A stretch of 34,629 nt of DNA, taken from the NCBI GenBank assembly GCA_017619685.1, contig JAFZRW010000024.1:1-34629 (forward strand). Reading direction: 5' to 3'. The notes below the pieces were generated by a model that was given only the letters and a program-made list of their open reading frames with translations, did no database searches and was not told the DNA's origin. This stretch comes from Schwartzia sp. (in: firmicutes). Its GTDB lineage: Bacteria; Bacillota; Negativicutes; Selenomonadales; Selenomonadaceae. Of the stretch, positions 1-34,629 are shown piece by piece; within the stretch, counting starts at the first letter, position 1, and the number at the start of each line of letters is the position of its first letter. Both the position numbers and the translations under genes were made by a program.

Positions 1-490
1 GTGGATTGAAATATCCTCCGAATAGCCCGTATAATCGCTAATTTCACGGAACGTCGCCCTCCATGCGGAGGGCGTGGATTGAAATTTTTGTTCCTTGTCC
101 ATCATCAGCGCCCCCTCAGTCGCCCTCCATGCGGAGGGCGGGGTTTGAAATTAGGTTTTCTCGTCCGCATTATCATGCTATAGTATGTCGCCCTCCATGC
201 GGAGGGCGGGGATTGAAATAAAATGGCGAATTCTGCTTATGTGGCCCGTATATTGTCGCCCTCCATGCGGAGGGCGTGGATTGAAATCAGTTCGTGTTCG
301 AGGGAGCATTGTTCGCATTGAATGTCGTCCTCCACTTGGAGGGCGTGGGTTGAAATCGCATTAAACAGATGTGCGCGACACAGGCCGCACGGTCGCCCTC
401 CTCGCGAGGGCGTGGATGAAATACGAACAAGGTGGCAGTCATCGACGAGGAAATGCTGTCGCCCTCCGCAGGTCGGGCGTGGATTTTGGC
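1..490 (+). CRISPR. Type I-C-like CRISPR array, trailer-proximal end (continues left of the window)
   Basis: 33-nt repeat GTCGCCCTCCATGCGGAGGGCGTGGATTGAAAT at 53-85, 119-151, 187-219 and 255-287; 1-12 is the 3' end of another copy. Increasingly degenerate copies at 324-356, 392-422 and 458-490. Spacers are unique, 33-40 nt. The GC hairpin plus GTGGATTGAAAT tail matches the Cas5d-processed I-C repeat class (cf. B. halodurans GTCGCACTCTACATGAGTGCGTGGATTGAAAT). Confidence 0.95.
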
Positions 491-523
491 ATAAGAAAAG
501 CGCCTTGCAATCGCAAAGCGCTT
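491..523 (-). terminator. Intrinsic terminator of cassette 1, fused to terminal degenerate repeat R*
   Basis: 11-bp stem 498-508/513-523 (one mismatch, loop AATC). On the minus strand it is followed by TTTTCTTAT, which runs directly into the complement of repeat 458-490. Confidence 0.7.
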
Positions 524-542
524 CATATTGATTAGTTAATGA

Positions 543-749
543 TTAGGCTGTTGCAAATTGTCCCGTTACCGAAACGCCCTTTACATCTGACTTATCAACA
601 GATTCGGGTAAAAACTCTTTGTCCATCCACTCAAACAATTCTTTTTCTTCGCCTTTTGACAAGGCTGGCATTTCTTTTCCTGACGGAGGCATATTAGAAT
701 CATTAAACCAAACTTCAATTTCATTTTCATCGTGCATTGTGTTAATCAT
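543..749 (-). CDS. Small acidic protein (68 aa), putative immunity/antitoxin partner of the JAB-like protein
   Basis: AGGAGG SD (complement of 759-764) lies 9 nt before the ATG and beside the upstream stop codon (756-758), so the pair is translationally coupled. 15 D/E versus 6 K. AT-rich. No recognisable family. Confidence 0.7.
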   Translation of the reverse strand: MINTMHDENEIEVWFNDSNMPPSGKEMPALSKGEEKELFEWMDKEFLPESVDKSDVKGVSVTGQFATA

Positions 750-755
750 TCCTTG

Positions 756-1436
756 TCACCTCCTAATAAGTTTAATATACTTTTTCCGTTGCATAAAGTC
801 AACTATTTCCTTTGCAAGCAAATATTCGACTTGGTCTTTGTCAAAATTTGGATGGTCAGAAATAATTTTCCTTTTCGTCTTTTCAACCATAACATCAATA
901 TTATTAAATGGCTTTAATTTCTCCATCCGATATACAACGCCATTATGACAAAATATCGTCGAACCATCGGCTTTTGGACGGTTAAATAATCCGCACACAT
1001 CATCTGCTGACGGGATCGAGCTATTAGGATGATTGTGTACAATTTCAAAATATTTTCCGGTATCATTAAGGTGTTTCGTTTGTTTTGCAGTCAGCCCGCA
1101 TCTAAAAGTTTGTAAACCTTTTGCGGATTTATTTTCGACAATCAATTCTCCTGTACGGCTATCAAACATTGCAATATCTTCATATGGCGTTCCGTTTCTA
1201 TGAGCCAGAAAGTCAGCGGCCTTTTTATATAGTGATTCGTTGACGGCCTTGTGTCTAGTAATTTCTTCAAACTTATCATGATATGCTTTGCTATTTATTA
1301 CGGCGTAATCTACCGTAAAAGCATTATCAATACCGTTTTCTTTGACTAAGACGGCCTCGCTATGAACCATCGAAAGCGCATCCTCCTTTGATGCCATTAT
1401 ATCATTTCCCTCGAGTTCTTTCAATAACTCCTCCAT
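756..1436 (-). CDS. RadC-like JAB/MPN metalloprotease-domain protein (candidate Tox-JAB type toxin)
   Basis: YEDIAMFDSRTGELI ... FEIVHNHPNSSIPSADD matches the RadC/JAB signature (E ... HNHP..PSxxD). ATG 1436 has a GAGG SD; TTG 1463 (ORF track start) is the alternative start. The N-terminal EELLKELEGNDI segment is shared with the 1879-2322 ORF. Confidence 0.75.
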   Translation of the reverse strand: MEELLKELEGNDIMASKEDALSMVHSEAVLVKENGIDNAFTVDYAVINSKAYHDKFEEITRHKAVNESLYKKAADFLAHRNGTPYEDIAMFDSRTGELIVENKSAKGLQTFRCGLTAKQTKHLNDTGKYFEIVHNHPNSSIPSADDVCGLFNRPKADGSTIFCHNGVVYRMEKLKPFNNIDVMVEKTKRKIISDHPNFDKDQVEYLLAKEIVDFMQRKKYIKLIRR

Positions 1437-1481
1437 GTTCGCCTCGGACTCTTCCTCGCTCAACGACGGGGCGGCAAACGC
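1396..1481 (-). repeat. Conserved 5' module of cassette 1 (homologous to 2234-2326)
   Basis: Aligns by eye with 2234-2326 at roughly 75-80% identity (e.g. ATTATATCATTTCCCTCGA, TCTTCCTCGCTCAA). Covers about the first 14-23 codons of the JAB ORF (depending on the start used) plus upstream untranslated sequence. Confidence 0.8.
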
Positions 1482-1528
1482 AATAGCAATTCACAAGCTC
1501 GGTAGACCGAATGTAGTCATTGGTTTTC

Positions 1529-1561
1529 GTCGCCCTCCGCAGGTCGGGCGTGGATTTTTGC
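1529..1561 (+). CRISPR. Degenerate CRISPR repeat R*, second copy, between the two cassettes
   Basis: GTCGCCCTCCGCAGGTCGGGCGTGGATTTTTGC is 32/33 identical to 458-490 and 22/33 to the array consensus. Confidence 0.85.
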
Positions 1562-1596
1562 ATAAGAAAAGCACCTTGCATTTCGCAAAGTGCTTT
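1562..1596 (-). terminator. Intrinsic terminator of cassette 2, fused to R*
   Basis: 12-bp stem 1568-1579/1585-1596, then TTTTCTTATG on the minus strand. Homologous to 491-523, with a compensatory G:C to A:T change in the stem. Confidence 0.7.
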
Positions 1597-1618
1597 CGCG
1601 TGTCGATATGTGATTAGG

Positions 1619-1873
1619 TTATGCGTATGTCACTTGCGGTGCAATCTTCGGCGTTGCATATTTCGGCATAGATGGAGCTGCGTCCTTTACCAATTCCAAA
1701 TCTTCATCTGTACAATCGAATTCCGCCCAGTTCCCTCCATACGCGCCTTTTACCGTGCCGCTTTTGTTGTTTTCAACGATATACATGGTTTTACCGTTAA
1801 TAACGGTCTTATCAACTATTGTCCCAACTATCCCATTATGCTTGATTTTTACCACGTTGAACAAATCGAACAT
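1619..1873 (-). CDS. Small SH3-like protein (84 aa), DUF4926-like putative antitoxin/immunity
   Basis: ATG 1873 lies 5 nt after the upstream stop (1879-1881), with a GGGAG SD inside the end of the upstream ORF. FNVVKIKHNGIVGTIVDK...MYIVE resembles DUF4926 proteins (from memory, needs an HMM check). Confidence 0.65.
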   Translation of the reverse strand: MFDLFNVVKIKHNGIVGTIVDKTVINGKTMYIVENNKSGTVKGAYGGNWAEFDCTDEDLELVKDAAPSMPKYATPKIAPQVTYA

Positions 1874-1878
1874 TTGAA

Positions 1879-2322
1879 TCACTCCCTGTGCGCGGTAATA
1901 AAACGCGGCTTTTCTTCCGGCGTGTCCTTTTGCCATACGGTTCGGAAACGCCTCTGCTTGGTAACGCCTAAATTCATAAAGATACTGAATTTTTCTCTCC
2001 CATCGGGGAAAGACACCTTATCAAACGCAAAGCCAATGTCGAAATGTCTGTCAATATCACGATTCAACTTTTCAACATCGTCGACGGTATAGCCAACATC
2101 AAAAAACTCCTGTGCGTGCAATGCGCCCGGCTTCAAAAAAAAATCTTTTATCTTGGCTTCGGGCATGTTGTAATTATCCGATTCGAGCATCCTGATACCG
2201 CCGATCTGATTCTTTGAGGCTTTTCCTGTCTGTATTATATCATTTCCCTCGACTTCTTTCAAGATTTCCTCAATGCCTGCTCCGTTTCTTCCTCGCTCAA
2301 TGTCGGGACAAACGGGCGGCAT
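1879..2322 (-). CDS. DUF6883-like putative toxin (147 aa) with the shared N-terminal EEILKEVEGNDI segment
   Basis: KIKDFFLKPGALHAQEFFDVGYT...RFRTVWQKDTPEEKPRFITAH fits the DUF6883 pattern (K.xDYxL.P.H..G..KA.FF..G ... W ... PRLxTxY) that pairs with DUF4926. ATG 2322 is 4 nt from CRISPR repeat 2327-2358. Confidence 0.65.
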   Translation of the reverse strand: MPPVCPDIERGRNGAGIEEILKEVEGNDIIQTGKASKNQIGGIRMLESDNYNMPEAKIKDFFLKPGALHAQEFFDVGYTVDDVEKLNRDIDRHFDIGFAFDKVSFPDGREKFSIFMNLGVTKQRRFRTVWQKDTPEEKPRFITAHRE

Positions 2323-2326
2323 ACGC
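2234..2326 (-). repeat. Conserved 5' module of cassette 2 (homologous to 1396-1481)
   Basis: See 1396-1481. A 1-nt indel puts the shared TTGAGCGAGGAAGA in a different reading frame here. Confidence 0.8.
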
Positions 2327-2491
2327 GTCGCCCTCTTTACGGGGGCGTGGATCGAAATTGTGCTTGTGCGAGTGGAGTAATATATTCAATGTTGTCGCCC
2401 TCTTTGTGAGGGCGTGGATTGAAATGGGTTCAGATGTGTTGCGCGGAATTTCGTTTTAGGTCATTCTACGCAAACGGGCGTGGATTCTGGG
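2327..2491 (+). CRISPR. Three-repeat mini-array (variant repeats), no recognisable leader
   Basis: GTCGCCCTCTTTACGGGGGCGTGGATCGAAAT (2327-2358) and GTCGCCCTCTTTGTGAGGGCGTGGATTGAAAT (2394-2425), plus degenerate 2460-2491, which keeps GTC and GGGCGTGGATT. Spacers are 35 and 34 nt. Confidence 0.85.
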
Positions 2492-2507
2492 AATGAGAGT
2501 GTTGCAA

Positions 2508-2546
2508 AAAATTTTGGAGTCAAAAATTTTGACTCCAAAATTTTTT
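2508..2546. terminator. Perfect 18-bp hairpin, bidirectional terminator/insulator
   Basis: AAAATTTTGGAGTCAAAA-A-TTTTGACTCCAAAATTTT, flanked by an A-run on the left and a T-run on the right. Confidence 0.75.
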
Positions 2547-2585
2547 GTGGTAAAAACAGACAAGGAGAAATCATATATAAGACAA

Positions 2586-2677
2586 GGGCTTCGGGGATTG
2601 ACAGGAATTTTTGCAAGAACAGAATTGGAACTTTGCCGCCTGTCGTCGCCCTCCGCAGGTCGGGCGAGGCTTGAAGC
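2586..2677 (+). CRISPR. crRNA-like unit: 5'-handle-only repeat remnant, ~40-nt pseudo-spacer, third R* copy
   Basis: AGGGCTTCGGGGATTGACA (2585-2603) resembles the repeat 3' half GGGCGGGGATTGAAAT. 2645-2666 GTCGCCCTCCGCAGGTCGGGCG is identical to the first 22 nt of R*. Downstream, AATAAAAAGCGCC...CGCTTCA is a decayed copy of the R*-linked terminator. Confidence 0.45.
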
Positions 2678-2725
2678 CGAACGGCGGGAATAAAAAGCGC
2701 CCTCGTTGAAACGCTTCAAGAGGAA

Positions 2726-2766
2726 GTTTTTGTCTATCGACAAAAACTGAACAATAGCGTTATAAT
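2726..2766 (+). promoter_or_regulatory. Promoter of the EndoU gene with an overlapping palindromic operator
   Basis: TCGACA (2737-2742), 18 nt, TATAAT (2761-2766). The perfect inverted repeat GTTTTTGTC-TATC-GACAAAAAC (2726-2747) covers the -35. Confidence 0.5.
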
Positions 2767-2802
2767 AAACGCGGAAAATATGGAAGGAAAGGAACATCGC
2801 GT

Positions 2803-3417
2803 ATGAAAAATGTTTTTACGAAATTGATCGCCGTGTTTGCGGCGATGGTTTTTGTCGTCGCGGCGGCAGGCTGCGGAAGCAAGGGCGCGTCTTCCGGCGG
2901 CTCGGCGCAGACGGCGCAGACCGGTCAGCAAAAGCCGTCGCAGCAGGATAAGAAAAACGACGCCGCGAAGCCCGAGAAGAAGTCGAGCTATACGATGAGC
3001 GACGTCAAGAAGCTCAGGGACACGGACAATTTCTCGCGGCACGGACTCGAGCATATCTTCGACGGCACGGTCAACAAGAAGGGAAAAGCCACCGGCTATC
3101 ATTACTGCAAGGTTACGGACAGCAAAGGCCGCATCATTGACGGCAGCCGAAGCAAGAAGGACGGCAACGGCGTCTTTACCGCGAAGGTCGAAGTGGACGG
3201 CGTGAAGAAGGAAGGCTTCAGTTCCTTCTATCCCGAGGACTGGTCGCCGCAGGAAGTGGTGGACGCCATCAATACCGCTTACAAGGACGCGATGAACGAC
3301 CCGAAGAATCCGCACGGTTCGATCTGGATCGGGCATGCGGGCAAGCTGGAGATCAATATGTATCTGGACGACCACAAGAAGATCTTGACGGCCTATCCAA
3401 TCCATCGGGGGAAATGA
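2803..3417 (+). CDS. Lipoprotein with bacterial EndoU-like RNase toxin domain
   Basis: Signal peptide plus lipobox (VVAAAGC), a low-complexity linker, then HGLEHIFDG...KATGYHY ... ILTAYPI, which fits the EndoU_bacteria pattern (HIxxG...GGH...TAYP). Confidence 0.7.
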   Translation: MKNVFTKLIAVFAAMVFVVAAAGCGSKGASSGGSAQTAQTGQQKPSQQDKKNDAAKPEKKSSYTMSDVKKLRDTDNFSRHGLEHIFDGTVNKKGKATGYHYCKVTDSKGRIIDGSRSKKDGNGVFTAKVEVDGVKKEGFSSFYPEDWSPQEVVDAINTAYKDAMNDPKNPHGSIWIGHAGKLEINMYLDDHKKILTAYPIHRGK

Positions 3418-3420
3418 GTT

Positions 3421-3750
3421 ATGCTGAATTATAGAATCGACATCGAGGGAAAAGGGAATCCGCTGCCCATCGTGTATTTTGCAGATGAGGGATACGAGCT
3501 CGCGGCGACGTTCCTGCTGGCGGAGGCGAGGAATTTCGGCTCTGCGATCGTCGACGCGCTGGAGGCGGTGACGGGCGGTCAGAAGGATCACGGCTCCTTC
3601 GCCGGAAACGTGTTCAGCCTTGAGATCACGCCGGAAACGACTACGATCTGCGACGACATCTCGGGGAAGGAATGCGAGATAGGCACGCAGGATTTGCAGG
3701 AGGTTGCCGAGGAATACTGCGCGGCGTATGAGCGCCTGACGGGAAAATAA
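3421..3750 (+). CDS. Hypothetical protein (109 aa), putative cognate immunity protein of the EndoU toxin
   Basis: Starts 3 nt after the EndoU stop. Acidic, no signal peptide. The role is inferred from position only. Confidence 0.55.
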   Translation: MLNYRIDIEGKGNPLPIVYFADEGYELAATFLLAEARNFGSAIVDALEAVTGGQKDHGSFAGNVFSLEITPETTTICDDISGKECEIGTQDLQEVAEEYCAAYERLTGK

Positions 3751-3779
3751 AGAAATAAAATGGAAGGGAGACGGGCTGC

Positions 3780-4472
3780 GTGCGCGTGACGAAAAAGACG
3801 AAGGACGAGATGATCCGCATTTTGTCCGAGGTTTACGCGGATGCGAAGCCCGCGCTTCATTTCAGGAATCCGTTCGAGCTCCTGGTGGCGGTGATCTTGT
3901 CCGCGCAGTGCACCGACGAGCGCGTGAATATGGTCACGAAGCGATTGTTCGCGAAAGCGGCCACGGCGGAAGCGATTGTCAAGATGGGACTGTCACGGCT
4001 GGAAAAAGAGATTCACGAGTGCGGATTTTTCCACGCGAAGGCGAAAAATATCCTTGCGACCTGCGAGATATTGGCGCGGGATTACGGCGGGAAGGTGCCG
4101 GAGGATTTCGACACGCTGCTGGCTTTGCCCGGCGTCGGACGCAAGACGGCGAACGTCGTGACGAGCGTCGCGTTTCAACGTCCGGCGATTGCGGTGGACA
4201 CGCACGTCTTTCGTGTGGCGAACCGGCTGCGGCTCGCGGTGGGCGAGACGCCGGACGAAGTGGAGCAGGGTCTCAATAAGGCGATACCGAAGGAAAACTG
4301 GAGCGACGCGCACCACTGGCTGATATGGCACGGGCGGAAGGTTTGCAAGTCGCGCCGACCGCTTTGCGCGGATTGTCCACTGGCGAAGCTTTGCCCGTCT
4401 TTCGGTACGGACGGCGCGGACGAGAAGAAGGCAAACGGGAAAAGGAAACAAGTTGGAGGAAAGAAAGCGTGA
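3780..4472 (+). CDS. nth: Endonuclease III
   Basis: LVAVILSAQCTDERVN, HhH-GPD motif LPGVGRKTANVV, and a C-terminal CX6CX2CX5C Fe-S cluster loop. Confidence 0.95.
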   Translation: MRVTKKTKDEMIRILSEVYADAKPALHFRNPFELLVAVILSAQCTDERVNMVTKRLFAKAATAEAIVKMGLSRLEKEIHECGFFHAKAKNILATCEILARDYGGKVPEDFDTLLALPGVGRKTANVVTSVAFQRPAIAVDTHVFRVANRLRLAVGETPDEVEQGLNKAIPKENWSDAHHWLIWHGRKVCKSRRPLCADCPLAKLCPSFGTDGADEKKANGKRKQVGGKKA

Positions 4473-4921
4473 TTTATCGGAAGCCGACGTTTGACGACGT
4501 CGAGGCGATTTATCAGATGGTTTACGACTACGCGCAGGAGGGCGCGATGCTGGCGCGGTCCAGGAACGCGCTCTATGAGACGCTGCGCGATATGGTCGTG
4601 GCGGAGGAGGACGGCCGCATTGTCGGCGTCGGCGGGCTTCATTTCATCTGGGACAAGCTGGCCGAGGTGCGCACGATGGCGGTGGCGGCGGGTCATACGC
4701 GGCGCGGCGTCGGCGCGGAGATCGTGCGGCGGCTTCTCGAAGAGGGGAAGCAGCACGGCGTCACGCGCGTTTTTACGCTGACGTATCAGGTGGATTTTTT
4801 TACCGCGATGGGCTTTCAGAAGATCGCGAAAGAGGAACTGCCGCCGAAGGTGTGGAAAGACTGCATCGACTGTCCGAAGTTCCCGAACTGCGACGAGGTC
4901 GCGATGATTCTCGACGTATGA
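4469..4921 (+). CDS. GNAT family N-acetyltransferase (short ArgA/COG1246-like)
   Basis: GTG 4469 overlaps the nth stop, with a GGAGGA SD at 4455-4460. Acetyl-CoA motif RRGVGAEIVRRL and a C-terminal KVWKDCIDCPKFPNCDE. Confidence 0.85.
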   Translation: MIYRKPTFDDVEAIYQMVYDYAQEGAMLARSRNALYETLRDMVVAEEDGRIVGVGGLHFIWDKLAEVRTMAVAAGHTRRGVGAEIVRRLLEEGKQHGVTRVFTLTYQVDFFTAMGFQKIAKEELPPKVWKDCIDCPKFPNCDEVAMILDV

Positions 4922-4926
4922 TATTT

Positions 4927-4955
4927 CTTGACAATTTGATTCGCGGGTGCTATAT
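4927..4955 (+). promoter_or_regulatory. Sigma-70-type promoter of the T-box/aroF-tyrA operon
   Basis: TTGACA, 17 nt, TATATT. Confidence 0.6.
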
Positions 4956-4961
4956 TCTTTG

Positions 4962-5226
4962 CCATAAAGCGAAATGCGATGCGCGGGAGAAGTAATGGGC
5001 GGAGGCTTTCAGAGAGCTGCGGGGCGGTGCGACGCAGCAGTCGAAATCCATGAAATACACCCGCAAGCAGCAGGCTGAATCTTTCAGTAGGCCGCGCCGG
5101 ATTGCCTCCGTTATCATGGGCTAGGGCATAGACTTTTTCGTGCCCGAAAAGAGAGGCTTGTCTTTTGGCAAGCAGGGTGGTACCACGGGTGTATAGCTCG
5201 TCCCTGTAGAGGGACGGGCTTTTCTT
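4962..5226 (+). promoter_or_regulatory. T-box leader, probable tyrosine specifier (UAC)
   Basis: Stem I elements AGAGAG (5011-5016) and GGTGCGA. Specifier loop GAAA-UAC-A (UAC 5056-5058) lies just 5' of the closing helix. T-box sequence GGGTGGTACCACGG (5175-5188). Terminator stem 5195-5220 followed by TTTTCTT. Confidence 0.85.
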
Positions 5227-5374
5227 GTTACGAGAGCACTTAACGCGCGTAAGCGTGAGCGCAGCGCAAGTTTAGTGCGACGGATACCTGACCGCTTAAT
5301 GAAGCCGAGCCGAAGGCGAAAGCTGAATTTAGCGGGCATGGTATTACAAAGTATTGTTGAAAGGGGAATTTCAA

Positions 5375-6391
5375 ATGATTATCGTGATGAAGCCGGGTTC
5401 CAGTGAGGAAAATCTTTCGCGCGTAAAAGAGAAGATCGAGCGCGCGGGGCTGTCGTATCATCTGTCCGTAGGGGAGTCGCGCACGATCGTCGGCGTGATC
5501 GGCGACAAGAAGGTCATCAGCAGCCTGGAGGAGAATATGAACGCGCTGGACGGCGTGGAAAAGGCCGTCCGCATCACGGAGAAATATAAGCTCGTCAGCC
5601 GCGAATTCCATCCGGAGCCGACGGTGATCGACGTGCGCGGCTTCAAGATCGGCGGCGAGGAACTGGCGATCATGGCGGGGCCGTGCGCGGTGGAGAGCAT
5701 GGAGCAGCTTCGCGAGGCCGCGGCCGAGGTCAAGAAGGGCGGCGCGCAGTTCCTTCGCGGCGGCGCGTTCAAGCCCCGCACTTCTCCGTACGATTTCCAG
5801 GGGCTGGCCGAGGAAGGGCTGAAAATGCTCCGGGCAGTGGGCGACGAATTCGATCTTCGCGTCGTGACCGAGATCGTCGATCTGAACGACGTGGAGCTCA
5901 TTTCCAAATATGCGGACGTGCTGCAGATTGGCGCCCGCAATATGCAGAATTTCCGGCTTTTGCAGGCGGTCGGTCATGGGACGAAGCCGGTGCTCCTGAA
6001 GCGCGGCCTCTCGGCGACGATTTCCGAGTGGCTGAACGCGGCTGAATATATCATGAGCGCGGGCAACGAGAACGTCATGCTCTGCGAGCGCGGAATCCGC
6101 ACCTATGAGACGTTTACGCGGAACACCCTCGATCTTTCGGCGGTGGCGGCGGTCAAGGAACTGTCTCATTTGCCGATCATCGTCGATCCGAGTCACGGCA
6201 CGGGCCGCTGGCAGATGGTGCAGCCGATGGCGCGCGCGGCGGTGGCGGCGGGCGCGGACGGCCTCATTATCGAGGTGCACCCGCATCCGGAAGTCGCGCT
6301 GTCCGACGGCGACCAGTCTTTGACGCCGAAGAATTTCCGCGCGACGATGGACGAAGTGCGGAAGATCGCCGCCATCATGGGGAGAAAATAA
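5375..6391 (+). CDS. aroF: 3-deoxy-7-phosphoheptulonate (DAHP) synthase, type I-beta with N-terminal regulatory domain
   Basis: GPCAVES, LRGGAFKPRTSPY, QIGARNMQN and DPSHGTG motifs. ATG 5375 has a GAAAGGGGAA SD. Confidence 0.93.
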   Translation: MIIVMKPGSSEENLSRVKEKIERAGLSYHLSVGESRTIVGVIGDKKVISSLEENMNALDGVEKAVRITEKYKLVSREFHPEPTVIDVRGFKIGGEELAIMAGPCAVESMEQLREAAAEVKKGGAQFLRGGAFKPRTSPYDFQGLAEEGLKMLRAVGDEFDLRVVTEIVDLNDVELISKYADVLQIGARNMQNFRLLQAVGHGTKPVLLKRGLSATISEWLNAAEYIMSAGNENVMLCERGIRTYETFTRNTLDLSAVAAVKELSHLPIIVDPSHGTGRWQMVQPMARAAVAAGADGLIIEVHPHPEVALSDGDQSLTPKNFRATMDEVRKIAAIMGRK

Positions 6392-7279
6392 ATGGAGCGC
6401 CTGAATCTCGCCATCATCGGCGTCGGCCTCATCGGCGGCTCTTTTGGTCTCGCGCTGAAAAGCCGCCTCGGGGATAAGGTGCATATCACGGGCCTCTGCC
6501 GCACGCAGGCGTCGATGGACGCGGCGGTGGCGCGCGGCGCGGTGGACGAGGCGTCGGCGGATATCGGGAAAGTCGTGAAGGACGCCGACGTGATCTATCT
6601 CAGCACGCCCGTGCTCCAGATCGTGCCGATGGTCAAAAAGATCCTGCCGTTCGTCAGGGAGGGCGCGGTGCTTACCGATGCGGGCAGTACGAAATCGTAT
6701 CTCTGGGAAACGATTCGGCCGATTTTGCCGTCGCACGTCTACTATGTTTCCGGTCATCCGATGACGGGCAAGGAGAAAAGCGGCGTCGAGGCGGCGGACA
6801 AGGACCTTTTCCTGCATAAATGCTACGTCGTCCTTGAGGAGACCACCGCGCCGAAGGACGTCTTCGACAAAGTGGTCGACCTGATCCGGCTGACCGGCGC
6901 GAATCTCACGACGCTTTCCACGGCGAAGCACGACCGCTGCGCGTCGCTGATCAGTCACGTGCCGCATATCACGGCCGCCGCGCTGGTCACGCTGCTCGCG
7001 GAAAATCCAGAGGACGACGAGGACAGCCTGAAGCTGGCGGGCGGCGGATTCAAGGATACGACGCGAATCGCTTCATCCAACGCGGACATGTGGGCGGACA
7101 TCTGCATGACGAACGGGCCGGCCATCGAGGCGCACCTCGCGCAGCTGCAGAAAATCCTGGCCGACGTCGCCGACGCCGTCCATCGGAAAGACCGCGCCGC
7201 CGTGCATGACTACTTCGCCGCCGCGAAGCAGCGCCGCGACAATATCCTGCACGAGACGGAGAAGATGTTTGAGATTTAA
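6392..7279 (+). CDS. tyrA: Prephenate dehydrogenase
   Basis: NAD fold IIGVGLIGGS and the GHPMTG motif. Starts immediately after the aroF stop. Confidence 0.92.
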   Translation: MERLNLAIIGVGLIGGSFGLALKSRLGDKVHITGLCRTQASMDAAVARGAVDEASADIGKVVKDADVIYLSTPVLQIVPMVKKILPFVREGAVLTDAGSTKSYLWETIRPILPSHVYYVSGHPMTGKEKSGVEAADKDLFLHKCYVVLEETTAPKDVFDKVVDLIRLTGANLTTLSTAKHDRCASLISHVPHITAAALVTLLAENPEDDEDSLKLAGGGFKDTTRIASSNADMWADICMTNGPAIEAHLAQLQKILADVADAVHRKDRAAVHDYFAAAKQRRDNILHETEKMFEI

Positions 7280-7281
7280 TG

Positions 7282-7319
7282 AAAAACGCAAGCGAAGAGG
7301 CTGTTCGCTTGCGTTTTTT
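7282..7319 (+). terminator. Intrinsic terminator after tyrA
   Basis: Stem CGCAAGCGAA/TTCGCTTGCG (7287-7296/7304-7313) followed by T6. Confidence 0.85.
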
Positions 7320-7330
7320 CGTGGGTTTAT

Positions 7331-7359
7331 TTGACAGGCTGTTTGCCTTGAAATATAAT
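7331..7359 (+). promoter_or_regulatory. Consensus sigma-70 promoter of the ABC transporter genes
   Basis: TTGACA, 17 nt, TATAAT. Confidence 0.6.
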
Positions 7360-7400
7360 TATATTATTGTTTATTTCCGAAGTGGGTGAAATGGTTGGAC

Positions 7401-8060
7401 ATGAATTTTGAGCTGATGGCGCAGGCGATGCCGCTCCTCCTGATGGGCGCGGGCGTAACGATAAAGATTACGGCGATTTCTGTGCTGCTCGGCATCTTGA
7501 TCGGACTTTTCATAGGCATTGCGCGCATATCGACGAATCGGGTGATTCATCTCGTCGCGGCGGTCTATGTCGATTTCCTGCGCGGGACGCCGCTTCTCGT
7601 GCAGATATTCCTCGTGTATTTCGCGCTTCCCGTGGTGACGGGACAGCGGATCGACCCGTTCCTCGCGGCGATTGCGGCGTGCAGTATCAACAGCAGCGCC
7701 TATGTCGCCGAGATCTTCCGCGCGGGCATACAGTCCATCGACGCCGGGCAGATGGAGGCCGGGCGGTCGCTGGGCATGACGTGGACGCAGACGATGCGCT
7801 ATATCATCGTGCCGCAGGCGGCGCGCCGCGTGATCCCGCCGCTGGGAAACGAGTTCATTGCGCTCCTGAAGGATTCGTCGCTGGTGTCGGTCATCGGCTT
7901 CGAGGAGCTGACGCGGCGCGGACAGCTCATCATCGCGCGCACTTACGCGTCGCTGGAGATATGGCTCTGCGTCGCGATCATTTATCTCGCGATGACCGTC
8001 TCGATTTCGCGGCTCGTCGCATGGCTCGAACGGAGGTATCAGATCGATGATCAGCGTTAG
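7401..8060 (+). CDS. Amino acid ABC transporter permease (His/Glu/Gln/Arg family)
   Basis: Polar amino acid permease pattern ([24 protein letters not shown]). Start is uncertain (ATG 7401 or GTG 7386). Confidence 0.9.
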
Positions 8061-8766
8061 GAATCTGAGAAAGTCCTTCGGCCGTGCGGAGGTACTGAAG
8101 GGCGTGAATCTCGATATTGCGGAAAAAGAAGTCGTCGTCATCATCGGCCCGTCGGGCAGCGGCAAGTCCACGCTGCTTCGCTGCCTGAATTACCTTGAGC
8201 AGCCGACGAGCGGCGAGATCACGGTGGACGGCATGACGCTGGGCGGCGGTACGGACATCAACAAGATCCGCGCCGAGGTCGGCATGGTGTTCCAGCGGTT
8301 CAATCTCTTCCCACACATGACGGCGATGGACAATATCACGCTGGCGCCGATGAAAGTGCGCGGCGTCTCGAAGGAAGAGGCGGAAGCAGACGCGCTTCGC
8401 CTGCTCGCGAAAGTCGGGCTCGCTGATCGCGCGGCGGCGTATCCCGAGCAGCTTTCCGGCGGTCAACAGCAGCGCGTCGCGATTGCGCGTGCGCTGGCCA
8501 TGAAGCCGAAGGTGATGCTTTTCGACGAGCCGACGTCCGCGCTCGATCCGGAGATGGTCAAGGAAGTGCTCCAGGTCATGAAGGACCTCGCGCGGGAAGG
8601 CATGACGATGGCGGTCGTGACGCACGAGATGGGTTTCGCGCGCGAAGTGGGCGACCGCGTGCTCTTCGTCGATCAGGGCGTGATCATGGAAGAGGGCGAG
8701 CCTGAGGAAATCTTCAGCCACCCCAAGGAAGAGCGGACGCGGGAGTTCCTGTCCAAAATCCTGTAA
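8047..8766 (+). CDS. Amino acid ABC transporter ATP-binding protein (GlnQ-like)
   Basis: Walker [10 protein letters not shown], signature LSGGQQQR, Walker [12 protein letters not shown]. Overlaps the permease end. Confidence 0.95.
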
Positions 8767-8881
8767 TACTGAACCGTGATTTGTTTCCTTCTCAATTCCT
8801 AAAAGATAACTATAATAGGCATATTTCCTTATGGCGGATTTTATAGGAAAATGTGATTCTTGCAACATTTTTTCATTTTAT

Positions 8882-8910
8882 TTGACACTGCCATAAAACA
8901 AGCCTATAAT
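8882..8910 (+). promoter_or_regulatory. Consensus promoter of the cold-shock gene
   Basis: TTGACA, 17 nt, TATAAT, ~65-nt 5' UTR. Confidence 0.6.
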
Positions 8911-8976
8911 TGATTCTAGTTTAGAATCCAGTTTACTAGGGAAACCAGTTTATCACTTAGGAGGAGAGTTTCAGTT

Positions 8977-9177
8977 ATGGTCGGTAAAGTCAAATGGTTC
9001 AGTGCAGAAAAGGGTTACGGATTTATTGAGCGCGAGGATGGCGGCGACGTGTTCGTTCATTTCTCTGCGATTCAGGACGAGGGATTCAAGACGCTGCTGG
9101 AAGGGCAGGAAGTAGAATTCGAGATCGTCGAGGGCGCGCGCGGCCCGCAGGCGGCAAACGTCGTCAAGAAAGCGTAA
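8977..9177 (+). CDS. Cold-shock protein (CspA family)
   Basis: [12 protein letters not shown] (RNP1) and VFVHFSAI (RNP2). 66 aa. Confidence 0.97.
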
Positions 9178-9191
9178 TTGCATAGAGAGCA

Positions 9192-9223
9192 GAGTCCGGT
9201 CTTCCAGAAGGCCGGACTTTTTT
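9192..9223 (+). terminator. Intrinsic terminator after csp
   Basis: AGTCCGG...CCGGACT stem followed by T6. Confidence 0.8.
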
Positions 9224-9326
9224 GTATGCGCGTTTGTATTTATGGTGAAAATTTTCTTCGTCGGCAGGAAAACGGGAGAAAACGGCGAAATATTTCTTGT
9301 ATAAGCTTTGTGAGGAGGAACGCGTG

Positions 9327-9704
9327 ATGCAAAAGATTCTTGTCGTGGACGACGACGATATGAACCTCAAAATGGCGGAGTTCATTTTGAAAAAGGATAT
9401 GAAGGACATCGAGGTGCTGCTGGCCGACTCGGGCATGAAGGCTATCGACCTCTTGCAGCGGGAGAAGGTCGACCTGGTGCTGCTCGATTTCCAGATGCCT
9501 ATGATGAACGGCCTGAAGACGCTGGAGATCATAAGGAAGCGCGAGGATATGAAAGATATTCCCGTCATTTTCCTGACGGCGTCGTCCGACCGCGACACGG
9601 TGGTGAAAGCGGGTATGATGGGCGTTTCCGGCTATATCAAAAAGCCGTTCATGCCGAAAGATCTGATCGACCGCGTGAGCCAAACGCTGGCGGAGAAGAA
9701 ATAG
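9327..9704 (+). CDS. Single-domain response regulator (CheY-like receiver)
   Basis: ILVVDDDDMN, DLVLLDFQMPMMNG, FLTA and K(105)P motifs. GAGGAGGA SD. No output domain. Confidence 0.9.
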   Translation: MQKILVVDDDDMNLKMAEFILKKDMKDIEVLLADSGMKAIDLLQREKVDLVLLDFQMPMMNGLKTLEIIRKREDMKDIPVIFLTASSDRDTVVKAGMMGVSGYIKKPFMPKDLIDRVSQTLAEKK

Positions 9705-9769
9705 CCAGGAGCGATTTCTCGGTTTAGATGATGATGACGTCACAGCCGCATGGAAGGGGGCGATGAAGC

Positions 9770-11131
9770 GTGGAGCAGTTCTTTGACTGGGTAGAGCATT
9801 CGTTTGTGCCGTGGGCGGGGCGACTTTCCGGCAACAAGTACATGGTGGCGATCCGCGACACCTTCTATCGGGTGATCCCCTTCATGATCGTGCTGTACGG
9901 CTTCCGTATCATCCAATGGGCAGCCCTCGATCCCGAAGGCCCGGTCATGGGCGAGAACGGCATGGGACTTGGCGCGGCCATCACGGGCGGCCTGTACGGC
10001 GAGGAATACCAAGCGACGGCTTTTTACCGCCTGTCGAAGCTTTTCTCGGAGGCGATGGATACCAGTTATATCTTGCTGCTGTTTTTCCTGACGATGACGC
10101 TTGCTATCCAGCTCACGAAGATATGGGGCGGGGATAAGTCCCTGGCGGCTTTTTGCGCGCTTGGGGGCTTTTTTATGTTCCTGCAGATGGAGGCGGATGT
10201 GGGAGCCGGCGCCGCGCAGGTCTTTGGCCATCCTCCGCTCCGGGTGCCGTCGGAGTTTATGTTCGCGGTGTTGTCGGCGCGCATACTGTCCTGGCTCGAC
10301 CGCTTTCCGCAGCTTCGGGTGAGGGTGCCGGAATCTGTGCCCGAGCGCGTGGCGAAGCCGCTGGAGCGGTGTATCCCGGCGGGCCTGACGCTCGTCTTGT
10401 TCTTGCTGCTCTGCATCGTGATTACGCAGCTTTTCGTGTTCTTCCATGGGGAGATCGACTACTTTGTCATTACGGTGTTCCGTCCCGCGTCGCAGACGCT
10501 TCTCTTTGCCTTGCTCTATCAGCTCGCGAATTGGCTGCTTTGGTGGTGCGGCCTGTTCGGGGAGGGCTTCCTCGAGATCGTCTATGATTTCGCCTATTGG
10601 CCCGCGCAGCTTGCGAACCAGGCGGCCGCTTCGGCGACGTTCGCGCCGGGGGACAGTCTGGTCCGCGGATTCGTGTTCACCAGCGAATTTTTCCGGACGG
10701 CGAACGTCCATGTGCTGGCGCTGGCGGCTTCGGTGCTGGTCTTTTCCGCCAACCGCCGCCTGCGGGGCATCACCTGGTTCATGCTGCCGCTGATGGCCTT
10801 CAATATTTCGGTGCCATACTTTTTCTGTCTGCCGGTGGTGCTGAACCCGGCAATCCTGCTGCCCTTCCTGATCGCGCCGCTGGCGAACACGGTGGTGGCG
10901 TGGGCGGCGGTTTCCTGGGGCATCGTGCCGGTGTTCCAGTTCGCCACGGCGGACACCGTGCCGATGATTTTGAGCGGCGTGCTCGGGACCGGCTCGCTGA
11001 TGGGCGGGGTGCTGCATCTGGTGGTGTTCGTCCTCGACCTCTTTATCTATGCGCCGTTTGTCATCGTGGCAAACCGCATAGACAGGGCGAAAGAAGGAAA
11101 GGGGGCGGCGAGCCATGAACAGGTCGGATGA
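9770..11131 (+). CDS. PTS EIIC-like (lactose/cellobiose family) integral membrane protein, no EIIA/EIIB partner in the operon
   Basis: N-terminus FFDWVEHSFVPWAGRLSGNKYMVAIRDTFYRVIPFMIV parallels LicC/CelB-type EIIC N-termini. Polytopic. Confidence 0.75.
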   Translation: MEQFFDWVEHSFVPWAGRLSGNKYMVAIRDTFYRVIPFMIVLYGFRIIQWAALDPEGPVMGENGMGLGAAITGGLYGEEYQATAFYRLSKLFSEAMDTSYILLLFFLTMTLAIQLTKIWGGDKSLAAFCALGGFFMFLQMEADVGAGAAQVFGHPPLRVPSEFMFAVLSARILSWLDRFPQLRVRVPESVPERVAKPLERCIPAGLTLVLFLLLCIVITQLFVFFHGEIDYFVITVFRPASQTLLFALLYQLANWLLWWCGLFGEGFLEIVYDFAYWPAQLANQAAASATFAPGDSLVRGFVFTSEFFRTANVHVLALAASVLVFSANRRLRGITWFMLPLMAFNISVPYFFCLPVVLNPAILLPFLIAPLANTVVAWAAVSWGIVPVFQFATADTVPMILSGVLGTGSLMGGVLHLVVFVLDLFIYAPFVIVANRIDRAKEGKGAASHEQVG

Positions 11132-12236
11132 GAAACGGCTGGAGGCGCGCCAGCGTCACTTCATCCTGGGCATCGTGGTCATGGTGCTGCTCTGCATCGT
11201 CGTCTCCGTGGCGGAGTTCCATACCGTGCCGAAGCAGACGCGCCCGAAGATTGGCATGATCATGCGCGGCACGAAAGACGAGGACGGCTGGAACAAGGTG
11301 CAGTACGAGGGCCTTCGGGACGCGGCGAAAGAGCTCGGCATGGACGTCATCGTGAAGGAGAACGCGCTCCGGTCCATCGGCGATTACAAAAAGATCATCG
11401 ACGGTTTTGTTGCGCAGGGCGTTCAGCGCGTTATCGTGACTTGGCATCGGTATCCGCCGGAACTGCGGGAATTTTTGCGGCAATATCCGAACATTGAATT
11501 CATCCTGCAGACGACGGAGTTTTCCGAGGACAATATGGTTTCGTGTTCGACGAGGCTTTTCGAGGTCCAATATCTGGCGGGCCTGATTGCCGGTTACCAG
11601 ACGGAGACGGGCGTCGTCGGCTATGTAGCGCCGTTCTCCTGCGTGGAGGTCAATCGGGGGCTGAACGCGTTCACTATCGGCGTGAAGCGCGCGAACCCGT
11701 CGGCGCATGTCAAGGTGGCCTGGTCCAGCGACTGGAACACGCCGGAGCGGGAGCGCGCGGCGGTGGAATCTCTTGCGATGGAGGATGTGGACGTGCTTTC
11801 CTATCAGCAGGACGGCCGAACGGTGGCCGACGCTGCCGAGAAGAAGGGCATCGACTATATCGACGCCCATGAGATGCATCCGGAGCACAGGCATTGTCTG
11901 ACCGCCGTGCAATCGGACTGGAAGACCGTCTACCATAATATCTTGAGCAGACATGTGCGGACAGGACGTATGGCGAACGCGAACAATTACCTTTGGCAGG
12001 GATTCCTTGAGCAGATCGTGTCCGTCGCGCCGCTCAGCGAATGGGTGAAGCCGAAGGCGCGGGAGGCAATCGCCCGCTCAGTCAGGGATCGGGTCAAGGG
12101 AGAACATTTGATTTACGGCGGGGAAATCTATGACAACAACGGCGTGAAACGGTGCGACGCCAAGGAAATCCTCAGCAACGAATATCTGAGAGTTAACATG
12201 AACTGGCTGGTAAAGGGGGTCGAGCAGGTTGAATAA
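11115..12236 (+). CDS. Membrane-anchored BMP-family (PnrA/Med-like) ligand-binding protein
   Basis: One N-terminal TM helix followed by a BMP-like periplasmic binding fold ([17 protein letters not shown]..., [18 protein letters not shown]). 17-nt overlap with the EIIC-like gene. Confidence 0.8.
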
Positions 12237-14883
12237 CGAAGCGGGAGAAAGCAAAGGCAAGAACATATTCAGCTTCGCGGCGCGGCTCGTCCTGTCTTTT
12301 GCCGTGTTCGTGCTCATCATCACCAGCATCGGTCTGCTCGTCCATTGGAAGATGAACGTGCTGATCGACTTCGAGGCGACGCATTTCGTGCGGGACAAGA
12401 CGCAGGACGCGGCCAACGACCTGACGCTGCATCTCGACAGCGTGGCGCGGGAGCTGGAGGACGCGGGCGACCTTTTCATGCGGGAGAATCTTCGTCCGTC
12501 GGCGTTTGTCGACGCGCTGGCGGCGCGCGACCCGTCGGCGACGATCGGCATCGCCGAATACGGCGGCAAGATTGTGGCGGGAATACCGTTCTTCAAGGAG
12601 GCCAGCGAGCAGATCGGATACAGCTTCCGCGGTGCGCGCGCGATCCGCAATTATGCGGGGCGGGGCGTACTGGTGACCGTGCCCGTGCTTAAGGGCGAGA
12701 ATATCCGTTATGTGCTTTATAAATTTTATCGCAGCGAGACGGTGGCCGAGCGCTTCCCGCTGCCTTCCCGCCTTGGCATGGGGCACATCTTCCTCTGCGA
12801 GCGGGGGACGGGACGCGTCGTCGCCGACTACGGCGGGAACGCCGATTCCGGGATTTTTTACAAGGAAGACGAGCAGACCTTGATCGACATTGACCGTCTG
12901 ATGCCGGGCGTCGACAAGAACGGCAACGAGGCGGTCACTACGGACGCGCTGGGCGGAGAATATTTCCCCTGCGCCGCCGAAGTGCAGAATTGGAATTTCA
13001 TGCTCGTCGGCTACGCGGACCGGGATTTCTTCTCCGGCGGGATTTCCAAGATCCATCTTCTCGTGCTTTGGGTTTTCGGCCTGCTGATCCTTCTGTTCAG
13101 CGTGTTCACCCTCTATTCGTTCACGGCGGCGCTGGCGGCGGAGGAGAGCAAGGAACTCAAAGAAGCGAAGGAAGAGGCGGAGCGTGCGAACCAGGCGAAG
13201 AGCGCGTTCCTCGCGAACATGAGCCACGAGATCCGCACGCCGATCAACGCGGTGCTGGGCATGAACGAGATGATCCGGCGCGAGGCGGACGACGAGCAGA
13301 TCCGGAAATACTCGTGGAATATCAAGAGCGCCAGCGAGACGCTGCTTTCACTGATCAATGACATTCTCGATTTCTCGAAGATCGAGTCGGGCAAGATGGA
13401 AATCGTCGAGGTATCGTATCAGCTCAGTTCTCTTTTGAACGACGTCGTGAATATGATTCGCTACAAGGCGGAGCAAAAGGGGCTCGCTTTTTACATCAAG
13501 GTGGACGAGTCGATCCCGGACAGCCTGATCGGCGACGAGGTCCGCATCCGCCAGGTCATCGTGAATATCCTGAACAATGCGGTCAAGTACACGCCGGAGG
13601 GCAGCGTGACCTTCGACGTGCAGGGCGAAAAGACCGAAGACGGGAACCTGCTGCTTCGCGTCGCGTCCATCGATACGGGGCTTGGTATCAAGGAGGAAGA
13701 CAAGAGCAAGCTGTTCTCGAAGTTCCAGCGGCTCGACGTGGAGAAGAACCGCAACGTCGAGGGCACGGGCCTCGGACTTTCCATTACGCTTCGCCTCGTC
13801 GAAATGATGCACGGCAAGATCGACGTGGAAAGCACTTACGGCGAGGGCTCGACCTTTACCATCACGCTGCCGCAGAAGATCAACGATCCTATGCCGATCG
13901 GCGACTTCGAGAAGCGCGTCGAGGCGTTCGTCAAGGGCGAGCAGGCATATCGCGAGAGCTTCATCGCGCCGGAGGCAGAGGTGCTCGTCGTCGACGACAA
14001 CAGCATGAACCTGTTCGTGTTCGAGAGCCTGTTGAAATCGACGAAGATCAATATCACGACGGCGAAGAGCGGCATGGAATGCCTCGAGAAGATTGCCGCC
14101 AAGAGATACGACATCGTATTCCTCGACCACATGATGCCGGAAATGGACGGCCTTGAGACGTTGGCGCGGGCCAAGGCGATGCCGGAGAGCCAGTGCCACG
14201 GCGTGCCGTTCATCGCGCTGACCGCGAACGCCATTGCGGGCGCGCGGGAAATGTTCCTCGAAAAAGGCTTCACCGATTACTTGTCGAAGCCCATCAACAG
14301 CAAGCTCTTGGAGCGCATGATCCAGGATTATCTGCCGGAGAGCAAGATCCTGAACCCGGAGGACGCGCCGGCGACGACGGTCGCGGAAAGCGCCGCGCAG
14401 GAAACGGCGGCGGTCGTCGAATCGGAAGCCGGAGCGGCGGAGACCGAGCCGGAAACGACCGGAAGCGCGGCGGCAGGAACGCCTGCTGCGGAATCGGCGG
14501 ACCCGGGCGGCACGGAGATCGACAAAGCGCTGGGACTCCAGTATTGCGGCGACATGGAAGAGATGTTCAAGGAATTCGTCAAGATGTTCTGCGAACGAAA
14601 AGGGGAGACCTTCGAGAAAATCCGCACGGCTTACGACGCGGAAAACTGGGAGGACTATACGACCCACGTCCACGCGCTGAAATCCACCGCGCTCTCCGTC
14701 GGCGGCAAGAAACTCTCGGAGGAGGCGAAAGCCCTCGAGATGGCCGGCCACGCTTATCTCGAAGGGCCGGAGGATGAGAAGGAGAAGCAGCTTGCCTATA
14801 TCCGCGAGCACCACGAGCCGACCCTGACGCTTTACGACGCTTATTGTGAAGAGGCGGAGAAACGAGGCTTCTGGGAAAAATAG
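12229..14883 (+). CDS. Hybrid sensor histidine kinase (2 TM, HisKA, HATPase, REC, HPt)
   Basis: H-box [12 protein letters not shown] boxes DTGLGI and GTGLGLSI, receiver VLVVDDN...[12 protein letters not shown]-terminal HPt [14 protein letters not shown] start overlaps the BMP stop. Confidence 0.93.
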
Positions 14884-14990
14884 CCTGCCGGTTCTTTTTC
14901 CGTCATGCTGTGTCAGAGGACGCTCGACGTAGCGCTTGACTACGACTTCGCGTCCTCTTCCTTGCCTGACGAAAAAATCCCTCGACAGGC
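14883..14990 (+). repeat. ~108-nt structured repeat element, copy A
   Basis: Roughly 85% identical (by eye) to the reverse complement of 22128-22233. Folds into a long imperfect hairpin. Confidence 0.8.
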
Positions 14991-15101
14991 TTGCACTTTC
15001 CTTGTTCAGTGGGTTCTCCAGGTTTTTTCAAAAAAAGAAGGATTTTCAGCCGAAATGCAGAAATAAATATATAATATCCTATGAAAAGGAGGATGTGTCT
15101 A

Positions 15102-15671
15102 ATGGCGACATTCACAGTGAGAGGAAGAAATATGGAGGTTACGCCGGCGCTGAAGGACTACGTCGAGAAACGCGTCGGGAAGATTGCGAAGTACTTTGAC
15201 AAGGTTGGGGAAATCACGGTGCTTTTGACCGTCTCTAAGGGACGGCACACCGTCGAGGTTACGGTGCCCATCGACAAGGGCGTTATGCTTCGCGGCGAGG
15301 AAGCGACGATGGATATGTACACGTCAATCGACCTCGTGGTGGAAAAACTCGAGCGGCAGATCCACAAGCACAAGACGAAGCTCCAGCGCCGCTTCCGCGA
15401 GGGCGGCTTCAAGGCGGAGCTGGCCGCAGAGGAGACGAAAGCGGCAAAGGCTCGTTCGGACGAGAAGGAAGATACGGGCGAATACACCATCGTCCGCACC
15501 AAGCACTTCTCTATCAAGCCGATGGACGAGCAGGAAGCGATCATGCAGATGAACATGGTCAACCACGATTTCTATGTTTTCCGCGACTCGAAAACGGAAG
15601 AGATCAGCGTCGTCTATCGCCGCGCCGACGGAAACTACGGTTTGATCCAACCGGGCGCAAAGGGAGAGTAA
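15102..15671 (+). CDS. hpf: Ribosome hibernation promoting factor (long form)
   Basis: RGRNMEVTPALKDYVEKRVGK N-terminus, a C-terminal dimerisation domain (KPMDEQEAIMQMNMVNHDFYVF), and an AAAGGAGGA SD. Confidence 0.95.
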   Translation: MATFTVRGRNMEVTPALKDYVEKRVGKIAKYFDKVGEITVLLTVSKGRHTVEVTVPIDKGVMLRGEEATMDMYTSIDLVVEKLERQIHKHKTKLQRRFREGGFKAELAAEETKAAKARSDEKEDTGEYTIVRTKHFSIKPMDEQEAIMQMNMVNHDFYVFRDSKTEEISVVYRRADGNYGLIQPGAKGE

Positions 15672-15682
15672 TCGTATAAGAC

Positions 15683-15720
15683 AAAAAATCCGCGGAAGCA
15701 AAGCTTCCGCGGATTTTTTT
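15683..15720. terminator. Bidirectional intrinsic terminator between hpf and the convergent kinase gene
   Basis: 12-bp stem ATCCGCGGAAGC/GCTTCCGCGGAT flanked by A6 and T7. Confidence 0.9.
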
Positions 15721-15728
15721 GTCCTCTG

Positions 15729-17804
15729 TCATTTGGTGTTTTTCGCCGTCGCGATCTGTTCGTTGAGCGTGTCGATCAAGAGCGCAAGGTCGAAAGGCTT
15801 TGTGACATGCGCGTTCATGCCGTTTTCGAGGCTCGCCTGCTTGTCCTGCTCGCGGGCGTTGGCGCTGAGTGCAATGATGGGAAGATCTTTTACGTCCTCG
15901 CGATTCATGGCGCGAATGCGGTGCGTTGCTTCGTAGCCGTTCATCACGGGCATCTGGATATCCATCAGGACCGCGTCGTAATAATGCTCGGGGTGACAGT
16001 CGATGGCGTCCACCGCGTCGCAGCCGTCCGGCACCGAATCGACCTCGAAGCCCGATTCTTTCAGCATCGTTTCCGCAATCAGACGATTGACGCCCATGTC
16101 CTCCGCCAGTAGCAGGCGATATGCGCCATCTGCTTTCAGCTCGCTTTGCTCGGCGGTGGGTGCGAGGCGTTTCCGTGCCGCGCCTACCTGCTTCAAGGCC
16201 AAAGAGATGATGAAGGTCGAGCCTTTGCCTTTTTCGCTCTGGACGGTGATGGAACCGCCCATCAGGTCGAGGATCTTCTTCGTGATGGCAAGGCCGAGCC
16301 CCGTGCCGATATAGCCGGATTCCGTCGAATTTTTCTCGCGCTCGAAGACTTTGCCGACGCGCCGCAAAAATCCTTCCGCCATGCCGACGCCGTCGTCGGC
16401 GACGGAAATCTCGTAGCGCGCGTAGCCGGAGCCTGAGGCGAATTTCCTACGCACGGAAACTGTGACGTGGCCGCCTTCCGGCGTGAATTTTATCGCGTTG
16501 TCCACGAGATTGCTCATCAGACGGCGGAAACGCACGGTGTCGAGCAGTACGTCGGTAGGCGGAAGATTCACATCCGCCTTGAGCTCGATGTTCTTTTCGT
16601 CCGCTTTCGGGTGGAACATGTCGATGACGGCGGCGACCTCGTCGTCGAGACTTGCGGGCAGATCGTCCAGCGTGAATTTTTCCTGGGACAGGCTGCTCAT
16701 CTCGATGAGATTGTCGATAAGAGACAGCAGATGGCCGCTGGCGTCCTCGATGTTGTCGAGGAATTCCTTCAAGAGCTTCGGATCGTCCAGGTGGCTCTTG
16801 GCGAGAGCCGTGAAGCCGGTGATGGCGTTCATCGGCGTGCGGATGTCGTGAGATACGCTGAACAGGAAAGCGGACTTGATTTCGTTGGAGCGTTTTTCGC
16901 GCTCCAGCTCCATTTGTATTTCCATCTTTTCCGACAGTTCCCGCTGGACGCGGGCAATCCGCTCCGTCACGTCGCGGAATCCCAAGACCGCGCCGGATAT
17001 TTCGCTGTCCTTGACGCGGACGACGGACATTTCCATATAGATAGGCGTTTTACCGTCGCCGATGCAGCGATATGTCGCCGTATAGGAAGGGACATTGGCG
17101 AGCCGTTCACGAATATGCGCTTCGTCTGTCTGCCGCTGGAAAAACGCCTGGTCTTCCGGCAATACATAGCGCTGCCCATATTCCTCGAACACGCGGTGAT
17201 AGTCCGCGAATTGTTCATCGCCGCCTGCGAGCTTTTCGGCAATTTCAAGGAAGATCCCGTTTTCCTGCAAATACGGGCGCATACTGCCCGATACGAAATT
17301 CAAAAGGAAGATCGACGAATAGCCGACGGAGAGGCCTTCGATGACTTGCGCGCGGCGCAGGCTTTCTTCCTGCGCGGCAAGCTCCTCGGTAATGTCGCGG
17401 ATAAAGACGTAGAAAACGTCGCCGCCCTCTTGCGTGTGGATGAGGCGCCCATAATCGTCCACCCAGCGGATCTCACCGTCTTTGCGCTTGATGCGGTATT
17501 TCACGTAGTCGAGCCGTTTGGCGTTTTTATCGACTTGCTGGAGGATCGACGCCTCGACGCTTTCAAGGTCAGCGGGGTGGACGAGTCCCATGAAGGTGCC
17601 GCCGGTCAGCTCGCGGAATTCCTCTTCCGTCTTGCAGCCGAAAATGTCCAGCATTACGTCGTTGATGTAGAGGATTGTCTCGTCGCCGTCGGCGCGGTAG
17701 ATGAAGAAGCCTCCCGGCATCTTCGCCGCCATGCGCTGCAACGCTTCGAGCGTCGTTTCCGCTTTGTTTCCGTCTGTCACAGCGGGAAGAATCTTGTCGC
17801 TCAT
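15729..17804 (-). CDS. Hybrid sensor histidine kinase (PAS, HisKA, HATPase, REC), cytoplasmic
   Basis: H-box SHDIRTPMNAI, GTGLGLAI, C-terminal receiver LLLAEDMGVN...LMDIQMPVMNG. Confidence 0.93.
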   Translation of the reverse strand: MSDKILPAVTDGNKAETTLEALQRMAAKMPGGFFIYRADGDETILYINDVMLDIFGCKTEEEFRELTGGTFMGLVHPADLESVEASILQQVDKNAKRLDYVKYRIKRKDGEIRWVDDYGRLIHTQEGGDVFYVFIRDITEELAAQEESLRRAQVIEGLSVGYSSIFLLNFVSGSMRPYLQENGIFLEIAEKLAGGDEQFADYHRVFEEYGQRYVLPEDQAFFQRQTDEAHIRERLANVPSYTATYRCIGDGKTPIYMEMSVVRVKDSEISGAVLGFRDVTERIARVQRELSEKMEIQMELEREKRSNEIKSAFLFSVSHDIRTPMNAITGFTALAKSHLDDPKLLKEFLDNIEDASGHLLSLIDNLIEMSSLSQEKFTLDDLPASLDDEVAAVIDMFHPKADEKNIELKADVNLPPTDVLLDTVRFRRLMSNLVDNAIKFTPEGGHVTVSVRRKFASGSGYARYEISVADDGVGMAEGFLRRVGKVFEREKNSTESGYIGTGLGLAITKKILDLMGGSITVQSEKGKGSTFIISLALKQVGAARKRLAPTAEQSELKADGAYRLLLAEDMGVNRLIAETMLKESGFEVDSVPDGCDAVDAIDCHPEHYYDAVLMDIQMPVMNGYEATHRIRAMNREDVKDLPIIALSANAREQDKQASLENGMNAHVTKPFDLALLIDTLNEQIATAKNTK

Positions 17805-17822
17805 GTTTCCACGTCCCTTTCC

Positions 17823-19022
17823 TTATTTATAATATGAGCATACCTCATTTAGCCCGTTCTTTGCAAGTATAGGTATCAGGAATCGAGAGTCTGCCGGAGC
17901 GTCGTATATGGTGTTCAGGAATTTTACGACGTCTGCGGGAGGCAGCGGCCGGCATATCTGGCAAAAGAGGGTCAGCGTCCATTCGGAAAACCGGTCTTCT
18001 TTCAGCGATTCCGCCACGTAATCCAGTGCGTCCGCGTCTTGCCCGCGGCGGTGCGTAATATCCGCCAGAAAGCTGAGAATGCCCGCACGAATGCGCGCAG
18101 TTCCGTTTTCGCTCATAGCAAGCGCCGCTGCAAAACTTTCTTCCGCCCGGTCATAATCCTTTTCCTGCCAGAACGCGATGCCTTCGTCCATCTTATAATC
18201 CGGCGTTTGGGGGAACTTTTTCAGCGCCTCCTGCGCCATCCTGGAGATATCGGCTGCCGGACGCCGGAGCACGAGCATGGAGCCTAACAGCACGTCATAC
18301 GGGCGCTGCTCCATCCCGGGCAATGCCTCGCCGCTTGCGAGCGCCTTGTGCGCCTGCTCCATCGCTTCTTCATATCGTTTCAGCCCAAAATAACAATCCG
18401 CTAAATAATAGGCGTCCGTCCATATCTCACCGCGTCGCGTTCTTTCTGCAAGCAGCATTTTCAAGTTGCGTTCAAGTTTTGCCTGCATCACGCTTGACGA
18501 ATATCCTGTATGCCAAATGGTTACATTGTTCACAGTCGGCACGTCCCATGTGCCGCCGCTGGCGCCGATTTGTTCATGGACGGCGCCCTGATAGCGAATA
18601 TCGGGATGACGCCGAAAAACACGGATCTGGACGCCTCCGGAGGAGATGAGGTTTCCGCGGTCGACGTCTATATTGACGATCGGGCAAAGGAAGCCCGCCG
18701 TTCGCGCTTCTTTGTCGAAACGACGAATCAGCTCTTTAACTTTTGGGACGTCGTCCTCCTGAAAATATTCGTCGGCGTCCAGGAATACGATCCAATTCCC
18801 GCGCGCTTTTTTCAGCGCGAAATTTTTTGCCGCCGCGAAATCGTTGCGCCAGGCAAACGGATATACATGAGCGCCCGCCGCGAGGGCCAGCTCCGCCGTC
18901 CTGTCCGTCGAGCCGGTGTCCACGACGACGATCTCGTCTGCGAGCATCTTCATGCAGGCGAGCCAGCGCGGCAGATTTTCCTCTTCATTTTTTACGATGG
19001 CGCACGCCGAAATCTTAATCAT
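17823..19022 (-). CDS. Family 2 glycosyltransferase with C-terminal TPR region
   Basis: ISACAIVKNEEENL...VVVDTGSTDRT and a DADE motif. Helical repeat C-terminus. Confidence 0.85.
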   Translation of the reverse strand: MIKISACAIVKNEEENLPRWLACMKMLADEIVVVDTGSTDRTAELALAAGAHVYPFAWRNDFAAAKNFALKKARGNWIVFLDADEYFQEDDVPKVKELIRRFDKEARTAGFLCPIVNIDVDRGNLISSGGVQIRVFRRHPDIRYQGAVHEQIGASGGTWDVPTVNNVTIWHTGYSSSVMQAKLERNLKMLLAERTRRGEIWTDAYYLADCYFGLKRYEEAMEQAHKALASGEALPGMEQRPYDVLLGSMLVLRRPAADISRMAQEALKKFPQTPDYKMDEGIAFWQEKDYDRAEESFAAALAMSENGTARIRAGILSFLADITHRRGQDADALDYVAESLKEDRFSEWTLTLFCQICRPLPPADVVKFLNTIYDAPADSRFLIPILAKNGLNEVCSYYK

Positions 19023-19145
19023 GGGGTTTGTTCACAACCTCCGCCAACGTTTTCATCATTTGCGGTATATCGATAGGAAAAAACAAACTTAATTATCAGT
19101 CTAATTTTATCAGAAAAAAGAGTCATAGCAAAGTACATTTTTCCC

Positions 19146-19174
19146 TTGCGGTTTGCGGTCGGCTCTTTTATGAT
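19146..19174 (+). promoter_or_regulatory. Candidate deoC promoter
   Basis: TTGCGG, 17 nt, TATGAT. Confidence 0.35.
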
Positions 19175-19209
19175 GATAAAGGAAAATATTTTAATAAAGG
19201 AGATATTTT

Positions 19210-19875
19210 ATGAAAGCGTCGGAAATACTTGCTCATGTCGATCATACGCTGCTCGCGCCTACGGCGTCATGGGAGGAAATGCGGGCGCTGGCGGACGAGG
19301 CGGTTCGTTACCGCACGGCGTCCGTCTGTGTGCCGCCGGCGTATATCGCGCGGCTTCATAAAACATACGGCGAAAAGTTGACGATCTGCACGGTCATCGG
19401 CTTTCCCCTCGGCTACGACACGACGGCTGCGAAATGCGCCGCCGCGCGGGAAGCGGTCGCGGACGGGGCGGACGAGCTCGACGCGGTGATGAACCGTATC
19501 GACATGAAAAACGGCGACCTTGCGAAAATCACGCAGGAGATCGCCGCGCTGAAAGAGGTCGCGGGAAGCCGTATATTGAAGATTATCGTCGAGGCCTGCG
19601 ACTTGACGACGGAAGAAAAAATCGCCGCCTGTCGGTGCGTGACCGAGGGCGGCGCGGATTTCATCAAGACGTCGACCGGATTCGGAAAAGGCGGCGCGAC
19701 GCATGAGGATATCGATCTGTTCCGCGCGCATATCGGCGCGGGCGTGCGCATGAAAGCGGCGGGCGGCATTCGTACCGTCGAGGATATGGAAGCGTATCTC
19801 GCGCAGGGATGCGACCGTATCGGCGCGTCAGCCGCCGTCCGCCTGCTGGCGGCGCGTGCGGACGCAGGGCAGTGA
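19210..19875 (+). CDS. deoC: Deoxyribose-phosphate aldolase
   Basis: DHTLL, VCV and FIKTSTGF (Schiff-base Lys) motifs. Confidence 0.95.
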   Translation: MKASEILAHVDHTLLAPTASWEEMRALADEAVRYRTASVCVPPAYIARLHKTYGEKLTICTVIGFPLGYDTTAAKCAAAREAVADGADELDAVMNRIDMKNGDLAKITQEIAALKEVAGSRILKIIVEACDLTTEEKIAACRCVTEGGADFIKTSTGFGKGGATHEDIDLFRAHIGAGVRMKAAGGIRTVEDMEAYLAQGCDRIGASAAVRLLAARADAGQ

Positions 19876-19876
19876 T

Positions 19877-21100
19877 TTACGCGGTCATCGTGAACCACGT
19901 ATAGACGCTGAAAATCGTCAGCAGGACGATTTCGCCCAAGAGGATCGGGCGCAAGGTGCCGAAGAAATTCGCGCGGAAATAATCCACCGTGACCACGAGG
20001 CACATGTGCGTCGGCGTCAGCATTTGCCCGGCGACGCCGAAAGCCATCGCGATGCCCGCGAGGTCGAGATTGCCCGTGCCCATCGCCGCGACGATAGGCA
20101 TGACGATAGCGACGTGCCCTTGCGACATGCCCGTCAGGAGACCGATGATGAAAGACACGCAGGCGATAATCACGGGAACGGGCAGCGGCGACGATTGGAA
20201 CGCCGAGACGATCTCCGGGAGCACTCCGGTGACCGTCAGGATCTGGATAAAATAGAGGATGCAAAGCACGTTCCCGAGCATTTTCGTATCCAGTGCGCCG
20301 ACCACCGTATCCCGCACGCTGACGAAGCGGCTCGTGGCGCGCAGCACGAAGAACAGCAGGAACGTCACCGCGCCCATGGCCAGCGACGCGTTCATATCGA
20401 GAAAGACCACCAGCAAGAACGTGGAAACCACAGGAGCAAGCGCAAGGATCAGGTCGACAGTCTCATGCTTTTTTCGCGTACTGTCCGCCGGCGGTTTCGG
20501 CTCGACAGGCACCCGCAGCGGGCGGATCAGGATAAACCAGCCGATGGAAAAGGCCAGGATCGTCAGCCAGCTCAGATGCTTCAGGAATTCACTGAACGGC
20601 ACGCCCGCGATATTGCAGGCCATGATCATGCCGGGAATGATCGGGCTGGAAAACTCGAAGATGTGGCGGAACCAAAAGTTGATAGCCGATTTGTGCTCCT
20701 GGGAAAGGGAGAGGTCGTCGGAAAGCTCGTCTACGATCGGCGCGGAAAATCGCGCGCCGCCCAGAGACGGCAGCAGCCCGAGAAACGCGGGCATCAGCGC
20801 CAGCAGCGCTTTCGCGCTGGAAAAGACGCGCCGGAGCGCGTTCACCATACCGGACAGCGTGCCGCTCGTGCGGAGCTCGATTTCGAGAGCCATGACGAAA
20901 TACAGCGCCAGTATGATATCGTAGGTGCGCGACAGGGAAAGCGTCTGCTTCGCGGCGACAAAAAGCGCCGCCGGATCGCTGGATTGCGTGATCCAAAGCA
21001 ACAGGCCGCCGGCCAGCATACAAGGCCCGATGGGGACATGTTTTCGGAGCAGCAGGAGAATCAAAAGAAACGCCGCCGCCAGCGGGAAGAAAATAGACAT
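19877..21100 (-). CDS. DUF401-family polytopic membrane protein
   Basis: ATG 21100 has an AAGGAG SD. About 12 hydrophobic segments. Resembles the TIGR00529/DUF401 family (from memory). Confidence 0.7.
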   Translation of the reverse strand: MSIFFPLAAAFLLILLLLRKHVPIGPCMLAGGLLLWITQSSDPAALFVAAKQTLSLSRTYDIILALYFVMALEIELRTSGTLSGMVNALRRVFSSAKALLALMPAFLGLLPSLGGARFSAPIVDELSDDLSLSQEHKSAINFWFRHIFEFSSPIIPGMIMACNIAGVPFSEFLKHLSWLTILAFSIGWFILIRPLRVPVEPKPPADSTRKKHETVDLILALAPVVSTFLLVVFLDMNASLAMGAVTFLLFFVLRATSRFVSVRDTVVGALDTKMLGNVLCILYFIQILTVTGVLPEIVSAFQSSPLPVPVIIACVSFIIGLLTGMSQGHVAIVMPIVAAMGTGNLDLAGIAMAFGVAGQMLTPTHMCLVVTVDYFRANFFGTLRPILLGEIVLLTIFSVYTWFTMTA

Positions 21101-21218
21101 TGCAAACTCCTTAAAATAACGCTGAAACTTTTCTCGCAGTATAGCACAGTTGCAGGAAAAACGCACGTCAATCTTGCATGGGAAAGTATCGAATCTTGAA
21201 ATGCGAAGAGGGAACGAG

Positions 21219-22037
21219 ATGGAGCGAAAAACGGAGAAGCTGCTCGGGCGGCTGAAAAATTATGGGAGCCTCGTGGTGGCGCTTTCAGGCGGCGTGGACA
21301 GCTCGACGTTGACGAAAGCGGCGGGTATTGCGCTCGGCGATAAAGCCGTCGCCGTCACGGCGCGCTCGGAATTCTTGGCGTCGGAGGAGCTGGCAGACGC
21401 GCGGGACGCGGCAAAAGCGGCAGGCGTTCGCCATTTCGTCGTCGACGCGAGGGATCTTGACGATCCGAACATTGTGAAGAACGACAGGGAACGCTGCTAT
21501 TACTGCAAGCGCGGACGTTTTCAAAAGCTCTGCGACTGGGCAAAGGAAAACGGTTTTGCCTTTGTGGCCGACGGGAGCAATCTTGACGACGCGGGAGATT
21601 TTCGCCCCGGTGCGCGGGCGATTGCGGAGCTGGCGCCGACGGTCGTTTCGCCGTTTGTTGAATGCGGGTGGTCGAAAGCCGACATCCGCGCGCAGGCGCG
21701 GGCATGGGGTCTTTCCGTCGCGGACAAGCCCAGCGCGGCCTGTCTCGCCTCCCGTGTCGAATACGGCGTGCCGCTGACAGCGGAGCGGCTCGCGCAGGTC
21801 GAGACGGCGGAAAGAATCCTGCGGCCTTTCGTGGAAGGACAGCTTCGTGTGCGTCATCACGGCGCGCTTGCGCGCGTCGAGGTCGAGCCCTCCGCGATTG
21901 AGAATATCGTCGAGCGCCGCAGCGAAATCGCGGAAAAGCTGAAATCCGTCGGATTCCTTTATGTGACCCTCGATCTCGTCGGCTACAGAACCGGCAGTAT
22001 GAATGAAATGCTGGAAAAATCCCCTGGCAAGGATTGA
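21219..22037 (+). CDS. larE: LarE-type ATP-dependent sulfur transferase (PP-loop ATPase)
   Basis: PP-loop SGGVDSS, the SAACLASR cysteine motif, and GYRTGSMN. Start could also be ATG 21201. Confidence 0.85.
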   Translation: MERKTEKLLGRLKNYGSLVVALSGGVDSSTLTKAAGIALGDKAVAVTARSEFLASEELADARDAAKAAGVRHFVVDARDLDDPNIVKNDRERCYYCKRGRFQKLCDWAKENGFAFVADGSNLDDAGDFRPGARAIAELAPTVVSPFVECGWSKADIRAQARAWGLSVADKPSAACLASRVEYGVPLTAERLAQVETAERILRPFVEGQLRVRHHGALARVEVEPSAIENIVERRSEIAEKLKSVGFLYVTLDLVGYRTGSMNEMLEKSPGKD

Positions 22038-22127
22038 TTTGATTCCCCTTGCAGTTCCTGTATTTTGTTGCAAGGCGCTGTCGCATACGAAATATTTTAA
22101 GGAAACAACGATTAAGTCAATTTATGG

Positions 22128-22233
22128 CCTTGCCGAGGGATTTTTTCGTCAGGCAAGAAAGATGGCGTGAAGTCGTAGCAGAGCTACGTCGAGCGGCATC
22201 TGCCGCAGCATGACGGAAAAAGAACCGGCAAGG
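22128..22233 (-). repeat. ~108-nt structured repeat element, copy B (inverted relative to copy A)
   Basis: The reverse complement aligns with 14883-14990, with compensatory substitutions in the predicted stems. Confidence 0.8.
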
Positions 22234-22260
22234 GTGAAAGGGACTTATTCGGTGTTTCCT

Positions 22261-22281
22261 CAAGTAAGAATTTCTTACTTG
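22261..22281. promoter_or_regulatory. Perfect 10-bp-arm palindrome
   Basis: CAAGTAAGAA-T-TTCTTACTTG. Confidence 0.4.
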
Positions 22282-22378
22282 AAAATTTTCATGCAAAAAA
22301 TAGACATGGAGAAATTCCATATATATCAACGGGTTTAAAATTTAACTGAAAATTCCATGATTACGACATTGGGCTGTC

Positions 22379-22415
22379 GCAGGAAGAATATACTCTTCCT
22401 GCGGCGGTCCTTTTT
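22379..22415 (+). terminator. Hairpin plus T-run upstream of the suf promoter
   Basis: CGCAGGAAGA-ATATAC-TCTTCCTGCG, with T5 six nt downstream. Confidence 0.5.
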
Positions 22416-22464
22416 AATAAGTCGGCTATCGGTTTTATTTATTTTCATACTTACCATATAGGGA

Positions 22465-22493
22465 TTGACAATAAAGGATGAATCTCCTAAAAT
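22465..22493 (+). promoter_or_regulatory. suf operon promoter
   Basis: TTGACA, 17 nt, TAAAAT. Confidence 0.55.
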
Positions 22494-22519
22494 GAATCCA
22501 TCGTAAAGGGGTGCTTGAT

Positions 22520-23269
22520 ATGGCAGAAAATTTATTGACGATTCGCGGATTGCGCGCGGGCGTGGAAGGAAAAGAAATATTGCGGGGCGTCGATCTTTCC
22601 GTCGGGAAAGGAGAGACGCACGTGCTCTTAGGGCCGAACGGCTCCGGAAAGACGACGCTGATGAACGTTATCATGGGGCATCCGCGCTATGAGGTGTACG
22701 AGGGCAGCGCGGCTTTTGACGGCAAAGAGCTTCTCACGCTTCCGACGCATGAGCGTGCGCGGCGCGGGCTGTTCTTGTCCTTCCAGACGCCGGAGGAGAT
22801 ACCGGGCGTCACGGTGGAAAATATGCTGCGGACGGCGCGGCAGGCAATCACGGGGAAAAAGGCCGGGGTCATGGCGTTCCGAAAAGAACTGGCGGCGGCG
22901 CTCGAAACGCTCAAAATGGACGCGGACTGGGCGAGCCGATATTTGAACGTGGGATTTTCCGGCGGCGAGAAAAAGCGGACGGAAATCTTGCAGCTTTTGA
23001 TGCTGAAGCCGAAACTTGCGCTTCTTGACGAGACGGATTCGGGGCTCGACGTGGACGCGGTGCGTGTTGTGTCGAACGGCGTCAAGGCGTTTCGCACGCC
23101 GGAGAATGCGTGCCTGATCATCACGCACAATGCGAATATCTTGTCCGCGCTTTCCGTGGACAGGGCGCATGTGCTCCTGGACGGACGCATCGTGAAAAGC
23201 GGCGGCGCGGAGTTGGTCGAGGAGATCGGAGCCCACGGTTACGCTCATTTTCTCGGAGGGGAAAGGTGA
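22520..23269 (+). CDS. sufC: Fe-S cluster assembly ATPase SufC
   Basis: GPNGSGKTTL, FSGGEKKR, LLDETDSGLD. Confidence 0.96.
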   Translation: MAENLLTIRGLRAGVEGKEILRGVDLSVGKGETHVLLGPNGSGKTTLMNVIMGHPRYEVYEGSAAFDGKELLTLPTHERARRGLFLSFQTPEEIPGVTVENMLRTARQAITGKKAGVMAFRKELAAALETLKMDADWASRYLNVGFSGGEKKRTEILQLLMLKPKLALLDETDSGLDVDAVRVVSNGVKAFRTPENACLIITHNANILSALSVDRAHVLLDGRIVKSGGAELVEEIGAHGYAHFLGGER

Positions 23270-23275
23270 CGCGCC

Positions 23276-24682
23276 ATGGCGAAGCAGAAGACCTTCATTG
23301 AAGATATCGAGCGCGCGCTTTACGACGTGCGCGGCGAGGACCGGCCGCGCTACCGGTCGGAAAGCGGACTGACCGAGGAGATCGTGCGGGACATTTCGGA
23401 GCGCAAGCGCGATCCGGCCTGGATGACGGAGATGCGGCTCGAATCGCTGGCCGTTTACAATGAGACGCCGCTGCCTGCATGGGGGCCGGATCTTTCGGCG
23501 CTGGATATGGAAAAGATCGCGACTTATGTGCAGCCGGACGCACAGATGGCGGGGCGATGGGAGGACGTGCCGGATGAGATTCGGGACGCTTTCGACCGGC
23601 TCGGGATTCCCGAGGCGGAAAAAGAGTCGCTGGCGGGCGTCGGCGCGCAGTACGACTCCGAAGTAGTTTATCACAGCATACAGTCGAGCCTGACGAAGCA
23701 GGGCGTCATCTACACCGATATGGAGACGGCGCTCCGCGAGCATGAGGATATCGTGCGCGCGCACTTCATGAAGCTCGTGCCGCCGAAAGATCACAAGTTT
23801 GCGGCATTGCACGGCGCGGTTTGGTCCGGCGGTTCTTTTGTGTACGTTCCCGCCGGCGTCGAAGTGAAAATCCCGCTCCAGTCATATTTTCGGCTCAACG
23901 CGCCGGGCGCGGGGCAGTTCGAGCACACGCTGATTATCGTGGAGAAGGGCGCGAGCCTGCATTTCATCGAGGGCTGTTCCGCGCCGAAGTACAGCGTGAC
24001 GAATCTGCACGCGGGCTGCGTCGAGCTGTATGTGAGAGAGGGCGCGCGGCTCCGCTATTCGACCATCGAGAACTGGTCGAAGAACATGATGAATCTGAAC
24101 ACGAAACGCGCGCTGGTGGAAAAGGGCGGCCTGATCGAGTGGGTGTCCGGCTCCTTCGGTTCCCGCGTCTCCATGCTGTATCCGACGAGCATCTTGTCCG
24201 GCGAGGGGGCGCGCTGCGAGTTCACGGGCGTGACCTTCGCAGGACGCGGGCAGCATCTCGACACCGGCGCGACGGTCGTCCATGCCGCGCCTCGTACCTC
24301 GTCGGTAATCAATACCCGCTCCATTTCAAAGGACGGCGGCGTTGCCGTGTATCGGAGCGGCGTCAAAGTGGCCGCCGGGGCAAAGGGCGTGAAATGCGCG
24401 GTGAACTGCGAATCGCTGATGCTCGACGACGTTTCCCGCTCCGACACGATCCCGGTCATGGACGTCCGCGAGGACGACGCGGACGTCGGGCATGAGGCGA
24501 AGATCGGGCGCATCAGCGACGAGGCGATTTACTATCTGACAAGCCGGGGCATCAAAGAGGACGAGGCGCGGGCGATGATCGTGCGCGGATTCGTCGAGCC
24601 GATCGCGAAAGCGCTGCCGATGGAGTACGCAGTGGAAATGAACAATCTGATCAATATGGAACTGGAAGGGACGAGGGGATAA
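23276..24682 (+). CDS. sufB: Fe-S cluster assembly protein SufB
   Basis: 468 aa with typical SufB C-terminal beta-helix sequences (FIEGCSAP, GRISDEAIYYLTSRGI). Confidence 0.95.
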   Translation: MAKQKTFIEDIERALYDVRGEDRPRYRSESGLTEEIVRDISERKRDPAWMTEMRLESLAVYNETPLPAWGPDLSALDMEKIATYVQPDAQMAGRWEDVPDEIRDAFDRLGIPEAEKESLAGVGAQYDSEVVYHSIQSSLTKQGVIYTDMETALREHEDIVRAHFMKLVPPKDHKFAALHGAVWSGGSFVYVPAGVEVKIPLQSYFRLNAPGAGQFEHTLIIVEKGASLHFIEGCSAPKYSVTNLHAGCVELYVREGARLRYSTIENWSKNMMNLNTKRALVEKGGLIEWVSGSFGSRVSMLYPTSILSGEGARCEFTGVTFAGRGQHLDTGATVVHAAPRTSSVINTRSISKDGGVAVYRSGVKVAAGAKGVKCAVNCESLMLDDVSRSDTIPVMDVREDDADVGHEAKIGRISDEAIYYLTSRGIKEDEARAMIVRGFVEPIAKALPMEYAVEMNNLINMELEGTRG

Positions 24683-25530
24683 TGGCGGCAGCGGAAAAAG
24701 AGATCGTTTACGGCAGGATTCCCGTTCCGACATGGCGCTGGCTAGGCGTCAACGAGGTGCGCGTGTCCGAGGAGGTTTTGCAGGAAACGCCTGCCGCGCG
24801 GCTCGTCACGATTCCCGCAGGAGAGACGCGGGAATTGACGGTCGTGACTCGGGACGAAGCAGTTTCCGAGCTTCATGTGGAAATCGGCGCAGGGGCGGAG
24901 CTTCGTCTGATACGGGCGCGGCTCGCGTCGGACGGAACGCAGTGCGCCGACAAAGTCAAGGTTGCGCTGGCGGAAAACGCGCGGATTGTCTATACTGCCG
25001 TGAATCTCGGCGGGGCGCGCATCGCCGATTTGCTTGACGTCGACCTCGTCGGCGACGGCAGCAGCGCCGACGTCGTGGCGCTGTATTATGCCGACGGACA
25101 GCAGAAAATAGATATGAACTATATCGCGCGTCAGCGGGGAAAGAATACCGACGCTTCGCTCGACGTGCAGGGCGGACTTGCCGGAAGGGCGGAGAAAATC
25201 TTTCGCGGCACGCTGGACTTTGTTCGCGGAACCGTCGGCTCCGTCGGGCGCGAGCGGGAGTCGGTCACGCTGCTTTCGCCGAACGTCGTGAATCGATCCG
25301 CGCCGCTTATGCTTTCCGGCGAAGCGGAAGTGGACGGGCGTCATGCGACGAGCGTCGGCAGACTTGATGAAGAGAAACTCTATTACCTGACGAGCCGCGG
25401 ACTTTCGGAGGCGGACGCAAGGCGGCTCGTCGTGCTCGCAGCCGCAGCGCCGGTGTTGGAACGCGTGACCGACGCCGCGCTGGCAGACGAGATTCGGACG
25501 TTTATTGAAAGGAGGCTTTCCGATGGTTGA
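24682..25530 (+). CDS. sufD: Fe-S cluster assembly protein SufD (short form)
   Basis: SufB/D family C-terminus (GRLDEEKLYYLTSRGL). ATG overlaps the sufB stop. Confidence 0.85.
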   Translation: MAAAEKEIVYGRIPVPTWRWLGVNEVRVSEEVLQETPAARLVTIPAGETRELTVVTRDEAVSELHVEIGAGAELRLIRARLASDGTQCADKVKVALAENARIVYTAVNLGGARIADLLDVDLVGDGSSADVVALYYADGQQKIDMNYIARQRGKNTDASLDVQGGLAGRAEKIFRGTLDFVRGTVGSVGRERESVTLLSPNVVNRSAPLMLSGEAEVDGRHATSVGRLDEEKLYYLTSRGLSEADARRLVVLAAAAPVLERVTDAALADEIRTFIERRLSDG

Positions 25531-26758
25531 GAACGAGGATTTTCGCAAAGATTTCCCGCTTCTGCGCCAGCAAATGAACGGGCGGCCCATCGTCTATCTT
25601 GACAACGGCGCGACGACGCAAAAGCCGGAAAGCATGATTCGCGCGATGTGCGGCTATTACGGCGGCTGCAACGCGAATCCGCATCGGGGAGCCTATGCAC
25701 TCTCCGTCGAGGCCACCGACATATACGAGACGGCCCGCGACCGCGTGCGCCGCTTCATTGGCGCGAAGGAAGCGCGGGAAATCATTTTCACGAAGAACGC
25801 TACCGAGGCGCTGAACCTCGTCGCGTACAGCTACGGCCTTACGAATATCGGCGCGGGTGACGAGATCGTGCTGACCATCGCCGAGCACCATTCAAATCTC
25901 GTGCCGTGGCAGCGCGTGGCGAAAGCGAAAGACGCGACGCTGAAATATATCTATTTGGAAAAGGACGGCAATCTTTCGGAAAAAGACGTCGCGGAAAAGA
26001 TCACGAAAAAGACGAAGCTCGTCGCGATCACGCACGTTTCCAATGTGCTCGGCCTCGTGAATCCCGTGCGCCGAGTCGCCAATCGGGCGCATGAGGCGGG
26101 GGCTGTGGTGGTCGTGGACGGCTCCCAGAGCGTTCCGCATATCGCGGCAGACGTGCAGGCGCTGGGCGCGGACTTCTTCGCTTTTTCCGGCCACAAACTG
26201 CTGGCGCCGATGGGCGTCGGCGTGCTGTATGGACGCGCCGCGCTGCTGGAGGCCATGCCGCCTTTCCTTGCGGGCGGCGACATGATCGAGTACGTGGAAG
26301 AGCAGGAAAGTACCTATGCCGAGCTTCCCGCGAAATTTGAAGCAGGTACGCAAAACGTCGGCGGTGCGGCGGGTCTCACCGCCGCCATCGACTATCTCGA
26401 GAATCTGACCTTCGAGCGAGTCAAGGCCGTCGAGGACGACCTTCTCGCCTATGCGCTGCCGCGTCTTCGCGCGCTGCCGTGGATCGAGCTTTACGGATGC
26501 GACAGCGAGAGAGACAACAAGACCGGCATCATCACGTTCAACGTCAAAGGCGTCCACCCCCACGACGTGTCCACCATTCTCGACAGCGAGGGCGTCGCGA
26601 TACGGGCGGGGCATCACTGCGCCCAGCCGCTCATGAAGTACCTTGGGCAGATCGCGACTTGTCGTGCGAGCTTTTATTTTTACAATACGCGGCAGGACGT
26701 CGACCGCTGGCTCGACGCGTTGGAGAAAGTCAGGGAGGTCATGCGCATTGGGAATTGA
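25523..26758 (+). CDS. sufS: Cysteine desulfurase SufS
   Basis: HHSNLVPWQ, FSGHKLLAPMGVG (PLP Lys), RAGHHCAQP. Confidence 0.95.
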   Translation: MVENEDFRKDFPLLRQQMNGRPIVYLDNGATTQKPESMIRAMCGYYGGCNANPHRGAYALSVEATDIYETARDRVRRFIGAKEAREIIFTKNATEALNLVAYSYGLTNIGAGDEIVLTIAEHHSNLVPWQRVAKAKDATLKYIYLEKDGNLSEKDVAEKITKKTKLVAITHVSNVLGLVNPVRRVANRAHEAGAVVVVDGSQSVPHIAADVQALGADFFAFSGHKLLAPMGVGVLYGRAALLEAMPPFLAGGDMIEYVEEQESTYAELPAKFEAGTQNVGGAAGLTAAIDYLENLTFERVKAVEDDLLAYALPRLRALPWIELYGCDSERDNKTGIITFNVKGVHPHDVSTILDSEGVAIRAGHHCAQPLMKYLGQIATCRASFYFYNTRQDVDRWLDALEKVREVMRIGN

Positions 26759-27182
26759 AGAAATATACACCGAGCTGATCGCCGAGGAAAGCCGGAGCAC
26801 GGAGCACCGACGCCATCTCGACGCGCCCACGGCCGTACTGAAAGGGCGGAATCCGAGCTGCGGCGACGAGATCTCGCTGGAGTTGGCGGTGAAGGACGGC
26901 GTCGTCGCGGATGCGGCGTTCACGGGCGTCGGATGCGCTATCTCGCAGGCATCCACGTCGCTGATGATCGGCCTCGTCAAAGGCCAGCCGGCGGAAAAGG
27001 CGAAAAAACTTGCCGAAACTTTCCTTGCGATGATCAAGGGAGAAATTTCCGAAGACGATCCGGCGCTTGACGAACTCGGCGATGCCGCCGCGCTGCAAGG
27101 CGTATCGAAGCTCCCCGCCCGCGTCAAATGTGCCGCGCTTTCGTGGCATACGTTGGTGGAGGTTTTGGAAGGAAAGAAATAA
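26748..27182 (+). CDS. sufU: Fe-S scaffold/sulfur acceptor SufU
   Basis: NPSCGDE, GCAISQAS, ARVKCAALSW. TTG start has a GGGAGG SD and overlaps the sufS stop. Confidence 0.9.
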   Translation: MGIEEIYTELIAEESRSTEHRRHLDAPTAVLKGRNPSCGDEISLELAVKDGVVADAAFTGVGCAISQASTSLMIGLVKGQPAEKAKKLAETFLAMIKGEISEDDPALDELGDAAALQGVSKLPARVKCAALSWHTLVEVLEGKK

Positions 27183-27191
27183 ATCATGACG

Positions 27192-27218
27192 CTGCAAATC
27201 AAATATAATTTGCAGTTT
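27192..27218 (+). terminator. Weak terminator after sufU
   Basis: CTGCAAAT/ATTTGCAG stem followed by TTT. Confidence 0.45.
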
Positions 27219-27244
27219 ACAAATATAAAACATAGGCATATAAT
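27216..27244 (+). promoter_or_regulatory. Promoter of the ECF S-component gene
   Basis: TTTACA, 17 nt, TATAAT. Confidence 0.5.
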
Positions 27245-27254
27245 AGGAAAAGCC

Positions 27255-27298
27255 GAAAGGAACTTTGTGGAGAAGGCTATTTCCACGAAGTTCCTTTC
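27255..27298 (+). promoter_or_regulatory. 5'-UTR hairpin of unknown function
   Basis: Stems GAAAGGAACTT/AAGTTCCTTTC and GTGGA/TCCAC. No T-run. Confidence 0.35.
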
Positions 27299-27325
27299 TA
27301 CCATTTGCGAAGGGAGATTTTCATC

Positions 27326-27868
27326 ATGTCTAAAACTGAAATTATTGCCGCACCTCGGGTTTCTGCGAAAGAAATCTGCGTGGCCGGCGTCATGGCGGCT
27401 TTCGTCTTTATCGCGACTTTCGTGCCGCAGATCCCGATTCCTCTGGGCTACGCGCATTTAGGCGACGGAGCGATTTTTCTCGCCGTGTTTTTGACGGGGC
27501 GCAGAGCAGGTATTTTTGCCGGAGCCTTTGGCTCGGCGCTGGCCGATTTGGCGGGCGGCTTTCCCGTCTGGATTTTGCCGACGCTTATTATTAAGGCGGT
27601 CATGGCGGAGATTTTCTACCGCGCGGCTCTCGCCGGAAACGACGCGCCCAAGTTTTCCTCGCTGCGAGTCCTCGGCGGCATGGTGCTCGCGTGCCTGTTC
27701 ATGACGGCGGGCTATACGCTGGCAGGCGCGTTCCTTTACGACAGCCTCGCCCTCGGTCTTGCTTCTACGCCGGGCCTGCTCGTAAAAAGCGCGGTCAATA
27801 TTGCTGCGGCGTGTCTTGCAGGCGGCATGCTGAGCCGCGCGCAAGGTATTCATATTGACAAAGTATGA
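27326..27868 (+). CDS. ECF transporter S component (substrate unknown)
   Basis: About 5-6 TM helices, with GYAHLGDGAIFL and GSALADLAGG motifs typical of the ECF_trnsprt family. Confidence 0.75.
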   Translation: MSKTEIIAAPRVSAKEICVAGVMAAFVFIATFVPQIPIPLGYAHLGDGAIFLAVFLTGRRAGIFAGAFGSALADLAGGFPVWILPTLIIKAVMAEIFYRAALAGNDAPKFSSLRVLGGMVLACLFMTAGYTLAGAFLYDSLALGLASTPGLLVKSAVNIAAACLAGGMLSRAQGIHIDKV

Positions 27869-27883
27869 TTCCCGCTATATAAT
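27855..27883 (+). promoter_or_regulatory. Consensus promoter of the YezD-like gene (inside the 3' end of the ECF gene)
   Basis: TTGACA, 17 nt, TATAAT. Confidence 0.5.
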
Positions 27884-27919
27884 ACCTCCAATACAAAAAC
27901 GGCGGGGAGGGAACGGGAT

Positions 27920-28267
27920 ATGGAGAAAAAGCATTCTCTTGCTCCCGGCGAAATTCCCGGCGGAGCGATGGCTTTTATCGCGCGGGGACTGTCGGAGATC
28001 GGCAGTGGTCGGATCGTGCTGACCGCGCAGGATTCGCGGCTCGTCTCCGTGGAGCGGGAGGAACGTATCGGCGGCGACGCGCTTTTCACGGCGGGAACTG
28101 GGAAATCCGGTGCTGCAGGCGACAGGGCGCTCCCAGAGAAAATCCGCCAGTCGTTTCGGGATTTGCCATACGGGCAGGTAATCCTCACGATCAAGGACGG
28201 CGCAGTGAAACAGGTGGAGCGCTTGACGCGCAGCCGTTTCACGGGTCTCGACGGCGAAGGAATATAG
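27920..28267 (+). CDS. Tandem DUF2292 (YezD-like) protein
   Basis: Two copies of the G.I.L.I.DG.V..VER motif (GRIVLTAQDSRLVSVERE and GQVILTIKDGAVKQVERL). Confidence 0.65.
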   Translation: MEKKHSLAPGEIPGGAMAFIARGLSEIGSGRIVLTAQDSRLVSVEREERIGGDALFTAGTGKSGAAGDRALPEKIRQSFRDLPYGQVILTIKDGAVKQVERLTRSRFTGLDGEGI

Positions 28268-28294
28268 TTGCATAGAATTGGCTGACCGTAAAAA

Positions 28295-28335
28295 GAGGCT
28301 TTGAGCAGACGAGAATTCGTCGTGTTCAAAGCCTC
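28295..28335. other. Long hairpin after the YezD-like gene
   Basis: GAGGCTTTGA/TCAAAGCCTC with an inner GACGA/TCGTC stem. The U-run is only on the minus-strand side. Confidence 0.4.
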
Positions 28336-28345
28336 GTTCTGTCCG

Positions 28346-28375
28346 TTGACAAACGGAACGAAAAACGGGTAGAAT
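28346..28375 (+). promoter_or_regulatory. Candidate promoter
   Basis: TTGACA, 18 nt, TAGAAT. Confidence 0.45.
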
Positions 28376-28410
28376 TACTTTTGAAGAAGGACAAGGAAGG
28401 AGGTGTGTTT

Positions 28411-28818
28411 ATGAAAGCAGCGTCCAAACTCTTCGCGTTCTTTGTCCTTGCCGTTCTCTGCTCGGTGATTTCCCCGCAGACGGCGGCGGCAAAACCGCAT
28501 GTCCTGTTCCACACTGAGCACGTCTATATGCATCAGGCCGGAGAAGTGGAAGTCGTTGGCTACTTTGACAACGACGGCGACGAGGGAGCTTACGCCCAAT
28601 GGCTGGAAATGGACCTCTCGCTCATCGCGGACAATGGGCAAGAGATGTGGTCGGATTCCGGCATTCGCCACTATCCCGATGATTCCGTCTGGGTTCCTGA
28701 GGGTTCTTATGTAGCGTACACCTTCTATATCCAGAACCCCGATATTCCCGAATATCATGGGCACTACAGATGGAAGACCAGAAACAACCGCACGCATTGG
28801 TCCAAAGCAGCAGGTTGA
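28411..28818 (+). CDS. Secreted hypothetical protein (135 aa)
   Basis: GGAAGGAGG SD and a signal peptide ending AAA-KP. No recognisable family. Confidence 0.7.
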   Translation: MKAASKLFAFFVLAVLCSVISPQTAAAKPHVLFHTEHVYMHQAGEVEVVGYFDNDGDEGAYAQWLEMDLSLIADNGQEMWSDSGIRHYPDDSVWVPEGSYVAYTFYIQNPDIPEYHGHYRWKTRNNRTHWSKAAG

Positions 28819-28843
28819 ACGGGACGAAATGATTTAATCCCTA

Positions 28844-28872
28844 TTGACAAGCTATGCTTTAACTTGTATAAT
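28844..28872 (+). promoter_or_regulatory. Consensus promoter upstream of the QueG-like gene
   Basis: TTGACA, 17 nt, TATAAT. Confidence 0.55.
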
Positions 28873-28907
28873 ACGCACATCATAGAAAAAGCTGACCGAA
28901 ATAAACG

Positions 28908-28959
28908 GAGGCTTCGGAAAGACGCAGAGGCGTTTTTGTCCGAAGCCTCTTTATTTTTT
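28908..28959 (+). terminator. Strong intrinsic terminator inside the leader of the QueG-like gene
   Basis: 11-bp stem GAGGCTTCGGA/TCCGAAGCCTC followed by TTTATTTTTT. Lies 36 nt after the -10 and 28 nt before the ATG. Confidence 0.7.
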
Positions 28960-28986
28960 GGAGTAGTTGAGATAACGATAAAGAAG

Positions 28987-29829
28987 ATGAGCAATGTGGA
29001 TAGAAAAGAATTGGTCGCCTTGAAGGCGAAGCTGAAACGAAAAGCGAAGACGCTGGACATGAATCTTTTCGGCGTGGCGGACGTGGCGCGCTGGGAAACA
29101 AGGCCGCGCTACGGGGAAAAGACATTGAAGATGGAGCGTAGACCGATCACGCCGAAGGAATACTGGCCGCATACGATCTGGCCCTGGGCGCGGCGCGTGA
29201 TCGTGATGGGCGTGCAGATCTTTCCTTCGATGATCGAGACGACGCCTTCCGTGGTCTATTCGGAGCTTTACAACACCACGAACCGCTTTCTCGACGAGGC
29301 GGCTTATCGCGTAGCGAATGTGCTGAACGAGCAGGGCTTTCGTGCGCATTTCTTCCCGCGGGACTGCTACGGCGATATCTCGGTATTGGTGAAAAAGCCG
29401 GAGGCAGCGTTTTCGCAAGTCTTGGCAGGACTCTATGCGGGACTCGGCACCATCGGCATGAACCATACGCTCCTGACGCCGGAGTACGGCCCGCGAGTGC
29501 GGCTCGTGTCGGTCATCACGGACGCGGAGCTTCCGGCAGACCGTATGATGAAAAAGGAGCTTTGCGTTCATTGCGGCGCCTGCGCCCGCCGTTGCCCGAT
29601 GCAGGCGTTCACGCCGGTCAAGGGGCAGACCGTCGCGCAGATGGACAAGTTCAAATGCGCGGGCTACCACCAGAAGATCAAGAACGAGTTCCGCTATCCC
29701 TGCGGCCTATGCACCGCTGTTTGCCCTGTCGGCGCGGACAAGAAACGCTGGGGCGCGTCGGCGGTCAGTGTGGAAGGAATCGCTCACTGCCAAAATTTCG
29801 GCTCCAAGAATGCCGTGGAAAAACTATGA
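28987..29829 (+). CDS. 4Fe-4S dicluster protein, epoxyqueuosine reductase/reductive dehalogenase-like
   Basis: CVHCGACARRCP and CGLCTAVCPVG ferredoxin motifs. The N-terminal region resembles the QueG/RdhA superfamily. Confidence 0.65.
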   Translation: MSNVDRKELVALKAKLKRKAKTLDMNLFGVADVARWETRPRYGEKTLKMERRPITPKEYWPHTIWPWARRVIVMGVQIFPSMIETTPSVVYSELYNTTNRFLDEAAYRVANVLNEQGFRAHFFPRDCYGDISVLVKKPEAAFSQVLAGLYAGLGTIGMNHTLLTPEYGPRVRLVSVITDAELPADRMMKKELCVHCGACARRCPMQAFTPVKGQTVAQMDKFKCAGYHQKIKNEFRYPCGLCTAVCPVGADKKRWGASAVSVEGIAHCQNFGSKNAVEKL

Positions 29830-29968
29830 TTACAACGTTGCGCCTCATCGGATCTGTTTCCGACGGGGCGCGTTTTTTCTGTTCATTTTTATGGGCGTAT
29901 GATAAAATGCAAGAGGAGTTTTGGACTTTTCGGATAACCAAATTCAAGAAATTTAGGAGGCGGTTCTT

Positions 29969-31552
29969 TTGCTGAAAAAGTTGATTGCGGGCGCGGCGAT
30001 GCTTTCGCTGATGAGCGTCAGCGCCGAAGCTTGCACGGTGATGGTGGTGACGAAGGGCGCGTCTGAAGACGGGAGCGTGATCGTTTCCCACTCGAACGAC
30101 GGCCGCGGCGCGGAGATGAATCTCGTCTTTGTGCCGGCGAAGGACCACCCAAAGGGCAGTATGCGTCCCGTGTACCCTACGGCGGTTGCGCTGGACACGA
30201 TGCCCGAGTATAACGCCTACGATCAGCCAAACCTCGTTGCGCCGGAGCGGAGCGACGAGTACGATTATCCCGGCAAGCCGCACACGAAACCTATCGGCTA
30301 TATCCCGGAGGTCGAGCACACTTACGCTTATATGGACGCAGATTATGGCGTGGCGAATGAGCACGGCCTGATGTTTGGCGAATGTACCGATATGTCCGCG
30401 CATTTGCCTGAAGTTCCGTACAAAGAAGGCGGCGGGATATTTTACGCCAGTGAGCTTTCCCGCGTGGCGCTCGAACGCTGCAAGACAGCCCGCGAGGCCA
30501 TCGCACTCATGGGCAGCCTGATCGACGAATACGGCCTTTGGGGCACGGCCGAGACGTTGGCCGTCGCCGACAAGAACGAGGCTTGGGTCTTTGAGATGCA
30601 GATGGTGCCCGAGGGCCACAAGGGCGGCCTTTGGATCGCGGAGAAGATTCCCGACGGAGACTTTTTCATCGAGGCGAATCAGCTTCGGATTCATGCCATT
30701 CGCGAGGGCGACCCGAACCAGATGTTCAATCCGAAACTGCCGCAGATGCTCAAAGACCTCGGCTGGGCCGAATACGGTGAAGACGGGAATCTGGACTGGA
30801 TGAGATCGCTGCAGTCCAAAGAGTTCCATCATCCGTATTATTCCCTGCGGCGCGTCTGGCGGGCCATGAGCCTCGTCGCGCCGTCGAAAAATCTTCCGCC
30901 CCGTGTCGAGAGCTGGGACTCGAAAACCTATCCGCTGTCGATCACTCCCGACAAAAAGCTGAACGTCGAGGATATTGCGCGCATCCATCGCGACTATTAT
31001 CAGGGCACCGAGTTCGACAAGTCCAAGAGCCCGCTGGCGGGCATGTACGGTTCGCCGTACCATTACGAGATCGAGATGGGCGAGCGTTCCATCCTGTCGT
31101 CGAAGACCAGCTATTCCCATATCTCGCAGGCCAGTGACGCGCTTCCGTCGCCGGTGGTTTGGATGTCGATGGACACGCCCTATGAGAATCCGTTCGTGCC
31201 CTTTGCCGTATCGAAGATGCCCGAGGCGTACCACGCCCTGCGCGACACATACGACCCCACGAAGATGTTCTGGGCTTCCAATCAGGTCATGGCGCTGAAT
31301 CAGGGATATTTCAACATCATGTCTCCTATCGTCAAGGAAGCAGTGGAACAGTCGGAGGAGAACTCCATGCAGGTGGTGAACGCATCCGCCGGTCTCTCGA
31401 AGGAGCAATTCGCCGAGGTATTGCGCGCCAATTCGCTGAAGATCTTCGACGACTGGAAGAAGCTTTCCGTGCGTCTCCTGCAGGCGTTCAAGAGCGACGT
31501 CGGCATCCAGTATCAGCGGCAGCCCCGCCCCGACACGCCGACGGAATACTAA
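29969..31552 (+). CDS. C69-family dipeptidase, secreted
   Basis: Signal peptide then the Ntn nucleophile context AEA-CTVMVVTKGASEDGSVIVSHSNDG. TTG start has an AGGAGG SD. Confidence 0.85.
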   Translation: MLKKLIAGAAMLSLMSVSAEACTVMVVTKGASEDGSVIVSHSNDGRGAEMNLVFVPAKDHPKGSMRPVYPTAVALDTMPEYNAYDQPNLVAPERSDEYDYPGKPHTKPIGYIPEVEHTYAYMDADYGVANEHGLMFGECTDMSAHLPEVPYKEGGGIFYASELSRVALERCKTAREAIALMGSLIDEYGLWGTAETLAVADKNEAWVFEMQMVPEGHKGGLWIAEKIPDGDFFIEANQLRIHAIREGDPNQMFNPKLPQMLKDLGWAEYGEDGNLDWMRSLQSKEFHHPYYSLRRVWRAMSLVAPSKNLPPRVESWDSKTYPLSITPDKKLNVEDIARIHRDYYQGTEFDKSKSPLAGMYGSPYHYEIEMGERSILSSKTSYSHISQASDALPSPVVWMSMDTPYENPFVPFAVSKMPEAYHALRDTYDPTKMFWASNQVMALNQGYFNIMSPIVKEAVEQSEENSMQVVNASAGLSKEQFAEVLRANSLKIFDDWKKLSVRLLQAFKSDVGIQYQRQPRPDTPTEY

Positions 31553-31563
31553 AGAATACAAGG

Positions 31564-31589
31564 AAAGCCCCGTTTTGGGGCTTTTTTTG
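31564..31589 (+). terminator. Intrinsic terminator after the dipeptidase gene
   Basis: AGCCCC-GTTTT-GGGGCT followed by T7. Confidence 0.85.
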
Positions 31590-31698
31590 TTCGGGAAAAA
31601 GGAAAAACGACGTTCATGTCGAAGATTTATAATAGATTTTAGGAAATATGATAAGTAAAAATATTGCATGCTCTCAAAGATTATAAGGGAAAAATGGG

Positions 31699-32823
31699 GT
31701 GATGAGCACGGATAATTCTTTTGAGCATCTTGTCGAAAATACGCGTAACATACATGAAATTGCACACAACCGAGCAAAAAGCGCAATTAACCAATCTCTG
31801 ACCGCCAGAAATTGGGTGCTAGGCTATTATATAGTAGAATATGAACAGAACGGTAACGATCGGGCAAAGTATGGAAGCAAATTGCTGGAAAATCTTTCAT
31901 CTAGACTCTCTATCAAAGGTTTAGATCGTTCCATGCTTAGTTTATGTCGCTTGTTCTATTTGAGATATTCGCAGCTATCTGCTGTTGTCGTTCGCAGATT
32001 TCCTGAAATCGGCGATCTAAAAGCACTTGTATTGCGCAAGCACGAAATCGAAAAGGAAAACTGTCCTGCGAAAATTTGTGATTCAGTGAATCACAAATTT
32101 GAAACCGAGCCGGAAATGTTGATTAGCCGACTTTCATTTACCCATATCCGCGAAATTATGCCCATTGAAGATTCCTTTGAACGATTCTTCTATGAAACGG
32201 AATGTATTAAATGCGGTTGGAGTGTTCGCGAATTGCGGCGTCAAATATCAACGAATCTTTATTTACGGGCGGGTATCAGCAAGAAGCCGGAACTTCTTTT
32301 GCCACAGAGCGAGCCTGCACTGACCCTCAAAGAGCCGTTTACATTTGAGTTCTTAGGGTTGGAAGCGAAAGACGCCGTAGCGGAATCTGATTTGGAGAGA
32401 GCATTGATTCTTCACTTGCAAGATTTTCTGCTTGAACTTGGGAAAGGATTTTGCTTTGAGGCCCGGCAAAAACGTATTATCATCGACGACCGATATTATT
32501 TTCCGGATTTGGTGTTTTACAACCGGTTGTTGCATTGCAATGTGATTATCGAGCTAAAAAACGATGAATTTAAGCATGAATATCTTGGGCAACTAAACGC
32601 CTACGTTGCATACTACAAGGAAAATGAAATGGTTCCCGGCGATAATGCACCTGTGGGAATCCTGCTTTGTACAAAGAAAGGTACGAAGATGGTTGAATAC
32701 GCTCTTTCCGGTATGGACAATCAGCTTTTCGTTTCGACTTATATGCTTCAGCTTCCAAATAAAACACAGTTGGAAGCATTTTTGCAGAAACAAATGCAAG
32801 AGATAGGTTTGCACGGGGAGTGA
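31699..32823 (+). CDS. YhcG/DUF1016-family PDDEXK nuclease
   Basis: N-terminal AINQSLTARNWVLGYYIVEYEQ. C-terminal FEFLGL...ESDLERALILHLQDFLLELGKGFCFEARQKRI...YYFPDLVFYNRLLHCNVIIELK (D...ExK core). AT-rich. Confidence 0.85.
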   Translation: MMSTDNSFEHLVENTRNIHEIAHNRAKSAINQSLTARNWVLGYYIVEYEQNGNDRAKYGSKLLENLSSRLSIKGLDRSMLSLCRLFYLRYSQLSAVVVRRFPEIGDLKALVLRKHEIEKENCPAKICDSVNHKFETEPEMLISRLSFTHIREIMPIEDSFERFFYETECIKCGWSVRELRRQISTNLYLRAGISKKPELLLPQSEPALTLKEPFTFEFLGLEAKDAVAESDLERALILHLQDFLLELGKGFCFEARQKRIIIDDRYYFPDLVFYNRLLHCNVIIELKNDEFKHEYLGQLNAYVAYYKENEMVPGDNAPVGILLCTKKGTKMVEYALSGMDNQLFVSTYMLQLPNKTQLEAFLQKQMQEIGLHGE

Positions 32824-32827
32824 GAAT

Positions 32828-34456
32828 ATGTTTGAAAGATGGCGTTCTTTTACGCTTACAAAGGAAAATTTCTGGGAGACGGTCGAGGCGATCGGCGAGA
32901 CGCTGAAAGCGCTCGGCGTGTCGGAGAAAGAGACGCAAGCCGGCAAAGAGCTTGTGGAGCACATTTTCTCCCTCCAGCTGTCGGTGCGGCCCGAGGTCTG
33001 CGATACGGTAAAGGTTCGCAAGCGTTTCGGCGACATTTCCCTGCGAATGGAGACCGAGGGGAGCGAGTACAATCCGCTGCAGGTCCTGACGGAATGGAAA
33101 GAGAACGATCCGGACTATCAGCGGACCATCGTGCTCAAATCGAGGAAAGAACAACTTTCCTATGCGCACAGCAATGGAAAGAACATCGTGACCATCAAGG
33201 TGCACGAGGCGGGGAACAAGCAGATCCGCTATACGCTGTTCGCGATGGTCATGGGCATCCTGGCGGGCGCGATCCTGAAAGAAGTGATCTCGCCGGATAT
33301 TATCGCGATGATCAATAAGACCGTCATCGGCAGCATACGCACGATGTTCCTGAATTCGCTGAACATGATGATTGCCCCGGTGGTATTCTTCTCCATCATC
33401 TCGGGCCTGACCAGCATCTCGAACGCTTCCGACATCGGGCGCATCGGCGGCAAGCTGGTCGGCGTCTATATGTGTACGACGGTGATTGCCACGTTTTTCA
33501 GCATCGCGATCGGCCTCTTGATGTTCCACGGCGGCGTGCCGCAAATGGGGACGGTCACCGAAGGGAGCGGCGGCGTCAGCATATCGCTCCTGGACATGAT
33601 CGTGAACGTGGTGCCGGAAAACCTGATTCAGCCCATCGTAAACCGGGACATGCTGCAAATCATTTTCGTCTCCATGCTGTTTGGCGTCACGCTGAATATG
33701 CTGGGCGAGAAAACGCAGATGCTGAAGGAGTTCACGGAAACCGCCAATACCTTCTGCCTGCGGGTCATCACGCTCTTGGCGCAGTTTATCCCGCTGATCG
33801 CGTTCCTTTCGATGATGGCGCTGATGTTCACGGTGGGCGCGGACTCGCTGCTGCTGCTCAGTCGGGTACTGGTGGGGCAGTTCATCGGCTCGATGTGTAT
33901 GGTCGGCGTCTATTCAATAGTCATGATCCTCCTGGGGAAGATCTCGCCGGTGCCGTTCCTGAAAAAGATCGGCAGCTTCGTTCCGGTGGCGATCTCGATG
34001 GGAAGCAGCAACGCGGCGATGCCCTTCACCATGAACTTCTGCACGGAGAAGATGGGCGTCTCGCCTCAGTTGTCCTCATTTTCCATTCCGCTGGGCGCGA
34101 CGGTCAATATGGACGGCGGCTGCTTCTATTTCTCGATTCAGGCGATCCTGCTGGCGAAGATGTACGGCGTGGAAATGACGCCGGCATTCGTCTGGGCGCT
34201 CTTCATTACGGTAGTCGCCCTGTCAATCGGCGCGCCGGGCGTGCCGGGCGGTTCTTTCGTCTGCCTGACCTCGATCATCGTTTCCTTTGGCGTTCCCGTG
34301 GAGGCGGCGGCTATCGTGCTGGGCATCGACCCGCTGACGTCCATGTTCCGCACCACTATCAACACGATGGGGGATATCGCCGTGACGACGGCACTGTCGA
34401 AAAACGAGGGCATGATGGACGAAGCGGTCTATATGAATACGTCGTCCGAAGCGTAA
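32828..34456 (+). CDS. Dicarboxylate/amino acid:cation symporter (DAACS) with ~135-aa N-terminal cytoplasmic extension
   Basis: The transporter core starts near residue 140 (NMMIAPVVFFSI, GSSNAAMP, TINTMGD). The N-terminal region has no TM helix. Confidence 0.85.
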   Translation: MFERWRSFTLTKENFWETVEAIGETLKALGVSEKETQAGKELVEHIFSLQLSVRPEVCDTVKVRKRFGDISLRMETEGSEYNPLQVLTEWKENDPDYQRTIVLKSRKEQLSYAHSNGKNIVTIKVHEAGNKQIRYTLFAMVMGILAGAILKEVISPDIIAMINKTVIGSIRTMFLNSLNMMIAPVVFFSIISGLTSISNASDIGRIGGKLVGVYMCTTVIATFFSIAIGLLMFHGGVPQMGTVTEGSGGVSISLLDMIVNVVPENLIQPIVNRDMLQIIFVSMLFGVTLNMLGEKTQMLKEFTETANTFCLRVITLLAQFIPLIAFLSMMALMFTVGADSLLLLSRVLVGQFIGSMCMVGVYSIVMILLGKISPVPFLKKIGSFVPVAISMGSSNAAMPFTMNFCTEKMGVSPQLSSFSIPLGATVNMDGGCFYFSIQAILLAKMYGVEMTPAFVWALFITVVALSIGAPGVPGGSFVCLTSIIVSFGVPVEAAAIVLGIDPLTSMFRTTINTMGDIAVTTALSKNEGMMDEAVYMNTSSEA

Positions 34457-34494
34457 ACTTCCAAAAAGGAGCTGTCGCACAAGCAAAATGATAT

Positions 34495-34543
34495 GCTCCC
34501 CTTATGAGAGACAGTGAAAAACAAAACTGTCATCATGAGGGGA
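34495..34543 (+). promoter_or_regulatory. Hairpin sequestering the SD of the following transposase-like ORF
   Basis: CTCCCCTTATGAGAGACAGT pairs with ACTGTCATCATGAGGGGAG. The right arm contains the GAGGGGAG SD. Confidence 0.4.
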
Positions 34544-34551
34544 GTTTTATT

Positions 34552-34629
34552 ATGCCACAAAAACAGAAAGCGACGATGGAAGAAAAGGTGAATCTGGCCC
34601 GTGCATGTATCGAAGGCAAAATGAGCCAA
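34552..34629 (+). CDS. 5' end of an HTH transposase-like ORF (IS3-type OrfA-like), truncated by the window edge
   Basis: MPQKQKATMEEKVNLARACIEGKMSQ resembles N-termini of IS OrfA HTH proteins. Only 26 codons are visible. Confidence 0.3.
   Translation, partial: MPQKQKATMEEKVNLARACIEGKMSQ

Follow-up and report, generated by a model that had tools for sequence, protein, structure and literature searches.

The question raised by the start of the 34,629-nt stretch of Schwartzia sp. DNA analysed here (GCA_017619685.1, JAFZRW010000024.1:1-34629, hereafter the window) is how two pairs of minus-strand genes came to lie in spacer positions of a type I-C-like CRISPR array. The window opens inside the trailer-proximal part of this array (positions 1-457, + strand), with the leader and the cas genes off-window to the left, and the related contigs all begin inside the array as well. 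A partial repeat at 1-12 is followed by canonical repeats GTCGCCCTCCATGCGGAGGGCGTGGATTGAAAT starting at 53, 119, 187, 255 and 324, and by a degenerate 31-nt repeat at 392-422 with a 35-nt spacer behind it. The direct repeats are 32-33 nt long and composed of 5' GTCGC, a G+C-rich hairpin and 3' GGATTGAAA(T/C), the canonical form folding into an 8-bp hairpin of -16.8 kcal/mol. Rfam CRISPR-DR9 matches on the + strand are weak, and the I-C subtype signature was judged against the Bacillus halodurans I-C repeat. Three degenerate trailer repeats at 2327-2358, 2394-2425 and 2460-2491 (+ strand, together spanning 2327-2491), with spacers of 35 and 34 nt, lie at the right-hand end. The trailer repeats of this array show much variation in their loop. 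Spacers are unique and of regular length, namely 33-40 nt in the stretch 13-457 and 34-35 nt between 2359 and 2459. The anomaly is a pair of "spacers" that measure 1038 and 765 nt, referred to below as cassette 1 (c1, 491-1528) and cassette 2 (c2, 1562-2326). With G+C contents of 38.7% and 44.2%, compared to 56.9% in the rest of the window, both are AT-rich as first described, and all elements reported in the initial annotation, i.e. the repeats, the variant repeats R*, the inserts and their minus-strand gene pairs, are present where it had placed them.

Both inserts are self-contained toxin/immunity-like modules, as that annotation had proposed, each comprising genes for a putative toxin and its partner, a sigma-70-like promoter of its own and a terminator. 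The large ORF of c1 (756-1370, minus strand, 204 aa) codes for a putative toxin with a JAB/RadC-like domain, in which the motif HxHP..PSxxD is invariant. Next to it lies a small partner ORF of 68 aa (543-749, minus strand), a putative immunity protein containing the motif VWF(N/D)DSNMP; a small ORF is located 3' of the toxin in every homologue of the large ORF. The intrinsic terminator of c1 (489-524, minus strand) belongs to a conserved type. Leader and 5' module (1371-1480, minus strand) harbor the SD sequence AAAGGAGG at 1382-1389, the extended -10 element TGATATAAT at 1396-1404 and the -35 element TTGAAA at 1419-1424, with conserved sequence upstream of the promoter extending to about 1480. 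The adjoining 48 nt up to R*2 (1481-1528, no strand assigned) are unique and may be the remnant of a spacer.

In c2 the large ORF (1879-2190, minus strand) encodes 103 aa, or 95 aa if translation starts at 2166, and is assigned to DUF6883 by Pfam. Its AF2 model has a pLDDT of 94 with the CdiA-CT of K. pneumoniae 342 as best PDB match, and the domain is a putative BECR-type RNase toxin. The small partner ORF of 84 aa (1619-1873, minus strand), a putative immunity protein, is 88% identical at the amino acid level to the partner in locus L018. The intrinsic terminator is found at 1559-1597 (minus strand), and leader and 5' module occupy 2191-2326 (minus strand), with the -10 element at 2234-2242 and the -35 element at 2257-2262. 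The module itself extends to about 2314, leaving 12 nt to the repeat at 2327, and its proximal 44 nt are 93% identical to L007.

The four real ORFs thus yield products of about 204, 68, 103 and 84 aa. The ORFs of 235 and 147 aa are mechanical, gene callers and homologues giving 204 aa and 103 or 95 aa, respectively, and for the same reason the start codon placed 4 nt from the repeat at 2327 is probably not a real start; the supposed 105-aa ORF is in fact one of 84 aa. Purifying selection is evident for all four ORFs from dN/dS values of 0.06-0.34 (0.07-0.13 and 0.06 for the large ORFs of c1 and c2, 0.24-0.34 and 0.19 for their partners), and the catalytic-type motifs are invariant.

Apart from the R*/terminator part, the two cassettes have only the 5' module in common, which holds TTGAAA-17-TGnTATAAT and within which the homology between c1 and c2 ends exactly at TATAAT. 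An identical promoter core, TCGAGGGAAATGATATAAT, is shared by c1, c2 and L007, and a TTC on the opposite strand abuts the TG of the extended -10 element. The terminators fold as minus-strand hairpins of -18.5 and -18.2 kcal/mol in c1 and c2 (z -3.3 and -4.2), and their type, AAGCRCTTTGC..GCAAGGYGCTTTTCTTATGC, is conserved and also present downstream of phage muf toxin modules. The shared 5' module is not the N-terminus of a protein but a promoter plus leader stemming from the linker of a phage gene. When translated, the leader (..NDIMASKEDALSMVH..) can be aligned to the linker of the full-length MuF toxins of L024 and L025, and in the closest full-length phage genes TGGTATAAT occupies the equivalent place in the linker and the same terminator lies downstream.

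Sequence comparison likewise shows a phage origin of the effector domains. The c1 domain forms the C-terminus of Phage_Mu_F or Phage_min_cap2 proteins of 500-610 aa in 48 viral and several genomic loci, a placement seen on such carriers in most of about 1,000 representative clusters, and homologues of DUF6883 likewise occur as fusions to Phage_Mu_F or Phage_min_cap2. The carrier is confined to the homologues, as Pfam gave no Phage_Mu_F or minor capsid 2 match on the window ORFs; neither a further copy of the module nor a full-length gene of this toxin family was found in the window. The cassettes have CRISPR repeats to their left and housekeeping genes to their right and are not embedded in a phage or prophage. 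MuF polymorphic toxins resemble the cassettes in their homologous C-terminal domains fused to Phage_Mu_F or minor-capsid-2, in the small ORF next to them, which follows 89% of muf toxin genes (Jamet et al. 2017, PMC5576092), and in the terminator and in-linker -10 box common to the closest phage genes. They differ in their MuF carrier and prophage setting, whereas here the units are free-standing, each equipped with a promoter and SD sequence, between CRISPR repeats. Nor are the cassettes specific to CRISPR: at 89% identity, the c2 cargo (1555-2184) recurs downstream of a type III restriction gene that has no repeat nearby, and other orphan cassettes adjoin a tRNA gene or ung.

The element that ties the cassettes to the array is R*. 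R*1 (GTCGCCCTCCGCAGGTCGGGCGTGGATT, 458-490, + strand) and R*2 (1529-1561, + strand) are fused directly to the terminators of c1 and c2, respectively, and are identical at 32/33 positions to each other and at 22/33 to the array consensus, the latter matches falling into blocks of 10 and 11 nt and a single isolated position. These two copies were known from the initial annotation, which missed a third, R*3 (GTCGCCCTCCGCAGGTCGGGCGAGGCTTGAAGCC, 2645-2678, + strand), an empty slot beyond the last degenerate repeat with 2 mismatches in 28. That R* is derived from the repeat, as had been suggested, is borne out by a search with a degenerate repeat pattern (up to 3 mismatches), which returned nothing beyond the three copies of R* and five canonical repeats, at a shuffle expectation of 0.00. 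In R*1 the 3' GAAAT of the repeat is replaced by cassette sequence, and its hairpin of only -9.3 kcal/mol is no better than that of shuffles. R* shows 3 mismatches to the repeat type of L007 and L011 versus 6 to the repeat of its own array.

The cargo varies between strains at such a repeat-bounded slot, so that the test suggested in the initial annotation turned out positive. The contig L012, from a co-occurring strain, equals the window (flanks 97-98% identical) plus a unit of R*, terminator, partner and toxin inserted exactly at R*3, and alleles with and without this cassette 3 occur in one and the same sample. Its effector is JAB/RadC-like as in c1, and its R* and terminator are 100% identical to c2 over a 70-nt stretch (1527-1596 in the window). 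Homologous cassettes also adjoin I-C repeats in the lineages of L007/L008 and L011 and are always antisense to the array. The junctions differ, the repeat being reached about 290 nt after the terminator in L007 and about 140 nt after it in L011, where a repeat-spacer-R* unit separates two cassettes. Three different cassette/repeat junctions all have the same polarity, which could reflect common descent or else a directional process. The R* core is identical at 27/28 positions between the window and L011 despite saturated synonymous sites in the adjacent toxin genes, a conservation beyond what plain decay predicts, which hints at selection on R* or a recent exchange of flanks.

In our preferred explanation, to which we assign a probability of roughly 60%, orphan toxin/immunity units of phage origin came to be captured in the decaying trailer of the array, where ordinary recombination between repeats and between cassette ends duplicates, swaps and loses them. 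The unit of capture would be the promoter-to-terminator segment inside a MuF-family polymorphic toxin gene of a temperate phage, that is an extended -10 promoter derived from the linker of the full-length gene, followed by the C-terminal effector, the partner ORF and the terminator. Such a unit would have entered antisense at the degenerate, promoter-distal (trailer) end of the type I-C array, thereby creating the junction of a truncated variant repeat (R*) with the terminator. Later duplication, exchange and deletion we infer to have proceeded by ordinary homologous or slipped recombination between copies of R* or of the repeat, comparable to the loss of spacers, and the ends with the conserved promoter and terminator may recombine as well, which would permit cargo swapping; no dedicated enzyme would be required for cassette movement. 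The cassette genes would be expressed from their own promoters, and the units would be retained through neutralisation of the cognate effector by the partner protein, the benefit being either immunity to toxins from related phages or lysogens, or selfish stabilisation of the locus in the manner of a toxin-antitoxin system. A point against plain recombination is the identical core of the recombining R* copies, which at only 22 nt is short for a RecA-type process. The conservation of R* between the window and L011 and the uniform polarity of the junctions also speak against it and, with the cas operon and the leader-proximal spacers lying beyond the window, a functional link to Cas is conceivable.

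The arrangement of phage toxin-immunity cassettes between I-C repeats was not found described in the literature, and several known systems resemble it in part. Orphan CT/immunity cassettes of CDI, Rhs and MafB systems are tandem pairs of toxin domain and immunity gene with a conserved upstream linker, whose cargo is exchanged by recombination. Tandem pairs, the retained upstream linker, cargo that varies between strains and swapping via conserved flanks are thus common to both; the window differs in that no full-length toxin gene lies upstream, that the element between cassettes derives from a CRISPR repeat and that its cassettes seem able to express themselves. Chromosomal integrons often carry toxin-antitoxin cargo and are similar in their tandem cassettes of one orientation with an imperfect palindromic element at the end, whereas the window contains no integrase within 10 kb to the right, its cassettes possess their own promoters and the junctions are positioned differently from lineage to lineage. 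In S. pyogenes the prophage phiAP1.1 is reportedly integrated into CRISPR repeats, so that there, too, an array is broken at a repeat by foreign, phage-derived DNA; the window, by contrast, contains several modules of 0.8-1.0 kb without a phage genome or integrase. Similar as well is spacer loss and rearrangement by repeat recombination (PMC8047081), in which a unit between direct repeats is gained or lost by crossover in the repeat core, the unit being a 35-nt spacer there and a gene cassette of about 1 kb here.

The initial annotation had offered three readings, of which recombination between repeats fits best, while modules guarding the cas locus find no PAM-flanked guide-like match, and use of the repeat as the att site of an element lacks a recombinase in the sequence available and an extrachromosomal or phage R* copy. 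In a guard of the CrePA/CreTA type, crRNA-like RNAs from degenerate repeats would direct the I-C Cascade to repress the cassette promoter, and loss or inhibition of Cas, e.g. by anti-CRISPRs, would free the toxin to kill or arrest the cell, resulting in addiction to CRISPR-Cas. CrePA in I-F is a phage-derived single-domain protein toxin under a degenerate mini-CRISPR (bioRxiv 10.1101/2024.01.05.574328), and mini-arrays controlling toxin-antitoxin cargo have been reported in CRISPR-cas loci (PMC10120712); as in these systems, the window has domains from larger phage proteins near degenerate repeats of a type I locus. The invariant promoter core with its adjoining TTC, the conservation of R* in excess of neutral expectation, and a promoter-like site upstream of R*3 with a hairpin and T-run downstream point in the same direction. 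We nevertheless consider such a guard unlikely: seed matches of the 13 visible spacers or pseudo-spacers beside an NTC PAM in 400-2810 reach at most 7-8/10, as by chance, so that no guide complementary to the promoter was found; the hairpin of R* is disrupted, with the 3' handle replaced in R*1 and R*2; unlike Cre toxins, those of the window already have a protein partner; and the same cassettes persist without CRISPR nearby. Moreover, they reside in the array trailer rather than in the cas operon and are iterated and strain-variable. Doubtful as well, and kept open because R* and the promoter core are conserved unexpectedly strongly, is a functioning gene-cassette platform that is built on repeats and coupled to CRISPR-Cas, in which capture or excision at the R* slots would be aided by Cas1-Cas2 or a different enzyme that recognises repeats, or the promoter would be silenced by a crRNA-like RNA bound to Cascade. 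If true, the array would store whole phage-derived toxin/immunity genes and not spacers only, and given Cascade silencing the cassettes would protect the system from anti-CRISPRs, making them a type I-C counterpart of CrePA with protein toxins and several cassettes.

Dedicated capture, with R* as an attC- or att-like site of a site-specific recombinase or with kilobase "super-spacers" integrated by Cas1-Cas2, would turn the array into a platform resembling an integron and would account for cassettes in spacer positions bounded by repeat copies, their uniform polarity, the R*/terminator junction common to three of them and the direct duplication of the R* core flanking the L012 insertion. However, only the first 22 nt are duplicated and the left copy has the cassette-type 3' sequence in place of a complete second repeat, unlike Cas1-Cas2 chemistry; together with the differing repeat junctions of L007 and L011, the lack of an integrase or transposase within 10 kb to the right and promoters that integron cassettes do not have, this renders the explanation distinctly improbable. 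Improbable to a similar degree is the scar of a mobile element that brought along, beside the toxin cassettes, a repeat or mini-array of its own, be it a solitary repeat unit, an anti-CRISPR RNA or a viral mini-array, and recombined into the host array by repeat homology. The greater proximity of R* to the L007/L011 repeat type, the repeat-spacer-R* unit of L011 and the AT-rich, foreign character of the cassettes would agree with it, but the R* core or repeat family gave 0 matches in viral contigs and none among GenBank phages, an I-C-like repeat occurs in 0/48 viral loci bearing the toxin domain, and the loop varies so much among trailer repeats that loop relatedness is weak evidence. Misjoining of unrelated contigs at repeats is hardly credible. 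The data are metagenomic and contigs tend to break at repeats, the start of L001 coinciding with R*3 and that of L004 lying 4 nt within it; yet the assemblies of three other samples (L002, L003 and L087) are colinear with the window over every junction at 99.6-99.9% identity, which argues against an artefact, and the unique flanks spanning the junctions exceed the repeats in length.

To the right of the last degenerate repeat, a perfect 45-nt palindrome with A and T runs beside it (2504-2548, no strand assigned; -25.7 kcal/mol, z -6.4) probably closes the array as a bidirectional terminator. Beyond R*3 lies a toxin/immunity pair of native G+C content (2761-3750, + strand), consisting of an EndoU_bacteria lipoprotein (2803-3417; Pfam 2.9e-25) and a 109-aa partner (3421-3750). 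This pair has its own promoter and is 80% identical to a pair located in a different genomic context in L013-L020.

The window starts inside a CRISPR array, whose canonical repeats (GTCGCCCTCCATGCGGAGGGCGTGGATTGAAAT) are located on the + strand at 53, 119, 187, 255 and 324, followed by a degenerate 31-nt repeat at 392. The repeat is composed of a 5′ GTCGC, an 8-bp G+C hairpin (-16.8 kcal/mol) and the 3′ end GGATTGAAAT, a shape which we take to be that of type I-C; Rfam gives only weak CRISPR-DR9 matches on the + strand. Judged by repeat polarity, the leader and the cas genes would lie off the window to the left and the gene cassettes described below at the old (trailer) end of the array. Two copies of a variant repeat, R* (GTCGCCCTCCGCAGGTCGGGCGTGGATT), are found at 458-490 (R*1) and 1529-1561 (R*2), exactly where the initial annotation had put them, and a third copy with two mismatches, which had been overlooked, at 2645-2678 (R*3). 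A degenerate repeat pattern matches the window only at the five canonical repeats and the three R* copies (shuffle expectation 0.00). The R* hairpin is crippled (at -9.3 kcal/mol it does not surpass shuffled sequences) and the 3′ handle is missing from R*1 and R*2, which makes the production of a normal crRNA from R* seem unlikely.

Directly after the last degenerate repeat, a perfect 45-nt palindrome with A and T runs on its flanks (2504-2548; -25.7 kcal/mol, z -6.4) is probably a bidirectional terminator closing the array transcript, and R*3 is positioned farther out, past the palindrome. Upstream of R*3 a promoter-like site, TTGACA-16-CAGAAT, is present (2598-2625), and downstream the + strand can form a hairpin that ends in a T-run (about 2700-2731). 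R*3 could be transcribed into a crRNA-like RNA some 100 nt long; a target of its pseudo-spacer was looked for and none was found.

Between R*1 and R*2, and between R*2 and the degenerate repeat at 2327, the spacer position is occupied by a minus-strand gene cassette (cassettes 1 and 2, respectively). These inserts are indeed AT-rich, as had been noticed at the outset, with 38.7% and 44.2% G+C versus 56.9% elsewhere in the window. An assembly artefact is very unlikely to be the source of this structure, since contigs from three other samples (L002, L003 and L087) are colinear with the window over every junction at 99.6-99.9% identity. Each insert opens on the minus strand with a conserved 5′ module carrying an extended -10 promoter, TTGAAA-17-TGnTATAAT (11/12 match), and the alignment between the two modules stops exactly at TATAAT. 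In cassette 1 the module is followed by a leader with AAAGGAGG and an ATG at 1370. The 235-aa and 147-aa ORFs of the initial annotation are over-extended, because upstream of the -10 box the frame of cassette 2 is shifted relative to cassette 1, the orphan copy L023 has a stop codon directly before AATGATATAAT, and gene callers assign 204 aa to the large ORF of cassette 1 in other assemblies. The module as a protein N-terminus is likewise rejected because of the frame shift and the L023 stop codon, and also since gene callers and standalone homologues start downstream. The likely predicted products of the large ORFs are 204 aa (cassette 1) and 103 or 95 aa (cassette 2). Within 5-6 nt of each large ORF a small ORF starts (68 aa and 84 aa, respectively), followed by a strong terminator hairpin (z -3.3 and -4.2) which passes straight into the reverse complement of R*. 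Purifying selection is found for all four ORFs, with dN/dS of 0.06-0.13 for the large and 0.19-0.34 for the small ones. A unique 48-nt segment (1481-1528) between R*2 and the promoter module of cassette 1 may be a relic spacer; the distance from repeat to module is 12 nt in cassette 2 and 0 nt in the related locus L011.

The cargo was examined for variation between strains at the same repeat-bounded slot, as the initial annotation had proposed, and such variation is found at R*3. The sister strain L012, from the same sample as L002, is 97-98% identical to the window on both flanks of R*3 and carries an extra unit there (cassette 3), in the order R* with terminator, 56-aa ORF, 204-aa toxin, promoter and R*3. 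Its R* and terminator are 100% identical to window 1527-1596, and its toxin is 50% identical to that of cassette 1. The two sequences differ by a presence/absence polymorphism between direct copies of the 22-nt R* core. Two further contigs begin at this site: the start of L001 coincides with that of R*3, and L004 starts 4 nt into the repeat. In a different organism (L007/L008) with 42 repeats of GTCGCCCTCCGCACGGAGGGCGTGGATTGAAAT, a cassette antisense to the array, and separated by about 290 nt from its last repeat, encodes a toxin with 66% identity to that of cassette 1; promoter core and terminator are as in cassette 1. In a third lineage (L011, toxin 73% identical) the cassette terminator is followed, after about 140 nt, by a repeat, a 34-nt spacer and an R*-like repeat whose 3′ end is intact; then come module, toxin and partner. 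An 85-aa ORF (L007:1014-1271) lies between cassette terminator and first CRISPR repeat in L007, and an open reading frame leads directly into a repeat in L011 (25-158), so that the junctions between phage DNA and repeat vary by lineage. The proposed tie of cassettes to CRISPR repeats holds for the arrays of L007/L008 and L011 but is not obligatory, as repeat-free copies exist: the cargo of cassette 2 (1555-2184) shares 89% identity with copies that immediately follow a type III restriction gene and have no repeat in their vicinity, and other orphan cassettes adjoin a tRNA gene or ung.

The 204-aa protein of cassette 1 has few close relatives; a profile search leads to about 1,000 representative clusters, in most of which this domain is the end of a 430-900-aa protein. 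[quoted passage not shown] An HxHP..PSxxD motif is invariant in the domain. As the RadC match in Pfam is sub-threshold and the fold search gave only weak JAB/MPN, RadC and deaminase-fold matches (E of at least 0.05), the JAB/RadC-like assignment, based mainly on the motif and the RadC match, is tentative. The domain of cassette 1 (756-1370) resembles a JAB/RadC-type metallopeptidase more than it does a nuclease toxin of the classical kind; if delivered with the capsid as MuF cargo, it could be an anti-defence effector, e.g. a deconjugating peptidase, which the product of the small ORF would inhibit. The large ORF of cassette 2 is a DUF6883 domain with homologues fused to Phage_Mu_F/Phage_min_cap2 carriers, and its confidently predicted model (pLDDT 94) comes closest to the CdiA-CT toxin of K. 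pneumoniae 342 (probability 0.97-0.99, TM 0.52-0.59). The four ORFs had no match in PHROGs, NCBIfam or PADLOC, nor was any obtained in PDB sequence searches. In non-CRISPR DUF6883 copies (L013:524-917, L014:5873-6266, also L015-L017) a 1-nt deletion frameshifts the toxin in several strains to the 117-aa product P0019 and the 84-aa partner gene is intact, apparently the typical pattern of decaying orphan toxins with retained immunity.

The nearest full-length phage genes (L024/L039 and L025) contain TGGTATAAT within the linker, at the position of the -10 box of the orphans, and downstream the terminator AAGCACTTTGC..GCAGGGTGCTTTTCTTATGCC, as in the cassettes. Given these shared elements, a cassette is the part of a phage muf toxin gene that extends from the internal promoter to the terminator. 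TGGTATAAT is located at about 9997 in L024, 5997 in L039 and 352 in L025, and this extended -10 box lies in linker coding sequence 118 nt upstream of a conserved NSKxYHDK motif, which suggests that an internal muf promoter drives toxin domain and immunity separately from the late operon. The 5′ module has 0 matches in IMG/VR, and a degenerate version of it returned the L007 contig alone from JGI metagenomes; cassette DNA has no match among GenBank phages.

Between cassettes, R*/terminator (86-100% identity) and module (79-93%) are conserved, whereas the cargo is unrelated or only about 50% identical. Such sharp identity switches look like the signature of recombination in conserved flanks, and the difference between L012 and the window would be the expected product of recombination between two direct R* copies; spacer loss also works by recombination between direct repeat copies (PMC8047081). 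Our preferred explanation, to which we assign a probability of roughly 0.6, is that captured phage-derived orphan toxin/immunity units sit in a decaying array trailer, where general recombination would propagate and shuffle them, and that they are kept because the partner protein would neutralise the toxin. The benefit may be that the cell is immune to MuF toxins which phages deliver, or the effect may be selfish, like that of a toxin-antitoxin system; expression and toxicity, like the benefit, are inferences. No recombinase gene is found within 10 kb to the right of the array. Simple Cas1-Cas2 integration at R*3 does not fit, because the two copies flanking cassette 3 share their first 22 nt only and are not full duplicates, the left one having cassette-type 3′ sequence. 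The spacers of the window, L007 and L011 match neither the phage loci compared nor the cassettes and thus give no evidence for capture by spacer/protospacer recombination.

Among the rivals, the one of greatest interest is a circuit of the Cre type, in which the cassette toxin would be repressed by CRISPR, as in type I-F, where a domain cut from a phage protein is the CRISPR-repressed toxin CrePA (bioRxiv 10.1101/2024.01.05.574328); mini-arrays regulating toxin-antitoxin cargo are also known (PMC10120712). Two observations speak for it: the R* core is 27/28 identical between window and L011, despite saturation of synonymous sites in the genes next to it, and the promoter core is identical in cassettes 1 and 2 and L007, where the other strand has a TTC immediately adjacent to the TG of the extended -10. 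However, PAM-flanked seed matches of the 13 window spacers and pseudo-spacers to 400-2810 occur only at chance level, and no window spacer matches the phage loci or GenBank phages. A CreA-like guide with significant PAM and seed match was accordingly rejected for these 13, a scan that covers the spacers in the window, the cas operon and most of the array lying outside; spacer 423-457 has a partial 7/10 seed match to the promoter of the neighbouring EndoU gene, within chance expectation. Alternatively, R* could be foreign, brought in by a mobile element as a solitary repeat or mini-array, which finds no support in viral collections: the repeat family and the exact R* core each have 0 matches in IMG/VR, and I-C repeats at phage loci with the toxin domain were not found. 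The exact R* core also has 0 matches in GTDB genomes and JGI metagenomes.

CRISPR arrays are generally regarded as holding short spacers only. At this locus, spacer positions are instead taken up by gene cassettes of kilobase size; such cassettes recur in at least three lineages and, among strains that occur together, come and go at copies of the repeat. Repeat-mediated recombination, a pruner of spacers, can hence also carry and shuffle functional genes, and array trailers are therefore places where toxin/immunity modules derived from phages can settle. The finding connects two conflict systems, CRISPR and the polymorphic MuF toxins of phages, and defines a compact, apparently mobile promoter-toxin-partner-terminator unit which corresponds to an internal transcription unit of phage muf genes. 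I-C arrays, MuF toxin domains, orphan cassettes, repeat recombination and phage-derived toxins at CRISPR loci are each known singly; the combination of array and iterated toxin/immunity cassettes appears to be new, and no description of protein toxin/immunity cassettes iterated in array spacer positions was found in the literature. The locus is a natural setting in which to ask whether type I-C systems are guarded by protein toxins in the way that CrePA guards I-F, and its interest would be much greater if functional coupling to Cas were true. Such loci will escape any CRISPR finder that breaks an array where a "spacer" is long.

Next to the array, an EndoU_bacteria lipoprotein toxin with a 109-aa partner and promoter (2761-3750) is about 80% identical to a pair in L013-L020, which is found in another chromosomal neighbourhood (Asp23, NusB, xseAB) and there adjoins a DUF6883 cassette too, in opposite relative orientation. 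This change of neighbourhood suggests that the EndoU pair is itself a mobile toxin/immunity module.

Follow-up and report, generated by a model that had tools for sequence, protein, structure and literature searches.

Two minus-strand cassettes of two genes each, at about 484-1528 (cassette 1) and 1555-2326 (cassette 2), lie in the 34,629-nucleotide stretch of Schwartzia sp. DNA that we analysed (hereafter the window). They run antisense to a chromosomal CRISPR array, within its decaying trailer end; from its repeats we take this array to be of type I-C. In our opinion these cassettes are likely 5'-truncated orphan copies of the cargo slot found between the MuF and head-protease genes of phages, kept as toxin-antidote modules. 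We read them as orphan MuF polymorphic-toxin/immunity modules because both large cargo proteins are MuF C-terminal domains in phages. Each cassette would consist of the final 30-50 MuF codons, interrupted by small deletions; an effector or toxin domain that once formed the C-terminus of MuF (JAB-like for cassette 1, a DUF6883/BECR-type RNase for cassette 2); a small partner gene for a putative immunity protein; and a phage intrinsic terminator. Transcription would begin at an extended -10 sigma-70 promoter within the former MuF-toxin linker, and translation from an internal ATG would yield a free-standing toxin with its antidote, like a toxin-antitoxin pair; toxicity and immunity, like the promoter and the start codons, are predictions from sequence. 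An earlier note on this DNA had already read the cassettes as orphan toxin/immunity modules. The core of that reading is retained, with a MuF tail and MuF C-terminal cargo, but neither the silence nor the translated constant segment that it included.

Phage origin of the cassette ends

When the two cassettes were compared at the protein and DNA levels, we observed that both ends are common to them and that the cargo is unrelated, as had been claimed. By BLAST, the left ends (458-523 and 1529-1595) are 92.5% identical over 67 nt (E 7e-21). This stretch is made of a variant CRISPR repeat, R*, and a 12-bp hairpin terminator; past the hairpin the similarity wanes, with TGATTAGG still found in both cassettes. 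The right ends (1396-1470 and 2234-2307) are also significantly similar by BLAST, with 81% identity over 75 nt (E 2.5e-10), and the resemblance of the 5' modules, whose collapse under formal alignment the earlier note had named as a refuting outcome, withstood alignment. Right-end homology extends to 1481/2326 once an 8-nt gap is allowed, and the alignment also confirmed the 1-nt indel suspected between the cassettes, after TTGAGCGAGGAAGA. The gap between the large gene and the small ORF is 6-7 nt in each cassette.

Alignment with phage contigs showed the shared ends to be phage flanks. In phages, the counterpart of the shared 5' end is the 3' terminus of a MuF head-morphogenesis gene: MuF proteins of IMG/VR phages terminate in ...NCYCVCRPVIPQLSEEETEAGIEEILKEVGE, and five IMG/VR contigs encode a Phage_Mu_F protein terminating in ..DYIQPGELVNCYCVCRPVIPQLSEEETEAGIEEILKEVGE, recognized by Pfam (E 3e-8, above the cut-off) and by phrog_324 (E 1e-57). 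These phage MuF tails and the window DNA are 75-87% identical over 63-102 nt. The full-length gene that had been expected to carry the constant segment was thus found in phages, encoding a Phage_Mu_F protein with the segment as its C-terminal tail.

In cassette 1 the MuF remnant occupies 1371-1528 on the minus strand, with 75% identity over 102 nt to positions 674-774 of phage L054; it reads ..NDYIRSTELVNCYCVCRPV, an 8-nt deletion and then ..LSEEESEANMEELLKELEGNDIM, in the ORF 1402-1581. The 47 nt at 1482-1528 belong to the MuF coding DNA as well and do not form a spacer. In cassette 2 the remnant and 5' leader occupy 2191-2326 (minus strand) and abut the 5' end of a repeat at 2327, with 81% identity over 85 nt to L054 719-800 and 87% identity to L050/L051. 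In the MuF frame this copy reads VCRPFVPTLSEEETEQA, loses 1 nt and continues with IEEILKEVEGNDII, so that cassette 2 is indeed frameshifted relative to MuF, which the earlier note had offered as an alternative. The Phage_Mu_F domain itself (residues 117-236 of the intact protein of phage L054) is missing from the cassette proteins, where just the post-domain tail is left. Because only this interrupted tail survives, the cassettes are orphan derivatives and not full MuF members.

Two proteins, P0139 and P0121, carry the constant segment in frame. They were alone informative in a profile search with the 5' module, which was dominated by false 'proteins', translations of CRISPR arrays with FQSTPSIRRAT repeats. 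Relatives of P0139 in viral contigs have its C-terminal domain only, on portal or head proteins and with the linker absent, and no phage was recovered in which the exact linker ...EEILKEVEGNDI... is joined to the JAB-like or the DUF6883 domain.

The shared 3' end is a phage terminator. In cassette 1 it lies at 488-523 (minus strand), a 12-bp hairpin followed by a T run, 86% identical to L054 1661-1702. In cassette 2 it lies at 1559-1595 (minus strand), is 89% identical to L054 and is the same as that of a third cassette carried by other strains and described below, with 100% identity over 70 nt to L027 1200-1269. Among phage L054, cassettes 1 and 2, L008, L026 and L027 the terminator is 86-92% identical, with one compensatory pair (A-U to G-C) in the hairpin of the cassette 1 copy. 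In phages these two flanks bracket a variable cargo slot, in the order MuF gene, slot, head-protease gene; the slot has no cargo in L050 and L052, and in L054, L051 and L053 it is occupied by other genes. As homology arms, such ends would permit cargo exchange between cassettes and incoming phages.

Cargo proteins and their small partners

Searches of Pfam and PHROGs with the four window proteins returned a sub-threshold match to DUF6883 only. The large gene of cassette 1 (756-1370, minus strand) encodes a JAB-like protein of 204 aa with MVHSE as its likely start, the open frame continuing to 1463. Its motif E..HxH..PS..D is spaced one residue shorter than in RadC, and E109, H112, H114, P120, S121 and D124 are invariant in 9 sequences. 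In Pfam, weak matches to Prok-JAB (E 0.01) and RadC (E 0.06) were obtained, each in one homolog only, and the 235-aa window ORF had no match; the JAB profile retrieved nothing meaningful among PDB sequences. The AlphaFold2 model (mean pLDDT 82.6) had no Foldseek match at E 0.001 or better, its weak matches being to CSN, Rpn, a bacterial deubiquitinase and RadC (2qlc, probability 0.57). The RadC/JAB identity proposed in the earlier note is therefore weakly supported, by the motif and the weak fold matches, and not by Pfam on the window protein itself.

We found the JAB-like domain in 48 viral loci. Of 22 phage ORFs with this domain that were examined, most have a length of 430-610 aa and, 40-100 aa upstream of it, an HPNCRC-type motif; P0008 matches a phage minor head protein (E 3e-20). 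These loci define a JAB-like domain at the C-terminus of MuF proteins that had no name before, together with a small acidic partner; the domain could be an anti-defence effector instead of a toxin. In the window this partner is a 68-aa protein of pI 4.3 (543-749, minus strand), a putative immunity protein or inhibitor, with no family match in Pfam or PHROGs. A small ORF lies 3' of the JAB-like gene in 5/5 related loci (L008/L009, L010, L011, L026 and L027).

The large gene of cassette 2 (1879-2190, minus strand) would start at MLESD (2190) or MPEAK (2166), in an open frame that continues to 2322. Its product matches Pfam DUF6883 (PF21814) with 22.9-24 bits (E 1e-4 to 5e-5) where the cut-off is 27, and many of its 45 homologs are recorded with PF21814, at 50-71% identity. 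In phages, DUF6883 forms the C-terminal domain of proteins of 504-539 aa, and the MuF NCxC motif is present in two of these. The assignment of DUF6883 to the BECR-Tox3 RNase family is taken from a preprint that reports DUF4926 as its usual downstream neighbour and frequent fusions to Phage_Mu_F (bioRxiv 10.64898/2026.08.28.747851). The window shares with these DUF6883/DUF4926 pairs the order of DUF6883 and a small protein, as well as the Phage_Mu_F association, but the partner differs. This 84-aa protein (1619-1873, minus strand), the putative immunity partner of the RNase, has no Pfam match, DUF4926 included, at E up to 10, and only its model, a small SH3/Tudor/KOW-like beta-barrel, is similar (AlphaFold2 mean pLDDT 75.8, with SH3-like barrel matches at E 0.015 or weaker). 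None of its 9 homologs has a recorded Pfam domain, and in relatives its gene is always 3' of the DUF6883 gene. Judging from the model, a distant kinship to DUF4926 is possible. For the call of DUF6883 made in the earlier note there are the sub-cut-off match and the PF21814 homologs; the DUF4926 partner that it expected has no counterpart in Pfam.

Predicted promoter and substitutions in the 5' module

No convincing sigma-70 promoter had been noticed upstream of either cassette, and it had been proposed that they may be silent reservoirs. In fact, near-consensus extended -10 sites are present on the minus strand at 1424->1396 in cassette 1 and 2262->2234 in cassette 2, each with TTGAAA, 17 nt and TGaTATAAT. 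These predicted promoters (TTGAAA-17-TGnTATAAT) agree with the consensus at 11/12 positions and have the upstream TG; one such site arose in only 12/5000 shuffles of the region. TGnTATAAT is kept in six cassettes. The idea of a silent reservoir is not supported by these observations, and the cassettes are probably not silent. The promoter 19-mer TCGAGGGAAATGATATAAT had six matches in genome contigs, all unrelated and none with CRISPR repeats nearby; in metagenome contigs it was found in L008 again and at unrelated sites, and in viral contigs it had no match.

The shared peptide "EELLKELEGNDI" is encoded over this near-consensus promoter, and one could suppose that the shared segment is a translated N-terminus, the ORFs of 235 and 147 aa being the real products and the promoter likeness incidental. 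The frame is open in cassettes 1 and 2, L008 and L026, the peptide [IM]EE[IL]L[KQ]E.EGNDI recurs, and the sole in-frame ATG of L008, in which the core ATG is replaced by ACG, overlaps the -10 box. Between cassette 1 and L026, moreover, second codon positions of the 5' module have few differences (9, 2 and 9 by codon position). The same comparison, however, gives 12 non-synonymous and 4 synonymous codon changes in the module, unlike the coding core (20, 13 and 59 differences by codon position; 28 non-synonymous and 39 synonymous changes). In addition, L036 keeps TGATATAAT despite in-frame stop codons through the segment, L026 keeps both hexamers and the TG despite radical changes (G>R and D>G), and upstream of the segment the reading frame of cassette 2 does not match that of MuF. 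The core is the start of most homologs in both families, and with a translated segment only CRISPR repeats would lie upstream, leaving no promoter. We consequently regard this explanation as improbable, and a constant N-terminal segment that is translated today is not supported.

The cassettes could also be inert debris, that is, unexpressed and unselected leftovers of a prophage once situated beside the array. The MuF remnants are indeed broken by 8-nt and 1-nt deletions, the DUF6883 gene is frameshifted in the relatives L031 and L032 (P0018), and one cassette is missing in the window strain with no visible consequence. We nevertheless consider this unlikely, since none of the four cargo ORFs is disrupted, either in the window or in over five metagenome contigs (identity >99.6%), the JAB core is under purifying selection (third codon positions account for 59/92 differences), and cassettes of differing cargo have kept both TGnTATAAT and the terminator hairpin. 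If the cassettes are toxin-antidote modules, as we prefer, they would persist because loss of the antidote gene would be lethal, and/or because the antidotes would guard against the MuF toxins of superinfecting phages.

CRISPR repeats around the cassettes and relation to known systems

The array body (53-423, plus strand) extends beyond the window start, with repeat GTCGCCCTCCATGCGGAGGGCGTGGATTGAAAT at 53, 119, 187, 255 and 324, a degenerate repeat at 392 (plus strand) and spacers of 33-36 nt. The repeats are 32-33 nt long, belong to the GTCGC...GTGGATTGAAAT type and can form a stem-loop (hairpin of -16.8 kcal/mol); repeats, spacing and hairpin fit type I-C, and the Rfam match to CRISPR-DR9 is weak. 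The variant R*, GTCGCCCTCCGCAGGTCGGGCG, occurs in exact copies at 458, 1529 and 2645, with none expected by chance. R*1 (GTCGCCCTCCGCAGGTCGGGCGTGGA, 458-483, plus strand) is the left boundary of cassette 1; its final 7 nt are swapped for phage DNA, phage homology beginning at TTTTGGC, and the hairpin is weakened to -9.3 kcal/mol. R*2 (1529-1554, plus strand) lies between the two cassettes, and R*3 (2645-2676, plus strand), of full length, marks a site that is empty in the window. Since phage homology ends at the R* junction, R* is a feature of the array, outside the toxin module, and not an extension of the constant module into a CRISPR repeat as the earlier note had claimed. An exact-pattern scan found no R* in viral contigs, and R*-like sequence is absent from the phage loci with up to 7 mismatches allowed. 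A chimeric origin of R* from a repeat and MuF 'HPNCRC' coding DNA was also considered and dropped, the phage DNA at the junction having no similarity and no R*-like phage sequence existing in these loci.

Between cassette 2 and the decayed trailer lies a short repeat run (2327-2490, plus strand), with repeats at 2327-2359 and 2394-2426, a degenerate one at 2461-2490 and two 34-nt spacers. L026 has a similar repeat-spacer-repeat run upstream of its cassette. The spacer at 357-391 matches phage L052 at 24/26 positions with an adjacent TTC PAM, and spacers from the window array and from a related array match the phage family that supplied the cassette ends.

One R* site occurs in both a filled and an empty state: L027 carries a third cassette of 965 nt at the site equivalent to window position 2645, between two 22-nt copies of the R* core, and its flanks share 97-98% identity with the window. 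This third cassette is confirmed by L004 and L005 at their contig ends, with two different terminator types. From such a pair of filled and empty sites, insertion and deletion look alike. The terminator-side junction, with its 7-nt repeat truncation, is identical in all three cassettes and was therefore formed once and then copied. Association with a CRISPR array was seen again in the L008/L009 and L026 lineages, and because the repeats of the three array-linked lineages are closely related, it may trace to one ancestral event. Recombination between R* copies would gain or lose whole cassettes. One may go further and view the array trailer as a recombination platform that captures, keeps and exchanges toxin/immunity cargo of the targeted phages, with R* as boundaries and the MuF tail and terminator as exchange arms, a view that we hold to be doubtful. 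If it were true, the host would own an antidote bank against phage-delivered toxins, and adaptive immunity would be physically tied to innate anti-phage protection.

How the fragments came to lie between repeats might be explained by Cas1-Cas2 adaptation taking them up as 'giant spacers'. They fill spacer positions, their promoter-side edge abuts an exact repeat 5' end in cassettes 1 and 2, the third cassette and L026, and the source phage family is also targeted by the array. Against this, the far-side repeat lacks its 7 nt with the same junction in all three cassettes, the cassettes are at the trailer end and not the leader end, the L008 fragment has no bounding repeat on the terminator side, and every fragment covers one same phage slot; we give this explanation hardly any credit. 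It is also very improbable, if slightly less so, that the cassettes are CreTA-like or mini-array-like toxin modules repressed by Cascade, with a crRNA-like RNA from R* or from the short repeat run silencing the promoter and making the cell Cas-dependent. Mini-array targets in promoters of cargo toxin-antitoxin genes have been described, in toxin modules beside degenerate repeats and at a gene-shuffling hotspot with filled and empty variants (bioRxiv 10.1101/2023.03.03.530964). Here too degenerate repeats adjoin toxin genes, the window and L026 each have a short repeat run upstream of the promoter, and conservation between cassettes of different cargo is unusually high over the promoter region and its spacer. 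This conservation, however, follows from shared phage ancestry. No spacer or pseudo-spacer matched the cassettes above shuffle background, and no guide-promoter complementarity was found; when a TTC PAM was required and the seed was taken as 14 nt, the best match (10/14, 5 contiguous seed bases) falls in a coding region and is not significant after 14 tests. The R* hairpin is weakened, each predicted protein toxin is already paired with a protein partner, and the cassettes are within the array trailer, not among cas genes. The toxin-antidote reading is thus the one we retain.

As in the MuF polymorphic toxins of temperate phages (Jamet et al. 2017, PMC5576092; Zhang et al. 2012, PMC3482391), a constant MuF part precedes a variable C-terminal domain, here a predicted toxin, and a small gene for a putative immunity protein comes next; both the DUF6883 and JAB-like domains are MuF-fused in phage contigs. 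The cassettes differ in that only the last 30-50 MuF codons are present, out of frame, and in that they stand alone with their own predicted promoter, are chromosomal without being part of a prophage, and are flanked by CRISPR repeats. Jamet et al. 2017 (PMC5576092) use neither the word 'orphan' nor the word 'CRISPR'. MuF polymorphic toxins have so far been described as phage or prophage genes. If our reading is true, MuF toxin/immunity modules also persist on the host chromosome as self-expressed orphans, and one may ask whether such host-borne antidotes protect against phage-delivered MuF toxins.

Tandem orphan CT/immunity cassettes retain part of the constant region and can thereby be swapped by recombination. 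Shared flanks with unrelated cargo are a likeness to those of CDI, Rhs and other polymorphic toxins (Zhang et al. 2012, PMC3482391), whereas here the full-length main gene resides in an infecting phage and not in a host locus, the boundaries are CRISPR repeats, and the internal promoter makes expression without recombination plausible. A CRISPR array is apparently able to hold kilobase-sized phage fragments between its repeats, with a copy number that varies by strain, which raises the question whether CRISPR repeats drive gain and loss of genes besides spacers. In chromosomal superintegrons, promoter-bearing toxin-antitoxin cassettes lie amid recombination-prone direct repeats and may guard the array against deletion. 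The likeness is by analogy only, the repeats here being CRISPR repeats and the 3' hairpin a phage terminator with a T run, and it can be asked whether an addictive toxin-antidote pair stabilises the deletion-prone array end. Tn7-like transposons that target CRISPR repeats also bring foreign DNA that interrupts an array at its repeats (PMC11837452). In contrast to these, the inserts described here have no transposase, terminal inverted repeats or target-site duplication and are phage fragments of ~1 kb.

Cassettes between the repeats of a CRISPR array

A CRISPR array on the + strand takes up the first 2.7 kb of the window and continues past the window start. Its repeat GTCGCCCTCCATGCGGAGGGCGTGGATTGAAAT, which we take to be of type I-C, is present at 53, 119, 187, 255 and 324 (degenerate copy at 392) and again at 2327 and 2394 (badly decayed copy at 2461), always on the + strand. 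A variant repeat, R* (GTCGCCCTCCGCAGGTCGGGCG...), has only three exact matches, at 458, 1529 and 2645, and its hairpin is weaker than that of the array repeat (-9.3 vs -16.8 kcal/mol). Two AT-richer blocks occupy would-be spacer positions; they are cassettes 1 (about 484-1528) and 2 (about 1555-2326), both read on the minus strand. Other window proteins have counterparts in Schwartzia and Selenomonadaceae MAGs.

An earlier note had proposed that the two cassettes share their ends and differ in their cargo, which we indeed observed: identity is 92.5% over 67 nt at the left ends and 81% over 75 nt at the right ends, with homology resuming beyond an 8-nt gap, the 1-nt indel between the cassettes is real and the cargo is unrelated. 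The domain families expected there were found only in part. The 147-aa ORF of cassette 2 scores just under the curated Pfam cut-off for DUF6883, and many of its 45 homologs have PF21814 on record; since MLESD or MPEAK is where most of them begin, the actual protein probably has 95-103 aa. DUF6883 was described as a BECR RNase toxin (BECR-Tox3) that mostly precedes a DUF4926 gene and is often fused to Phage_Mu_F (2026 preprint, bioRxiv 10.64898/2026.08.28.747851). We found no DUF4926 match for the 84-aa partner protein, the predicted model of which is a small SH3/Tudor-like barrel.

A search of 5.8 billion proteins gave only nine homologs of the large cassette-1 protein, which has an invariant E..HxH..PS..D motif. 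Its profile matches to JAB/RadC and its fold matches to JAB/MPN are only weak, and we therefore use the label JAB-like tentatively. P0008, one of the homologs, is a fusion with a phage minor head protein. In IMG/VR, the JAB-like domain forms the C-terminus of 430-610-aa proteins with the HPNCRC-type motif of MuF, the phage head-morphogenesis protein, and DUF6883 is likewise C-terminal on 504-539-aa phage proteins, two of them with the MuF NCxC motif.

Phage origin of the shared ends

A profile of the 5' module, the shared right end, was searched against 1.8 billion proteins and matched mostly translated CRISPR arrays, the informative matches being P0139 (MNCRCVCRLLIPTLTEEETEAGIEEILKEVGD...) and P0121. 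A degenerate DNA pattern search found five phage contigs, the Phage_Mu_F protein of which (above the Pfam cut-off; phrog_324) ends in ...DYIQPGELVNCYCVCRPVIPQLSEEETEAGIEEILKEVGE*; the constant segment is thus carried by full-length proteins. The 5' modules are 75-87% identical in DNA to the end of the phage MuF gene. Cassette 1 retains more of this gene, from ..NDYIRSTELVNCYCVCRPV, which accounts for its "extra" 47 nt, while cassette 2 and the related locus L026 begin at VCRP. Compared with the MuF reading frame, cassette 1 lacks 8 nt and cassette 2 lacks 1 nt. The terminator module, too, is of phage origin (86-92% identity, 12-bp hairpin with one compensatory pair).

In these phages the MuF gene and the head-protease gene are separated by a variable slot, which the two flanks enclose; L050 and L052 have nothing in it, and L054, L051 and L053 carry other genes there. 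An 85-aa ORF between cassette and array in the related locus L008 is the 5' part of a gene that lies in this slot in L054. Since the shared ends are the slot flanks, the cassettes are copies of this slot and, as judged from sequence, orphan MuF-toxin/immunity modules. The polymorphic-toxin reading of the earlier note was right in substance, and the family can now be named as MuF.

Spacers of the window array and of the L008 array match MuF-tail phages. Window spacer 357-391 matches a phage of this family at 24/26 positions (L052 3095-3120, with TTC just upstream; also L050 9484-9512). This supports the view that the array is read on the + strand, that its PAM is of I-C type and that these phages are naturally targeted by it. 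The unusual feature is that the cassettes lie between CRISPR repeats of an array targeting the donor phage family.

A probable promoter within the MuF remnant

The earlier note saw no convincing promoter and suggested that the cassettes may be silent, which is not supported: the shared peptide EELLKELEGNDI overlies a near-consensus TTGAAA-17-TGaTATAAT on the minus strand in both cassette 1 (1424->1396) and cassette 2 (2262->2234). Four 11/12 promoter matches occur in the region, only these two being TG-preceded, and even one such site arose in only 12/5000 shuffles of the region. In the parent phage this segment is presumably coding, as a MuF-toxin linker. On several counts it has ceased to behave like coding sequence in the cassettes: neither MuF remnant is in frame; in the related locus L036 stop codons run through the segment and TGATATAAT is nonetheless kept; in L026 there are radical amino-acid changes, yet both hexamers and the TG are retained; and substitutions are 12 non-synonymous vs 4 synonymous without a third-position excess, in which the core differs. 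We infer that the segment is an internal promoter now driving a free-standing toxin and antidote.

Cassettes in relatives and their possible mobility

L008/L009 also have this JAB cassette, complete with its promoter and terminator modules and in antisense orientation, where an array of 43 repeats reaches its trailer end; in L026 it adjoins an R*-type full repeat, a second cassette being close by. In L027, another strain of the window's species with 97-98% identical flanks, a third cassette sits exactly at window 2645, enclosed by two 22-nt R* core copies, a site that is empty in the window. The genes of this third cassette are a JAB paralog (50% identity) and a 56-aa gene; it also has a TGaTATAAT of its own, and its terminator matches the one in cassette 2 exactly. 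The contig ends of L004 and L005 show filled alleles too, in which two types of terminator occur. All three cassettes have the same truncated repeat/terminator junction, so this junction arose once and was then copied.

A sister species has the DUF6883 pair with its terminator (window 2166->1555, at 90% nt identity) after a type III restriction gene, without R* or MuF remnant, homology ending at the R* junction and the start codon. There (L031 524-917, L032 5873-6266) the DUF6883 gene is frameshifted (P0018) and the downstream 84-aa gene intact, as expected if the toxin decays and the antidote is kept.

The best-supported explanation is that the cassettes are phage-derived toxin/antidote orphans that drive their own expression. 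Phages and CRISPR loci are known to recombine, which may bear on how phage DNA first came to be joined to the repeats. Shared phage flanks would enable cargo exchange, recombination between R* copies could add or remove units, and retention might reflect addiction, protection from incoming MuF toxins, or both. Less supported is a CreTA-like arrangement repressed by Cascade, as a search for guide-target pairs among spacers and pseudo-spacers gave none above the shuffle background. Capture of phage fragments as "giant spacers" is also less supported, since the cassettes lie in the trailer and all have one truncated junction in common. Pure debris fits poorly too: the ORFs are intact, the core is under purifying selection and regulatory elements are conserved.

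Several further observations were made. The stretch 2491-2644, flanked by the degenerate repeat at 2461 and by the third R*, is a decayed trailer with a perfect 21-bp palindrome (2505-2547) and a promoter-like TTGACA-16-CAGAAT directed into that R*; 2493-2508 is similar to the last part of the putative immunity gene in cassette 1, at its 3' end, and may be a scar left by a cassette that was deleted. About 20 nt past this R*, 2696-2711 (GCGCCCTCGTTGAAAC) has repeat-like 5' and 3' parts with the middle deleted, and looks like a collapsed repeat marking the true array end. Directly after the array (2803-3750), a lipoprotein matching the Bacterial EndoU nuclease domain (E 3e-25) and a 109-aa ORF without family probably form another toxin/immunity pair. 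In the sister species this pair (81% nt identity) adjoins the DUF6883 pair 3' of the type III restriction-modification operon, in opposite relative orientation. In an unrelated organism, ~60-nt non-CRISPR direct repeats (L039 28-95 and 767-830) flank a DUF6883 pair; cassettes of this kind may generally tend towards a tandem layout with flanking repeats.

The domain at the C-terminus of P0139 (..EYARV.SALN...IGDY.Y.VENNGFDNYRI) is found again in L041-L049, where it ends phage head-type proteins, presumably portals by eye, after an HPRxxDGRF-type linker; it may be another C-terminal add-on of head proteins. P0088, P0098 and most of the 322 matches of the 5' module profile are spurious ORFs across type I-C CRISPR arrays; hundreds of such "proteins", repeating FQSTPSIRRAT / ISIHALHTEGD, are in databases and can contaminate profile searches using repeat-derived residues.
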